Source: Caulobacteraceae bacterium (GTDB lineage Bacteria; Pseudomonadota; Alphaproteobacteria; Caulobacterales; Caulobacteraceae). From it: 64,000 nt of DNA. Location of the stretch: assembly GCA_036494815.1 (NCBI GenBank), contig DASXNV010000030.1:44858-108857 (forward strand), read 5' to 3'. Positions 1-64,000 of the stretch are shown here, piece by piece. The notes beneath the pieces were generated by a model. That model saw nothing but the letters and a program-made list of their open reading frames with translations. It was not told the origin of the DNA and searched no databases. How positions within the stretch are numbered: position 1 is the first letter of the stretch; each line of letters opens with the position of its first letter. Position numbers and translations under genes: made by a program.

Positions 1-430
1 TCCCGACACCACCAATCTGAAGGACCAGCTGAACGCCTTCCTCAAGCGCCGCAACCACTTCGCCCTGGTGGTGGACGAATACGGCGCCCTGCAGGGCCTG
101 GTGACCCTGGAGGACATTCTCGAGGAGATCGTCGGCGAAATCGAGGACGAGCACGACGTGGCCGCCGAGGGTGTGCGCCGCCAGCCCGACGGCTCGGTGA
201 TCGTTGATGGCCCGGTGCCGGTGCGCGACCTGAACCGGGTGATGGACTGGGACCTGCCCGACGATCAGGCCGTGACCATAGCCGGTCTCGTCATCCACGA
301 AGCCCAGACCATTCCCCTGCCCGGCCAGACCTTCATCTTCCACCGCCACCGCTTCCAGGTGCTGCGGCGGCAGAGAAATCAGATCACCGCCTTGAGGGTC
401 AGCCCGCCGATCGAGGTGGTCGAGGATTGA
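1..430 (+). CDS. HlyC/CorC family transporter, C-terminal part (CBS pair + CorC_HlyC domain); 5' end lies outside the window
   Basis: The frame is open from the window edge ([52 protein letters not shown]...). The ALVVDEYG...G(L/I)VT.EDI.EEIVGEI.DE motif is the classic TlyC/CorC signature. Confidence 0.85.
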
Positions 431-439
431 ACGCGCCCG

Positions 440-715
440 CTATCCCGCCTCCCCCGGCGCCAAGGCCTTGACCGACAGGGCGTGAACCGGGCCGGCCAGC
501 TCCTCTTTCAACGCCGCATACACCGCGCGCTGGCGCTGCACAGGGCCCTGCCCCTCGAAAACCGCCGCCTGGATCACTACGTTGAAGTGGCTCTCGCCGC
601 CGGGGTGAGCGCCGGCGTGGCCGTGATGGCGGGCGCTGTCGTCCTCGATTTCCAGGCGCTCGGGCGAAAAAGCCCGCGATAGCTTGTCGCGGATGGTATC
701 TGTGACGGCGCCCAT
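440..715 (-). CDS. BolA family protein
   Basis: I chose the internal ATG at 715 (MGAVTDTIRDKL...). The sequence ...DDSARHHGHAGA..ESHFNVVIQAAVFEGQGPVQRQRAVYAAL... matches the BolA fold motif. The longer track ORF would overlap the divergent gene. Confidence 0.85.
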   Translation of the reverse strand: MGAVTDTIRDKLSRAFSPERLEIEDDSARHHGHAGAHPGGESHFNVVIQAAVFEGQGPVQRQRAVYAALKEELAGPVHALSVKALAPGEAG

Positions 716-785
716 GGCGTTCGTGCTCCGTAAATCGTTACTGTCAATTCTTGAATGAAAGTTCTTCACCAGCATACTCGGGTTC

Positions 786-1427
786 ATGAGCGGCGCATTT
801 CAATACCGACCCAAATTCGTCGACATCCGCATCCGCCCTCCCAAGCCTGAGGAGGAAGCGGCCAAGCTCGATGTCAACGCCCTGAAGCCGGGCGAGAAGC
901 CCTGCGACCATCCGGGTTGCCGGCTGGCCGGCGCCACCAAGGCGCCCAAGTCGCGGGAGATGATGAACGAGCACTATTGGTTCTGCGTCGCCCACGCCGC
1001 GGAATATAATCGTCACTGGGATTTCTTCGCCGGCATGAGCGAGGCCCAGATCCGCGCCCAGCAATCCAAGTCCGCCGGCGGCGACCGGCCCACCTGGGCT
1101 TTCGGCGCCTCGCGCAATTCCCGCGAGGCCGCCAGCGCCCGCGCCGCCGCCCATCGCGAATTCACCGACCCCCTGGGCGTGTTCGCCGCCGCCCGCCGCA
1201 AGGCCGAAGAAGCCGCGGTCGTGCGCAAGCTGGGCAAGATCGAACGCAACGCCCTGGCCGACCTGGACCTGGACGCCACGGCCACCGCCGAGGCCATCCG
1301 CGTGCGCTATATCGAAATGGTCAAGCGCTGCCACCCAGACACCAATGGCGGCGACCGCTCGGCCGAGCACAAGCTGACGCGGGTGATCAAGGCCTATGCG
1401 ACCTTGCGTAAAGCCAAACTGGCGTAA
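786..1427 (+). CDS. J-domain (DnaJ-like) protein with an N-terminal Cys/His-containing region
   Basis: The C-terminal J domain carries an HPD motif (YIEMVKRCHPDTNGGDRSAEHKLTRVIKAYATL). The N-terminal CDHPGC...HYWFCVAHAAEYN is typical of the alphaproteobacterial gene next to cobS. Confidence 0.85.
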   Translation: MSGAFQYRPKFVDIRIRPPKPEEEAAKLDVNALKPGEKPCDHPGCRLAGATKAPKSREMMNEHYWFCVAHAAEYNRHWDFFAGMSEAQIRAQQSKSAGGDRPTWAFGASRNSREAASARAAAHREFTDPLGVFAAARRKAEEAAVVRKLGKIERNALADLDLDATATAEAIRVRYIEMVKRCHPDTNGGDRSAEHKLTRVIKAYATLRKAKLA

Positions 1428-1504
1428 CTTTTCCGGCCCTCCAAAGCGATTTGAACGCATCACACCGGTTTGCAAGCGGCCTCTAAACGGCTAATCGGTG
1501 GGGT

Positions 1505-2503
1505 ATGTCCAGCCTGAACGAACCTGATCCCCTGATCACCGCCACGCCCGACAAGATGGTTTCGGTGCGTGACGCCTTTGGCGTCGATTCCGATATGAAG
1601 GTTCCGGCCTTCTCGACCCGCGACAGCCACGTGCCCGATTTCGACGCGGCCTATAAATTCGACCCGCAGACCACCTTGGCCATCTGCGCCGGCCTGGCCT
1701 ACGACCGCCGTGTGATGATCCAGGGCTATCACGGCACCGGCAAGTCGACCCACATCGAACAGGTCGCCGCCCGCCTGAACTGGCCGCTGGTGCGGGTCAA
1801 TCTGGACAGCCACGTCTCCCGGATCGACCTTGTGGGCAAGGACGCCATCGTCCTGAAGGAAGGCAAGCAGGTCACCGAGTTTCGCGAAGGCATCCTGCCC
1901 TGGACCCTGCAGCGGCCCATCGCCCTGGTGTTCGACGAATACGACGCCGGCCGTCCGGACGTGATGTTCGTGATCCAGCGGGTGCTGGAAGCCGGCGGCA
2001 AGCTGACCCTGCTTGACCAGAACCGGGTCATCCGGGCCAATCCCTATTTCCGGCTGTTCTCCACCACCAACACCATCGGCCTGGGCGACACCACCGGCCT
2101 GTATCACGGCACCCAGCAGATCAATCAGGGCCAGATGGACCGCTGGTCGATCGTCACCACCCTGAACTATCTGGCCCACGACGTGGAGGGCGAGATCGTG
2201 CTGGCCAAGAACCCCGGCTATGACAATCCCGAGGGCAAGCGCAAGATCGCCGCCATGGTCCGGGTGGCCGACATGACCCGCAACGCCTTCATGAACGGCG
2301 ACATCTCCACCGTCATGAGCCCGCGCACGGTGATCACCTGGGCCCAGAACGCCGACATCTTCGCCGGCGACATCGCCCTGGCCTTCCGCCTGACCTTCCT
2401 GAACAAATGCGACGAGCTTGAACGCCCCACCGTGGCCGAGTTCTTCCAGCGTTCGTTCGGCGCGGACCTGCCGGAAGCGGCGACGCGGGTGAAGGTGGCC
2501 TAG
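1505..2503 (+). CDS. cobS: CobS-type MoxR-like AAA+ ATPase (annotated as cobaltochelatase subunit CobS)
   Basis: Walker [10 protein letters not shown] and Walker B ALVFDEYD are present. The length (332 aa) and overall pattern match CobS. Confidence 0.9.
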
Positions 2504-2509
2504 CGGAAA

Positions 2510-2869
2510 CTACCGGGCGCGCTTTGCATCGTCCGCCAGGAACACCGATCCCACGCACCCGGTGATCCAGACGATGATCGAGGTCAAGATGGCGGTCATC
2601 AGGCCGTGCACCTGAAAACCGTGCAGCAGGTGTCCGACCAGCAGGACCATCAGGCCATTGATGACCAGCAGGAACAGACCCAGCGTGATCAGGGTGATCG
2701 GCAGGGTCAGGATGATCAGGATCGGCCGCACGATAGCGTTGGCCAGGCCCAGCAGCACCGCGGCGGCCAGGAGGCTGACCACTGAGCGCACCTCGATCCC
2801 CGACAGCAGCAGCGACGCGACCCACAGCCCCAGGGCCGAAATCAGGGCGCGAAGGATGAATCTGACCAT
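2510..2869 (-). CDS. DUF360 / phage-holin-family-4-like small membrane protein
   Basis: Start taken at the internal ATG (MVRFILRALISALGLWVAS...). It has 3-4 hydrophobic helices and the ..LANAIVRPILIILTLPITLITLGLFLLVINGLM.. motif typical of the YvlD/DUF360 family. Confidence 0.75.
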   Translation of the reverse strand: MVRFILRALISALGLWVASLLLSGIEVRSVVSLLAAAVLLGLANAIVRPILIILTLPITLITLGLFLLVINGLMVLLVGHLLHGFQVHGLMTAILTSIIVWITGCVGSVFLADDAKRAR

Positions 2870-3016
2870 GGGCGACTCCCAAAACGCTCTTGAGGCGGCG
2901 CGACCGAGCCTAGCCCAAGCTTGACCTTTTCCAAAATCGGGGGCGCCGCCCATACTGGACGTTCGAAATCTGAACGGGCATGGTCTCCGCAACAACAAAA
3001 AATCTGGGAGGATCCT

Positions 3017-4231
3017 ATGTCCAGGCGACTATCTTTGATCATCGCATTCGGCGCGCTGTTGGCCGCGAGCGGCGCCGAGGCGCAGACCGCTGCGCCTGCC
3101 CCAGCTGCGCCCGGCCCAGCCGCGCCGGCCGCCGCCCCGGCCCCGCCGCCCAACGACTATACCGACGCCAAGACCTGGCTTTGCCGCCCCGGCCGCCACG
3201 ACGCCTGCACGACGAACCAGGACGCCACCATCGTCCGCGCTGACGGAAGCACGTCGGTTGAAGCCTTCAAGGCCGCCGCTGAAGCCCCAGTCGACTGCTT
3301 CTATGTCTATCCCACCGTGTCCAGGGACCCGCACGGCAACGCCGCCATGGTCGAGACCGCGGCCGAGACCGGTGTCGTGGACCAGCAGTTCGCGCGCTTT
3401 GGATCCAAGTGCCGGCTCTACGCCCCGCTCTATCGGCAGGTCACCCTGACCGCCCTGCAGGGCCTGATGACCGGCAAGCCGATCCCGGCCGACCGGGCCC
3501 TGGCCTATCGCGACGTGGTCGACGCCTGGAACGCGTACCTGACCCACGACAACCACGGCCGCGGCGTGGTGCTGATCGGCCATAGCCAGGGCTCTGGCGT
3601 GCTGACCCAGCTGATCAAGAACGAGATCGACGGCAAACCGGTGCACAAGCAGATCATCTCGGCGATCCTGATGGGCACAAGCCTGCCCGTGCCCAAGGGC
3701 TTGGATGTGGGCGGCGCCTTCAAAACCTTCCCCCTGTGCCACGCGGCCAGCCAAACTGGCTGCGCCATCGCCTTCGCCTCGTTCCGCGCCGAAGCGCCGC
3801 CGCCGGCCAATAGCCGCTTTGGCAAGGCCCCGGCGGGAATGCAGGCGGCCTGCGTCAATCCCGCGGCCCTTGGCGGCGGCTCCGGTCCGCTCAGGGCCTA
3901 TATGGCCGCCACGGGTGACGCCTTTGGCGCGTCCGAACCCATCCCACCCTGGACCAGCACCGGGACCAAGGTCGACACGCCCTTTGTGACGCCACCGGGC
4001 ATGCTGACCGCCGAGTGCGTCGACAACGAGCACGGCTCGTACCTGGCGATCACCGTCCACGCTCAGCCGAGCGACGCGCGGGTCCACCAGATCGTCGGCG
4101 ACGTGGTGGTGGGTGGTCAGATCTTGCCCGACTGGGGCCTGCATCTGATCGACGCCAATCTGAATATGGGAAACCTAGTCGAAATCGTCGGCGCCGAGAG
4201 CAAGGCCTATTTGGCCAAGGCGTCGAACTAG
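3017..4231 (+). CDS. Secreted DUF3089-type alpha/beta hydrolase (lipase-like GHSQG nucleophile elbow)
   Basis: ATG at 3017 is preceded by GGGAGG. Signal peptide MSRRLSLIIAFGALLAASGAEAQ. Motifs seen: CFYVYPT, YAPLYRQ, VVLIGHSQGSGVL. Confidence 0.8.
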   Translation: MSRRLSLIIAFGALLAASGAEAQTAAPAPAAPGPAAPAAAPAPPPNDYTDAKTWLCRPGRHDACTTNQDATIVRADGSTSVEAFKAAAEAPVDCFYVYPTVSRDPHGNAAMVETAAETGVVDQQFARFGSKCRLYAPLYRQVTLTALQGLMTGKPIPADRALAYRDVVDAWNAYLTHDNHGRGVVLIGHSQGSGVLTQLIKNEIDGKPVHKQIISAILMGTSLPVPKGLDVGGAFKTFPLCHAASQTGCAIAFASFRAEAPPPANSRFGKAPAGMQAACVNPAALGGGSGPLRAYMAATGDAFGASEPIPPWTSTGTKVDTPFVTPPGMLTAECVDNEHGSYLAITVHAQPSDARVHQIVGDVVVGGQILPDWGLHLIDANLNMGNLVEIVGAESKAYLAKASN

Positions 4232-4244
4232 ACAGCCGCCCAGC

Positions 4245-4280
4245 CATCGGCGCGTCGTGTTGGGTCACGACGCGCCGATG
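4245..4280 (+). terminator. Perfect 15-bp stem hairpin (catcggcgcgtcgtg / cacgacgcgccgatg, 6-nt loop) downstream of the DUF3089 gene
   Basis: Read directly from the sequence. It lies 14 nt after the stop codon. There is no clear U-tract, so its role as an intrinsic terminator is uncertain. Confidence 0.45.
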
Positions 4281-4349
4281 ATTGAGTCCAGCCCAGACCT
4301 GCAGTTGCGGCTTTCGCGCCGGCCCTCGGGCGCGCTATGACGAAGAGCC

Positions 4350-6302
4350 ATGTCGAACAAGTCCGAGAGCCCCACCGACACCTTCAAGCGCGCCCTGGCC
4401 CAGGCCACGCGCTCCCTGGCCGAGTCCGCCGATCTGGAGGTCACCTTTTCCGGCGACGGGCCGCAGCTGAGCGGCCACCACGCCATCCTGCCCCATCCGC
4501 CGCGCGACCTGTCGGGCAAGGAGACCACCCGCATCCGCGGCCTGGCCGACCAGATGGCCCTGCGGCTGGCGCACCATGACGCCGCCGCCCACGCCCGCCT
4601 GTCGCCGCACTCGCCGCAGAGCCGGGCGATCTTCGAGGCCGTGGAGCAGGCGCGCATCGAGGCCATTGGCGCCAACGCCCTGGGCGGCGTGCGCGTCAAC
4701 CTGACCGCGGTGCTGGAACAGGCGGTGGAACGCAAAGGCCTGGCCCGGTACGACGAGCTGGCGCCGCCGCCCCTGGCCGATATCGTCAGCCTGATGGTGC
4801 GCGAGCGCCTGACCGGTGACGCGCCGCCCGACGCCGCCAAGCTGCTGGTGGATCGCCACCGCGCCGAGATCGAGGCCAAGGCCGGCGAGGATCTCAATCG
4901 CCTGATGAACTCGATGGACGACCAGGCCGCCTTCGCCCGGGTGGCCCGCGCCATCATCAAGGATCTCGATCTGGGCGAAGATCTGGGCGACGAGTCCCAG
5001 GACAGCGAGGACGGCGAGAGCGACCCGTCCGAAGCGCCCCAGGACGTCAATGACGACGCCAGCGAAGGCGAGGACCAGGAAGGCGAAGGCGCCCAGCCCG
5101 ATCCTTCCCAGACCTCCGAGCAGGACACCGAGGGCGCCGACGACCAGCGCGTGGAGGTGGACGAGGACGCCGAGGCCGAGGACAGCGAAGACTCCCCGGA
5201 AATGGGTGAGGGCGAGCAGCCCGCCCGTCCCGAGGCCAAGGATCCCGGCCTGAAGGAGCCGCCCTACAAGGTGTTCACCGCTGGACACGACGAGGTGGTC
5301 GACGCCGAGGAACTGTGCGAACCGGAAGAGCTGAACCGCCTGCGCGCCTATCTGGACCAGCAGCTGGCCAATCTGCACAACGTGGTCTCGCGCCTGGCCA
5401 ACCGGCTGCAACGGCGGCTAATGGCGCAGCAGAACCGTTCTTGGAGTTTCGACCTGGAGGAGGGCCTGCTGGACGTGGCGCGCCTGACCCGGGTGATCGT
5501 CGATCCCACTGCGCCCCTGTCGTTCAAGCAGGAGCAGGACACCGAGTTCCGCGACACCGTCGTCAGCCTGCTGATCGACAATTCCGGCTCCATGCGCGGG
5601 CGGCCGATCATGGTGGCGGCGGTCTGCGCCGACATCCTGGCCCGCACGCTTGAGCGCTGCGGGGTCAAGGTGGAGATCCTGGGCTTCACCACCCGGGCCT
5701 GGAAGGGCGGCCAGTCGCGCGAGGACTGGCTAAAGGCCGGCAAGCCCGCCGCCCCCGGCCGGCTGAACGACCTGCGACACATCGTCTACAAGTCCGCCGA
5801 CGCGCCGTGGCGCCGCGCCCGCCGCAATCTGGGCCTGATGATGCGCGAGGGCCTGCTGAAGGAGAATATCGACGGCGAGGCCCTGATCTGGGCGCACCAC
5901 CGCCTGATCGGCCGCACCGAGCAGCGGCGGATCCTGATGGTCATCTCCGACGGGGCGCCGGTGGACGATTCGACCCTGTCGGTGAACTCCGGCCACTATC
6001 TGGAGCGCCATCTGCGCACCGTGATCACCGAAATCGAGACCCATTCTCCAGTCGAGCTGATCGCCATCGGCATCGGCCATGATGTGCGCCGCTATTACCG
6101 CCGCGCCGTGACCATCGTCGATGTGGAGCAGCTGGGCGGGGTGATCACCGAGCAACTGGCCGAACTGTTCGACGAGGAGCCCCGCGCTTCCAAGGGTCGG
6201 GTGTCCGCTGTCCTGCAGGCCCCGCCCGCGGTGCAAGGCCCCAGTCCCGTGTCCGCCGGACGCCGCGGCGCCGTGCGAGAGATCGCCGAGGCGTTGCGCT
6301 AG
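4350..6302 (+). CDS. cobT: CobT-type protein (acidic linker + C-terminal von Willebrand A domain; annotated as cobaltochelatase subunit CobT)
   Basis: There is a long D/E-rich segment ([18 protein letters not shown]...). The vWA/MIDAS region is [13 protein letters not shown]...[11 protein letters not shown]. The 650 aa length is typical of CobT. Confidence 0.9.
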
Positions 6303-6318
6303 GCGCGGAGCCTGAATG

Positions 6319-6347
6319 AAAAAGGCCGGCGTCACCGCCGGCCTTTT
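6319..6347. terminator. Bidirectional rho-independent terminator between cobT (+) and rpmB (-)
   Basis: AAAAA-GGCCGGCG-tcac-CGCCGGCC-TTTT: an 8-bp GC stem flanked by an A-run and a T-run. Confidence 0.7.
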
Positions 6348-6369
6348 GCAGTCTTGGTTTTGAGGGCGT

Positions 6370-6666
6370 TTAGGCCGCGGGTTGCGCCGCCAGCTTGGCC
6401 TTCAACTGGCGCTTGATTTTCTGGGCGCGGGCCGACAGCACGTCGTCGCTGGCCTTGACCAGATAGGCGTCCAGGCCGCCCTTATAGTCGAGGGTGCGCA
6501 GGGCGGCGTTGCTGATCTTCAGGTTAAAGGCCTGACCCAGGGCGTCCGACTGCAGCCGGATCGCCTTGAGCGCCGGCAGAAAGCGGCGCTTGGTCTTGAT
6601 GTTCGAGTGGCTCACATTGTGGCCGACCATCGGGCCGACACCCGTGAGTTCGCAACGACGCGACAT
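6370..6666 (-). CDS. rpmB: 50S ribosomal protein L28
   Basis: MSRRCELTGVGPMVGHNVSHSNIKTKRRFLPAL... is the canonical L28 N-terminus. Start taken at the internal ATG at 6666. Confidence 0.9.
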   Translation of the reverse strand: MSRRCELTGVGPMVGHNVSHSNIKTKRRFLPALKAIRLQSDALGQAFNLKISNAALRTLDYKGGLDAYLVKASDDVLSARAQKIKRQLKAKLAAQPAA

Positions 6667-6871
6667 CTGACGAAACCTTCGCAAAACGATTCTGCCGCGG
6701 AAGGCATGGCCGACCGCGAGGGAGCGGGCGGTATAGTCGAAGGGAACTTGCGGCGTCAAGCGCGCGCTTGACCAATCGACAGGCTAGTCTGTCGCAACCT
6801 GGCCCTTCGCGCCACATCACCGCCACCATTGGCCTTAAGAAACGACGCGCAGCCCGCGCCTGGAGAGCTCA

Positions 6872-7681
6872 ATGCCGATAAAGTCCGCCCTGATCGCCGC
6901 GACAGCCCTGTTGCTGGCCGCCCCGGTCCAGGCCCAGAGCGCCCGGGAGCCCTTGCGGCTGTCGCTCGGCTATGACGGGCGGTTGTCGGTGATCAAGGTG
7001 CTGGAGATGCAGTTCGACCAGCGCGTTGGCCCCACCGGCTTCAGTGCAGGCGCCCGGCTGCGCAGCTACGGGATCCTGGCGGCTTTCAAACATTTCGACA
7101 TACGGGCCAACGCCATGGGCCGGATCGCCGCCGAAGAGGTTCAGGCGGATCAGTTCGGCTATATCAATGAAGACGGCAAGCGCCGGCGGCAGGTCCAGGT
7201 GAACTGGCGACCGGACGATGTGGTCGCCACCTCCCAGCCCGCCTTCGGCAATCTTGGCGACCCGCCGGCCAGCCGCGAGCAGCGCCTCGCGGCCGCCGAC
7301 CCGTTGACCCAGCTGATGCGCATCACCCTGGCGGCGGCGATCAAGCCCTGTGAAGGCGCCCCGCGCCTGTTCGATGGCAAGCAGCTCTATGAACTGGCCT
7401 TCAGCGGCGCCCGCGCCGACTCGCCTGGTGACGACCTGCGCGCCCTGGGCGTGACCCATCTGGTGCGCTGCAGCGTGCGCTACAATGAAATCGCTGGATT
7501 TAAAAAGAAGCCGCCGTCCAAGCGCAACGGCGGCCTGAAGGGCCCGATCAGCGTGGCCTTTGGCCAGATGGGTCAGGATGGTCCCTGGGTGCTGGCGGAC
7601 GTCCGGGCCGATACGCCCATCGGCCCCGCCGATATCGCCCTGCGCCGCGTCCAGGTCGTCCATGGCCAAGGCCAAGGCTGA
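6872..7681 (+). CDS. Secreted hypothetical protein (DUF3108-like)
   Basis: GGAGAG RBS upstream. Signal peptide MPIKSALIAATALLLAAPVQAQ. High GC3. The family name is from memory of the gene usually found next to rpmB in alphaproteobacteria. Confidence 0.7.
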   Translation: MPIKSALIAATALLLAAPVQAQSAREPLRLSLGYDGRLSVIKVLEMQFDQRVGPTGFSAGARLRSYGILAAFKHFDIRANAMGRIAAEEVQADQFGYINEDGKRRRQVQVNWRPDDVVATSQPAFGNLGDPPASREQRLAAADPLTQLMRITLAAAIKPCEGAPRLFDGKQLYELAFSGARADSPGDDLRALGVTHLVRCSVRYNEIAGFKKKPPSKRNGGLKGPISVAFGQMGQDGPWVLADVRADTPIGPADIALRRVQVVHGQGQG

Positions 7682-7708
7682 TTTGCATTTGTGGTTAACG
7701 CAAATCAG
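7678..7708 (+). other. A/T-rich hairpin (ctgatttgc / gcaaatcag, 13-nt loop) overlapping the stop codon of the preceding gene
   Basis: Perfect 9-bp inverted repeat read from the sequence. No U-tract follows. Confidence 0.35.
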
Positions 7709-7737
7709 TGCACAATATCTGGTATGGAACAAAGGCT

Positions 7738-7771
7738 GAATCGGCGGATGTCGCTGATTCGGTCATGATTC
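7738..7771. promoter_or_regulatory. Cluster of three GANTC (CcrM-type methylation) motifs upstream of the helicase gene
   Basis: GAATC at 7738, GATTC at 7756 and GATTC at 7767, all within 34 bp of an A/T-richer intergenic region. Confidence 0.3.
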
Positions 7772-7916
7772 GTTTCGCGGCCGTTCAGGGCGATCAAGCG
7801 CCGCCGTTAATCCCTGAAATGAACGACCTGGACTGAGCCGCCCGTCGCCGCGGCCTGATCGGCGAAATCCTTCAGTCGCGCTTGCCCGACTCGCTCCGCA
7901 TCCCCAATTTGCAGTC

Positions 7917-10471
<2,555 letters not shown>

Positions 10472-10475
<4 letters not shown>

Positions 10476-10762
10476 GCGGCGAGGAGAGCTGCCGCATCGA
10501 TGTCTGGTTATGGCGGGCGCGGTTCTTCAAGACCCGGACCCTGGCCGCCCACATGGTCGAGGCTGGCCGTATCCGCCTGAGCCGAGGCGGAGTCGAAACC
10601 CGGCTCGACAAGCCCAGCCGGGCGGTCAAGCCGGGCGATGGCCTGGTCTTCGCAGTGGGTGGTCGCCTGTTCGCGGTGCGCGTCGAAGCCCTCGGCGAAC
10701 GTCGCGGTCCGCCCAGCGAAGCGGCCACGCTATATTCGGCCTTGCAGAATCCCTCGCAATAG
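10472..10762 (+). CDS. S4-domain RNA-binding protein (Hsp15/HslR-like)
   Basis: ATGA overlap with the helicase stop codon. RIDVWLWRARFFKTRTLAAHMVEAGRIRLSR is the S4/Hsp15 signature. Confidence 0.85.
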
Positions 10763-10842
10763 GCCCAGAAGACCCGCATTGACATCGAGGCTGCGGCCCG
10801 CAAAAAGGCGCCGGCGCCTACGCTCCCCCATATGAGTTATCG

Positions 10843-11184
10843 ATGACCTACATTGTCACTGACGCCTGCATCAAATGTAAGTTCATGGACTGCGTGGAGG
10901 TCTGCCCGGTCGACTGCTTCTATGAGGGCGAGAACTTCCTGGTGATCAGCCCCGACGAGTGCATCGACTGCGGGGTGTGCGAACCCGAATGCCCGGTTGA
11001 CGCCATCAAGCCGGACACCGAGGACGACGCCGACGGCAAGTGGCTGAAGCTGAACGCCGACTACGCCAAGGTCTGGCCGAACATCACCATCAAGGGCGAA
11101 CCGCCGGCTGACGCGGCCGATTGGGAACGCGAAACCGGCAAGCTCGAGAAATATTTCAGCGACAAGCCCGGCAAGGGCTCGTAA
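10843..11184 (+). CDS. fdxA: 7Fe ferredoxin FdxA
   Basis: [29 protein letters not shown]...[16 protein letters not shown] shows the [3Fe-4S][4Fe-4S] cysteine pattern. Confidence 0.9.
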
Positions 11185-11568
11185 GGCCCAACAGGCCCCA
11201 AGAGGCGCAAGGCGCTTGCAGGCTGGGACGACCTAAAGCCCTGATCGGCCACAACTTCTGAAATGGGCGTGTTTCACCCGCGCAACGCGATTTCGTGCGC
11301 CCGTTTGGCGCAACCCTTTCATAGGTCTCATTTTTGTGATATCGTGGCCTTCGACACGTGAATGCAGGAAGCCTTCGCGGGGTCGTTGTTGTTGACAAGC
11401 CGTCCTGACCGACGCGCGCCTGTCCAAAGGCGAAGGGTGCCTTAGGGGAATATTCGCAAGCCGGGTTAGCATCGAACCGCCCTTTCCGCGGATCGGTGTT
11501 TTGTCGCCCGTTGCGAGGCCTCGACGCACCCCTTGCCTCTTAGCGGCGAAGACCTGAGAGGACCTTAA

Positions 11569-12072
11569 ATGAGCAAGATTGATCTCGAATTCACGGTTGG
11601 TGATCACGTGGTCTACCCGGCGCACGGCGTCGGTTCGATCGCTGGGGTCGAAACCCAGGAGGTCGCGGGTCTATCGCTCGAAGTTTACGTCATCACCTTT
11701 GATCATGAAAAAATGACCCTGCGCGTACCGACGCGCAAAGCCAAGACCGCGGGCCTGCGCGCCCTGGCCGGCGGCACCGTGGTCACCCAGGCGCTGACGA
11801 CTCTGAAGGGCCGCGCTCGCGTCAAGCGCACCATGTGGAGCCGCCGCGCCCAGGAATACGAAGCCAAGATCAATTCCGGCGATCTGATCTCGATCGCTGA
11901 GGTGGTCCGCGATCTGCACCGCGCCGACAACCAGCCGGAACAGTCCTATTCCGAGCGCCAGCTCTATGAATCGGCCCTGGACCGCATGGCCCGCGAAGTC
12001 GCCGCCATCGAGCAGATCGACCGCGACGCCGCCATCGGCATCCTCAACAAGTCGCTGCAAAAAGCGGCCTGA
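11569..12072 (+). CDS. carD: CarD/CdnL family RNA-polymerase-binding transcription regulator
   Basis: F.VGDHVVYPAHGVG.I..VE......L.VYVI is the CarD_TRCF domain. GAGAGG RBS upstream. Confidence 0.9.
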   Translation: MSKIDLEFTVGDHVVYPAHGVGSIAGVETQEVAGLSLEVYVITFDHEKMTLRVPTRKAKTAGLRALAGGTVVTQALTTLKGRARVKRTMWSRRAQEYEAKINSGDLISIAEVVRDLHRADNQPEQSYSERQLYESALDRMAREVAAIEQIDRDAAIGILNKSLQKAA

Positions 12073-12120
12073 CGCCCCCTCGCGCCTCCCTCGCGCTCGT
12101 CGCGGGGGAGGGCATGAGGC

Positions 12121-12909
12121 CTACGGCTCGCGCAGCTGCTCGATCTGTTCGGGGTGATCCACCGTCATCACGCCGCCCCAGTTGATCACGCCGCGCACCC
12201 GAATGAGGCGCCCGGCCAGCAGCGTAGGGGATATCCCGGCCGCCGTTAGGGCGGTCAGATCGTGCGGCGGGATCACCACCGCAAAGCCTCGCGAATCCGG
12301 TGTGAAGTCCAGATAGGTGCCTGAACGGCCCTCGCTAACCGAGGCGACGCGGCCCTCCACGATCTGAAAACCATGGGCGTCCCGCGCCACTTCGCCCGGT
12401 AGCAGCACCCTATAGGCCGGCATGGCCCAGAGTCCGCGGCCGGCCGAGCGCGCCCGCGCCTCGTCGCCCAGCATGGTCGCCGCCAGGGCCCTGTTGTCAG
12501 GGAAAGTCCAGACTCGCGCCCAACCGGTCCGCAGCATCTCGCCCTGGATCCAGCGCTGGTCCTTGGTGCGGCGAACCTGGGCCAGGGCGCGACCATAGGC
12601 GTCTCGCCGCGCGCCGCCGTAGAACAGAGCCACGGGCTGTCCGCCGATCAGGTTTTGCAGCTCAGCCCGCGCCCGATCGCCGCCGGGCTCTTCGAGCCGC
12701 GGGGCCGCCAAGCCCACCATCCGCACAACCAGGCCACTATCCAGCACCGCCACATCGCCGGAGCGCACCTCCACCACCCGGCCGCGTTCGCCGGCGGACA
12801 GTCGATCCAGCTGGCGGCCCTCGCCGCAGGCGGCCAGTGCGAGAAGCGCCAGGGTCAGACAACAGGCGCGGACGACCCAACCCGCCCAGTTCGAATGTCC
12901 CGCCTGCAT
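12121..12909 (-). CDS. Thermonuclease (SNase-like) family lipoprotein
   Basis: Lipobox LALLALAAC. SNase-like segments are present (VVRMVGLAAPR..., YGRALAQV). Confidence 0.8.
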   Translation of the reverse strand: MQAGHSNWAGWVVRACCLTLALLALAACGEGRQLDRLSAGERGRVVEVRSGDVAVLDSGLVVRMVGLAAPRLEEPGGDRARAELQNLIGGQPVALFYGGARRDAYGRALAQVRRTKDQRWIQGEMLRTGWARVWTFPDNRALAATMLGDEARARSAGRGLWAMPAYRVLLPGEVARDAHGFQIVEGRVASVSEGRSGTYLDFTPDSRGFAVVIPPHDLTALTAAGISPTLLAGRLIRVRGVINWGGVMTVDHPEQIEQLREP

Positions 12910-13046
12910 CCGCGCTCACCTCATGGCGTCAACTCGTCCGATGACTATCGCGAGACGTGGCCGATGCACAGCACGTGGGTTTCCCTGGCCAGATCGCTCC
13001 TATATCCAGTTCGCTCATATCCTGCCCAAGCCCAAAGGTCCGCACC

Positions 13047-14243
13047 ATGAGACGCGCCGCCATCGTCACCCCCCTGCGCACGCCGGTCGGCAAGTTCCTG
13101 GGCGCCCTCACCAATGTTTCGGCCATCGACCTGGCCTCCACGGTGGTCAAGGCCCTGGTGGAGCGAAGCGGCGTGGATCCGGCCCGTATCGACGACGTGG
13201 TCTTCGCCCAGAGCTACGCCAATGGCGAAGCGCCCTGCATCGGCCGCTGGGCGGCCCTGGCGGCGGACCTGCCGATCGAGGTGCCGGGCCTGCAGCTCGA
13301 CCGGCGCTGCGGGGGCGGCCTGCAGGCCATCGCCACCGCGGCCATGATGGTCCAGACCGGCGCAGCCGACGTGGTCATCGCCGGTGGTGTCGAGAGCATG
13401 AGCAATGTGGAATACTACACCACCTCCATGCGCGGCGGCGCGCGTTCGGGGTCGGTGACCCTGTACGACCGCCTGGAGCGCGGCCGGGAGCGGTCCCAGC
13501 CGGTGGAGCGGTTTGGCTTCATCTCGGGCATGATCGAGACGGCGGAGAACGTCGCCCGCGAATATCAGATCACCCGCGAGGACTCCGACGCCTACGCCGC
13601 CGAAAGCCACCGGCGCGCGGCTGCGGCCTGGGCGGCCGGCAGGTTCGACGACGAGCTGGTTCCGGTGTCGGTGAAGCAGCGCAAGGGCGATCCCATCGTG
13701 GTCGCCAAGGACGAGGGCGTGCGCGCCGATGCGACCGTGGCCTCCATGGCGGCGCTGAAGCCGATCATCAAGGGCGGCGTCGTCACCGCCGGCAACGCCA
13801 GCCAGCAGAACGACGCCGCCGCCGCATGCCTTGTGGTGGCCGAAGACAAGCTGGCCGAGCTTAATCTGGATCCCATGGGCTTCATGGTCGGCTGGGCCGC
13901 CGCCGGCTGCCATCCGGGCTTGATGGGCATCGGCCCAGTGCCGGCGGTGGAGCGCCTGTTCGCCCGCACCGGTCATTCCTGGAACGACATCGACCTGGTC
14001 GAGCTGAACGAAGCCTTCGCCGCCCAGGTGCTGGGGGTGCTCAAGGGCTGGAACTGGGACGATCGCGACAAGCTGAACGTCAACGGCTCGGGCATCTCGC
14101 TGGGCCACCCCATCGCCGCCACAGGCGGACGCATCCTTGCCGGCCTGCTGCACGAGCTGAAGCGGCGCGGCGGGCGTTACGGCCTGGAGACCATGTGCGT
14201 CGGCGGCGGCCAGGGCGTGGCGGCGCTGTTCGAGGCGGCTTAG
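13047..14243 (+). CDS. Acetyl-CoA C-acyltransferase (thiolase)
   Basis: [17 protein letters not shown]..., active-site region [12 protein letters not shown], and C-terminal [19 protein letters not shown]...CVGGGQG. Confidence 0.9.
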
Positions 14244-14845
14244 GGGCGCTCGTCTTCCGCAGCCTCACGCGTGGCATAGACGTGATCGACCAGGCCCCAG
14301 GCCTTGGCCTCTTCGGCGCTCATGAAATTATCCCGGTCGAGGGCGCGCTCGACCTCCTCGGTTGTGCGCCCGCAGTGCTGGGCGTAAAGCGCGATCAATC
14401 GCCTCTTGGTTTGCAGCACGTTTTCCGCATGGCGGGCGATATCCGAGGCCTGGCCCTGGAAGCCGCCGGACGGCTGGTGAACCATGATGCTGGCGTTGGG
14501 CAGGGCCACCCGCCGCCCCGGCGCGCCGGCCATCAGCAGGAACGAGCCCATTGAGGCGGCGAAACCCATGCACACCGTCGCCACCGGGCTCTTGATATAT
14601 TGCAAGGTGTCGTAGATCGCCAAGCCGGCGGTCACCGAGCCACCGGGCGAATTGATATAGAGGGCGATCTCCTTCTTGGGGTTCTCCGATTCCAGAAACA
14701 GCAACTGGGCGCAGATCAGCGAAGCTACGCCGTCCTCCACCGGTCCGTTCAGGAACACGATCCGCTCGCGCAGCAGACGTGAAAAGATGTCGAAGGCCCG
14801 CTCGCCGCGGCTGGATTCCTCCACCACCATCGGCACCAGGTTCAT
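14240..14845 (-). CDS. clpP: ATP-dependent Clp protease proteolytic subunit ClpP
   Basis: [32 protein letters not shown]. The Ser/His/Asp triad contexts are intact ([25 protein letters not shown]). An alternative ATG lies at 14860. Confidence 0.9.
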
Positions 14846-14847
14846 GT

Positions 14848-15282
14848 TCAGGCCGCCCATTTCAGGCCTCCCAGGCCGGCCAGGCCGGCCATCGGGCGAC
14901 GCCGTGCACGATGGGCGGCCAGGCTGACCACGCGGGGGGAGGCGGCTGCGACCGCGGCCGGCAGGAATCCGCTGTGGGTCAGGCGCAACCGTACTTTGGC
15001 CCCGGTCTGGGCCAGTTCGAACAGCACCTCGGTTTCCAGGGGACCCGCCTCGCCGTCGCCGCGCCAGGCGTAGCGGATGAACCGCTCGGGCTCGGCCTCC
15101 AACACCCGGCAATCGACGGGCCCGCCCAAGTCGGCGCCGATTGCGTCCGGCGCCAGCCACGCGGCGACCAGTTGCGGCTCGGTCAAGGCGCGCCAGACCT
15201 TGTCCAGCGTTGCATTCAGCTCGAATTCGAAGTCCAGCGCCTGGGCGTCTGCGGCGCCTTGCCGCGGTTCAGCGATCGTCAT
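14848..15282 (-). CDS. SRPBCC (Aha1/START-like) domain protein
   Basis: Start at MTIAEP (ATG at 15282), which overlaps the arsR stop codon. ...[18 protein letters not shown]...RLTHSGF is typical of the AHSA1-like family that is commonly paired with ArsR regulators. Confidence 0.8.
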
Positions 15283-15593
15283 GGATCCATCTCCTTGAGC
15301 AGGGTCTTGAGCCTGCCGATGCGTTCCGGCCAGAAGCTGCGATAGCGGTCGATCCAGTCCACCAGGGGACCCAGCCCCGCCGGATCGACGCGGTAATAGG
15401 CGAACCGCCCTTCCCGCCGCTCGGTCACCAGACCGGCGCCGCGCAGGGCCGCCAGATGCTGAGAGATGGCCGGTTGGGAGATGGCGAACCCCGCCTTGAG
15501 TTCGGTGACGCTCATCTCGCCATCGGCCAGCCGCTCGAACACCGCGCGGCGGGTGGGATCGGCCAGGGCCTTGAAGATATCGGGCGACAGCAT
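15279..15593 (-). CDS. ArsR/SmtB family transcriptional regulator (no cysteines, so probably not a classical metal sensor)
   Basis: FKALADPTRRAVFERLADGEMSVTELKAGFAISQPAISQHLAALRGAGLV is a winged HTH. ATG at 15593 preferred; an upstream GTG at 15614 is also possible. Confidence 0.85.
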   Translation of the reverse strand: MLSPDIFKALADPTRRAVFERLADGEMSVTELKAGFAISQPAISQHLAALRGAGLVTERREGRFAYYRVDPAGLGPLVDWIDRYRSFWPERIGRLKTLLKEMDP

Positions 15594-15601
15594 GGACGTT
15601 A

Positions 15602-15619
15602 CATAAGCGTACACTTATG
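15602..15619. promoter_or_regulatory. Palindrome CATAAG-CGTACA-CTTATG directly upstream of (or overlapping) the arsR start; candidate ArsR operator
   Basis: Perfect 6+6 inverted repeat read from the sequence. Its position fits autoregulation. On the minus strand, TTGTCA-N15-GCTTATGT-N7-ATG would fit a leaderless transcript. Confidence 0.35.
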
Positions 15620-15693
15620 GATTTGACAAGCCCCCCTTTCGGCGGCATCGGCTGACGCTTATCTACGCGTTCCCGACCGCCTGGAGATCAACG

Positions 15694-16212
15694 ATGCCTC
15701 ACCGTCTCGCCGTCGCTGTCACCGCCCTGGCCATCGGCATGACGGCCAGCGCCGCGTTCTCCGCCACGCCGCCCACGGTCAGCATCCAAAGCTACGCCCA
15801 GCTGAAGCTGCCCCTGCCCTATCCCTATGACGAAAAGGTCGACGCCAATGCGGCCGTGGCCGCGGCCAAGGCCAAGGCCAAGGCGCACGGCAAGTTGCTG
15901 CTGATCGATCTGGGCGGCAATTGGTGCGGCGATTGCCGCATCCTGGCCAGCACCATGGACCTGCCGGAGATGAGGGCCTTTGTGGACGCGCACTATGACG
16001 TGGTCTCGGTGGATGTAGGGCGGTTCGACAAGAACCTTCAGATCCCCGCCCACTACGGCATCACCCAGCGCCTGGAGGGCGTGCCGGCCCTCTTGATCGT
16101 CGATCCTCGCACCGACACCCTGCTCGACGGCGGCCATGTGGCCGCCCTGGCCGACGCCCGCCACATGACACCGCAGGCCCTGGCCGACTGGTTGGCCCAG
16201 TGGACGAAATAG
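15694..16212 (+). CDS. Periplasmic thioredoxin-fold protein (CxxC = CGDC)
   Basis: Signal peptide MPHRLAVAVTALAIGMTASAAFS. LLLIDLGGNWCGDCRIL matches the thioredoxin_7-like motif. Confidence 0.8.
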   Translation: MPHRLAVAVTALAIGMTASAAFSATPPTVSIQSYAQLKLPLPYPYDEKVDANAAVAAAKAKAKAHGKLLLIDLGGNWCGDCRILASTMDLPEMRAFVDAHYDVVSVDVGRFDKNLQIPAHYGITQRLEGVPALLIVDPRTDTLLDGGHVAALADARHMTPQALADWLAQWTK

Positions 16213-16249
16213 GCGGCGGATCTGGACAGAGCTGAACCCGTCGCGGCCG

Positions 16250-16519
16250 TCAGTGGATCTGGAAGATCCCGTTCACCGCTCGCCACTCCGACGGCTTGAT
16301 CAACCGTTCGTGAGCCACGCACACCGAACAGAGCGCCCCCTCAAGCTCGCGCTGCCAGAAATCCAGAAATCCGCGCAAGGTCGGGAACGCCGGGGCCAGA
16401 TCGTATTCCTGCCACACAAAGGTCTGCAGCAGCGCCGGATGGTCAGGCAATCGGTAGTGGATCTCCGCGGTGGTCAATCCATAACCCTTCACCTGCAGCA
16501 AGAAATCGCGACTCACCAT
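16250..16519 (-). CDS. Usg-like family protein
   Basis: GYGLTTAEIHYRLPDHPALLQTFVWQEYDLAPAFP.LRGFLDFWQRELEG.L.SV.VAH..LIKP matches my memory of the Usg (PF06233) family. Confidence 0.75.
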   Translation of the reverse strand: MVSRDFLLQVKGYGLTTAEIHYRLPDHPALLQTFVWQEYDLAPAFPTLRGFLDFWQRELEGALCSVCVAHERLIKPSEWRAVNGIFQIH

Positions 16520-16881
16520 GACGCACCTTCCTTCGATGGATCACCCTGTCCAAGTCACCAACGAACCCTGGACGCCTGGCCGACCCTGAGGGTCGGGGAC
16601 AGAAAGACAAGGCTCGAAGTCAACGATCAGATCGAAAGGTTAATATTGTCCGATTCGCCGGCGGATGACTGAATGTCGCAGGTAGAGAAGTCAGAATTCT
16701 GGCGCCAAGCCATCGGCGAATACAATTTCGTTTGATCGCCGGGACCATGAACATTGGCACTCAATAAGATGGAGTGCTGCGAGCAGTCGTGGCGCCTCCC
16801 TTGTCCAGCGCCGGCCCGATTGTCGCTTTCCAACAGCGTCGATCTGGAATCTGCCCCCGCCCTAGGCTAAGGAGAGTTCGG

Positions 16882-17174
16882 GTCTCCGTAGCTCAGCCGG
16901 ATAGAGCACAGGTTTCCTAGCCAATTGGGCATCGAGATCGGAAACGCCTCGATGAATCCGCTCAAAGTCGGGGAAAGCTTCGGCCTTCGCGCCATGCCAA
17001 TCCCGAGCCAAGCCCGGAAACGGGAAGGTGTAGAGACTAGACGGGCGGCGCCTAAGACCCCGCAAAGGGTTATGGTGAAGGGATAGTCCAGACCACGAAC
17101 GCCGGAAGGCGGCGGCGAAAGTCGAAGTGGGATGAAACCTGGGGTCGCGTGTTCGAGTCACGCCGGGGACGCCA
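16882..17174 (+). tRNA. tRNA-Arg(CCU), interrupted by a group I intron (exons 16882-16918 and 17135-17174, CCA encoded)
   Basis: The joined exons fold into a complete cloverleaf. Acceptor stem GTCTCCG/CGGGGAC, D stem GCTC/GAGC, anticodon stem CAGGT/ACCTG, anticodon loop TTCCTAA, T stem GCGTG/CACGC, T loop TTCGAGT. Confidence 0.9.
16919..17134 (+). ncRNA. Group I self-splicing intron, IC3-like, 216 nt, no ORF
   Basis: Inserted after U36 and ends in G. Core string GAAGGTGTAGAGACTAGACGG...CCTAAG...TTATGG plus CGAGCCAAGC closely resembles the Azoarcus tRNA-Ile IC3 intron core as I remember it. A P1 helix CCUAG/UUGGG with a U-G pair at the splice site is possible. Several GAAA-capped hairpins are present. 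Confidence 0.85.
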
Positions 17175-17203
17175 TATTTTCAATGAGTAAGCTTGCCAAA
17201 AGC

Positions 17204-17238
17204 GGCTTCCCAGCGCCGGTCCGGATCGCTGGGAAGCC
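17204..17238 (+). terminator. 12-bp perfect hairpin (ggcttcccagcg / cgctgggaagcc) 30 nt downstream of the tRNA; possible terminator
   Basis: Read from the sequence. It is followed by GGCTTTGG, which is only a weak U-tract. Confidence 0.35.
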
Positions 17239-17368
17239 GGCTTTGGCGTGGAACGCGTTGCATTTCAGGCCATGGGACGCCGGCCCATCGAAGGGCGACG
17301 GGACGTCGCCGATCTGCGGCGACGCTCCGTTTTGATGATCCGGCCGACCGCCGTTTCGCCGGCCGTGA

Positions 17369-17580
17369 GCTAGTCTTACTGCGACAGAACGACAATATCT
17401 CGCCCGGCCGGACAAGAGCGACGTCAGCAGCGCGGTCAAGCAGAAGATCGTCGAGCTGTTGCCGAACGGGGAATGCACTCGGGAAATCGTCGCCAAGGCC
17501 ATGGGCATGAGCCCCACGGCCCTGCAGTTCAAGCTGGCCAAGGCGGACACCTCCTTCCAGACTATTCTGGAAGCGGCTTT
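17369..17580 (+). pseudogene. Fragment of an AraC/XylS-family regulator (first HTH subdomain only)
   Basis: The in-frame translation ...VKQKIVELLPNGECTREIVAKAMGMSPTALQFKLAKADTSFQTILE resembles the AraC pattern (L..G..S.E.VA..LGMS.RTLQR.L...GTSF..L). There is no ligand-binding domain and no second HTH. The frame opens just after a stop codon at 17366. Confidence 0.4.
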
Positions 17581-17777
17581 CGCCATCCGAATATCGGAAA
17601 CACCCAACCCAGGAACGGACGGCCACCCTCTGAACCCTGGCGCGAGGCCGCTGGTGGCGCCAGGGTCCTGGCGAGACTTGACCCCCGACGAAAAACAGAT
17701 GCGGCATCCTCCGTACACGGTATACCTGCCCGACCGCCCCAGGGCGGGGGGAAATGCTGGGATTCGGGGCCGCCAAA

Positions 17778-18422
17778 ATGATGAAATGGTTTCAGGCGCT
17801 GATGCCGCGCGAGGCGCGGTTCTTCGACCTGTTCAATCGCCATGCCGCCACCATCGTCCTGGGCGCCACCGCTCTTTCCGACTTGCTGGAGTCCCGCGCC
17901 TCCATTGAGGACTGCCGCGCGCGGATCGCCACCCACGAGAACGACGCCGACGACATCACCCGCGAGGTGATGCTGGCCGTGCGCCGCACCTTCATCACCC
18001 CATTCGACCGAGGCGACATCCAGGACCTGATCAGCCTGATGGACGACGCCATCGACCAGATGCAAAAGACGGCCAAGGCCATCGTGCAGTTCGAGGTGGA
18101 AAGCTTCGACCCGGCCATGCGCGAGATGGGTGAAACGATCATCACGGCCTCACAACTCACCGCCGAGGCAGTCGGCCTGCTCTCGGCCATGCAACAGAAC
18201 GCCGCCCGACTGAACGGCCTGGCCGAGGAGATCACCCGGGTCGAGGAACAGTCCGACGACCTCTATGACCAGGGGATGAAGGCCCTCTATCGCGCCCACC
18301 GCGACGGCAATCCCATGGGATATATTGTCGGCGCCGAGATCTATGATCACCTGGAAAAGGTGGTCGACCGGCTGCAGGACGTGGCCAACCGCATCAGCGG
18401 CATCCTGATCGAACATCTGTGA
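17778..18422 (+). CDS. DUF47 (PhoU-like) protein, partner of the Pit transporter
   Basis: MMKWFQALMPREARFFDLFNRHA... and the C-terminal ..IYDHLEKVVDRLQDVANRI are typical of YkaA/DUF47 proteins. The start could be 17754, 17778 or 17781. Confidence 0.85.
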   Translation: MMKWFQALMPREARFFDLFNRHAATIVLGATALSDLLESRASIEDCRARIATHENDADDITREVMLAVRRTFITPFDRGDIQDLISLMDDAIDQMQKTAKAIVQFEVESFDPAMREMGETIITASQLTAEAVGLLSAMQQNAARLNGLAEEITRVEEQSDDLYDQGMKALYRAHRDGNPMGYIVGAEIYDHLEKVVDRLQDVANRISGILIEHL

Positions 18423-18441
18423 TCCGGCGGGAATCCGAAAC

Positions 18442-19446
18442 GTGACCTTCGCCGGCTCGACACCGTTGCTGATCGTATTGATCGCCATCGCCCTGACGTT
18501 CGACCTGTTGAACGGCCTGCACGATGCGGCCAATTCCATCGCCACCATCGTCTCCACCCGGGTGCTGGCGCCGCGCTATGCGGTGATCTGGGCGGCCTTT
18601 TTCAACTTCATCGCTTTTCTGGTGTTCGGCCTACACGTGGCCAATACGATCGGCACCGGCATCGTCAGCACCCATATCATCGACGACCGGCTGATCTTCG
18701 GCGCTCTGATGGGTGCGATCACCTGGAACCTGGCCACCTGGTTCTGGGGCCTGCCCTCGTCGAGCTCCCACGCCCTGGTGGGCGGCCTGCTGGGCGCGGG
18801 CCTGGCCAAGGTGGGTTTGAACGCTGTGGTCTGGGCCGGGGTGATCAAGACGGTGGTCGCCATTGTCCTGTCGCCCTTGGTCGGGTTCATGCTGGCCTTG
18901 CTGCTGGTGCTGATGGTGTCCTGGGCCTTCGTCAAGGCGACGCCCTCGGGGGTGGACCGCACCTTTCGCAGCCTGCAGTTCGTCTCGGCCTCGCTCTATT
19001 CCCTCGGCCACGGCGGCAACGACGCCCAAAAGACCATGGGGGTGATTGCGGTGCTGCTCTATGCCCACGGCCGCCTGCACGGGGGCTTTCACGTCCCTCT
19101 GTGGGTGGTGCTATCCTGCCAGTCAGCCATGGCGCTGGGGACTTTGGTCGGCGGCTGGCGCATCGTCCACACCATGGGCTCCAAGATCACCCGACTGACG
19201 CCGATGCAGGGCTTCTGCGCCGAGACCGGCGGGGCCATCACCCTGTTCATGGCCACCTATCTGGGCGTACCGGTCTCCACCACCCACACCATCACCGGGG
19301 CCATAGTCGGTGTGGGCGCCGCGCGGCGCGTATCGGCGGTGCGTTGGGGCGTGGCCAAGGACATCGTCATAGCCTGGGTGGTGACCATGCCCATGGCGGG
19401 CCTCGTGGCCGCCCTGTTCTATTTCCTCTCCAAGTTCTGGAGCTGA
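18442..19446 (+). CDS. pitA: Inorganic phosphate transporter, PiT family
   Basis: GTG start. F.LLNGLHDAANSIATIVSTRVL and GGNDAQKTMG are the PHO4 signatures. Multiple TM helices. Confidence 0.9.
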   Translation: MTFAGSTPLLIVLIAIALTFDLLNGLHDAANSIATIVSTRVLAPRYAVIWAAFFNFIAFLVFGLHVANTIGTGIVSTHIIDDRLIFGALMGAITWNLATWFWGLPSSSSHALVGGLLGAGLAKVGLNAVVWAGVIKTVVAIVLSPLVGFMLALLLVLMVSWAFVKATPSGVDRTFRSLQFVSASLYSLGHGGNDAQKTMGVIAVLLYAHGRLHGGFHVPLWVVLSCQSAMALGTLVGGWRIVHTMGSKITRLTPMQGFCAETGGAITLFMATYLGVPVSTTHTITGAIVGVGAARRVSAVRWGVAKDIVIAWVVTMPMAGLVAALFYFLSKFWS

Positions 19447-19447
19447 A

Positions 19448-19957
19448 ATGGCGGCCCGCACTCCCAAACAAGGCTCCAAAAAGCACGTCGGCCGCGGCGT
19501 GCAATACGCGGCCCTTCCCTATCGCTGGACCGATGGCCTGGTGCAGATCCTGATGGTCACCTCGCGCGAGACGGGCCGGTGGGTCCTGCCCAAGGGCTGG
19601 CCCATGGCGCGCAAGAAGCCCCACGCCGCAGCCGGGCGCGAGGCCATGGAAGAAGCCGGTGTCACCGGCAAGATCCGCAAGACTCCCATCGGGTCCTACG
19701 ACTATCTCAAACGACTGAAGACCGGCGGGGCCCTGGTCTGCACGGTCAAGGTCTATCCGCTGGAGGTCGTCCGCCAGCTCAAGCGCTGGCCCGAGCAGGA
19801 CCAGCGCACGCCTCAATGGTTCACCCCTGAAGAGGCGGCCAAGGCGGTGCACGAGCCGGACTTGGCGGCCTTGATCCGAGCCTTTGGCGCCGCACCGCCG
19901 CAGCCCAGGACCAAGCCCAAAACCAAGGTCGCTCCACCCGCTCAGCCGGCCGGCTGA
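19448..19957 (+). CDS. NUDIX hydrolase
   Basis: Nudix box GWPMARKKPHAAAGREAMEEAGVTG. It starts 1 nt after the pitA stop codon. Confidence 0.85.
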   Translation: MAARTPKQGSKKHVGRGVQYAALPYRWTDGLVQILMVTSRETGRWVLPKGWPMARKKPHAAAGREAMEEAGVTGKIRKTPIGSYDYLKRLKTGGALVCTVKVYPLEVVRQLKRWPEQDQRTPQWFTPEEAAKAVHEPDLAALIRAFGAAPPQPRTKPKTKVAPPAQPAG

Positions 19958-21027
19958 GCGCGGTCGGTGGCGAACAGCCTGGTCATGGGAACCACGCCCC
20001 TAGTCGCATCGGCGGCATGGCCTAGCGGGGTTGTGATCCCAAACACCTGCTCCAAGGTCAACAGCAGCGAATAGTGGCTGTAGGGCGTGTCGTCCCGCAC
20101 CCCGCGCGGGCCGTGATTGGTGATGACGATGGTCGGGATATGGCCGCCGCCATAGTTGGACGGCGCGCCCGGGGTAATTCCACAGCAGCCCTCGGTCGTG
20201 CCCTTGAGCCCCTCGTCGAAGGTGATGACGATGGCCACGTTCTGATGTGAGCGCCAGGCCGCCGTTTCCTGGATCGTCTTCACCAACGCCCCGGTATAGT
20301 CGTCGCCGCGGCGGATCAGAGCGGCCAGGTCGCGCATGTCGCAACCGGCCGGCGCACCCGCGCCCCACAGGCCGTGCATCTCGTTGCACTGATTGGGCAC
20401 GATCAGGGCGAAACTGGGCAGCAGGCCTGACTTCAGATCGGCGTCCAGCTGATCGAAGCCGACGATGTGCTGGGCGCGTTCCGGGTCCTTCTGCGCTGAG
20501 GCGAAATTCAGAAAGCCGGAATGCTTGGCGGCGTAGAGAGCGTAGCCCGGCCCGTCGCCCGGATGCTGCGGATCGCCGGCGTTGACCGCCAGTGAGCCCG
20601 GCGCGGGCAGGTTCTCGTAATAGCCCTTCCAGCTCAATCCCTGGGCCTGCAATTGGTCGCCCAGGTGCGGGGCGTGAACCGTATGATCGACATAACCAGG
20701 CTGGCGCGATCCCAGGCACTGCGGATCGACCTGTCCGGGGCGGCAATAGAAGGCGTCGTCGTCATGGATGCCAAAGGTGTCGCCACCGAGCAGGGCCACA
20801 TAGTTGGCCTCACTGGGATGCACCTCGCCAAAGAACTGGGTCGCCGTTCCATAGGTCTTGGCCAGGCCCGCGATATGCGGCGCCTTGGCCGGATCCAGGA
20901 TCAGCTCGTAGTCCTTGTTCTCCTCCATGATGACGAACACATGGTCATAGGGCGGCAGGGGCGGTGCGTGCGCGGCGCCAGCCAGCAGGAACAGGGCGGT
21001 GGCGGCAAGGAACGCGCGAGCAATCAT
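19942..21027 (-). CDS. Secreted phosphoesterase-family protein (AcpA / phospholipase C-like, PF04185-type)
   Basis: Signal peptide MIARAFLAATALFLLAGAAHA. HVFVIMEENKDYE and PNQCNEMHG motifs are present. Confidence 0.8.
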   Translation of the reverse strand: MIARAFLAATALFLLAGAAHAPPLPPYDHVFVIMEENKDYELILDPAKAPHIAGLAKTYGTATQFFGEVHPSEANYVALLGGDTFGIHDDDAFYCRPGQVDPQCLGSRQPGYVDHTVHAPHLGDQLQAQGLSWKGYYENLPAPGSLAVNAGDPQHPGDGPGYALYAAKHSGFLNFASAQKDPERAQHIVGFDQLDADLKSGLLPSFALIVPNQCNEMHGLWGAGAPAGCDMRDLAALIRRGDDYTGALVKTIQETAAWRSHQNVAIVITFDEGLKGTTEGCCGITPGAPSNYGGGHIPTIVITNHGPRGVRDDTPYSHYSLLLTLEQVFGITTPLGHAADATRGVVPMTRLFATDRAQPAG

Positions 21028-21033
21028 CAGGCG

Positions 21034-21561
21034 TCAGTGCCCGCCGAACGCGATCAGCGTCGAGACCGGCACGCCCAGGTCTCGCAGCCTGGCGGCGCCG
21101 CCGAGGTCGGGCAGGTCGATGACGAAGGCGGCGGCGACCACTTCGGCCCCGGCCTGGCGCAGCAGCTGAACCGCGGCGATGGCCGTGCCGCCGGTGGCGA
21201 TCAGGTCATCGACCAGTAACACCTTTTCGCCTGCGACCAGCGCATCCAGGTGCATCTCGATGGTGTCGATCCCGTATTCCAGGGCGTATTCCACACCGAT
21301 GGTCTTGTGCGGCAGCTTGCCCTTCTTGCGCAGGGGAATGAAGCCGGCCGACAGCTGGTGGGCCACAGCCCCGCCGAGGATGAAGCCGCGGGCCTCGATG
21401 CCGGCGACCTTGTCGATCTTGCGGCCGGCGATCGGCTGCACCAGTTCGTCCACGGTCCGGCGAAAGGCGCGGGCGTCGCCCAGAAGGGTGGTGATATCGC
21501 GGAACATGATGCCGGGCTTGGGATAGTCCGGAATGGTTCGTATGGCGTCCGCCAGGTTCAT
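21034..21561 (-). CDS. apt: Adenine phosphoribosyltransferase
   Basis: [21 protein letters not shown]... and the PRPP-binding loop [13 protein letters not shown]. Confidence 0.9.
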
Positions 21562-21624
21562 CCGCGCGTCTCTCTTCCAAGTTCAAAACATCAGGCCAGG
21601 TTCAAAACAGCAGGCCGGTTCGGG

Positions 21625-22488
<864 letters not shown>

Positions 22489-22544
22489 CGCCGATCTCCT
22501 CAAAACTGTTCGCCGCCTTCCTAGCCCGGCCGGGACGGGTTGGC

Positions 22545-23474
22545 CTAGCTCAGTTTGATCTCGCGCAGGCGCTGCAGCAGAAAATCGCGGGCGGTGATCG
22601 GCGTAGGGTAGCGGTCGGGGCGATCCGGCGTGATGCACGACGACAGGGTCCGGATCAGATAGTCCGGCGCGAAGTGCAGGAAGAAAGGCGTGGAATAGCG
22701 GGAATAGCCCCGCCGCTCTGGCGCCGGATTGACCACCCGGTGCGAGGTCGACGGCAGGACGCCATTGGTCAGGCGCTGCAGCATGTCACCGATATTGACC
22801 ACCAGCGAGCCGGCCGGGGGATTGATCGCCAGCCAGCGGCCGTCGCGGTCTAAGACCTCCAGCCCAGCCTCTTCCGCGCCGAGAAGCAGGGTGATGGTGT
22901 TGATGTCCTCATGCGCTCCGGCGCGAACGCCGCCGGCCTGCGCCGGCACAGGCGGGTAGTGCAGCAGGCGCAGGATGCTGTCGCCGTCCTTGACCGTGGC
23001 GGCGAAGAAATCGTCGTCCAGCTTCAGGTAGCGGGCGATGGCGCGCAACAGACGCTGGCCGAGCGCTTCCAGGGCGTCGTAGAGCGCGGTGAGGTCGCGG
23101 CGGAAATCGGGGACCTCGGCGGGCCAGAGGTTTTCCCCGAACAGCGCGCCATAGGGATGGCCCTTAGGAAGCTCGCGCCCCACGTGCCAGAATTCTTTCA
23201 GGTCGTAGTGGTCAGCGCCCTTGGCCGTCTCGACGCCGAAGGGAGTATAGCCCCGCTGGCCCGATCCGCCCGGCACCACATAGGCCCGCTTGACCGCCTC
23301 GGGCAGGGCGAAGAAGGCGCGCGTATCGACCAGGGCCCTGCCGATGGTCTCGCCGGGGATGTCGCAATCGGCCACCACGGCGAAACCGTAGCGCTCGAAC
23401 GAGGCGCCGATGGCGTCGGCGAACGCGGCGAAATCGGTGTCGTAGGCCGACAGGGAGACAGGCGTGATGGACAA
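22545..23474 (-). CDS. 2-oxoglutarate/Fe(II)-dependent oxygenase (isopenicillin N synthase family)
   Basis: The H.D...H triad context is present (GAHEDINTITLL ... STSHRV), along with the DIOX_N-like N-terminus. Confidence 0.85.
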   Translation of the reverse strand: MSITPVSLSAYDTDFAAFADAIGASFERYGFAVVADCDIPGETIGRALVDTRAFFALPEAVKRAYVVPGGSGQRGYTPFGVETAKGADHYDLKEFWHVGRELPKGHPYGALFGENLWPAEVPDFRRDLTALYDALEALGQRLLRAIARYLKLDDDFFAATVKDGDSILRLLHYPPVPAQAGGVRAGAHEDINTITLLLGAEEAGLEVLDRDGRWLAINPPAGSLVVNIGDMLQRLTNGVLPSTSHRVVNPAPERRGYSRYSTPFFLHFAPDYLIRTLSSCITPDRPDRYPTPITARDFLLQRLREIKLS

Positions 23475-23657
23475 GACGAACCCGGGTGACGAACGGTGCG
23501 AGCAGGCTGGTTAGCGCACCTGCGCCCCGAACTGAAGATCGAACTGGCATCGCCGTTGAACCATAGGCCGCGTAAGGTGTTTCGCCTTCAGGTCCGGCGA
23601 AGTCACGCGGCGGATGCGCCGTCTCGTCGTCCTCGCTGAAAAAGAAGGAAGACGACC

Positions 23658-24095
23658 ATGCGATCTCTCTTGGTTTCGGCCGCGATGCTGGCGACCATCG
23701 CCGGCGCGGCCATGGCCCAGTCGACGGCGAGCGATCCCGCCGCTCAGACACAGCCAATCGGCCAGGCGCCGGCCGCCTCTGGTCCAGTCAATCCGGCCCC
23801 TTCCACCGCGCCTGATACTTCAAGCCAAGGTTCGATGGGTCAGGGTTCGATGGGTCAGGGCTCGATGAGCCAGGGTTCGATGGGAACAACCGCCCCCGCG
23901 CCCGGCGACACCACGACTGGCGCGACCACCGCGCCCAACGCTAACGCTGCGGCCGCCGACACCAGCGCCCAATCGGGCGCCCAGGCCGCCGCCCCGGCCA
24001 GCGCAGCAGAAGCAGCTCAGGCCTCTACCGACTATCCGGTGTGCAAGACCCGCGCGCAGGACCATTGCCGCGTGCGCAAGCACGGCGCTCGCTAA
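23658..24095 (+). CDS. Secreted low-complexity protein with (QGSMG)4 repeats and a C-terminal YPVC...HC motif
   Basis: GAAGGAAGA RBS. Signal peptide MRSLLVSAAMLATIAGAAMAQ. Ala/Pro/Thr/Ser-rich. Two Cys residues near the C-terminus. Confidence 0.6.
   Translation: MRSLLVSAAMLATIAGAAMAQSTASDPAAQTQPIGQAPAASGPVNPAPSTAPDTSSQGSMGQGSMGQGSMSQGSMGTTAPAPGDTTTGATTAPNANAAAADTSAQSGAQAAAPASAAEAAQASTDYPVCKTRAQDHCRVRKHGAR
23826..23885 (+). repeat. Four tandem 15-nt units (caGGgTCGATGgGt-like) encoding QGSMG QGSMG QGSMS QGSMG
   Basis: Read directly from the sequence. In frame with the CDS at 23658-24095. Confidence 0.9.
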
Positions 24096-25519
24096 GCTAA
24101 GGCCCAGGCCGAGCCCGCGACGCGGATCGCCTCGATCTTGGCCTCGAACGCAGTCCAGTCGTCGTGATCCGCGATCGGCGCCCACAGGGCTTCGATCGCG
24201 TCGTAAAGCAGCTCTTCCGGATCGGGGCGGCCAAAATAGGCCTGGGCGAGACGTTCCGGCCGTTCGGCCTCGAACCCCGCCAGCTGGCGGCGAAACTCCG
24301 TAAAGGCCTCGTCGGCATAGAGAGCCGCGCGCGGACCGGCCAGCGCGCGGCTTTCTGAAACCTGCCCGCCGAACCAATCGAAAAAGAACGGCTCCCAACG
24401 CAGCGCCTCGCCGCCCGAGGCCAGGGCGCGAAAAGCGGTGTTGACCAGGTCCACATCCTCCTCCGCCGAGCGGCTCTTGAGCCCCAGGCGGTTCAGCATG
24501 GCCTCGGCCAATTGCCGGCGGTAGGCGGCGGAAAAGCCCTGCAGCGCCTCGACTAGCGCCTGGCGCTCAGCGACCAGAGACAGGCAGGCGGCCAGCTGCT
24601 GCAGGTTCCAGAACACCGCCTCGGGCTGGCGGCCGAAACTGTAGAGCCCGGTCTGGTCGAAATAGGCGGCGACGAAATTGGGGTCGTTGCGTGGGAGGAA
24701 CCGAAAGGGGCCGTAGTCGAAGCTCTCGCCGGTGATATTGAGATTGTCGGTGTTCAGCACCCCATGCACGAACCCGGCGGCCATCCAGCGCGCCACAAGA
24801 TGGGCGGATGAAGCGATCGCCGCCCGCAGCAGCCCGACGGCGCGGGCGCCGCCCTCCACGGCCAGCAGCTCTGGGTAGTAGGCCTGGGCTGAATGATCGA
24901 CCAGGCGCTGGATGTTGTCAGCCCGGTCCTCGAAGGCGTGGCGCTGGAAGGTCCCGAACCGCACGTGGCTGTACGACAGCCGGGTCAGCACCGCCGAGCG
25001 CGTGGGGCTGGGCTCGTCGCCGCGCTGCAGATCCTCGCCGGTCTCGATCAGCGAAAGGGCCCTGCTGGTGGGCACGCCTAGAGCCTGCAGCATCTCGGCC
25101 GCCAGCACCTCGCGCACCCCGCCCTTCAAGGTCAGCCGTCCGTCGCCGCCACGCGACCAAGGCGTGCGGCCTGAGCCCTTGGCGGCCAGGTCCAACAGCC
25201 GCCCGGATCGCGCCTCCCGTAGTTGGGCGAACAGGAACCCACGCCCGTCGCCCAGGTCGGGATTGTAGGAACGGAACTGGTGGCCGTGATAGCGCATGGC
25301 GAGCGGCTGGGGCTGGTTGTCCAGCAGTGGCTCGAAGCGCGCAAAATGGGCCAGCCATTCTGCGTCGGTCAATTCGCCAAGGCCGATAGTGGCCGCCGCC
25401 CGGTCATTGCGAAAACGCAGGTCGGCGCGGGGGAAATCCGCCGGCTCGACCGGGTCTGCGAATTCCTCGCCCAGGCGCATGAACTGGGGATCGGGACGGT
25501 AGGCGCTGGAGATGGGCAT
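24092..25519 (-). CDS. selO: Protein adenylyltransferase (AMPylase) SelO/YdiU
   Basis: Start at MPISSAYRP. YHGHQFRSYNPDLGDGRG, GVLNTDNLNITGESFDYGPF and the overall ~475 aa length match SelO. Confidence 0.9.
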   Translation of the reverse strand: MPISSAYRPDPQFMRLGEEFADPVEPADFPRADLRFRNDRAAATIGLGELTDAEWLAHFARFEPLLDNQPQPLAMRYHGHQFRSYNPDLGDGRGFLFAQLREARSGRLLDLAAKGSGRTPWSRGGDGRLTLKGGVREVLAAEMLQALGVPTSRALSLIETGEDLQRGDEPSPTRSAVLTRLSYSHVRFGTFQRHAFEDRADNIQRLVDHSAQAYYPELLAVEGGARAVGLLRAAIASSAHLVARWMAAGFVHGVLNTDNLNITGESFDYGPFRFLPRNDPNFVAAYFDQTGLYSFGRQPEAVFWNLQQLAACLSLVAERQALVEALQGFSAAYRRQLAEAMLNRLGLKSRSAEEDVDLVNTAFRALASGGEALRWEPFFFDWFGGQVSESRALAGPRAALYADEAFTEFRRQLAGFEAERPERLAQAYFGRPDPEELLYDAIEALWAPIADHDDWTAFEAKIEAIRVAGSAWALA

Positions 25520-25590
25520 AAGCGCCTGATGAGGCGTCGCACGCGCCTTGGCAAGCACCGACCGGAAGGCGTTTGTCCTGGGGCCGACCC

Positions 25591-26832
25591 ATGCTAACCG
25601 CTGGAGGCGATCTGGACCTCAAGCGAGTCCCCTTGGCCCTGCGTCCGACCCTGGAATTTCTGAAGACCGAGGCCGGTGGCGGCGCGGCCTTGGCCCTGGC
25701 TGCGGTGGTTGGCTTCGTCCTGGCCAATTCGCCCTGGGCGCATGCCTATTTCAACCTCATCGACGCCGATTTCACCATCCAGCTTGGCGGCTTTTCCGAG
25801 ACCCTGACCATCCAGGCCTGGATCAAGGACGGCTTGATGGCCGTGTTCTTTTTCGTCGTCGGCCTGGAGATCAAGCAGGAGGTGCTGAAGGGCGAGCTTT
25901 CCAGCCCGCGCAAACTGGCCCTGCCGGTGGCCGCGGCGGCGGGCGGAATGCTGGTCCCGTCCCTGTTCTATCTGGCCTTCAACCTGGGTCCCGGCGGCGC
26001 GCCTCACGGTTGGCCGATCCCCACCGCCACCGACATCGCCTTCGCCCTCGCCGCCCTGGCCTTGGTGGGCAAGGGCCTGCCGCAATCCTTGCGCATCTTT
26101 CTGCTGGCCATGGCTATCGCCGACGACCTGGGAGCCGTGGCCCTGATCGCGGCCCTGTTCACCAGCCAGATCCATACCTGGCCCCTGGCCGGCGCCGGGG
26201 TGACCCTGATCGGCCTGGTGGCGCTGTCGGAGTGGAAGGATGCGCCCTTCCTGCTACGCGCGGTGGGGTTCCTGGTCTTGGGGGCTTTCACCCTCAAATC
26301 GGGGGTCAACACGTCGCTGGCCGGCGTGGCGGCGGCGCTGACCGTGCCCATCGGCCCGCGTCGGCCCGGTCAAGAGGCGGTGCTGGAGCACTTCATGCGC
26401 AGCCTGCATCCCTACGTGGCCTACGGTATCCTGCCCTTGTTCGCCCTGACCACCGCCGGCGTATCCCTGGCCCGGGTCACCCCGAGCGACATGCTGGGCC
26501 CCGTTCCCCTGGGCATCGCCGCCGCCCTGTTGCTGGGAAAACAAGCCGGGGTGATGGCCGCGGTGTGGATCGCCATCCGCAGCGGCCTGGCGCGCCGGCC
26601 CACCGGGGCGACCTGGATGGAGCTCTATGGCGTCGCCGTGCTGTGCGGCGTGGGCTTTACGCTCAGCCTGTTCCTGGCCGCCCTGGCTTTTCCGGGTGAC
26701 GGCTCCAGAGGCTCCGCGGCGACCCTGGGCGTGGTGGCCGGATCCTTGCTGTCGGCGGGTCTGGGCGCCCTCGTGCTGGCCATCGCCGCAGAGCGTCGTC
26801 GGCGGTTGCGGGTAGAGGATGAGGAGGGCTAG
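25591..26832 (+). CDS. nhaA: Na+/H+ antiporter NhaA
   Basis: IKDGLMAVFFFVVGLEIK.E...GEL and ATDIAFALA motifs. ATG at 25591 preferred over the upstream TTG at 25573. Confidence 0.88.
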   Translation: MLTAGGDLDLKRVPLALRPTLEFLKTEAGGGAALALAAVVGFVLANSPWAHAYFNLIDADFTIQLGGFSETLTIQAWIKDGLMAVFFFVVGLEIKQEVLKGELSSPRKLALPVAAAAGGMLVPSLFYLAFNLGPGGAPHGWPIPTATDIAFALAALALVGKGLPQSLRIFLLAMAIADDLGAVALIAALFTSQIHTWPLAGAGVTLIGLVALSEWKDAPFLLRAVGFLVLGAFTLKSGVNTSLAGVAAALTVPIGPRRPGQEAVLEHFMRSLHPYVAYGILPLFALTTAGVSLARVTPSDMLGPVPLGIAAALLLGKQAGVMAAVWIAIRSGLARRPTGATWMELYGVAVLCGVGFTLSLFLAALAFPGDGSRGSAATLGVVAGSLLSAGLGALVLAIAAERRRRLRVEDEEG

Positions 26833-26836
26833 GGGC

Positions 26837-27760
26837 TTAAGAAAGCCCCGCCTTCAAGATCGCGGCCGTCTGCTCGATCACGGGGGGCACCGCGGACGAG
26901 ACCCCGGCCATATTGTAGAAGCCGTGGATGAAGTGGGCGTATTCGCGGTGTTCCACGGCGACCCCGGCCGCCTTCAATTTCTCGGCATAGGCCCGGCCTT
27001 CGTCCTTCAAGGGGTCGAAGCCGGCGGTGGCGACAAAGGCCGGCGGCAACCCCGCCAGGGACGGGTGCAACAGCACGCTGGCCTGGGGATGAGCCGCATC
27101 GCCATCGCCGAACAGGCAGGCGGTGAACCAGTCCATGCCCTTCTTGGTCAGGAAATAGCCGTCGGCCAGCTTGCGCATGGACTCGGTCTCGCCGGTGAAC
27201 TGGACCACCGGATAGAGCAGCAGTTGGAAGACCAGCTTGTAGCGGCCCTGGTCGCGCAGGGTGATAGCAGTGGAAGCGGCCAGGTTGCCCCCGGCCGAAT
27301 CCCCGCCCACCGCCACATGGGCGGGGTCGAAGCCGATTTCGGCGGCGTGTTCGAACACCCAGTTGGCGGCGCAGGCGGCGTCCTCATGGGCGGCCGGGAA
27401 CTTGGCCTCCGGGGCCAGGCGATAGTCCACCGCCAGGATGCGCACGCCCGAGGCCTGGGCCAGCCGCCGACAGAGGCCGTCGTGGGTCTCCAGGTCGCCG
27501 ATCACAAAACCGCCGCCGTGATAGAAGATCAGGCCCGGCCCCGACGCCGGCGCTCCCTTAGGCGTATAGAGCCGCGCGCCGATCGGTCCGGCGCCCCCGG
27601 CGACCTGCAGATCGCGCACCTGGCCATCGAAGATCACCTCGCCATCGGTGCGCAGGCTGCGGTAGATGGCCCGACCCACATCGACCGGCAGGGTCTCCAA
27701 TGAGGGCGTCGCCGCGGCGCGAGCGGCGTCGAGCATGGCCTTGAACTGGGCGTCGAGCAT
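26837..27760 (-). CDS. Alpha/beta hydrolase, hormone-sensitive-lipase-type esterase
   Basis: Oxyanion-hole motif HGGGF and nucleophile elbow GDSAGGNL. Start at MLDAQFKAML. Confidence 0.85.
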   Translation of the reverse strand: MLDAQFKAMLDAARAAATPSLETLPVDVGRAIYRSLRTDGEVIFDGQVRDLQVAGGAGPIGARLYTPKGAPASGPGLIFYHGGGFVIGDLETHDGLCRRLAQASGVRILAVDYRLAPEAKFPAAHEDAACAANWVFEHAAEIGFDPAHVAVGGDSAGGNLAASTAITLRDQGRYKLVFQLLLYPVVQFTGETESMRKLADGYFLTKKGMDWFTACLFGDGDAAHPQASVLLHPSLAGLPPAFVATAGFDPLKDEGRAYAEKLKAAGVAVEHREYAHFIHGFYNMAGVSSAVPPVIEQTAAILKAGLS

Positions 27761-27802
27761 CCACGGCCCTCCCGTCGCTTTTTTTTGGTGAGCAGATAAG
27801 GA

Positions 27803-27832
27803 AAGGGCCGGCGGATCGCTCCGCCGGCCCTT
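27803..27832 (-). terminator. Hairpin (aagggccggcgg / ccgccggccctt) downstream of the aldehyde dehydrogenase gene
   Basis: 12-bp GC-rich stem, 9 nt after the stop codon. On the minus strand it is followed by TTTCCTTA. Confidence 0.55.
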
Positions 27833-27840
27833 GGCCCTGA

Positions 27841-29277
27841 CTATTCGGCCGCCTGGACGCTGTAGCCCAGTACCGCCTTGGTTTCGAGGAACTCGGCGAA
27901 GGCGTGATCGCCCCATTCGCGGCCATTGCCCGACATCTTGTAACCGCCGAAGGGGGCCATCATGTCCCCGCCGGCGCCGTTGATGCTGACCTGACCCGCG
28001 CGCAGCTGCGAAGCCACCGCCCGGATCTTGGCCTGATCGGTGCCCGAGATATAGGCGGCCAGGCCGTACTCGGTGTCGTTGCCGACCCGAACCGCCTCTT
28101 CCACCGTCTCATAGCCGAGGATCGCCACCACCGGGCCAAAGATCTCTTCCTTGGCGATGGTCATCTCGTTGTTGACGTTGGCGAACACGGTCGGCTTGAC
28201 GAAATAGCCCTTGTCCAGGCCTTCCGGACGGCCGACGCCGCCGGTGACCAGGGTGGCGCCCTCGTCGATGCCCTTTTGGATCAGGGTCTGGATCTTGTTG
28301 AACTGGACCTCGGACACCACCGGACCCATTTGCGAATTGCCGTTCGGATCGCCGACGGTGATGCCTTCCGCCGTCGCCTTGGCGATGGCGATGGCCTCGT
28401 CCATCTTCTTGGACGGGACCAGCATGCGGGTCGGAGCGTTGCAGGACTGACCGGAGTTCTGCATCACGTGCATGACGCCGCCGCCGACCGCCTTCTTCAT
28501 GTCGGCGTCTTCCAGGATGATGTTCGGGCTCTTGCCGCCCAGTTCCTGCGCCACGCGCTTGACGGTGGGGGCCGCGGCCTTGGCCACTTCGATGCCGGCG
28601 CGGGTCGAGCCGGTGAAGGAGACCATGTCGATTTCCGGGTGCGAACTGATCGCCGCGCCGACGATCGGCCCGTCGCCGTTGACCATGTTGTAGACGCCGG
28701 CGGGAACGCCGGCGGCATGCAGGATCTCGGAGAAGATGTAGCCCGAGAACGGCGCCACTTCCGACGGTTTGATGACGATGGTGCAGCCGGTGGCCAGCGC
28801 CGGGGCGACCTTGCAGACGATCTGGTTGATCGGCCAGTTCCAGGGGGTGATGAAGCCGCAGACGCCGATCGGTTCCTTGACGATCCGGGTGGGGCCGCGA
28901 TCTTCCTCGAACTTGTAGGTCTTGAGAACCTCGATGGCGGTCTGCAGGTGGCCGATGCCGATGGCGGCCTGGGCGCGTTGCGACAGCGAGGCGGGCGCGC
29001 CCATTTCCTCGGTGATGGCCTGGGCCAGGTCGCCGTAGCGCTTTTGATATTCAGCGATGATGCGCTGCAAGAGGTCCAGGCGCTCTTCGCGGCTGACCAG
29101 AGACCAGGTGGCGAAGGCCTTGCGGGCGGCCTTGGCGGCCTTGTCCACATCCGCGGCCGAACCCATGGAGATATGGCCGGCGACGCCCTCGGTGGCGGGA
29201 TTGATCACGTCGAGGGACTTGGGGGTGACCGGATCAACCCATTGTCCGTCGATATAGAACTTCATGTACTCGCGCAT
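27841..29277 (-). CDS. NAD(P)-dependent aldehyde dehydrogenase
   Basis: ELGGKSPNII (catalytic Glu region) and NSGQSCNAPTR (catalytic Cys). ATG at 29277 sits 5 nt after GAGGAGGA. Confidence 0.9.
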   Translation of the reverse strand: MREYMKFYIDGQWVDPVTPKSLDVINPATEGVAGHISMGSAADVDKAAKAARKAFATWSLVSREERLDLLQRIIAEYQKRYGDLAQAITEEMGAPASLSQRAQAAIGIGHLQTAIEVLKTYKFEEDRGPTRIVKEPIGVCGFITPWNWPINQIVCKVAPALATGCTIVIKPSEVAPFSGYIFSEILHAAGVPAGVYNMVNGDGPIVGAAISSHPEIDMVSFTGSTRAGIEVAKAAAPTVKRVAQELGGKSPNIILEDADMKKAVGGGVMHVMQNSGQSCNAPTRMLVPSKKMDEAIAIAKATAEGITVGDPNGNSQMGPVVSEVQFNKIQTLIQKGIDEGATLVTGGVGRPEGLDKGYFVKPTVFANVNNEMTIAKEEIFGPVVAILGYETVEEAVRVGNDTEYGLAAYISGTDQAKIRAVASQLRAGQVSINGAGGDMMAPFGGYKMSGNGREWGDHAFAEFLETKAVLGYSVQAAE

Positions 29278-29406
29278 CGCGTCCTCCTCGAACTTTCCAC
29301 CGGGGCCCCCGCCCCCGAGGGGAATGGGCCTTCTTCCGGGCCAATATGAGTGATCGGCGTTCACGGGAAAAGGGGGGCCTTACGCTTTAAGGCCTTGAGG
29401 GCGGCC

Positions 29407-29892
29407 TCACCATCGCAAATCGACCTCGGTTCCCTGCAACACCTCGGCGATACGGCGAAGGGTGGAGGCGGTGGTCTCTTCCGGCAGGGCGTCCAGGGCG
29501 AACCAGCCCAGCGCCTTGATCTCGCCGCGCGAGGTCGCCGGACAGGGCCGCCAATGGTCGATGCGATAGAGCAGCACGTGGTCGCCGCGGAACCGGCCTT
29601 GGTTGGCGTGGATGGAGACCAGTCGCGGCGGGGCCGTGATCTCGACCCCGGCCTCCTCCACCAGCTCGCGCGCCAGGGACTCTTCGGTGGTCTCGCCATG
29701 CTCGACCCCGCCGCCGGGCATGTACCAGCCGGGCATATAGGTGTGCTCGATCAGCAGCACCCGCCCCTCGGCGTCGGTGACCAGGCCGCGCACCCCAAGC
29801 GTCATGCCGCGGGTGTGGCGGGCGTGGGCGTGGAACAGGGGGCGGATCAGCGGCTGCAGCAGGCTGCGCAAAGACAAGCGTGGGGCGGGCAT
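29407..29892 (-). CDS. NUDIX hydrolase
   Basis: Nudix box GGGVEHGETTEESLARELVEEAGV. Confidence 0.8.
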   Translation of the reverse strand: MPAPRLSLRSLLQPLIRPLFHAHARHTRGMTLGVRGLVTDAEGRVLLIEHTYMPGWYMPGGGVEHGETTEESLARELVEEAGVEITAPPRLVSIHANQGRFRGDHVLLYRIDHWRPCPATSRGEIKALGWFALDALPEETTASTLRRIAEVLQGTEVDLRW

Positions 29893-29995
29893 AGGCCCAG
29901 GCTACAGGAGCTCGGCCTTGCGGTCAGCCGCCCGTCTCGCTAAAGCCCAACTCATCGCTTTCAGAAGTCATCCTTTTCAGATCAGGGGCCCCGCC

Positions 29996-30076
29996 ATGCT
30001 CGCCATCGGTATGATCGCCGCTTTCATCCTCGTCATATTGGGCTTGAACTTCCTCGAGTTCGGCCGCGGCGATTGA
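29996..30076 (+). CDS. Candidate 26-aa single-TM micro-ORF (MLAIGMIAAFILVILGLNFLEFGRGD)
   Basis: Not listed separately in the track (it lies inside a longer spurious ORF). ATG start, strongly G/C-biased third positions, one hydrophobic helix. It ends 17 nt before the SDR gene. Only a weak RBS (AGGGG). Confidence 0.3.
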   Translation: MLAIGMIAAFILVILGLNFLEFGRGD

Positions 30077-30093
30077 TCTAGGCGGACCGCGCC

Positions 30094-30846
30094 GTGACCA
30101 CCTCACGCGGCGTCGCCCTGATCACCGGCGCGCCGCGCCGGATCGGCCGGGTTCTGGCCCTGGCGGCGGCCGAGGCCGGCTATGACGTCGCCGTGCACGC
30201 CCGGGCCTTGGATGAAGACGCCCGCTCGCTGGCCGATGCGGTCGATAGCCTTGGTCGTCACAGCGTACTGATGCAGGCCGATCTGGCCGATCCGCACGCG
30301 CCGACCGACCTGATCGCCTGGGCGCAGGACGCTCTGGGGCCGCTGACCCTGCTGGTCAATAACGCCTCGCTGTTCGAGGACGACCGCATCGACAGCCTGA
30401 CCGCGGAGTCCTGGTCGGCGCACATGAACACCAATCTGCGCACACCGATCTTCCTGGCCCAGGCCTTCGCCGCCCAGGCGCCGGCCGGTTCTCTGATCGT
30501 CAATATCCTCGACCAGCGCGTGCTGCGCCCGACGCCGCAGTTCTTCAGCTACGCCCTCAGCAAGGCGGCCCTGTGGGAAGCCACGCGGATGATGGCCCAG
30601 GGCCTGGCGCCGCGCGTGCGGGTCAACGGCATCGGCCCCGGCCCCACGCTGCCCTCGATCCACCAGAGCGCGGCCGAGTTCGCCGCCGAGGCCGCCAATA
30701 TCCCACTGCAGCGCCGCGCCACCCCGGACGAGATCGCCCAGGCCCTGCGCTATCTGATTGACGCAAGGTCCGTCACGGGCCAGATGATCGCCGTCGATGG
30801 CGGCCAGCACCTGGGCTGGCGCACGCCGGACATCCTTGCCCCTTAG
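30094..30846 (+). CDS. Short-chain dehydrogenase/reductase, pteridine-reductase (FolM)-like by context
   Basis: ALITGAPRRIGR (TGxxxxIG), NNAS and Y...K motifs. It lies immediately upstream of folB. Confidence 0.85.
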   Translation: MTTSRGVALITGAPRRIGRVLALAAAEAGYDVAVHARALDEDARSLADAVDSLGRHSVLMQADLADPHAPTDLIAWAQDALGPLTLLVNNASLFEDDRIDSLTAESWSAHMNTNLRTPIFLAQAFAAQAPAGSLIVNILDQRVLRPTPQFFSYALSKAALWEATRMMAQGLAPRVRVNGIGPGPTLPSIHQSAAEFAAEAANIPLQRRATPDEIAQALRYLIDARSVTGQMIAVDGGQHLGWRTPDILAP

Positions 30847-30860
30847 ACTCCGGTGAGCCT

Positions 30861-31265
30861 GTGACCGCAGCCCTGCCCTTTCCGGCTCCCGCCGCCTCGT
30901 CCGCACCGCGCCTGGCGCGGCTGCGGGTGTTCGTGCGCGAGCTGCGTATCGAGGCCGAAATCGGCATCTACGCCCACGAGCACGGCCGCAAGCAGCCTTT
31001 GGTGATCGACGTGGAGCTGGAGATCGCCGCGGCGTCCTGCGAGCACATCGCCGACACCTTGAACTACGAACTGGTGGTCACCCGCGCGCAGCAGATCGCC
31101 GACGCCGGCCACCTGAAACTGATCGAGACCTTCGCCGAACGCCTGGCCCAGGCCTGTCTGGAGGACGAGCGCGTAACCCAGGTGCGGGTGCGCGTGGAAA
31201 AGCCCGAAGCCCTGGCGCCCAGGGCCGCCGCGGCTGGGGTAGAGATCGTTCTGGACCGGTCTTAA
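30861..31265 (+). CDS. folB: Dihydroneopterin aldolase
   Basis: VFVRELRIEAEIGIYAHEHGRKQPLVIDVEL...LNYELV...LIETFAERLA fits the FolB fold pattern. Confidence 0.85.
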   Translation: MTAALPFPAPAASSAPRLARLRVFVRELRIEAEIGIYAHEHGRKQPLVIDVELEIAAASCEHIADTLNYELVVTRAQQIADAGHLKLIETFAERLAQACLEDERVTQVRVRVEKPEALAPRAAAAGVEIVLDRS

Positions 31266-31388
31266 AAGCCGCACTGGGTTACAGCGGATTCACTTGTGTC
31301 GGATGCGGGTCGTGCGCATCTAATTTCAGGCCATCAGGTTCGCCCGAGTCGTCAGCGGCTACAGCGCACATGGCCTGGGAGCGCCGCC

Positions 31389-31802
31389 ATGACCGACCTG
31401 TCCGGGACCATACCGCCAACCGTCGGCGCGGCGCACGAAGACCGCACCCTGCCGGCCGTGGTCTATGGCCTCTATTTCCTGGGGTTGGCCTACGGGGTCA
31501 CGGCCCTGATCGGGCTGATCGTCGCCTACGCCAATCTGGGCTCGGCGGGACCGAAAATGCGCAGTCACTATGTGTTTCAGGTCCGCACGGTCTGGACCGG
31601 CTTGGCCTGGGCCCTGATCGGCGGGGCCTTGATCGTGATCGGAGGTATTTTATCGATCATCCTGATCGGCGTCCCGATCATCAAGCTGGGCTTTTTAGTC
31701 CTCAGCTTGATCTGCCTCTGGGCGCTCGCCCGCTGCATCGCCGGCGCAATCTACCTGTCCCAGGACCAGGCCTATCCGCGCCCGCGTAGCTGGCTGCTCT
31801 GA
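31389..31802 (+). CDS. Small integral membrane protein (DUF4870/COG3671-like)
   Basis: Start at MTDLSG. It has three hydrophobic helices and the ..IVAYANLG....MRSHYVFQVRTVWTGL.. motif. Confidence 0.7.
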   Translation: MTDLSGTIPPTVGAAHEDRTLPAVVYGLYFLGLAYGVTALIGLIVAYANLGSAGPKMRSHYVFQVRTVWTGLAWALIGGALIVIGGILSIILIGVPIIKLGFLVLSLICLWALARCIAGAIYLSQDQAYPRPRSWLL

Positions 31803-31811
31803 AGCGGAGCC

Positions 31812-32075
31812 TTAGCGTCCGCCGCCGCCGGTGATCTCTTTGATCATGGCTTGAATTTGGGCCTTGCCGCCGGCGCCCCACACCACCTTCAGATGGGCCA
31901 GGGTACGGGCGGCGGGACCTTCGAACTTCCACTCGCAATCGCTGAAACGGCAATTGTCGAAGCTGGGCGGCGCCTCGCCTGCATAGACCATCCGGCAGGA
32001 GCGGAATTCGCAGTCGGCGAAATGTTCGCCGTCCAGCGGGACGGTCTCGTGGTTGAAGATGGTCGCGGTTTGCAT
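31812..32075 (-). CDS. Small pentapeptide-repeat-like protein (87 aa) with duplicated F.(D/N)C.F..C motif
   Basis: HFADCEFRSCRMVYAG and SFDNCRFSDCEWKFEG align residue for residue. High GC3. Confidence 0.6.
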   Translation of the reverse strand: MQTATIFNHETVPLDGEHFADCEFRSCRMVYAGEAPPSFDNCRFSDCEWKFEGPAARTLAHLKVVWGAGGKAQIQAMIKEITGGGGR

Positions 32076-32083
32076 GGCGGTGT

Positions 32084-32248
32084 TCAGCTTTCCTCGTCCG
32101 ACGCGCCGGACGTGTCGCCTTGCGGCTCGGATAGAGCCCGTTCACGCTCGCGCTGGTCGCGCTTGGCGTTGGCCTTTTCGGCCAGCTTGATCGCCTTGAG
32201 GCGCTCGCGCTCCTGGCGTTCGAAAGAGTAGTTGGGTTTGCGAGCCAT
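32084..32248 (-). CDS. Candidate 54-aa highly charged small protein (MARKPNYSFERQERERLKAIKLAEKANAKRDQRERERALSEPQGDTSGASDEES)
   Basis: Below the size cut-off of the ORF track. ATG at 32248 is preceded by a GGGAGA RBS. Third positions are G/C-biased. Its stop codon is 8 nt upstream of the next gene's start. Confidence 0.5.
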   Translation of the reverse strand: MARKPNYSFERQERERLKAIKLAEKANAKRDQRERERALSEPQGDTSGASDEES

Positions 32249-32324
32249 GAGGGCGATCTCCCGTTTGGCGTCAGACGCGCCAGCTGATGACTGAGGCGCG
32301 ACCCATACGGGGAATCGCGCCTTA

Positions 32325-32368
32325 CCGGTTTAGCGCGCCTTGCGGGCCGGTTTAGCGCGCCTTGCGGG
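32325..32368. repeat. Perfect 22-bp tandem duplication (ccggtttagcgcgccttgcggg x2) spanning the stop codon of the gene at 32352-32708
   Basis: Read directly from the sequence. Copy 1 is 32325-32346 and copy 2 is 32347-32368. Confidence 0.9.
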
Positions 32369-32708
32369 CGGCGTAACGGGCGTCGCGTTTGGCCTTGGCT
32401 TCCGCCTTGGTCAGCGCCTTGCGTTCCTTGCGCTGGCCGCGCTTGGCGTCAAGGTCGGCGGCTTCCAGGGCTTCCTGCTCCAGGCGGGCGGCTTCCTGGG
32501 CTTCGAGCACGGCCTGCTTGGCCGCGGCCTTGGCCTTGGCGCGATCCTCGCGGACCATGTCCAGCTCGGCGGCCTTCTTGGCGGCGCGTTCCGTGAAATT
32601 CGGGTCGATGACCGTCGGCTTGGGCTGGAACTTGGCCAGCAAGGCCTTCTTGGCCTCCGAAGCGGTCTTCAGTCGGTCGGCGAAGCCGGTATTGAGAGAT
32701 GCGTTCAT
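32352..32708 (-). CDS. Lys/Ala/Glu-rich small protein (DUF6481-like)
   Basis: MNASLNTGFADRLKTASEAKKALLAKFQPKP...; a charged, coiled-coil-like C-terminal half. The family name is from memory. Confidence 0.7.
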   Translation of the reverse strand: MNASLNTGFADRLKTASEAKKALLAKFQPKPTVIDPNFTERAAKKAAELDMVREDRAKAKAAAKQAVLEAQEAARLEQEALEAADLDAKRGQRKERKALTKAEAKAKRDARYAARKAR

Positions 32709-32868
32709 GGGACTTTCGGTAGCGCGGACCTAGTGGGACGGGGCCACCAGGCTGCGTGGAGCTATGGAGGACGCAACTCTGAGCGACCCAGGGTGGGGTC
32801 CGTCCGCTCGGTCAGCGTCAGCGCCCTGGTTCGGATCAACGACCCGAACCAGGTTCGCCAGTCGTCTT

Positions 32869-33078
32869 TTAGACGGCCTGAAGTTGGCCAGCGGACATCT
32901 TGCCGCTGCGTTGGTCGCGCTCGAGTTCGAACGAAAGCTTTTGGCCTTCGTTGATCGAACCCAGGCCCGCACGCTCGACGGCCGAGATGTGCACGAACAC
33001 GTCCGCGCCGCCATTGTCAGGCTGGATGAAGCCGAAGCCCTTGGTGGCGTTGAACCACTTCACAGTGCCGATGGTCAT
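32869..33078 (-). CDS. Cold-shock protein (CspA family)
   Basis: [34 protein letters not shown] carries the RNP1 and RNP2 motifs. Confidence 0.92.
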
Positions 33079-33280
33079 AGATTTCACCTTTCCGGTGTGA
33101 TTATTCGCGCGGCCAAAATGGCGCACTTGATCAAATTGTCGGAGAGGATCGTGGCAGGCCCGGGAGCTTGAACCGAAGAGCAAGCGTGGAGAGCAACCGA
33201 ACCAAAGCGATATTCGATGGCTCATCTACCATCGATCGCTGGAGAAAATCCAGGGAAATTGCCGATTTATTGGAATAATA

Positions 33281-33309
33281 TTTCTAGCTGAGCCGGCAAG
33301 TCAGCGCAA
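33281..33309 (-). promoter_or_regulatory. Candidate sigma-70-type promoter for csp (TTGCGC-N15-GCTAGAAA on the minus strand)
   Basis: Resembles the Caulobacter-type TTGACGS / GCTANAWC consensus. It would give a ~200-nt 5' UTR. Confidence 0.25.
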
Positions 33310-33356
33310 TTCCTGAACAAATTGAAGTTGTTCGCTCAGGCGTCCGCAACGTAGCA

Positions 33357-33383
33357 GCCCCTCCTCCGCAAAGGAGAAGGGGC
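33357..33383 (-). terminator. Hairpin (gcccctcctcc / ggagaaggggc) just downstream of ilvE
   Basis: 11-bp stem with one G-U, 8 nt after the ilvE stop codon. No U-tract. Confidence 0.4.
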
Positions 33384-33390
33384 TCTGGCC

Positions 33391-34278
33391 CTACGCCGGC
33401 TGCAGTTGCCGCCGGACCATCCGGGCATAGTCTTCCATCAGCCCCAGCGAGATGTCGCCGGGGGTGTAGCGATGCTCGGCGATCTCAGCCACCGGGGTGA
33501 CTTCGGCGGCGGTGCCGCAGATGAACACCTCGGAGAAGGTCGACAGTTCGCTGGCCGGGATGTGGCGCTGCACCACTTCCAGGCCCTTGCTCTTGGCGAT
33601 GGCGATCACGCTTCTGCGGGTGATGCCGTCCAAGAAGCAGTCGGGTTCTGGGGTGTGGATCACGCCATCGCGCACCAGGAAGATGTTGGCGCCCGTCGCC
33701 TCGGCCACATAGCCGCGCCAGTCCAGCATCAGGGCGTCGGCATAGCCTTGCTTTTCCGCCGCGTGCTTGGAGATGGTGCAGATCATGTAGAGGCCCGCCG
33801 CCTTGGACCCGGTAGGCGCCGTTTCCGGCGAGGGCCGCTTGTACTTGGCGTAGGTCAGGCGGATGCCGCGGGCCTTTTCTTCCGGCTTGAAGTAGCTGGG
33901 CCATTCCCAGCAGGCGATGGCGGTGTGGATGGTGGTGTTCTGGGCCGAAACCCCGATCATCTCCGTCCCGCGCCAGGAGATCGGCCGGACATAGGCGTCG
34001 TCCAGCCCGTTCTTGGCGCAGACTTCCCGGCTGGCGCGGTCGATCTCGGCCACGCTGTAGGGGATCTTGAAGTCGAGGATCTCGGCCGAATTATGCAGGC
34101 GCTGGCTGTGCTGGGTCAGCTCGTAGATTTCCCCGCCATACATGCGCTCGCCCTCGAATACCGCCGAGGCGTAGTGCAGGCCGTGGGTCAGTAAGTGCAC
34201 CTTCGCCTCGCGCCAGGGGGTGAACGCCCCGTCCAGCCAGATCCAGCCATCACGATCATCGAAGGGAAGCAAAGACAT
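33391..34278 (-). CDS. ilvE: Branched-chain amino acid aminotransferase
   Basis: GLHYASAVFEGER.Y..., fold-type IV PLP motifs, and EVFICGTAAEVTPV. Confidence 0.9.
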   Translation of the reverse strand: MSLLPFDDRDGWIWLDGAFTPWREAKVHLLTHGLHYASAVFEGERMYGGEIYELTQHSQRLHNSAEILDFKIPYSVAEIDRASREVCAKNGLDDAYVRPISWRGTEMIGVSAQNTTIHTAIACWEWPSYFKPEEKARGIRLTYAKYKRPSPETAPTGSKAAGLYMICTISKHAAEKQGYADALMLDWRGYVAEATGANIFLVRDGVIHTPEPDCFLDGITRRSVIAIAKSKGLEVVQRHIPASELSTFSEVFICGTAAEVTPVAEIAEHRYTPGDISLGLMEDYARMVRRQLQPA

Positions 34279-34423
34279 CGGCGAATTTCCTTATTGCCGC
34301 TTGAAAGCGTCCATCAGAGCGCCGGATCGCACCAAAAGGACGGCGGCAAGCCCTATATCATATTGGCGAGCATGTGCACGCCCGCCCTGCTAGGTTCCTG
34401 TTCGGGGCGCACGAGGAGAGTCC

Positions 34424-35131
34424 ATGAACGCGAGGGTCGGGGCGGACAGCCGGGAGCGCCATCTGCTGGTGGTCGACGATGACGACCGTATCCGCGACCT
34501 GTTGCGCGAATTCCTAGCCCGGGCTGGCTTTCGCGTCAGTGTGGCGGCCGATGCGGCGGCGGCCCGGCGGCTGCTTGCGGCGCTGGAGTTCGACCTTCTG
34601 GTGTTCGACGTGATGATGCCCGGGGAGGACGGCTTTTCCCTGACCCGCTGGGTGCGCGCCCATGCCCCATCGCGCCTGACCCCGGTCCTGATGCTCACCG
34701 CCCGCGACGCCGCCGATGACCGTATCGAGGGCCTGACCCTGGGCGCCGATGACTATCTGGCCAAGCCCTTCGAGCCCCAGGAACTTTTGCTGCGCATCGA
34801 AGCCATCCTGCGCCGCACCGCCGCCAAGCCGGCCGGCGAACGGCGGCTGTCACTGGGACGCTGCAGTTTTGACGTCGATCGCGGCGAACTGTTGGAGGGC
34901 GAAGCGCCGGTGCGCCTGACCGAGGCCGAGGCGCAGTTGCTGCGCCGGCTGGCGGCCAACGCCCACGCGCCAGTGGACCGGCTGGACCTGGCCCGCGAGA
35001 CCGCCGACGCCAGCGGCCGGGCGGTGGATGTGCAGGTCACCCGCCTGCGCCGCAAGATCGAGGTGGATCCCAAGGCGCCCCGCTATCTGCAGACCGTGCG
35101 CGGGGTCGGCTACATGCTGGCACCGGACTAG
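34424..35131 (+). CDS. OmpR-family response regulator
   Basis: Receiver domain (LLVVDDDDRIRDLL...DLLVFDVMMPGEDG...LTAR) plus a winged-helix C-terminus (VDVQVTRLRRKIE..P..PRYLQTVRGVGY). Confidence 0.9.
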   Translation: MNARVGADSRERHLLVVDDDDRIRDLLREFLARAGFRVSVAADAAAARRLLAALEFDLLVFDVMMPGEDGFSLTRWVRAHAPSRLTPVLMLTARDAADDRIEGLTLGADDYLAKPFEPQELLLRIEAILRRTAAKPAGERRLSLGRCSFDVDRGELLEGEAPVRLTEAEAQLLRRLAANAHAPVDRLDLARETADASGRAVDVQVTRLRRKIEVDPKAPRYLQTVRGVGYMLAPD

Positions 35132-35141
35132 ATCGCCTTCC

Positions 35142-36500
35142 GTGCCCTCCCTTTCCGCCCGCCTGGCCTCGCGCCTGTTCTGGCCGCGCCTGTTCAAGCG
35201 CTGGCTGCCGACCTCGTTGTTCGGCCGCTCGCTGCTGATCATCGTGCTGCCGGTGGCCCTGATGCAGATCGCGGTGACCTGGGCCTTTTTCGACGCGCAG
35301 TGGCAGACCGTCACGGGACGCCTGTCCGAGGGGCTGGCCGGCGACGTCGCCTGGGTGGTGGAAACCTATGAGAGCGATCCCTCGCCCGCCGGCTTCGCCA
35401 AGCTGACGCGCCAGGCCGACCGGTCCCTGGGCCTGTCGGTGGCCCTGCAGGACGGCCGCGCCCTGCCCACCTCCTATCGTGAATCGCCGATCGTACCGGT
35501 GGACCGGGCGTTGAAACGCGCCCTCAACGACCGCCTGGACCAGCCCTTCTGGTTCGATTCCACCCGCTATCCGGCCTATCTCGACATCCGGGTGCTGGTG
35601 AAGGGCGGGGTCCTGCGCATCATCGCCCCGCGCGACAGGGCCATGGCCACCAAGAGCCACATCTTCATCCTGTGGATGACCGGCGCCACGGTGCTTCTGA
35701 CCGGGGTCGCCATCCTGTTCATCCGCAACCAGGTGCGGGCCATCGAGCGATTGGCGGACGCCGCCGACGCCTTCGGCCGCGGCGGCGACGTGCCCCAGTT
35801 CAAGCCCTATGGCGCGCGCGAGGTGCGCAAGGCCGCCCACGCCTTCATCGCCATGAAGGAGCGCATCCAGCGCCACATCGACCAGCGCACGGCCCTTCTG
35901 GCCTCGGTCAGCCACGATCTGCGCACGCCCCTGACCCGGCTCAAGCTGGAGGCGGCCCTGGCCGAGCCCAGCCCGCGCGTGGACGCCATCAAGCGTGACC
36001 TGTCGGAAATGGAGCACATGATCGACGAATACCTCGCCTTCGCCCGCGGCCAGGGCGGCGAGGCCGCGGAAGAGGCTCTCCTGCGCCCACTGATCGAGGC
36101 GGTGGCCGATGGGGCCGTACGCGGCGGCGCGAGCCTGAGCCTGCAGATCGACGGCGATCTGACCGCCAAGGTGCGGCCCAACGCCCTCAAGCGCGCCCTG
36201 TCCAATCTGATCATGAACGCCGCCGCCCACGGCCAGAACGTCGCCGTCGCCGCCCAGGCCCGCACAGCCGGCGGGGTGGAGATCACCGTCGATGACGATG
36301 GCCCCGGTATTCCGCCCGAGCGCTACGAAGACGCCTTCAGGCCGTTCAATCGCCTTGATGAGGCCCGCAACCAGAACGAAAAAGGCGTGGGCCTTGGCCT
36401 GGCCATCGCCCGGGACGTGGCTCGGGGCCTGGGCGGGGACGTGACCCTGGATCGCAGCCCTCTGGGCGGCTTGCGGGCCATCGTGCGCCTACCGGGCTAA
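35142..36500 (+). CDS. EnvZ-like sensor histidine kinase (2 TM, HAMP, HisKA, HATPase_c)
   Basis: GTG at 35142. H-box SVSHDLRTPLTR, N-box LSNLIMNAAAHG, G-boxes DDDGPGIP and GVGLGLAI. Confidence 0.85.
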   Translation: MPSLSARLASRLFWPRLFKRWLPTSLFGRSLLIIVLPVALMQIAVTWAFFDAQWQTVTGRLSEGLAGDVAWVVETYESDPSPAGFAKLTRQADRSLGLSVALQDGRALPTSYRESPIVPVDRALKRALNDRLDQPFWFDSTRYPAYLDIRVLVKGGVLRIIAPRDRAMATKSHIFILWMTGATVLLTGVAILFIRNQVRAIERLADAADAFGRGGDVPQFKPYGAREVRKAAHAFIAMKERIQRHIDQRTALLASVSHDLRTPLTRLKLEAALAEPSPRVDAIKRDLSEMEHMIDEYLAFARGQGGEAAEEALLRPLIEAVADGAVRGGASLSLQIDGDLTAKVRPNALKRALSNLIMNAAAHGQNVAVAAQARTAGGVEITVDDDGPGIPPERYEDAFRPFNRLDEARNQNEKGVGLGLAIARDVARGLGGDVTLDRSPLGGLRAIVRLPG

Positions 36501-36506
36501 TAGGCC

Positions 36507-38354
36507 CTAAGCCGGCGCGGCCCAGCGGTCGATCTTGCTCAGCAGTTCCTGCGGATTGATCGGCTTGCCGATGTGATCGTTCATCCCGGCCAGGCGACAG
36601 GCCTCCACATGCACCGGCAGGACATTGGCGCTCACCGCCAGGATCGGGGTGCGGCGGTTGAGCTCGGAATTGGCGCGGATGGCGCGGGTCGCCGCCAGGC
36701 CGTCCATGCCGGGCATCTGCAGGTCCATCAGGATCAGGTCGAAACTGGTGTGCAGGGCCGCCTCCACCGCCTCCACGCCATTGGTGGCCTCGGTCAGCTG
36801 CAGATCGAAGGGCGACAGCAGGGTCGAGACCAGTTCGCGGTTCACCGCCACGTCATCGACCACCATGATCCGCATCGGCGCGAGCCGCCAATCCTCGCCC
36901 TGGCGCACCACATCGGCGGTGGATCGAGGCGCTTGGGCCGGGGCCAGGACCGTAAACCAGAAGGTCGAGCCGCGCCCTTCCTCGCTGGCCACGCCGATCT
37001 CGCCGCCCATCACCTCGGTCAGGCCCTTGGAGATGGCCAGGCCCAGGCCGGCGCCGCCATACTGGCGGGTGTTGGAGCCGTCGACCTGGGAGAAGCGCTG
37101 GAACAGCCGGTCGGCATAGTCCGGTGAAACGCCCACGCCGGTGTCGGTCACGTCGAACCGCAGGCGCCCGCCGTCCTCGGCCTGATAGCTCACGGCGACG
37201 GTTATGGAGCCTTGGGTGGTGAACTTGATGGCGTTGCTGAGCAGATTCAGCAGCACCTGGCGCAGACGGCCGCTGTCCGCGCGCACGGTTACCGGCAGGC
37301 CGCCGCGCCGCTCGGTCCGCAGGTCCAGCCCCTTCCTGCGGGCGTCGGCCAGGACCAGGTCGACCGTGTCTTTCAGAAAAGGATCCAGATCGAAGGGCTG
37401 CGGGTCCAGCTCGATCTGACCGGCGTCCAGCCTGGAGAAATCCAGCACGTCGTTGACAATGGACAACAGGGCCTGGCCGCCCATGGTGATCCGATTGATA
37501 TAACGGCGGGCCTGCTCGGGCAGGCCATCCATCCGCTCCAACAGGCCGGCGAAGCCGATCACGCCGGTCAGGGGCGTGCGGATTTCGTGGCTCATATTGG
37601 CGACGAATTCGGCCTTGGCGACGTTGGAAGCATCAGCCGCCATGCGCTGGCGGCGCAGCTCGTCCTCCATCGTCTTGCGGTCGGTGATATCGCGCAGGAC
37701 CGTGACCACGCCGACGACGACGCCATTGTCATCACGAATGGTGGCCGGACTTCCTTCAAGAAACACCCAATCGCCGTCGACGCGGCGCACCCGGACTTCT
37801 CGCAGCTCGCTCACAGGACGGCCGCCAATCGTGTCCACGCGCCGGCGGCGCACCGCCGCCTCGTCGTCGGGATGGATAAATTCGCTCATATTGCGGCCGA
37901 CCAATTGCTCCGGCTGATAGCCGAGCTGCCGGATCGATGGCGACATGTATTCAATCATGCCCTGCGGATCGTAGCGTAGGATCATGTCGGTGGCGCGCTC
38001 GGCCAGCATCCGATAGCGCGCTTCGCTTTCACGCAGCTGTTCTAGGGCCAACTCAGCCGCAGCCTGGGCGCGTTCGGCTTCCTGGCGACGCAGCTGGATT
38101 TCAACGGCTGCGCGGTCCTTCTCCACGATACTATCCGTCAGGCGCTGTTGCGTCTGGCGCACGTTGAAATGCTGATTTATGAGAACAAATCCGATCGGGC
38201 CGCCCACCAGTATTGTAATAATTATGGTGTTCAAAGGCGTATAAGTGCCAGGAGATCGTAGGATCAGACAATCAATGACATAGCTGACCACCAGCGCCAC
38301 GAACAGGATCAACGACACAACCACAAAGGTTGCAGTTAATTTCTTCAGCAGCAT
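36507..38354 (-). CDS. Hybrid sensor histidine kinase/response regulator with N-terminal TM segment, coiled coil and PAS domain
   Basis: H-box [12 protein letters not shown], HATPase motifs ([26 protein letters not shown]), and a receiver domain (IMVVDD...[14 protein letters not shown]). Confidence 0.88.
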
Positions 38355-38567
38355 ACCGACGTCTCTATTTCACGAAATCCGCAAGCATTGATCCAAGTTA
38401 ATCTGCTGAAAATGATGACGAATCATCCCGCCCACATTGGCGTGTCAGCCGCCCGAAGCCGACTATAGGCCATCTGGGCCACAATGGGGCCGCTTGATTG
38501 TGCGGCATTTTCGGCCATCGGGGCCGGATCCGCACAGGCCTATCTCGCCTGGATCAGAGTTGAACGC

Positions 38568-39365
38568 TCAGAGTCCCAGGTCCCGCGCGCGCTTGACCGC
38601 TTCGTCCACCGCCAGATCCATGAGCGGCCACAGCCCGTCCTCGCCCATCAGCACCTTCAGGGCGGCCTCGGTGGTGCCGCCGGGCGAGGTGACCTGGCGG
38701 CGCAGCTCAGCGGGGTCCTCGCCGGTGTGTTCCAACAGCGCAGCCGCGCCGATCAGGGTGGCGCGCACCATTCGGCTGGCGGCGTCCGGCGCCAGGCCCT
38801 GCGCCCGCCCCGCGGCCTCCAACGCCTCGATCAAGGCGTAGAAATAGGCTGGGGCCGAACCGGAAACGCCGGTGGCCACATCGACCAACGCCTCGTCCTC
38901 CAGATCGGCGCAGGTCGCGACCGGCTGGAACAGGGCGTGGGCGCGATGGCGGGCCAAAGGCTCGGCCGCAAAGATCGAGGCCGCGCCCTTGGCCAGGGCG
39001 ACAGCGGTGGTCGGCATCACTCGGGCGACCGGGCGGCCACGGAAGGCGGCGGACAGGCTTTTGATGCTGACGCCGGCGGCGATGGAGACAACCACCGCGC
39101 CTGGAGCCAGCAATGGCTCCACGGCCTCGGCCGCCTGCTGCCAGAGCTGTGGCTTGACCGCGATCAACACGGTGGCCGCCTCGCCTAAGGCGCCATCGGG
39201 CGGATTGAGCCGCGCCCCCGCCGCCTCGGCCGCCAAGGCGGCCGGACCCGGATTGGGATCGCGCAGAATGAGATCGGCGGGTTCAAAAGCGCCGCTGCGG
39301 GACCAGCCTTCGACCAGCGCCCCGCCCATACGGCCCGCGCCCAGGATCAGGATTGGCACGCTCAT
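38568..39365 (-). CDS. proC: Pyrroline-5-carboxylate reductase
   Basis: ILGAGRMGGALV, SGSAPAYFYALIEAL and VTSPGGTTEAAL motifs. Confidence 0.9.
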   Translation of the reverse strand: MSVPILILGAGRMGGALVEGWSRSGAFEPADLILRDPNPGPAALAAEAAGARLNPPDGALGEAATVLIAVKPQLWQQAAEAVEPLLAPGAVVVSIAAGVSIKSLSAAFRGRPVARVMPTTAVALAKGAASIFAAEPLARHRAHALFQPVATCADLEDEALVDVATGVSGSAPAYFYALIEALEAAGRAQGLAPDAASRMVRATLIGAAALLEHTGEDPAELRRQVTSPGGTTEAALKVLMGEDGLWPLMDLAVDEAVKRARDLGL

Positions 39366-39379
39366 GGTCTATAAGACCC

Positions 39380-39889
39380 TCAGGCTTGGCCGACGGTCTC
39401 GAACATGCAGGCCGCCATGGCGTCTTCCGGCGACTTGGAGCCCTTCAGCAGAAAGTCGAAAGCCGGATAGAAACGATCGGCCGCCTCGACCGCGGCGTCG
39501 ATCATCGAGGCCGCCTGGGCCAGGGTCGGGCGTTCGCCCTGCGGCACTGACAGGGCGTGGCGGAACACCACCTCGCCGCCATCGCTCCAGACCTCGAAAT
39601 GGCCGAGCCAGATGCGCTGGTTGATCAGGGACAGAAGCTCGAACGCCGAACCGCGCTTGGACTTGGGCGTGCGCATGTCCAGGGAAAGGCACAGCTGCAG
39701 GCAGTCGGCCTCGGGCCGCCAGGCGAACCACAGCTCATAGTCCTTCCAGTCGCCGGTGAGGGCGAAGGCCAGGTCACCGTCTTCGGTGCGATCAAAGGTC
39801 AGGTTTTCGGCGGTCAGCACGTGTTCGACCACGTCAAGAGGATCGAAGCTCAGGTCGACTTCGTCTTCTTCCGACTGAGGGGTGTCCAT
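39380..39889 (-). CDS. YbjN-domain protein
   Basis: Acidic ~170 aa protein. NPLD..E....A..LTFDR..D.EL and LS..N..LW.G.F pattern. This is the usual neighbour of proC in alphaproteobacteria (from memory). Confidence 0.8.
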   Translation of the reverse strand: MDTPQSEEDEVDLSFDPLDVVEHVLTAENLTFDRTEDGDLAFALTGDWKDYELWFAWRPEADCLQLCLSLDMRTPKSKRGSAFELLSLINQRIWLGHFEVWSDGGEVVFRHALSVPQGERPTLAQAASMIDAAVEAADRFYPAFDFLLKGSKSPEDAMAACMFETVGQA

Positions 39890-40040
39890 AGAACCTTATC
39901 CCTTCCGAGGGCGACGGCGGCGCGCGACGCCGGCGAGTCACCCTCTAGGCCTGCAGCCTAATCTGCTTCGCGGCGTCCGTCACAAGCACCTTCTTGCGAA
40001 CGGCGAGCCCAAATTTCGTTTTTGTTGCTCAATTCCCGTT

Positions 40041-40277
40041 TCAGGATTGGGCGGCGGCCTTTTCGGCCTTCAGCGCTGCGACTTCGTCACGCAGGGCCTG
40101 AAGCTCGGCCTTGAGCGCCTCGAACTCATCACGGCGCACCAGGTCCATCTCCGCCACCAGCCGGTCGGCCTGGGCGCGGAAGGCGGTTTTAGCCTCTTCG
40201 CCGGCGGCCTGGGCGAGGCCCATGGCCGCGGTGGACAGTTTGGCGAACTCGTCAAGGAAGGGGTTTTGCGTCTGCAT
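40041..40277 (-). CDS. ubiK: UbiK/BMFP-family accessory factor (coiled coil)
   Basis: MQTQNPFLDEFAKL....MG.A......K....A....LV.EMDLV.R.EFEA matches the YqiC/UbiK pattern. Confidence 0.8.
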   Translation of the reverse strand: MQTQNPFLDEFAKLSTAAMGLAQAAGEEAKTAFRAQADRLVAEMDLVRRDEFEALKAELQALRDEVAALKAEKAAAQS

Positions 40278-40373
40278 GGGCCTCATATAGGGCAAACGAG
40301 CGGTAAATGCGAAGGGGCTCCCGCCGGACGAGAGCCCCTGCTAAACCCGGACCGTCCATAGCGAGGGTCGTCC

Positions 40374-41222
40374 GTGCCGTTTCCCAACTTCAACCCGGTT
40401 CTGCTGCAGCTCGGGCCCCTGGCCATCCGCTGGTACGCCCTGGCCTATATCGCCGGAATCCTGTTGGGCTGGCGTTATTGTTTGATGCTGATCCGCGATC
40501 AGCGCCTGTGGACACCGGGCCGACCGCCAGCCACCCAGATTCAGATCGACGACCTGGTGGTGTGGGTCACTCTGGGCGTCATCCTCGGCGGACGGACCGG
40601 CTATGTGCTGTTCTATGGGCAAGGGCAGTTCAGCCAGGACTGGCTGGAAGTGTTCAAGCTTTGGCATGGCGGCATGTCGTTCCACGGCGGCTTCATCGGC
40701 GTCTGCCTCGCCGTGGCGCTGTTTTCGATCGTCAACCGCCTGGACATGCTGCGCCTGGGGGACCTGATCGCGCCCTGCGCGCCCATCGGCCTGTTCTTTG
40801 GCCGCATCGCCAACTTCATCAATGGCGAGCTGTGGGGGCGGCCGACCCATCTGCCTTGGGGAATCATCTTCCCCGGAGCCCCGGATCATCCTGCGGTTCC
40901 CCGCCATCCAAGCCAAATCTACGAAGCCGGACTGGAAGGTCTGGTCCTGTTCCTGTTGCTGCGTTGGGCCACACACGGCGGGCGCTGGCTACCGCGCCGG
41001 GGCGCCCTGACCGGCCTGTTCCTGCTGGGGTATGGCGTCGCCCGCATCTCGTTGGAGAATGTGCGAAATCCCGATTTGAACATGCCGAACTTCCCCCTCG
41101 GCCTGACCATGGGCATGATCCTGTCGATCCCCATGGTCCTGACTGGCGTTTGGCTGATCTGGCGCTCGCGCAGGCCCGAAGCGCTGGCCGCCAGCGCCGA
41201 GCTGGAGCAACCGCAGGCTTGA
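40374..41222 (+). CDS. lgt: Prolipoprotein diacylglyceryl transferase
   Basis: GTG start after GCGAGGG. GPLAIRWYALAYI.G, WHGGMSFHGG, FGRIANFINGELWGRPT. Confidence 0.9.
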   Translation: MPFPNFNPVLLQLGPLAIRWYALAYIAGILLGWRYCLMLIRDQRLWTPGRPPATQIQIDDLVVWVTLGVILGGRTGYVLFYGQGQFSQDWLEVFKLWHGGMSFHGGFIGVCLAVALFSIVNRLDMLRLGDLIAPCAPIGLFFGRIANFINGELWGRPTHLPWGIIFPGAPDHPAVPRHPSQIYEAGLEGLVLFLLLRWATHGGRWLPRRGALTGLFLLGYGVARISLENVRNPDLNMPNFPLGLTMGMILSIPMVLTGVWLIWRSRRPEALAASAELEQPQA

Positions 41223-42304
41223 GCAAAAAGGCGATCAGTCTGAAAGCGCGGCTGGCGGAGCAGATCAGCGCCAGCGGGCCGCTGACCATCGCCCAGTTCA
41301 TGACCGCCTGTCTGCACGACCCTCACGCCGGCTACTACGCCACCCGGCCAGCCCTAGGCGCGGAGGGTGATTTTATCACCGCGCCCCTTGTCTCGCAGAT
41401 GTTCGGTGAATTGATCGGATTGTGGGCGGTGGAGACCTGGCGCGACCTTGGACGCCCATCCCCGTTCCACCTGATCGAGGCGGGGCCCGGCGATGGAACC
41501 TTGATGGCCGATCTGTTGCGGGCGGCCAAGCTCGATCCTGACTTTCTGGCCGCCGCCGACCTCTGGCTGATCGAAACCAGCCCACCCCTGGCCGCACGCC
41601 AGGCGGAGCGGTTGGCCGGCGCGCCGATCGCGCCCCGTTGGGCCCGTTCCCTGGCCGAGGTTCCCGAGGGCGCAGCCATGATCCTGATCGCCAACGAGCT
41701 TCTGGACTGCCTGCCTGTGCGCCAATTCGTGCGCGTGACCGGCGGCTGGGCCGAGCGCATGGTTGGCCTGGATCAGGCCGGCGCCCTGGCCTTTGGCCTT
41801 GCCGCCTGCCCGCCGGGGGTGGTTGCCGCCCTGGACGCCGCGCCCGGCGACATCGTCGAATTGTCCGCCGCCCAGGCCGCCCTGGGGGCCGAGATCGGCG
41901 CCCGCCTCGCCAGGTTCGGCGGGGCGGGCCTTTTGATCGACTATGGCCGCGCACATTTCGAGACCGGCGACACCCTTCAGGCGCTCAAGCAGCATGAGAA
42001 GGTCGATCCCCTGGCCACGGCGGGCGAGGCCGATCTGACCGTCCACGCCGACTTCCCGGCCGTCGCCGCCGCCGCCAAAGCCGAAGGTGCGATGGCGGCG
42101 CTGCTCACCCAGGGGGAGTTGCTGCGCCGGCTGGGGATCGACGCCCGCGCCGCCGCCCTGTCCCGCGCCCGCCCGGACCAGGCGGCGATCCTGGCTCGCC
42201 AGCTCGCCCGCCTGACCGGCGACGACCAGATGGGGCGCCTGTTCAAGGCGCTTTGCCTTTATGCTCCAGGCCAGACGCCGCCCGCGTTCGAGACCAATTC
42301 ATGA
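41219..42304 (+). CDS. Class I SAM-dependent methyltransferase, MidA/NDUFAF7 (DUF185) family
   Basis: TTG start overlapping the lgt stop codon (cTTGAg). GPLT.AQFM..CL.DP..GYY......G..GDFITAP..SQMFGE and ANELLDCLPVRQF motifs. Confidence 0.8.
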   Translation: MSKKAISLKARLAEQISASGPLTIAQFMTACLHDPHAGYYATRPALGAEGDFITAPLVSQMFGELIGLWAVETWRDLGRPSPFHLIEAGPGDGTLMADLLRAAKLDPDFLAAADLWLIETSPPLAARQAERLAGAPIAPRWARSLAEVPEGAAMILIANELLDCLPVRQFVRVTGGWAERMVGLDQAGALAFGLAACPPGVVAALDAAPGDIVELSAAQAALGAEIGARLARFGGAGLLIDYGRAHFETGDTLQALKQHEKVDPLATAGEADLTVHADFPAVAAAAKAEGAMAALLTQGELLRRLGIDARAAALSRARPDQAAILARQLARLTGDDQMGRLFKALCLYAPGQTPPAFETNS

Positions 42305-43074
42305 CCCTTGCTCCCCTGCAATCGCCCTTGCTGGCCAGCCTGGCCGGCGTGCGGCACGGCTTCTTCACTCGGCGTGGCGGCGCATCCGAAGGGATCTATG
42401 CCGGCCTCAATGTGGGACGCGGGTCCCGCGACGATCCAACGGCGGTGCGCGAGAACCGCACCCGGGCCGCAGCCTGGTTCGGTGTGGGCGAGCCGGCCCT
42501 GCTCTGCGCCTACCAGATCCATTCCGACATCGCCCACGTGGTGGACGGCGTCTGGAACCAGCCGACCCAGGCCGACGCCCTGGTTTCGGCCACGCCCGAC
42601 CTGGTCTGCGGCGCCCTGTCAGCCGATTGCGCGCCGATCTTGATCGCCGATGCGCGGGCCAGGGTGGTGGCCAGCGCCCATGCCGGCTGGCGCGGCGCCC
42701 TGGGCGGGGTGGTGGCTTCGGCCGTCGAGGCGATGAAGGCCCTGGGGGCCGAGCCGTCGCGCATGATCGCCGCGGTGGGGCCGTGTATCGGCCCCCGGTC
42801 CTATGAAGTGGGGCTGGAGTTCCTCGACCGCTTCGAAGCCGAGTCGCCAGGGTCCGAACGATTCTTCGCCCCCGGCGTCAGCGCGGACAAGCGCCTGTTC
42901 GATTTGCCGGGGTTTGTGCTGACGCGCCTGAACGACGCAGGCGTGGCCAAGGCCGAATGGATCGGCGCCGACACCCTGGCCGACGAAGCCGCCTTCTTCT
43001 CCAATCGCCGGGCGGTGTTGCGCGGGGACGGGGACTACGGCCGTCTGCTGTCGGCGATCATGCTGGAAGGTTAG
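42301..43074 (+). CDS. pgeF: Peptidoglycan editing factor PgeF (YfiH/DUF152 laccase-domain protein)
   Basis: ATGA overlap with the upstream gene. HGFFTRRGG.S.G.Y..LN, Q.H....V, ADC.PIL....., and HAGWRG motifs. Confidence 0.88.
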   Translation: MTLAPLQSPLLASLAGVRHGFFTRRGGASEGIYAGLNVGRGSRDDPTAVRENRTRAAAWFGVGEPALLCAYQIHSDIAHVVDGVWNQPTQADALVSATPDLVCGALSADCAPILIADARARVVASAHAGWRGALGGVVASAVEAMKALGAEPSRMIAAVGPCIGPRSYEVGLEFLDRFEAESPGSERFFAPGVSADKRLFDLPGFVLTRLNDAGVAKAEWIGADTLADEAAFFSNRRAVLRGDGDYGRLLSAIMLEG

Positions 43075-43149
43075 GCCCGCCGGGACTTGCCCCCGGGCGT
43101 GACCCTGATAGAAGCCCGGACGACTGACGCTCCCCGGACGGATCCGACC

Positions 43150-44085
43150 ATGAAGCTGCTCGCCGGCAACTCCAATCCCCATTTGTCCGAAGCGATCGCA
43201 GACTATCTCGATCTGCCCCTGACCAAGGCCCAGGTTCGTCGGTTCCCGGACAATGAGGTATTCGTCATCATCGACGAAAACGTGCGCGGCGAGGACGTGT
43301 TCGTGGTCCAGTCGACCAGCTTCCCGGCCAATGACAATCTGATGGAGCTGCTGATCTGCATCGACGCCCTGACCCGGGCCTCGGCCAAGCGGATCACGGC
43401 GGTGATCCCCTATTTCGGCTATGCCCGGCAGGATCGAAAGACCGGCGGCCGCACGCCGATCTCGGCCAAGCTGGTGGCCAATCTGATCACGCGCGCCGGC
43501 GCCGACCGGGTTTTGACCATGGACCTGCATGCCGGCCAGATTCAGGGCTTCTTCGATATTCCCACCGACAACCTGCTGGCCACCCCGGTCCTGGCCGACG
43601 ACATCCGGCTGCACTATCAGAAGACCGAAGAGCTGATGATCGTCTCGCCCGACGTGGGCGGGGTGGTGCGCGCCCGCGCCCTGGCCAAGCGGCTGAACGC
43701 GGACCTTGCCATTGTCGACAAGCGCCGGTCCGGCCCGGGCCAGAGCGAAGTGATGAATATCATCGGCGACGTGAGCAATCGCCGCTGCATCATGTTCGAT
43801 GACATCGTCGACTCAGCCGGCACCTTGTGCAACGCCGCCCAGGCTCTGATCGAGCACGGCGCGACCGAGGTCGCGGCCTATGTGACTCATGGCGTTCTGT
43901 CCGGCGCCGCCACCGAGCGGGTGCAAAACTCGGTGCTGAAGGAACTGGTGGTCACCGATTCGATCGAGGCGGCCAATCCGGTGCAGACCTGTTCCAAGGT
44001 GCGCCTGGTCAGTGTCGCCCCGCTGATCGGCGAAGCCATCCGGCGCATCGCCAACGAAGAATCCGTCTCCAAGCTGTTCGACTAA
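43150..44085 (+). CDS. prs: Ribose-phosphate pyrophosphokinase
   Basis: [44 protein letters not shown] and [10 protein letters not shown] motifs. Confidence 0.92.
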
Positions 44086-44200
44086 AACACCTCCCCGACG
44101 CAACGATCGCGCGGGATGGGTCGTTATCGCCCAAGCGCCATATTGTGGTCGCCGGCGCGCCCTAGAGCGTGCCCATCCGTTCTATAAGGGGGAAACCGGC

Positions 44201-45259
44201 GTGTATCTCGCTCGTTCCAGGCGTTTTTTCGTATCAATCGCCGCCCTGTGCGCCACCGCCGCCCTGGCCGGCTGCAACACGCCAGCTCCGCCCCCACCCC
44301 CGCCACCGCCCCCGCCGCCGCCAGCCCCGGCGGCCTTGTCGCTGTCCTCGGCGGTGATCCAGAGCGCGGCGGCCTATCAGGCCTATATGGCCCGCGCTAC
44401 GGCCATCAAGCCGGACTTCCAGAGCGGTCAGGACGTGGCCGACCGGCTCAAATCCGCCGAGAGCTACGACCCGGCGGCGCTGACCCGCGGCGAGATCGCT
44501 TTCGCCGCCATCGCCGCCCTGCAAGACCCCGCCTTCGTCGCCGAGGTGCGCGGGTTCAGCATCGACCCCGCCGGCCGCCAGCAGATGACCAACACCATCG
44601 CCAGCGACCCCAACTATGTCGCCGCCTTCAAGAGCGCGCCCACCGCCGCGGGTCAGGCGATCGCGGCCCTGATGGGCCAGGGGCAGGCCCTGGAGTCTGA
44701 AGGAGAAGCGGTCAAGCAGTCAGCCTACGACCTGCAGCACCAGGCGTGGTCAAAGGAATTGGTCGCCAACCGCGACGAGCGCCTGCTGCTGGCCAAGACG
44801 GAGGCGACCAGCACGCCCCCGGCAAGCATCGACGACGCCAATCGTATGCAACAGGCCGCCACCGGCGCCGCACCGCTGATGACCATGAACGCCATTGCGG
44901 CCACGCCGCCCTATCCGCCGGCGGTGGTCCGCGGCATGGCCATCGCCGCCCTGGCCCTGCTGGGCAATGCGGGAGACGAGAACGCCGCCCTGACCGAGCC
45001 CCTGCTGGCCGATCCGCCGGACCAGACCTGCCTGACCATGGCCAAGCTGAACCTCTATCAGTGCCTTGCCGTGTCCAAGCCGCACTATGAGGATGTGTTC
45101 TGCCTTGGCCAGCATGTGATGATGGACACGGGCCAATGCGTCCGGATCGCGGCCGGGGCCGCTGCGCCGGTGGTCGCGCCGATGCCGGTGTCCAAGACCG
45201 AAACCGCCTACGGCGCCAAGCCGAAGGCGGCGAGAAAGAAACATAAGCGGGCCGCCTGA
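44201..45259 (+). CDS. Lipoprotein of unknown function with a Pro12 linker
   Basis: GTG after AAGGGGGA. Lipobox ALAGC, followed by NTPA-P12-APA. Confidence 0.7.
   Translation: MYLARSRRFFVSIAALCATAALAGCNTPAPPPPPPPPPPPPAPAALSLSSAVIQSAAAYQAYMARATAIKPDFQSGQDVADRLKSAESYDPAALTRGEIAFAAIAALQDPAFVAEVRGFSIDPAGRQQMTNTIASDPNYVAAFKSAPTAAGQAIAALMGQGQALESEGEAVKQSAYDLQHQAWSKELVANRDERLLLAKTEATSTPPASIDDANRMQQAATGAAPLMTMNAIAATPPYPPAVVRGMAIAALALLGNAGDENAALTEPLLADPPDQTCLTMAKLNLYQCLAVSKPHYEDVFCLGQHVMMDTGQCVRIAAGAAAPVVAPMPVSKTETAYGAKPKAARKKHKRAA
44288..44323 (+). repeat. (CCN)12 run encoding twelve consecutive prolines
   Basis: Read directly from the sequence. In frame with the CDS at 44201-45259. Confidence 0.9.
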
Positions 45260-45272
45260 TCCGGTCTCGATG

Positions 45273-45301
45273 GGCGCCGAACGCGAAATGATGTCGGCGC
45301 C
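45273..45301 (+). terminator. Hairpin (ggcgccga / tcggcgcc, 13-nt loop) 14 nt after the lipoprotein gene stop codon
   Basis: Perfect 8-bp stem, followed by GTTGCTTCG. Confidence 0.4.
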
Positions 45302-45354
45302 GTTGCTTCGCGGGCGGGAAGTGTGTATCTAGCGCCCCCTATTCATCCGACCCA

Positions 45355-45388
45355 CGCCGCGCGGACTTTTGCGCGGCGTTTCGTTTCG
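45355..45388 (+). terminator. Terminator-like hairpin + U-rich tract (cgccgcgc-ggactttt-gcgcggcg-TTTCGTTTCG) ending 6 nt before the rplY start codon; possible leader/attenuator
   Basis: Perfect 8-bp GC stem followed by a T-rich run. There is no room for a promoter between it and the rplY ATG. Confidence 0.5.
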
Positions 45389-45393
45389 AGAGC

Positions 45394-46005
45394 ATGGCCA
45401 TGGCCGATATCGTCCTCAATGTCGAAGTCCGCGAACGCACTGGCACAGGCGGCGCGCGCGAAGTCCGCCGCGCCGGCAAGGTGCCCGGCGTGCTTTACGG
45501 CGGAACGCTTGAGCCAGTGGCCGTCGCGGTCCGCTCCAACGAGTTCCGCAAGGCGCTGCACTCGGGCAAGCTGCTCGGCCACCGCGTGACCCTGAAATAT
45601 GGCGACGAGACCCAACCGGTCATCGCCAAGGACGTCCAGTTCCATCCCGTGACGGATGAGCCGGTCCATTTCGACCTCTACCGGATCGATGCGCACCAGC
45701 TGATCAAGATCTCGGTCCCGGTTCACTTCAAGAACCACGAAGGCTCGCCCGGCCTGAAGCGCGGCGGCACGCTGAACGTGGCTGTGCACGAAGTCGAACT
45801 GATGGTGCCCGCCGACTCGATCCCCGAGGAACTGGTGGTCGACCTGACCGGTCTGGATATCGGGGCCGCCATTCGCGCCGCCGACCTGACCTTGCCCGCG
45901 GGCGCCAAGCTGTCGGCCCACGACCGCGACGCCACCGTCGCCTCGATCGCCACGTCTTCGGCCATGCAGTCGCTCGACGCCGACGAAACCACCGAAGAAG
46001 CCTAA
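45394..46005 (+). CDS. rplY: 50S ribosomal protein L25 / general stress protein Ctc
   Basis: L.VEVRERTGTGGAREVRRAGKVPGVLYGG and HPVTDEPVHFDLYRI motifs. Confidence 0.92.
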   Translation: MAMADIVLNVEVRERTGTGGAREVRRAGKVPGVLYGGTLEPVAVAVRSNEFRKALHSGKLLGHRVTLKYGDETQPVIAKDVQFHPVTDEPVHFDLYRIDAHQLIKISVPVHFKNHEGSPGLKRGGTLNVAVHEVELMVPADSIPEELVVDLTGLDIGAAIRAADLTLPAGAKLSAHDRDATVASIATSSAMQSLDADETTEEA

Positions 46006-46054
46006 ACCTATAAGGCCCCTCCTCAAGGAGGGGCCCCTTGCCGGGAGACGCCGG

Positions 46055-46672
46055 ATGCTGATCCTGGCCGGCCTTGGCAATCCGGGCGCGAAATACGCGC
46101 ACAATCGACACAATATCGGCTTTCTGGCGCTAAGCGCGATTGCTCAGCGCTGGCGCTTCGGGCCTGAGCGAGGGCGCTTTCACAGCCTGGCCGCCGAAGG
46201 CGCGATCGATACGCCGAACGGCGCGGTCAAGGCCCTGCTGCTCAAGCCTCAGACCTTCTACAACGAGACCGGCCGCGCGGTGTCCGAGGCCATGAAGTTT
46301 TTCAAGCTCGCTCCGGCCGACGTGGTCGTCTTCTATGACGAGATCGACCTGGCGCCCGGCCGCTTCCGCATGAAGACCGGCGGCGGCGCCGCCGGCAACA
46401 ACGGCATCCGCTCGATCACCGCCCATATCGGCGCAGAGTTTCGCCGCGCGCGCATGGGCACCGGCCATCCTGGCCATAAGGACCGGGTGATGGGCCACGT
46501 ACTCTCCGATTTCCACAAGGTCGAGCGCGACTGGGTCAATGCCCTGTGCAACGCCTGCGCCGACGCCCTGCCTCTGCTGGCCGCCGGCGAGGATGAGAAA
46601 TATCAGGCCGAAGTCATGCGCCTGGCCCCTGCGGACAAGGCCGATCCGCGCCAAACCGCGCGCGGCGATTGA
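46055..46672 (+). CDS. pth: Peptidyl-tRNA hydrolase
   Basis: MLILAGLGNPGAKYAHNRHNIGF, KPQTFYNETG and GGAAGNNGIRS motifs. Confidence 0.92.
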   Translation: MLILAGLGNPGAKYAHNRHNIGFLALSAIAQRWRFGPERGRFHSLAAEGAIDTPNGAVKALLLKPQTFYNETGRAVSEAMKFFKLAPADVVVFYDEIDLAPGRFRMKTGGGAAGNNGIRSITAHIGAEFRRARMGTGHPGHKDRVMGHVLSDFHKVERDWVNALCNACADALPLLAAGEDEKYQAEVMRLAPADKADPRQTARGD

Positions 46673-46723
46673 CCAATCTCGCACCGCCGTGAAATAGGCG
46701 GGTGCGGCAACTTCGGAACGGCG

Positions 46724-47473
46724 ATGCTTTCACTAGCTCCTCTTGGCATTTTGGTGCTGATCTTCTCGATCGTCCTGTGCGTGCATGTGGTGCGCACTGG
46801 CCAGCCGATGTACTGGCTGTGGATCATTCTGGCGTTCCAGGGCATAGGCGGCCTGATCTACCTGATCACCGTCATCCTGCCGGAGCTGTCCGGGGGCAAG
46901 GCCGCCCGCCGTATCACCTCGACCGCCCGCGAGACCCTCGACCCCCAACGCGACTACCGGACTGCCAAGATCGCCTATGACGACAGCCCGACCGTGGCCA
47001 ACGCCATCAGGATGGCCAACGCCGCCGCCGGCCTGGGCCGCCACACGGAGGCCGAAAGCCTCTACGCCGCCGCGGCTCAGGGCGTGCACGCCGACGATCC
47101 CACGCTTCTGCTCGGCCGCGCCAACGCCCTGATCGAGCTTGGCCGGTTCGCCGAGGCTCTGCCCCTGCTCGACCGCCAGGCGGCGCTGGCCGACAAGGCC
47201 CTGCGCACGCCTCAGGCCGCCCTGGCCCAGGGCCGGGCCTATGAGGGCCTGGGGCGCCTCCCAGAGGCTCAGGAGGCCTATGAATTCGCCGCGGGCCGCC
47301 TGCCTGGCATGGAGGCCCTGGGCCGCTACGCCGCCTTCCTGGCCCGCGCCGGCCGCAGGGCCGAGGCGCAGGAGCAGCTTGACGAGATCGACCGCCGGAT
47401 CCGCAAGGCCGACCCCTATTTCCGCAAGGAGGCTCGCATCTGGCGTGACCTGGCGGCCCAGGCGATCGGTTAG
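46724..47473 (+). CDS. Membrane-anchored tetratricopeptide-repeat protein
   Basis: Two N-terminal TM helices (ILVLIFSIVLCVHVV..., YWLWIILAFQGIGGLIYLITVIL), then Ala/Leu-rich TPR-like repeats. Confidence 0.75.
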   Translation: MLSLAPLGILVLIFSIVLCVHVVRTGQPMYWLWIILAFQGIGGLIYLITVILPELSGGKAARRITSTARETLDPQRDYRTAKIAYDDSPTVANAIRMANAAAGLGRHTEAESLYAAAAQGVHADDPTLLLGRANALIELGRFAEALPLLDRQAALADKALRTPQAALAQGRAYEGLGRLPEAQEAYEFAAGRLPGMEALGRYAAFLARAGRRAEAQEQLDEIDRRIRKADPYFRKEARIWRDLAAQAIG

Positions 47474-47567
47474 ACCGCACGCAAGACTGGCCTTCAGCCC
47501 CAGCCTTCGCCATAAGACCGCCTGACCCGGGCTCCAGGCCCTTTTGTTTCAAATCCCAGAGGACCCG

Positions 47568-48665
47568 ATGGCCCTAAAAGTCGCCATCGTCGGCCTGCCG
47601 AACGTCGGCAAGTCGACCCTGTTCAACGCCCTGACCCAGACGGCGGCGGCCCAGGCGGCCAACTATCCGTTCTGCACCATCGAACCCAATGTGGGCGACG
47701 TGGCCGTGCCCGAGCCCCGGCTGGAGGCCCTGGCCGCCATCGCCGGCTCGAAAGAGATCATTCCGGCGCGGATCAACTTCGTCGACGTGGCGGGCCTGGT
47801 GCGGGGCGCGTCCAAGGGCGAGGGCCTGGGCAACCAGTTCCTGGCCACCATCCGCGACTGCGACGCCGTGGCCTTCGTGGCCCGCTGCTTCGTCGACGAT
47901 GACATCACCCATGTGGAAGGTCGCATCGATCCCATCTCCGACCTCGACATCATCGAGACCGAGCTGATGCTGGCCGATCTGGAAAGCCTGGAAAAGCGGG
48001 TGACCGGCCTGGAGAAGCGGGCCAAGGGCGGCGACAAGGAAAGCATCACCACCCTGCGCCTGGTCAAGCTGGCCTTGGCTCAGCTGAGCCAAGGCCGACC
48101 GGCCTTCACCGCCGACGTTCCCGCCGAGGACGACAAGGCCTGGCGCATGCTGCAGCTTTTGACCGCCAAACCGGCCCTCTATGTCTGCAATGTGGACGAA
48201 GCCTCGGCCAAGGACGGCAACGCCTTTTCGGACCTCGTCGCCGAGCGGGCGGCCAAGGACGGCGCCGACAGCGTGGTCATCTCCGCCCAGATCGACAGCG
48301 AGATCGCGCTTCTGGCCGCGGACGAGCGCGCCGAATTCCTGGAGACCCTGGGACTGGAGGAGCCCGGCCTGAACCGGCTGATCCGTCAGGCCTATCACCT
48401 GCTGGGCCTGCAGACCTATTTCACCGTGGGTCCCAAAGAAGCCCGCGCCTGGACCATCCATGTGGGCGACACCGCGCCGCAGAGCGCTGGGGTGATCCAT
48501 ACCGACTTCGAAAAAGGCTTCATCCGGGCTGAAACCATCGCCTACGATGACTATGTGCGATTGAAGGGCGAGGCGGGGGCCAGGGAGGCCGGTCGCATGC
48601 GCCTGGAAGGCAAGGAGTACGTCGTCCAGGACGGCGACGTCATGCACTTCCGGTTCAACACCTAG
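47568..48665 (+). CDS. ychF: Redox-regulated ATPase YchF
   Basis: MALKVAIVGLPNVGKSTLFNALT, FVDVAGLV.GAS.GEGLGNQFL, and the C-terminal TGS-like domain. Confidence 0.92.
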   Translation: MALKVAIVGLPNVGKSTLFNALTQTAAAQAANYPFCTIEPNVGDVAVPEPRLEALAAIAGSKEIIPARINFVDVAGLVRGASKGEGLGNQFLATIRDCDAVAFVARCFVDDDITHVEGRIDPISDLDIIETELMLADLESLEKRVTGLEKRAKGGDKESITTLRLVKLALAQLSQGRPAFTADVPAEDDKAWRMLQLLTAKPALYVCNVDEASAKDGNAFSDLVAERAAKDGADSVVISAQIDSEIALLAADERAEFLETLGLEEPGLNRLIRQAYHLLGLQTYFTVGPKEARAWTIHVGDTAPQSAGVIHTDFEKGFIRAETIAYDDYVRLKGEAGAREAGRMRLEGKEYVVQDGDVMHFRFNT

Positions 48666-48687
48666 CGGAAACAGCAAGGATCCCAGC

Positions 48688-49371
48688 ATGGCCGAGACGA
48701 TCAAGATCAAGAGCACCGCCGCCGACGGCTTCGAGTTCAGCGCGCTGCACGCCCAGCCCCAGGGTAAGCGCCGCGGCGGGGTGATCGTGATCCAGGAGAT
48801 CTTCGGCCTCGACCAATTTGTGCAAGCCGATGTGGAGCGCTGGGCCGCCCTGGGCTTCGAGGTCCTGGCCCCGTCCATGTACGACCGCATCGCCCCGGGC
48901 GAGACCTGGTCGCATGAACCGGATGGCTTGGCCGCCGCCTTCGCCATCGTGCAGAAAGCCAAGCCGGCCGACGCCATGGCCGATCTCGCCGCCTGTATCG
49001 CCTATCTGAAGCCGCGCGGCCCGGTGTTCGCGGTCGGCTACTGCTATGGCGGCACCATGGTCTGGCACGCCTCGGCCAATCTGGACGGAATCGCGGCCGG
49101 CTCCAGCTACTATGGCGGCGGCGTGGCCGGGGCTGCGGACCTGGCCCTGAAGAGCCCCGTCATCTGTCACCTGGGGCGCAAGGACGGTCATATCCCGGCC
49201 GACGAGGTCAAGGCCAAGGTCGCCGCGGCCCACCCTGAGGTGCCGGTCTATATCTACGAAAACTCGGGCCACGGCTTCAACAACGATGGCCGGCCCGATT
49301 CCGACGCCGCCGACGCCAAGCTGGCCCGCGAGCGGACCCTGGCCCTGTTCGAGCAGCACGGCGCGGCCTAG
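48688..49371 (+). CDS. Dienelactone hydrolase family protein (copy 1)
   Basis: GGVIVIQEIFGL....Q.DV.RWA..GFEVLAPSMYDR and GYCYGG (nucleophile Cys). Confidence 0.85.
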   Translation: MAETIKIKSTAADGFEFSALHAQPQGKRRGGVIVIQEIFGLDQFVQADVERWAALGFEVLAPSMYDRIAPGETWSHEPDGLAAAFAIVQKAKPADAMADLAACIAYLKPRGPVFAVGYCYGGTMVWHASANLDGIAAGSSYYGGGVAGAADLALKSPVICHLGRKDGHIPADEVKAKVAAAHPEVPVYIYENSGHGFNNDGRPDSDAADAKLARERTLALFEQHGAA

Positions 49372-49375
49372 GGCC

Positions 49376-50062
49376 ATGGCTAGGGGCGAAGCCATCCGCC
49401 TGACCAGCGCCCAGGACGGCTTCAGCTTCGAAGCCTACCGGGTCAAGCCGCAGGATGCGCGCCAGGGCGGCCTGGTGCTGATCCAGGAAATTTTCGGGGT
49501 CACCGATCATATTCGGGAGCTCTGCGACGGCTTCGCCGAGCAGGGCTATGAGGTGGTCGCCCCCTCGCTCTACGACCGCCTGGAGCCCGGCTTCCAGGCC
49601 GACTACGCACCGGAGGCCGTGGCCAAGGCCATGCGCTTCTCACAGCAGACTGCCTGGGACCAGGTGGAGGGCGATCTGAACGCCGCCATCGCGGCCCTGA
49701 CGGGGCCAGTGTTCGTCACTGGCTTCTGCTGGGGTGGCACGGCGGCCTGGCTGACCGCCTGCCGCTGCCCGGGCGTGGCGGCCGCCTCCTGCTTCTACGG
49801 CCGTCGCATTCCGGAACTGCTGGCCGAAACGCCGCAATGCCCCACCATCCTGCATTTCGGCAAGACCGACCGCTCGATCCCGCCGGAAGTGGTGGACCAG
49901 ATCATGGACGCCTATCCGGACCTGCCGGTTCATCTCTACGACGCCGGCCACGGCTTCGTCTCCGACCGCAGCGCCGACTACAGCCCCGACGCCGCACGCC
50001 TGGCCCGCCTACGCACCCTGCAGCTGTTCCAGCGGTCCAGCGGCGTGCGCAGCGAGCACTGA
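49376..50062 (+). CDS. Dienelactone hydrolase family protein (copy 2, tandem paralogue)
   Basis: GGLVLIQEIFGVTDHIRELCDGFAEQGYEVVAPSLYDR and GFCWGG. Start at MARGEAIRL, 4 nt after the stop codon of copy 1. Confidence 0.85.
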   Translation: MARGEAIRLTSAQDGFSFEAYRVKPQDARQGGLVLIQEIFGVTDHIRELCDGFAEQGYEVVAPSLYDRLEPGFQADYAPEAVAKAMRFSQQTAWDQVEGDLNAAIAALTGPVFVTGFCWGGTAAWLTACRCPGVAAASCFYGRRIPELLAETPQCPTILHFGKTDRSIPPEVVDQIMDAYPDLPVHLYDAGHGFVSDRSADYSPDAARLARLRTLQLFQRSSGVRSEH

Positions 50063-50091
50063 GGCAAGCTTGCCTCCCACTCGGGATCAGG

Positions 50092-50136
50092 AAAATAGAA
50101 AAGCCCGCCGAGGTCTCCCCCCGGCGGGCTCTTTTC
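50092..50136. terminator. Bidirectional rho-independent terminator between the second DLH gene (+) and petC (-)
   Basis: A-rich run, then AGCCCGCCG - 11-nt loop - CGGCGGGCT, then CTTTTC. Confidence 0.65.
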
Positions 50137-50155
50137 AGGTCGTCACCAACCCGGC

Positions 50156-51004
50156 TCAGCCGTGGTCGATGTCTTTCCAGAGCCTGCGATAGCTGGCGTA
50201 GACCACGCCCGCGAACAGGAACAGGAAGATAAGCACCGCGACGCCGGTCTGCTTGCGCTCGTCGGCATGGGGCTCGGACGCCCAAGCGAGGAAGGTCACC
50301 ACGTCCTGGGCCTCCTGGTCCGGGGTCGCTTTTACGCCGTCGTCATAGGTGACGCGATCGGCGGTCAGCTGCAGCGGCATGGCGATGAAGCCGCCCTCCG
50401 GCGCCGGGCCGTGGCCGGACCAGAAGCTGCCCAGATCGCCCGGCATATAGGGGTTGTAGTACTTGCCCGCAGGCACCCGCAGACCGGCGGGGGCGGCCTC
50501 ATAACCGGTCAGCAGGTGGTAGATGTAGTTGGGGCCGTCCTCGCGAGCCTTGGCGATCAGCGACAGGTCCGGCGGGAGGGCCCCGCCGTTCGAGGCTCGC
50601 GCCGCAGCTTCGTTGGGGAACGGCTTGACGAAGGTGTCGGCCGGGGTCGCCGGCCGCTTGATCACATCGCCCGTGTCGCTGTCGATGTCAGGGACATTGA
50701 AGTCCTTGGCGATCGCCTTGACCTTGGCGTTGTCGTTCGACGTCTTGTATTTCGGGTCGTAGAACGGCCCGCCCTCCTGCCCGAGGTTCCGATAGGACAT
50801 CAGGTTCATCGCGTGACAGGCGGAGCAGACGTCGTGATAGACCTTGTAGCCCCGTTGCAGCTGCTCCTGGTCGAAGCGGCCGAACGGGCCTTCGAAGCTC
50901 CATTTCACCGGTTCTATCGGCTTTTGCGAAACCTCGGCGAAGCTCGGCTGAGCGGCGGCGACGAAACCGAGCGCGGCCGCGAGAATGAGCGCCTTGCGCA
51001 GCAT
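50156..51004 (-). CDS. petC: Cytochrome c1
   Basis: Start at MLRKALILAAALGFVAAAQPSFA (signal peptide). Heme site CSACHAM. C-terminal TM anchor. Confidence 0.9.
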   Translation of the reverse strand: MLRKALILAAALGFVAAAQPSFAEVSQKPIEPVKWSFEGPFGRFDQEQLQRGYKVYHDVCSACHAMNLMSYRNLGQEGGPFYDPKYKTSNDNAKVKAIAKDFNVPDIDSDTGDVIKRPATPADTFVKPFPNEAAARASNGGALPPDLSLIAKAREDGPNYIYHLLTGYEAAPAGLRVPAGKYYNPYMPGDLGSFWSGHGPAPEGGFIAMPLQLTADRVTYDDGVKATPDQEAQDVVTFLAWASEPHADERKQTGVAVLIFLFLFAGVVYASYRRLWKDIDHG

Positions 51005-51009
51005 CAGGC

Positions 51010-52284
51010 TCAACCCTTCTTTTCGGTGAGGACGGGGGTCGAGATCGACTCCGGCGTCGGCAGGGGTTTTTCGGTCAGGCCCAGGATCGGCATCACCAAG
51101 CCCAGATAGCCGAAGTAGCAGGCGGTTCCGAGCCGCGACAGCCACACGAAGCTGTTCAGGTTGGCGTCGAACAGCTGGAAGCCCGCAAGGCCCTTGAGAA
51201 CCTTTTCGTCCGGCTCGTGGGCTCCGCAAAAGCCCAGAACCAGGCAGACGAAGACAAACAGGAAAAAGAACAGCCGCGCCGAGGGACGATAGCGCATGGA
51301 GCGCACCTTGGAGGTGTCGATCCAGGGCAGCAGGAAGAGGATGCCGATGGCGCCGAACATGGCCAGGGCGCCCATCAGCTTGTTCGGGATGGCGCGCAGG
51401 ATCGCGTAGAACGGCAGGAAATACCATTCCGGCACGATGTGCTGCGGCGTCACCAGCGAATTGGCCACGGTATAGTTGTCGGCGTGGCCCAGGGCGTCCG
51501 GGGCGAAGAACACAAAGGACGCGAACAGGATGAAGAAGACGATGACCGCGAAGCCATCCTTGACCGTATAGTACGGATGGAACGGCACCGTATCGGCCTT
51601 GCTCTTCACCTCCACGCCCTTCGGGTTGTTGTTGCCCGGGACGTGAAGCGCCCAGATGTGCAGGGCGACAACGCCGGCGATCATGAACGGCAGCAGGTAG
51701 TGCAGCGAGAAGAAGCGGTTGAGGGTCGGGTTATCGACCGCAAAACCACCCCATAGAAGGGTGGTGACCTTGTCGCCGAACACGGCGCCGACGATGTTGG
51801 TGATCACCGTTGCGCCCCAGAAGCTCATCTGGCCCCAGGGCAGCACGTAGCCCATGAAGGCGGTGGCCATCATCAGCAGGTAGATGACCAGGCCCAGGAT
51901 CCACAACACCTCGCGCGGAGCCTTGTAGGAGCCGTAATAGACGCCGCGGAAGATGTGGATATAGACCGCGAGGAAAAACATCGATGCGCCGTTGGCGTGG
52001 ATGAAACGGATCATCCAGCCGTGGTTCACGTCGCGCATGATGTGCTCGACGCTGTTGAAAGCGTTAGCGGCGCTAGGGTCGTAGTGCATGGCGAGCACGA
52101 TGCCGGTGACGATCTGGGTCACCAGGCACACCGCCAGGATGGCGCCGAAGGTCCACCAATAGTTCAGATTCTTCGGGGTCGGGAAGCTGACCATGGTGTC
52201 CATGCCAAACCGGATGATCGGCAGGCGGGTGTCGAGCCAGCGCTCGATGGCCGTTTTCGGCTCGTAGGTCGAATGTCCGCTCAT
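51010..52284 (-). CDS. petB: Cytochrome b
   Basis: Start at [30 protein letters not shown] and [13 protein letters not shown] motifs. Confidence 0.92.
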
Positions 52285-52291
52285 CTGATTA

Positions 52292-52846
52292 TCAGCCGAT
52301 CTTGACCTTGGTGTCGGAAAGGAAGGCGTAGTCGGGGACCGCCAGGTTCTTCGGCGCCGGCCCCTTACGAATGCGGCCCGAGGTGTCATAGACCGAGCCA
52401 TGGCAGGGGCAGAACCAGCCGCCGTAGTCGCCTTGGCCGAAGTTGGGCACGCAACCCAGGTGGGTGCAGACACCGACCAGGATCAGCCACTGCGACTTGC
52501 CCGGCTTGGTGCGTTGAGCATCGGTCTGCGGATCACGCAGATCGGCGTGGTCGGAAGCGACCGCCTCGGCGATCTCCTTGGGCGTGCGATAGCGGACGAA
52601 CACCGGCTTGCCGCGCCACTTGACCACCACCTGCTGGCCTTGCTGAACCTTGGTCAGGTCGAATTCGATCGACGCCAGGGCCAGCGTATCAGCCGCCGGA
52701 TTCATCTGGTCGATCAGCGGCCAGGCCACCGCGGCCACGCCGCCCACCGCCGCCGTGGCGGCGACGATGTGGATGAAATCCCGTCGGTTGGGATCCTGGC
52801 CCGGAGGGGCGTGCCCGTCCGGATTCGTTGCGACGGTGTCGGCCAC
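52292..52846 (-). CDS. petA: Ubiquinol-cytochrome c reductase Rieske iron-sulfur subunit
   Basis: Tat-like RRDFI. Rieske boxes CTHLGC and CPCHGS. Confidence 0.92.
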
Positions 52847-53032
52847 CTCAGCTTACCCCTCGATATGGCGGCGCCGCTTGACGGCGCACACAGGAACATT
52901 GTCGACCTTTACAGGCCGGCTGCATCAAGACACAGGGCTAGAGTCAAGTGATAACGGCTCGCACTATCGCCGCCCATCGTCCCCCGACGCGAGTCGACAG
53001 ACCCGCCCAGCATCTTGCATGGTTCGCTTAGA

Positions 53033-53506
53033 ATGCGCTTGGCCCTTTTTCAACCAGACATTCCGCAAAACGTCGGCGCAGCCCTAAGACTCTGCGCCTG
53101 TTTGCACGTCGGTCTGGAAATTATCGAGCCTTGCGCCTTTCCGTTGACCGATCGCGCGGTCAAGCGGGCGGCCATGGATTACGCCAGCCAGGCCCAGATT
53201 ATCCGCCGTCGTTCGTGGACGGAGTTCCTGGAGTCCCCGGCGCGGGCCGAGGGCCGGCTGTTGCTGTTCACCACCAAGGCCGCCTCGCCCTATGCCGATT
53301 TCGCCTTCGCTCCGGGCGACACCCTGCTTTTCGGGCAGGAAAGCGTCGGGGCGCCCGATTTCGTGCATGGCGCCGCCCAGGCCCGCCTGATCGTACCCAT
53401 CCGCGCCGAGACCCGCTCGCTGAACCTGGTCACCGCCTGCGCCATGGGGCTGGGCGAGGCCCTGCGGCAGACGCAGGGGTTTCCCGCAAGTGGCGTTCGG
53501 AGTTAG
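53033..53506 (+). CDS. trmL: tRNA (cytidine/uridine-2'-O)-methyltransferase TrmL (SpoU family)
   Basis: [31 protein letters not shown] and IPI.....SLNL. motifs. Confidence 0.85.
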
Positions 53507-53514
53507 GAGGCCCC

Positions 53515-54393
53515 ATGACCACCATCGCCCCCGCTGTCGAAGACCGCCGCACCCGCGCCCGCGCCTGGTTCGAATCGCTGCGCGACCGAATCTGCGCCGC
53601 CCTAGAGCAGCTGGAGGACGAAGCCTGCGAAGACCTCTATCCTGGCCCGGCCGGCCGCTTCGACTATAGGCCCTGGTCGCGGGAGACCGGCTCGGGTGGC
53701 GGGCTCGGCGGTCATCTAATCGGGCGATTGTTCGAAAAGGCCGGGGTGCATACCTCCTCGGCCAGTGGGCGCTTTTCTCCGGAAATGGCGGCCACCATGC
53801 CCGGCGGGGACAAGGACCCCAACTATGTCTCCAGCAGCATCAGCCTGATCGTCCATCCCCGCTCCCCCCGGGTCCCGGCGGTGCACATGAACACCCGCTT
53901 TCTATCCACGGGGGAGTACTGGTTCGGCGGCGGAGCCGACCTCACCCCCTTGCTGGACGAACAGCGCCGCCAGGACGCGCCGGACGCGGTGGCCTTCCAT
54001 GCGGCGATGCGCCGCGCCTGCGACGCCCACGATCCGGCCTTCCATGAGCGCTTCAAAAAATGGTGCGACGAGTATTTCTTCCTGCCCCACCGCAACGAGC
54101 CGCGGGGAATCGGCGGCATCTTCTACGATCGCCACAACACCGGCGACTTCGATGCCGACTTCGCCTTCACCCGCGATGTGGGCGAGGCCTTTCTGGACGT
54201 CTATCCCCGGATCGTGCGCGGCTGGATGAACCAGCCCTGGACCGAGGCCGAGCGCGAGGAGCAGCTGGTCCGGCGCGGCCGCTATGTGGAATTCAACCTG
54301 CTCTACGACCGCGGCACCATGTTCGGCCTGAAGGTGGGCGGAAATATCGAAACCATCCTCAGCTCGATGCCGCCAATGGTGCGCTGGCCTTAG
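53515..54393 (+). CDS. hemF: Oxygen-dependent coproporphyrinogen III oxidase
   Basis: ATG after [30 protein letters not shown] and [13 protein letters not shown] motifs. Confidence 0.9.
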
Positions 54394-54420
54394 GCTGAGC
54401 GAGCGTGTGGCCTCGGGTTT

Positions 54421-54460
54421 AAGCCTGTGCTAATTTGTACACAACCTAGCACAAGGCTTT
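54421..54460. promoter_or_regulatory. Imperfect inverted repeat AAGCC-TGTGCTA-att-TGTACA-caacc-TAGCACA-a-GGCTT directly upstream of parD; candidate antitoxin operator
   Basis: Read from the sequence. Perfect 7-bp arms with extended flanks and a central TGTACA palindrome. It ends 4 nt before the parD ATG. Confidence 0.35.
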
Positions 54461-54463
54461 CAC

Positions 54464-54727
54464 ATGGCCACCAGCACCACCATGACCATTCGGGTCAGCA
54501 CCGACGTCAAGGACAAGCTCGACCGGCTCGCCCACGGCACCCGACGCAGCAAGTCCTTCCTCGCTGCGGAGGCCGTCTCCGCCTATGTGGAACGCGAGCT
54601 TGAAATCATCGACGGCGTTCGACGCGGCCTGACCGACATAGAGGCCGGGCGTGTTGTTCCACATGACGACGCCATGGCCGAAATCTATGAAGCCATCGAC
54701 GAGGCAGGGCGGAACCGCAAGGCGTGA
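54464..54727 (+). CDS. parD: Ribbon-helix-helix (CopG/ParD-type) antitoxin
   Basis: MTIRVSTDVKDKLDRLAHGTRRSKSFLAAEAVSAYVE is the RHH motif. The C-terminal tail is DIEAGRVVPHDDAM. Confidence 0.8.
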   Translation: MATSTTMTIRVSTDVKDKLDRLAHGTRRSKSFLAAEAVSAYVERELEIIDGVRRGLTDIEAGRVVPHDDAMAEIYEAIDEAGRNRKA

Positions 54728-55032
54728 GGCGGCCCGTTCAATGGTCGCGGCACGCGCTGGACGACCTCAAAAGCCAGATCGCCTATATCGCCGCCGAAAA
54801 CCCGCCCGCCGCGCGCCGCGTCGCAGACAGGATCCGGGTGACGGGCGCAGCCCTCGGGGACACGACCACGGGCCGGCCGGGGCGCGTCAGCGGAACCTAT
54901 GAAAAGCCCGTCGTCGGCCTGCCCTACGTCATCGCCTATGCCATCACCGCCCTGGCCGGGCGCGAGGTCGTGTCGATCCTGCGCGTGATCCACTCGGCGC
55001 GGAACTGGCCGGATGAAGAGTGGCCGACCTGA
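54724..55032 (+). CDS. parE: ParE/RelE-family toxin
   Basis: GTGA overlap with parD. W...A..DL..QI.YIA..NP.AA..V...I and ILRVIHSARNWP are typical of the ParE family. Confidence 0.8.
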   Translation: MRRPVQWSRHALDDLKSQIAYIAAENPPAARRVADRIRVTGAALGDTTTGRPGRVSGTYEKPVVGLPYVIAYAITALAGREVVSILRVIHSARNWPDEEWPT

Positions 55033-55056
55033 CGAGCGCTGGACACGGATCACGCG

Positions 55057-55392
55057 CTAAGGCGGAGAACCTGGCGCGAAATCGAGGCGCAGCGGGTGGT
55101 CGATGACCACGGCGGTTCCGGCCTCGATCACCCGGACCGAATGGATCACGTTCGGCGGCACGACGGCCGCCACGCCGGGGCGGGCGATCTGGCTGACCCC
55201 GTCGATGGTCACCTCGACAGCGCCGGACAGGATTTCCCAGACCTCTTCCTGCGGATGAAAGTGAGGATGAACCGTCGCGCCGCCGTCGAACTCCCAATGC
55301 GAGATGGTCATGGTCTCGCTATGGAATAGCCGCGCACGCCAGCCGACGCCTTTTTCGAACGGGACCAACTGGCCGATGTCGACGAAAGGCAT
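55057..55392 (-). CDS. Cupin-domain protein
   Basis: G..VHPHFHPQEEVWEILSG...VTIDG......PG..AVVPPNVIHSV is the cupin_2 motif. Start taken at MPFVDIG. Confidence 0.75.
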   Translation of the reverse strand: MPFVDIGQLVPFEKGVGWRARLFHSETMTISHWEFDGGATVHPHFHPQEEVWEILSGAVEVTIDGVSQIARPGVAAVVPPNVIHSVRVIEAGTAVVIDHPLRLDFAPGSPP

Positions 55393-55467
55393 GAGCGCAC
55401 TCCCATGGTTTGCGAGCTCAACATAACCCTGTTCCTTGGTGGCGTGGAGACGGAAGCACACTGTCCG

Positions 55468-56532
55468 TTAGATGACGCCGAGCGCTTCCCAGGCAGCCAT
55501 GGCCAGGCCCAGCCCGCGCATGTCCCCCGTCGTCGTCGAACCCATCTTGTTCATCGCGTAGGCCATGGTGGTGCGCGCATCCATGTCAATGATCGCCAGT
55601 GAGCCGCCATACCCGCCCCAGAATATCGTGTTGGGGTTCGGGAACGACATCGCCCCGCCAGAGACGGCGAACCCCAGGCCGTAGCGCATCGTCATTCCCA
55701 GAATGCGGTCGCGGCCTTCCGCCTGCACTTCAAGGGCTTTTCGGCAGCCGGCCTCGGAAAGGAAGCGCTTGGCCTTGGCCATCCCGCCATTGGCCAGGAT
55801 GGCGTGGATCTGGGCGATCGAGCGGGCGTTGCCCGTGCCGCCGGCGGCGGGGATCTCGGCGCCTCGCCAGGCGCGGGTGCGCGTGTCTGCCACATCGATC
55901 ATCACCGTCGGGCCGCCAGGGGGCGGCGGGGTGAGATCGGCGACTCGCGCATCTTCCGAGGCGGGCAGGCCGATGTGGAAATCAGCGCCCAGAGGCTCGG
56001 CGATCTCCTGGCGAAACACGGTCCCGATCGAACGTCCGGTGATGCGTCGCACCACTTCGCCGACCAGATAGCCCTGGGTCATCGAATGATAGCCGATCTC
56101 CGTTCCAGGCTCCCACTGGGGCGCCTGCCGCGCCAGCAGGGCCGTAACCTTGTCCCAGTCGTAGAGGTCTGCGGTGACGATCGGCGCCGTCCAGTCCGGC
56201 AGCCCGGCCGAGTGGCTCATCAGATGGCTGACCTTGACCTGGTCCTTGCCCTCGGCGGCGAACTCCGGCCAGTAGCGCGCCACAGGCGCGTCGAAGTCCA
56301 GCTCACCGCGATCCGCCAGCAGCAGCGCTGTCAGGGCGGTCATGGTCTTGGTGGTCGAAAAGACGTTGACGATAGTGTCCGCCGCCCAGGGCCGGGTGCG
56401 CTCGGCGTCGCCCCAGCCACCCCAGACGTCGACCACCGTTTCTCCCTCCACCGTCATGCAAAAGGACGCGCCGAGATCTTCGCCGCTGTCCAGGTTCTGA
56501 TGAAAAGCCGCCTCGACCGGTTCGAACTTCAT
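55468..56532 (-). CDS. Serine hydrolase, beta-lactamase (class C/EstB-like) family
   Basis: SxxK motif FSTTKTMTAL. ATG at 56532 after GGGAGGG. Confidence 0.85.
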   Translation of the reverse strand: MKFEPVEAAFHQNLDSGEDLGASFCMTVEGETVVDVWGGWGDAERTRPWAADTIVNVFSTTKTMTALTALLLADRGELDFDAPVARYWPEFAAEGKDQVKVSHLMSHSAGLPDWTAPIVTADLYDWDKVTALLARQAPQWEPGTEIGYHSMTQGYLVGEVVRRITGRSIGTVFRQEIAEPLGADFHIGLPASEDARVADLTPPPPGGPTVMIDVADTRTRAWRGAEIPAAGGTGNARSIAQIHAILANGGMAKAKRFLSEAGCRKALEVQAEGRDRILGMTMRYGLGFAVSGGAMSFPNPNTIFWGGYGGSLAIIDMDARTTMAYAMNKMGSTTTGDMRGLGLAMAAWEALGVI

Positions 56533-56737
56533 TTCCGACCCTCCCGCCTGGCCCTCCATCGCTTCAACTATCGCACAGGGTGAAGCTGCCGCTACGGCGC
56601 CGTCTCCCGTGTGCGCGCCAAATAGAGCCGAGAGGGCCAAGCTATCCGGCCCGCCAGCCAATGTCCGCCTTAGGGTCGCAATCCCATTTGGCTTAGGTTT
56701 TGAAAGCCCATCTTGTCATCACAGGACCTGGCCGCCT

Positions 56738-58006
56738 TCAGTACGCCATCCCCTGCGCCACCGCCTTGAGCTGTTCCACTAGCGACAGCTTGTCGTCGGT
56801 GAAATCCTGGTCGATCCACCAGTCCTCCACCTCTCGCATCACCGCGCCCACCAGCGGCCCCTTGGGCACCCCGGCGGCCAGCACCTCGTCGCCGGTCAGG
56901 GGCAAGGTCGGGCGTGGCCAGCTCTGGGCCATGGGCATCAGGGCGCGCCACTGGACGGTGGCGGCGGGGCGGTTGGAGGCGGCCCAGGCCAGCTGCGCGC
57001 GATCGCAGAAGGCCGCGGCGCCCAGGCGATAGACGGCGCGGCGGGCCTCGCGCGGGCTCATCCACGAGACCATGCGCGGCTCGTCGCCCAAGGCGGCGAT
57101 CAGGCGCTCGCGCTGGGCGTTGGAGAGGCGCAGGGCGGCGCCGGTCTGGGCGGCCACGGCCGGATCGTCGGGCAACAGGGCGGCCAGGCGCAGCAGCGGA
57201 TCGCATTGGAACAGCTGATCGGTCTCGATCGCCACCAGGCCCTCGAAGCGGGTCAGCCCCTGGGCCTGGGGCAGGATCGCGCCCAGAATCCCGGTCGCAG
57301 CCATCAGGCGCACGGTCGGGCGCGGATCGTCGGCGGCCAGGAGCTTGAGCAGCTCCTTGGCCACCCGCTCTGCGGACAGCTGGGCCAGGCCGGCCTTCAT
57401 CCGCTGGCAGGCGGCCAGGCCCTCGGGATCGGGCTCGCCCTTGCCGTACCAGGCCTGGAAGCGAAAAAAACGCAGGATACGCAGGGCGTCCTCGGCGATG
57501 CGCTGGTCGGCCTCGCCCACAAAGACGATGCGCCCCGCCTTGGCGTCGGCGACGCCCTGCCCGGTGGGATCGAACACTCCGCCCCCGGCGTCGGCATAGA
57601 GGGCGTTGAGGCGAAAATCCCGGCGTTGGGCGTCCTCGGCCCAATCGGTGGTGAAGGCGACCACCGCGCGGCGGCCATCGGTCTCCACATCGCGGCGCAG
57701 GGTGGTGACTTCGAAAGGCTTGCCGCCTGACACCACCGTGACCGTGCCATGGTCGACGCCAGTGGGAACGGCCTTGAGCCCAGCCGCCTTCGCCGCCGCG
57801 ATCACCTGGTCCGGCGTCAGGGTGGTGGCGATGTCGATATCATCCACCGGCCGTCCGATCATCGCGTTGCGCACGCAGCCGCCGACGAACCGGGCGCAGT
57901 CCGCTCCGCCGGCCGCCTCCAGCGCGGTCATCACGGCCTGGGTGTCTTTGTCGCGCAGCCAGGGCCTGGCGATGACGGCGTCGGTCACGGGCGGGGATCC
58001 TTGCAT
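56738..58006 (-). CDS. cca: CCA tRNA nucleotidyltransferase (poly(A) polymerase family)
   Basis: RFVGGCVRNA..G....DIDIATT..P and TLR.D.ETDGR motifs. Confidence 0.85.
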   Translation of the reverse strand: MQGSPPVTDAVIARPWLRDKDTQAVMTALEAAGGADCARFVGGCVRNAMIGRPVDDIDIATTLTPDQVIAAAKAAGLKAVPTGVDHGTVTVVSGGKPFEVTTLRRDVETDGRRAVVAFTTDWAEDAQRRDFRLNALYADAGGGVFDPTGQGVADAKAGRIVFVGEADQRIAEDALRILRFFRFQAWYGKGEPDPEGLAACQRMKAGLAQLSAERVAKELLKLLAADDPRPTVRLMAATGILGAILPQAQGLTRFEGLVAIETDQLFQCDPLLRLAALLPDDPAVAAQTGAALRLSNAQRERLIAALGDEPRMVSWMSPREARRAVYRLGAAAFCDRAQLAWAASNRPAATVQWRALMPMAQSWPRPTLPLTGDEVLAAGVPKGPLVGAVMREVEDWWIDQDFTDDKLSLVEQLKAVAQGMAY

Positions 58007-58016
58007 CGCGGCGACC

Positions 58017-58646
58017 TCACACCGCCACCACATCGCACAGGCGCTCGTAGAGCGCCCGCAGGATGCCGGCCGTGGCCCCCCAGATCAGGCGCTCCTGGTA
58101 GGGCATGGCGTAGAAATGCCGGCGGGCGCCGTCTTCGCCGTCCAGGAACCGCCGTTCGTGATTGGCCGGGTTCATGAGGAAGGCGAAGGGGGTCTCGAAG
58201 ATGTCGGCGACCTCGGCGGGATTGGGGGTCAGGGAAAAGCCCGGCTTTACGAAACCAACCACCGGGGTGATGTCGAAGCCCGAACCAGTCTGATAGGCCG
58301 AGGACAGGCCGGCGAGTTCCACCAGGGCCGGCTCAAGGCCGACCTCCTCATGGGCCTCACGCAGGGCCGTCCCCCAGGGGGTCTCGCCGGGATCACAGCG
58401 GCCGCCGGGCAAGGCGACCTGGCCGGTATGGCGGCGCAGGGTGTCGGCCCGGCGGGTCAGCAGCACGGTCAGTCCCTCCTCGTGCTCGATCAAGGCCACC
58501 AGCACGGCGGCGGAGGTCAGCAGGTCGGGAGGCGGATGGCCGGGGTTGAGATCGAAATCCGACCCCACCGATCGCATTTGCGGATCATAGGTCGCGATGG
58601 GATCGAGCCGGGCGGTGATCGAGCGGCGAAGGGCTTCGTGGCTCAT
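58017..58646 (-). CDS. CoA pyrophosphatase (Nudix, NudL-like)
   Basis: Nudix box LPGGRCDPGETPWGTALREAHEEVGL, preceded by the LLTRRA..LR.H.GQ motif. ATGA overlap with the upstream gene. Confidence 0.85.
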   Translation of the reverse strand: MSHEALRRSITARLDPIATYDPQMRSVGSDFDLNPGHPPPDLLTSAAVLVALIEHEEGLTVLLTRRADTLRRHTGQVALPGGRCDPGETPWGTALREAHEEVGLEPALVELAGLSSAYQTGSGFDITPVVGFVKPGFSLTPNPAEVADIFETPFAFLMNPANHERRFLDGEDGARRHFYAMPYQERLIWGATAGILRALYERLCDVVAV

Positions 58647-59233
58647 GGCAGGTGCGCGCCCGCCGGCCCGACCGGAAACCACGCGCCGTTGGAGGCTACG
58701 CCCAGCCGCGGGCCGCCGGTCGTCTCGCGCTCCTGCGCCAGCTCCACCAGCTCATAGAACACAGGCCGGGCGATACGCGCCTCCAGGCCCCGGCGCACGT
58801 GCAGATAAGGCCGTGGCTCGCCGGTTATGGGATCGGTCTCCACGCGGATGGCGTTGTCCGGCCCCGCCTCGACCTCGTCGCCCACATTGGTCAGGAACCG
58901 CAGCGCCTCGCCGACCCGGTCCACCCGCACGGCGATGAAGGGCGCATCCTCGACGGTGATGCGCATCTTCTCCACCGGCGTGACCAGGTGAAAACCGTCG
59001 GGGTCCTTGCGCAGAACGGTGGAGAACAGGCGCACCAGGGCCTCGCGGTCGATGGGCGCGCCCTCGTGGAACCACCGACCATCGCGGCGGATGACGATGT
59101 CGATATCGCCGCAATGGGCCGGGTTCCACAGATGCACCGGCGGCAGGCCGCGTCCCGGCGCCTGTTTGGCCGCCGCGATCACGCCCTCCAGGCCACCGGA
59201 CAGGGCCGTGGCGCTCTCATTCCCGCTGGTCAT
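58643..59233 (-). CDS. DUF1285 domain protein
   Basis: I..DG.WFHEG.PI.R..LV.LFS.VL..D..G.HLVTPVEK motif. It has the usual position upstream of the CoA-Nudix gene and cca. Confidence 0.8.
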   Translation of the reverse strand: MTSGNESATALSGGLEGVIAAAKQAPGRGLPPVHLWNPAHCGDIDIVIRRDGRWFHEGAPIDREALVRLFSTVLRKDPDGFHLVTPVEKMRITVEDAPFIAVRVDRVGEALRFLTNVGDEVEAGPDNAIRVETDPITGEPRPYLHVRRGLEARIARPVFYELVELAQERETTGGPRLGVASNGAWFPVGPAGAHLP

Positions 59234-59282
59234 GGAACAAATCTAGTGCGCTTCGCCGTCAACGCACCTGGAAACTGGAAAT

Positions 59283-59810
59283 TCACCAGCCGGGTTCGGC
59301 CAGGCCGGCCAGATCCTCGAGCGCGCCGGGCTTGAGGGCGCGCGCCAGGACCCGCCGCGCATCCACCGGGCCGGGCAGGATCACGCGCCCAGGAGGGACC
59401 ACGTCGAAGCTGTGGGGGCCAAAGAACGGCATGTCGCCCACGAGCAGGATCAGGTCGTGACCTGCCGTCAGCGCCGCCTCGCAGGCCCGCTCGACCAGGG
59501 CGCCGCCCAGGCCGTGGTGGCGCCAAGCCGGATCCACCGCGATCGGCCCCAGAAAGACGACCGGCCGCCCACCGACGCGGATCGGCCATTGCCGCACGCA
59601 GCCGGCCAAGATCTCGCCCGCGCAGGCCACGACGGACAGGTCGGCCAGCACATGGTTGGTCTCGCGCAGGCGCTCGGCGGCCTTGGCGAAACGGCCGGGG
59701 CCGAAGGCCGCATGGACCAGGCGCTCGATGGCCGCGGCGTCGCCGGTGGTTTCGGCGCGCAGCCGCGGAATGGGGGTGTTGCTGTCAGGAATGCGCGTTT
59801 GAACGGTCAT
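59283..59810 (-). CDS. GNAT family N-acetyltransferase
   Basis: The acetyl-CoA-binding region is GPIAVDPAWRHHGLGGALVE. Confidence 0.85.
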   Translation of the reverse strand: MTVQTRIPDSNTPIPRLRAETTGDAAAIERLVHAAFGPGRFAKAAERLRETNHVLADLSVVACAGEILAGCVRQWPIRVGGRPVVFLGPIAVDPAWRHHGLGGALVERACEAALTAGHDLILLVGDMPFFGPHSFDVVPPGRVILPGPVDARRVLARALKPGALEDLAGLAEPGW

Positions 59811-60057
59811 GGGATCAGGGGCTTCGGCAGAACGGGTCAGTTTTGATCCCGAATCGTGAAGCCCTTGCGAAGGCGTTCGAAACGGGAGGCGTCAGGCGCG
59901 GAGCGTGATCCGCATCGGCTGGCATCGTCGCAGGCGTCGCATGGTCGGCTGGGGTCCGATCCCGTTCGTCGAAGGCAGGCGCAATAGGGCCGATCCGCCC
60001 CGCCGTCAACGCAAAGCCAATTGCGACCCGGCGCCGCGCACGCCAAGATGGGCGCCG

Positions 60058-61311
60058 ATGACCTCCCCGATCCCTGCTTCCGACGCCGGCGCCGCAAGCC
60101 TCCTGCGCCAGCCGGCCTTTCTGTCGCTGCTCAGCGCCCGCTTTCTCAGCGTGCTCGCCGGGCAGGTCCAGAGCGTGACGATCGGCTGGCAGATCTACAC
60201 CATCGCCCGCCTGCACAGCGACGTGAAACACGCCGCCTTCGCCGTCGGCATGGTGGGCCTGGCCCAGTTCCTGCCGGTGTTCGCCCTGACCCTGGTGGCC
60301 GGAGAAATGGCCGATCGTCATGATCGCAAGCGGATCGCGGCCATCTGCACCGCGGCCCAGGCGGTGACCGCCCTGGTCCTAACCGTCCTCGCCTATCTGC
60401 ATCTGGGCCAGGTCTGGCCGGTCTATCTGGTCGCCGCCGCCTTTGGCGCCACCCGCGTCTTCCTGGCGCCCGCCACCACCGCCATGGCCCCCATGCTGGT
60501 GCCGCGCGAGCTGTTTCCCCGGGCCATCGCCTGGAGCTCGCTGTCCATGCAGGCCGCGTCGATCCTGGGCCCGGCCCTGGGCGGGCTGCTCTGCGCCGTC
60601 TCGCCGACCCTGAGCTACGGCGCGGCGGTGGGGCTTTATCTGGCGGCCTGCCTGGCGATGCTGACCATCCGCGGGCGCACCCGGCCAGACGCCCAGCCGG
60701 GCTCGCGCTGGACATTGGTCAAGGAGGGCCTGACCTATGTCTGGACCAATCGGATCGTCTTCGGGGCCATCTCCCTGGATCTTTTCGCCGTGCTATTGGG
60801 CGGGGCCACAGCGCTGCTCCCCGTCTTCGCCCGGGATGTCCTGCACGTCGGCGCCCAGGGCTTTGGCTTGTTGCGCTCCGCCCCCGCGGTCGGCGCGGCC
60901 TGCATCGCCGCGATCCTGGCCGTGAAGCCGATCCGCCACAGGGCCGGGCTGTTCATGTTCACCGGCGTGGCCCTGTTTGGCGCGTCCACCGTGGTCTTCG
61001 CCCTGTCCAAGGTGCTGATGGTCTCGGTGACGGCCCTGGCTGTGCTAGGCGGCGCCGATATGCTCAGTGTCTATGTGCGCCAGACCCTGGTGCAGATCGT
61101 CACCCCCGACCCCATGCGCGGACGGGTGGCGGCGGTGTCGAGCCTGTTCATCGGCGCCTCCAACGAACTGGGCGAGTTCGAGAGCGGGATCGTCGCCCGC
61201 CTGCTCGGCCCCGTCGGCTCGGCCCTGTTCGGCGGGATCGGCGCCCTGGCGGTCACCGGCCTGTGGGCGCGGATGTTCCCGGCGCTGCGCAAGGCCGACC
61301 GGCTGGGTTAG
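60058..61311 (+). CDS. MFS transporter (EntS/DUF894-like)
   Basis: Start at MTSPIP. F..LL.ARFLS.L..Q.Q.V.IGWQIY and GE.ADR.DRK motifs. About 12 TM helices. Confidence 0.85.
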   Translation: MTSPIPASDAGAASLLRQPAFLSLLSARFLSVLAGQVQSVTIGWQIYTIARLHSDVKHAAFAVGMVGLAQFLPVFALTLVAGEMADRHDRKRIAAICTAAQAVTALVLTVLAYLHLGQVWPVYLVAAAFGATRVFLAPATTAMAPMLVPRELFPRAIAWSSLSMQAASILGPALGGLLCAVSPTLSYGAAVGLYLAACLAMLTIRGRTRPDAQPGSRWTLVKEGLTYVWTNRIVFGAISLDLFAVLLGGATALLPVFARDVLHVGAQGFGLLRSAPAVGAACIAAILAVKPIRHRAGLFMFTGVALFGASTVVFALSKVLMVSVTALAVLGGADMLSVYVRQTLVQIVTPDPMRGRVAAVSSLFIGASNELGEFESGIVARLLGPVGSALFGGIGALAVTGLWARMFPALRKADRLG

Positions 61312-63617
61312 GGCGTAAGCATCAGTGGGCGGATCTCGCCCATCGGCAGGATGACCTTCAGCGGGGCCGACAGGGCGACCGAGATCCCCGCTTCGTCTGA
61401 CCGAACGCCGATGCGCCAGCTTTCGTCGACCACGGGCGCCGATTCGCCGTCGTCCTCGAAGAACCGATCTTCGAAGGCTCCTGGCCCCATGTGAGGAAAC
61501 ACCAGGACACCCCGCTCATGGCCAGGCTTGGCGAAGTGCTGCTCGGCGAGATTGACCGGGACAGCGCAACCCTCTCGGGCGAGGACAACAGGCCGGTTCC
61601 AAGGCGCGGGCCGGCTGACCGTCTGGCCGCCCTCGAATCGCTGGCCGGTCCACAGATCATACCAGCCGGTCCCGGCAGGCAGATAAACCTCGCGCGCGGT
61701 CACACTGGGCTCAACCACGGGCGCAACCAGCAGCGAGCGGCCGAGCATGAAGTCGTCGCTCTCGCGCCAACAGGCCGGATCGTCCGGAAAATCGAGGAAG
61801 GTCGGCCGCACGATGGGCTCGAAGGCCCGGTGATAGCGCCAGACCAGATCATAAAGGCAGGGAACCAGCCGCCCGCGCAGCTTGATCAGATCGCGCACCA
61901 CCGGGGTCGCTTGCGGGTGCATCCAGGGCTCGTTGACCGTGCCGTCGTCGTTCCACGAGTGGATTGAAAAGCGCGGCATGAACACACCGAACTGCACCCA
62001 GCGCACCAAGAGCTCGGCGTCCGGCGCCGGGCCGGAAAAGCCGCCGATGTCGTGGCCGATATTGGAGACCCCCGACAGGGCCAGGCCCAGCCCCATCTTG
62101 ATGTTGTATTTCAGGGTCTCCCACGAGGTCGCATTGTCGCCAGACCAGGTCTGGACATAGCGCTGCATGCCCAGGCCGCCGGAGCGTGACACCAGATAGG
62201 GCCGCTTGGCCGACGCATGGGTGAGTTGGGCGTCGCGGGAGGCGCGCATCATCATCAGGGTCTGAAGCGGCTTGAGCTCACGGGCGGCGCGGGGCTGGCC
62301 GAAGCCGTGGGCCAGGGCCTTGGGCGACCAGATCTCGAACTCGTTATTGTCGTTCCAGGTTGAGGCCAGGCCGACCTCGAGCAGGCTTTGCGTGACCCGC
62401 GCCCTCCACCAGTCGAGGGTCCTCGGGTTGGTGAAGTCGAGATAGGCGCCCAGCCCGTCCCAGAACTGCACCCAGGCCGGCTGGCCGTCGGCTTCGGCGA
62501 TCAACAGGCCCTGGCCCGCCGCCTCGTCGAAGCGCGGATTATCGGCCAGCAGGCAGGGCTTTATATTGGCGCACAGTCGTACGCCCTGGTCGGCATAGCT
62601 GCGGGCGAAGCCGGGCGGATCGGGGAATTTGTCGCGGTTCCAGTGGAACACGTGTCGCCGCGCGCCGATGGAGGTGTAGCCGGAGGACAGGTGGAAGCAA
62701 TCGCACAGGATGTCATGCTCGGCGCATTTGTCCAGGAAACCGGCCATCTGCGCCTGGGCGTCCGGCGCGTCGGTATAGGACATGGTCGAGCCGGAATAGC
62801 CCAGCGCCCACCGCGGCGGAAAGGCCGGCCGCCCCGTCAGCCAGGTCAGCCGCCGCACCACCTGATCCACCGCCGGCCCGGCGATGAAATAGTAGTCCAG
62901 GTCCCCATGGTCGGCGACGAAGTGGCGATAGAGGCCGTGATAGTTGTCCCGCTCCTGGCCGAAATCGAAGCTGGCGTCCGACAGAGTATCGTAGAGCAGG
63001 CCGAAGGCCAGCCCGGTGTCCGGTCGGGCTGTGACATAGACTGGCAGGTGCTTGTAGAGCGGGTCGCTGGTGCGGGCGTCGTAGCCCATGGCGTCCACAT
63101 TGGTCAGGCGAAAGCGGCGGCCGGCGCGGTCCATATCCCCGGTGCGCTCGCCCAGGCCATAATAGCGCTCTGCCGGCTCGCGGCGCAGATAGTGATAGAT
63201 CTTCTCGTCCCAGAAGCCCCAGTTATAGGCCTGGGTGGGCCGGTCACGGGCGGCGGGGAGCCACGCCTCGCCGACCTTGATCGACCAGGAACAATCAAAA
63301 CCCTCCAACCTCACGCTGAGGCGCACCAGAGCCGTCGATAGGCTCAGATGGGTCTCATCCTGTTCCAACTCGAACGCCGGCAGGGTGAAGCCGGTTAGGT
63401 CGAACCGGTCGCGGCCTTCCACTGGCGTATCGTCCAACCCCGGCGCGATAGCCCAGGTTCGGGGTTGGTCCAGGCGACCGCCGGGCAAGGCCATGACCCG
63501 CACCACGGCCTCTTCCAGCACGAACAGGTGGACGATGTCGCCCTGGCCGCTGGTCAGGGTCAACCGGCCCGGCGCCTGATCGGTCAGCTCAAAGCGCGGC
63601 GGGTGGGCGAGCGACAT
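61308..63617 (-). CDS. Glycoside hydrolase family 31 (alpha-glucosidase/alpha-xylosidase-like)
   Basis: The catalytic region STWNDNNEF matches the W.DMNE-type motif. WSGDN and GHDIGGF are also present. 769 aa. Confidence 0.9.
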   Translation of the reverse strand: MSLAHPPRFELTDQAPGRLTLTSGQGDIVHLFVLEEAVVRVMALPGGRLDQPRTWAIAPGLDDTPVEGRDRFDLTGFTLPAFELEQDETHLSLSTALVRLSVRLEGFDCSWSIKVGEAWLPAARDRPTQAYNWGFWDEKIYHYLRREPAERYYGLGERTGDMDRAGRRFRLTNVDAMGYDARTSDPLYKHLPVYVTARPDTGLAFGLLYDTLSDASFDFGQERDNYHGLYRHFVADHGDLDYYFIAGPAVDQVVRRLTWLTGRPAFPPRWALGYSGSTMSYTDAPDAQAQMAGFLDKCAEHDILCDCFHLSSGYTSIGARRHVFHWNRDKFPDPPGFARSYADQGVRLCANIKPCLLADNPRFDEAAGQGLLIAEADGQPAWVQFWDGLGAYLDFTNPRTLDWWRARVTQSLLEVGLASTWNDNNEFEIWSPKALAHGFGQPRAARELKPLQTLMMMRASRDAQLTHASAKRPYLVSRSGGLGMQRYVQTWSGDNATSWETLKYNIKMGLGLALSGVSNIGHDIGGFSGPAPDAELLVRWVQFGVFMPRFSIHSWNDDGTVNEPWMHPQATPVVRDLIKLRGRLVPCLYDLVWRYHRAFEPIVRPTFLDFPDDPACWRESDDFMLGRSLLVAPVVEPSVTAREVYLPAGTGWYDLWTGQRFEGGQTVSRPAPWNRPVVLAREGCAVPVNLAEQHFAKPGHERGVLVFPHMGPGAFEDRFFEDDGESAPVVDESWRIGVRSDEAGISVALSAPLKVILPMGEIRPLMLTP

Positions 63618-63627
63618 TGGCTAAGGT

Positions 63628-64000
63628 TCACCAGTTGTGCATGGTCCCGTCCTCCAGCCGGTTCACCGGCAGGCTGGCAGGGCGATAGGGGTATTGGGCG
63701 GCCAGGGCCTCGTCGATCTCGACCCCATGGCCCACGGCCTCGCCAGGATGCAGTTCGCCGTCCTTGAAGCTGTAGGCGTGGGGGAAGACCGCATCGGTCT
63801 CTGCGGTGTGGCGCATATATTCCTGGACCCCGAAATTGGGGACCCACAGGTCGAAATGCAGGGCCGCGCCCATGCAGGCCGGCGACAGGTCGGTGGCGCC
63901 GTGGCAGCCGGTGCGGACGTTGTAGAGCTCGGCCAGGCTGGCGATGCGGCGCAGATGGGTGATGCCGCCGGCATGGACCACGGTGGTGCGGATATAATCG
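63628..64000 (-). CDS. Enolase-superfamily dehydratase (ManD/RspA, D-galactonate dehydratase family), C-terminal part; 5' end lies outside the window
   Basis: ...[53 protein letters not shown]... The frame is open to the window edge. Confidence 0.85.

Follow-up and report, generated by a model that had tools for sequence, protein, structure and literature searches.

Positions 16882-17174 of the window, by which we mean the whole 64,000-nt stretch of Caulobacteraceae DNA analyzed here, raise the question of whether a bacterial tRNA gene that escapes default detection is an intact gene interrupted by a catalytic intron. An initial annotation of the letters alone had proposed that excision of 16919-17134 joins two exons into a complete 77-nt tRNA-Arg(CCU) with an encoded CCA. 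We evaluated this proposal with gene-finding programs, covariance and profile searches, and comparison with related genes. We conclude that the interval is very probably a functional tRNA-Arg(CCU) gene split by a 216-nt, ORF-less IC3-type group I intron of the type called Arg.5Ug. All features described below lie on the forward (+) strand.

Default settings of the standard tools leave the locus blank. ARAGORN without its intron mode reports zero tRNAs in the 64-kb window, and Rfam at gathering thresholds gives no match in it, bearing out the expectation of the initial annotation that pipelines easily miss the element. With intron detection switched on (-i), ARAGORN makes a single call in the 64-kb window, tRNA-Arg(cct) i(38,216), and returns the exact borders 16882-17174. 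Position 38 in this output reflects one extra D-loop base; the intron itself lies between nucleotides 36 and 37. When Rfam was run in E-value mode, the group I intron model RF00028 produced a full-model match at 16906-17114 (39.4 bits; E = 1.6e-8 when searched locally and 1.5e-6 when both strands of the whole window are counted). The RF00028 search that the initial annotation had recommended is therefore significant by E-value for the window but falls short of the curated gathering cut-off (GA) of 50 bits. The Rfam seed used by Williams was without bacterial introns, and cut-offs of 18 to 20 bits were applied (Williams 2020, bioRxiv 10.1101/2020.01.27.920355). Because that seed held no bacterial introns, a score below the GA is expected, and we do not count the shortfall against the element.

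ARAGORN -i is not trustworthy by itself, as it also yields spurious split tRNAs with "introns" of 240 to 1500 nt at other loci, and the case therefore rests on coinciding independent signals and on relatives. To this end, a leave-out nhmmer profile was built from the intron columns only of 49 tRNA-Arg(CCU) introns, none of them reaching 85% identity to the window copy. Searched against the window, the profile matched once, over 16921-17134, with 186 bits and E = 1.6e-56; G17134 is the last matched nucleotide. The single-sequence minimum free energy (MFE) of the intron is no better than that of shuffled sequences (z = -0.23), a comparison that is uninformative; such a fold leaves out the pseudoknot, and the sequence is GC-rich. 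The G+C content of the window is 66.7%. A promoter scan found no sigma-70-like promoter upstream of the split gene.

Folding of the spliced sequence with ARAGORN yields a 77-nt cloverleaf tRNA-Arg(cct) with the CCA encoded, in agreement with the proposed excision. Exon 1 (16882-16918; 37 nt) supplies the acceptor 5' strand, the D arm (with A20), the anticodon-stem 5' strand, and U33 to U36; its last bases are UUCCU (sequence CAGGUUUCCU), and the anticodon CCU of the ARAGORN cloverleaf occupies 16916-16918. Exon 2 (17135-17174; 40 nt) opens with AAACCUG (AAACCUGGGG) and closes with CCA (GGGGACGCCA), contributing A37, A38, the anticodon-stem 3' strand, the variable loop, the T arm, the acceptor 3' strand, and the discriminator G ahead of the CCA. 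An uninterrupted counterpart of the site would read GCACAGGTTTCCTAAACCTGGGGTCGC.

The group I intron (16919-17134; 216 nt), located jointly by ARAGORN -i, RF00028, and the leave-out profile, opens with AGCC (AGCCAAUUGGGC) and closes with GGGAUG (GUGGGAUG). It interrupts the tRNA after U36 and before A37. A deletion shifted by one base, 16920-17135, would leave the mature tRNA unchanged; we chose 16919-17134 because only those borders give an exon 1 that ends in U and an intron that ends in an omega-G. The initial annotation had likewise put the insert directly after U36 with a terminal G, borders that match those of ARAGORN -i. The core motifs that it quoted are also present: GAAGGTGTAGAGACTAGACGG at 17024-17044, CGAGCCAAGC at 17004-17013, and CCTAAG...TTATGG inside 17051-17076. 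No intron-encoded endonuclease ORF, which was looked for as a sign of a mobile intron, was found in the 216-nt intron, and there is no room for one because P1-P9 fill all of it.

Relatives of the element were sought in species genomes and in metagenomes. The 20-nt core AAGGTGTAGAGACTAGACGG is present in at least 120 species genomes, and 5,292 split tRNA genes have been reported (Williams 2020, bioRxiv 10.1101/2020.01.27.920355), so the description of the element class as rare holds only in a relative sense. Among the matches listed, the core lies almost always inside intron-split tRNA genes, mostly Leu(taa) and in seven cases Arg(cct), the latter hosted by Methylorubrum, Methylobacterium, Xanthobacter, an Acetobacteraceae MAG, a Herbaspirillum MAG, and others. 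Within this listed set, alignment over the full length of the window element (76 to 87% identity) is restricted to the Arg(cct) introns, the closest labeled genome being the Acetobacteraceae MAG at 86.5%; introns of other tRNAs align only to the core, at query positions 77-256. The named genomes with an Arg(cct) intron showed no gene order in common with the window.

A metagenome search pattern anchored on exon 1 and P1 matched 68 contigs, 62 of which carry a complete split tRNA-Arg(cct) with an intron of 209 to 267 nt. Because presence of an intron was a condition of the collection scans, the rate at which relatives carry it is biased toward presence. Direct counting showed a U at position -1 and a G as the last intron base in all 62 metagenome genes, and both columns are invariant in an alignment of 61 distinct split genes. 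We also scored 69 other split tRNA-Arg(cct) genes, made up of the seven from species genomes (among the matches listed) and the 62 from metagenomes. In every one of them ARAGORN -i places the interruption in the anticodon loop, at position 38 in 68 genes and at 37 in L093. Over the full 293 nt, the window gene is 76 to 97% identical to other split tRNA-Arg(CCU) genes, the closest being two metagenome contigs, L139 and L183 (96.9% each). The exons are highly conserved across the 61 genes, and those of the window are the same as the L139 exons.

To visualize the structure of the intron, the 61 genes were folded as an alignment with RNAalifold, to which P6 and the pseudoknotted P7 were added by hand. 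RNAalifold recovers the four tRNA stems together with P1, P2, P3, P4, P5, P6a, P8, P9, P9a, and P9b. Over P1-P9 and the cloverleaf, 98.2% of alignment cells are paired, compared with 33 to 44% after displacement of the 3' partners by 1 to 3 columns. Changes on both sides of a pair occur in 38 of 84 pairs, and the observed values were reached by none of 500 column shuffles. Compensatory changes are present in P2, P3, P4, P5, P6a, P8, P9a, and P9b. Covariation is silent on P1, P6, and P7, because their pairs are invariant or nearly so within the tRNA-Arg(CCU) intron family. All family-invariant core positions of the alignment are kept in the window copy.

The P1 helix (16916-16920/16925-16929) pairs exon CCU and intron AG with the internal guide UUGGG across a CCAA loop, as the initial annotation had recognized. 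Its pairs are C16916-G16929, C16917-G16928, the splice-site wobble U16918-G16927, A16919-U16926, and G16920-U16925; four of the five are invariant in the 61 sequences, the wobble among them, and the fifth is A-U or G-U. P2 (16930-16954) is a hairpin of 7 bp, an internal bulge, and 2 bp with a GAAA tetraloop (16941-16944) at its tip, and six of the seven P2 pairs show compensatory changes. P3 is formed by CCGCUC (16958-16963) and GGGCGG (17043-17048), as judged from pair counts, and both partners vary in four of its six pairs; the Herbaspirillum member L093 shows a full swap. The P4-P5 domain (16968-17006), drawn from RNAalifold and pair counts, comprises P4 (16968-16973/17001-17006), J4/5 AAA (16974-16976), J5/4 CAA (16998-17000), and P5 (16977-16978/16996-16997) with a short distal hairpin; the distal part of P5 is variable in length and only tentatively paired in the window. 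P6 (GCC/GGU, 17007-17009/17027-17029) pairs perfectly and is invariant, as is P7; P6a (CCCG-GAAA-CGGG, 17013-17024) has two covarying pairs, and P6 and P6a together span 17007-17029.

P7 is composed of G(A)GACUA at 17033-17039, with A17034 bulged, and UAGUCC at 17084-17089. A compensatory variant, GACUG/CAGUC, is seen in a related plasmid tRNA-Leu intron. P3 and P7 form the pseudoknotted core of the intron, and within P7 we predict G17035-C17088 to be the guanosine-binding pair by homology to the Azoarcus intron. P8 (17049-17077) has a 4-bp distal stem and carries the 11-nt tetraloop receptor in its canonical form, CCUAAG...UAUGG; seven P8 pairs show compensatory changes, two in the proximal and five in the distal helix. 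By analogy with Azoarcus, this receptor may accept the GAAA loop of L2. J8/7 (AAGGGA, 17078-17083) was assigned from the RF00028 alignment, and the segment made up of J8/7 and the P7 3' strand (17078-17089) is nearly invariant across the family. The P9 three-way domain (17093-17130) consists of P9 (CCAC/GUGG, 17093-17096/17127-17130), P9a (CGCC-GGAA-GGCG, 17100-17111; three compensatory pairs), and P9b (CGGC-GAAA-GUCG, 17113-17124; two). The last intron nucleotide, at the 3' splice site, is the omega-G at 17134, identified by family comparison and by the end of the leave-out match. The GAAA-capped hairpins mentioned in the initial annotation correspond to L2, L6a, and L9b. The ~58 nt that follow TTATGG, which it had described as an extra 3' extension, are no extension; they comprise the last P8 pair, J8/7, the P7 3' strand, P9, and the omega-G, regular components that are found in the Azoarcus intron too.

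The group I identity is upheld by the RF00028 match, the leave-out profile, and the shared 20-nt core, and the IC3-type features of the intron are that core, the presence of P2, the lack of a P5abc extension, and a compact P9. Arg.5Ug has been counted among the four classical types of intron in bacterial tRNA genes, each of them IC3 (Williams 2020, bioRxiv 10.1101/2020.01.27.920355). The alphaproteobacterial tRNA-Arg(CCU) family was first found in Agrobacterium (PMC7717549), with the Agrobacterium tumefaciens intron described in 1992 and the family said to be sporadic in alphaproteobacteria (Reinhold-Hurek and Shub 1992 and Paquin et al. 1999, as cited in PMC7717549), in line with what the initial annotation had stated. 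The Bartonella bacilliformis member BbgpI, reported in 2020, self-splices in vitro and in vivo, and its host tRNA gene had gone un-annotated (PMC7717549). The window intron shares with the Agrobacterium and Bartonella introns the host tRNA, the anticodon, the site after the third anticodon base, the U at -1, the omega-G, the ORF-less state, the P1-P9 architecture, and a gene missed by default annotation. The likeness to these experimentally tested members is one of description, whereas homology was measured with other split tRNA-Arg(CCU) genes. Unlike most Arg.5Ug members, which have variants of the P8 receptor, the window copy retains the canonical CCUAAG/UAUGG form.

The tRNA-Ile(CAU) intron of Azoarcus sp. 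BH72 serves as the structural model of the IC3 class and is a similarly small, robust self-splicer. The Azoarcus-type sequence used here was cross-checked against CAU-tRNA introns only, matching those of the beta-proteobacterial loci L064, L071, and L060 at 81 to 83%. Like this Azoarcus-type sequence, the window intron has the insertion position after nucleotide 36, identical J6/7-P7-P3' and J8/7-P7' strands, GAAA loops in P2 and P9, and the P8 receptor. However, the host tRNA differs, the sequences of P2, P4-P6, and P9 differ, and the P9 of the window intron is a three-way junction; alignment is limited to the core (68 nt at 79% identity) and to short motifs. The similarity to Azoarcus noted in the initial annotation is confined to the core. 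The introns of tRNA-Leu(UAA) genes (Leu.3Ug; cyanobacterial, plastid, and proteobacterial) have the exact 20-nt core in common with the window intron, but they sit after U34 rather than U36 in another host tRNA, and the similarity is confined to ~180 nt of core. Judged by sequence, the closest true relatives of the window intron are tRNA-Arg(CCU) introns, not Azoarcus.

The conservation of the locus was assessed against L139, which carries the orthologous locus. The flanks are 83.6% identical over 5.5 kb, compared with 96.9% over the tRNA and intron. The nine columns that differ are unpaired, lie in the P8 loop (including a non-pairing closing position), or change G-U to G-C, and members 86 to 93% identical to the window copy follow the same pattern, with most paired-site changes preserving the pair. 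A near-identical second assembly from the same population (99.98% over 16.5 kb) contains an identical copy of the 293-nt element, and its gene calls leave 16520-17753 without protein genes. The protein-gene neighbors of the split gene are a Usg-family gene on one side and a PhoU_div/PHO4 pair for phosphate transport on the other. In a CarD-synteny comparison, the closest syntenic relatives, L314 and L315, are without a tRNA there, and gene order breaks exactly at the tRNA position, which makes the comparison uninformative on presence or absence of the intron. The nearest named CarD homologues are those of Caulobacteraceae MAGs at 87 to 90%; CarD is too strongly conserved to place the lineage. 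Exact matches to the encoded proteins lie on metagenome contigs of JGI and ENA.

A trivial explanation for the detection results could be that ARAGORN -i returned a false positive beside a spurious weak Rfam match. The many spurious split tRNAs that ARAGORN -i reports elsewhere and an RF00028 score below the GA are what such an artifact would look like; the leave-out profile match, the full-length homologues with the same site, U at -1, and omega-G, and the strong covariation refute it, and we regard its probability as negligible. It could also be that the intron is real but decayed and non-splicing, the locus being a tRNA pseudogene and AGG being read by another tRNA. AGG is rare, at 2.6 per 1,000 codons in eight window genes, and a tRNA-Arg(CCU) or a UCU tRNA outside the 64-kb window could cover it. 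Yet the element is far better conserved than its flanks in the comparison with L139, differences from relatives are mostly unpaired or keep the pair, and every family-invariant core position is retained, so that a decayed gene is highly improbable.

A less drastic alternative is that the intron is a genuine group I intron that splices inefficiently alone and needs RNA chaperones or a protein cofactor, in which case calling it self-splicing would overstate its ability. Its 216 nt lie toward the lower limit of the class range (209 to 267 nt), and its P5, P6, P8, and P9a are minimal. On the other hand, the core elements, the three GAAA tetraloops, and the canonical receptor are all intact, and small size is compatible with robust self-splicing in the Azoarcus intron. 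Some group I introns need protein cofactors in vitro, and all are presumed to do so to some extent in vivo, but BbgpI, the related intron of the Bartonella tRNA-Arg(CCU) gene, splices itself in vitro (PMC7717549). We consider marked cofactor dependence unlikely and retain the reading of a functional split gene with a predicted self-splicing intron.

For this functional split gene, the following pathway is proposed by analogy with the studied relatives. Transcription would produce a precursor of ~293 nt or longer, in which the intron is predicted to fold into P1-P9 with the P3/P7 pseudoknot, braced by the GAAA tetraloops of L2, L6a, and L9b and by the 11-nt P8 receptor. The G-C pair of P7 (17035/17088) would bind free guanosine or GTP, which would attack the bond 3' of U16918 in the U-G wobble. 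Omega-G17134 would then take the G site, and the exon 1 3'-OH would attack after it, ligating the exons into the 77-nt tRNA. The guide nucleotides U16925 and U16926 may swap from intron A16919 and G16920 to exon 2 A17136 and A17135, U16925 with A17136 and U16926 with A17135, forming a candidate P10 of 2 bp. The intron would be released, RNase P and 3' trimming would complete the tRNA ends, and the spliced tRNA-Arg(CCU) would read the rare AGG codon.

Could the intron do more than remove itself? Through the need of splicing for guanosine or GTP, it might gate tRNA-Arg(CCU) supply and AGG decoding, or the excised, highly structured 216-nt RNA might itself act as a small RNA, an idea considered because the Bartonella homologue is abundant. 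We think such a role very unlikely, and the strong conservation of the element compared with the sequence around it is explained equally well by ordinary constraint on a ribozyme and a tRNA. The window copy is a new sequence with no feature that departs from the tRNA-Arg(CCU) intron family known since 1992. It adds one more compact (216-nt) natural IC3-type intron, a predicted ribozyme, from an uncultured lineage, and it opens no new question. For the organism, its recognition matters in that, without intron-aware tools, the genome would seem to have no tRNA-Arg(CCU), and 1.2 kb would be labeled intergenic. For the family, the 61 aligned tRNA-Arg(CCU) introns could seed a better model of bacterial tRNA introns.

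Conserved sequence lies immediately upstream of the split tRNA-Arg(CCU) gene. A box, GGCTAAGGAG, at 16865-16874 (plus strand) is kept before the tRNA in the orthologous metagenome locus L139 and in two further related contigs, L179 and L186, and a CTGGAA motif at 16844-16849 (plus strand) is kept before it in L139 and L162; weaker variants were found in L155 and L140. The motifs at 16844-16874 may constitute a promoter. A sigma-70 consensus scan returned no promoter upstream of the tRNA gene. On the other side, a long near-perfect hairpin (17194-17248, plus strand; GGCUUCCCAGCG...CGCUGGGAAGCC within a longer stem) begins about 20 nt past the tRNA 3' end, and the fold of 17175-17270 has a minimum free energy of -45.2 kcal/mol (z = -3.6). 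The hairpin, which has no U tract and is not kept in L139, may be a repeat or an element resembling a terminator. Elsewhere in the window, the full Rfam cspA thermoregulator model (RF01766) gave a subthreshold match at 32823-33237 on the minus strand (36.2 bits against a gathering threshold of 78, E = 1e-5); this region probably comprises a cold-shock protein gene and its 5' leader.

The closest CarD-syntenic relatives, L314 (4343-4901) and L315 (7056-7614), with 97% identity in CarD, preserve the gene order CarD, SNase, thiolase, Trx7, Usg. In both, an acyl-CoA dehydrogenase gene comes next after Usg, and there is no tRNA. Synteny with the window therefore ends exactly at the tRNA gene.

Intron-mode searches with ARAGORN (-i) produced spurious split tRNAs with "introns" of 240 to 1,500 nt, most of them inside called genes, and also misplaced the splice sites and misassigned the isotypes of genuine introns (L316-L320, L018, L061, L072, L084, and L091). 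Several of the calls labeled Phe(gaa) or Ser(tga) match the plasmid-borne tRNA-Leu(UAA) gene described below from end to end, at 80 to 86% identity. Host-tRNA tallies made in this mode need to be checked for the U before the 5' splice site and the terminal intron G.

A split betaproteobacterial tRNA-Arg(CCU) gene in a Herbaspirillum metagenome-assembled genome (L093, 4159-4469; intron at ARAGORN position 37) aligns with the other members. Its anticodon stem differs, yet the anticodon loop holds the same intron type. In four pairs of P3 and in the whole anticodon stem (five pairs), both partners differ from those of the other members and pairing is kept, as would fit either an ancient split or transfer between classes. 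Introns with this core in L011 (a split tRNA-Thr(ggt) in a Magnetovibrio metagenome-assembled genome), L095, and L071 are predicted by ARAGORN -i to span only 190 to 194 nt; if these borders are right, they are shorter than the 205-nt Azoarcus intron. In one contig of a metagenome-assembled genome (L009), two copies of the core lie in opposite orientation (5652-5671, plus; 6129-6148, minus), separated by about 500 nt, which suggests two neighboring split tRNA genes.

The 20-nt IC3 core is also present in at least 120 IMG/VR "viral" contigs (L190-L309). Among the matches listed, ARAGORN -i assigned mostly tRNA-Leu(taa) hosts; some labels, such as Tyr(ata), were odd, and none was Arg(cct). These copies could reflect split tRNAs carried by phages or, alternatively, prophage ends located at tRNA genes. 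In a phage database, Gordonia phage Daredevil matched the core at 72% (41863-42050).

The intron core (query positions 77-256) matches 1,272 PLSDB plasmid records at ∼80% identity. The majority are conjugative resistance plasmids of Enterobacterales; by genus, the counts are Escherichia, 486; Klebsiella, 357; Salmonella, 114; and Acinetobacter, 78. On pCTX-M3 (L321 2927-3225; NC_004464.2, about 61823-62121), the match is a complete, intron-split type II tRNA in unannotated DNA adjoining a tmrB-like ATPase gene, aac(3)-IId, and IS26. ARAGORN labeled it Stop(tta), which is wrong: inspection by eye identified tRNA-Leu(UAA) with the classical insertion site, ...CUU|UAAAAUUGG...UACG|AAAA. RF00028 scored 36.8 bits here (E = 1.3e-7). 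A literature search found no paper naming both "tmrB" and "group I intron." The closest relatives of the plasmid tRNA-Leu(UAA) among the loci compared are alphaproteobacterial (82 to 86%), a clue to which lineage donated this resistance module.
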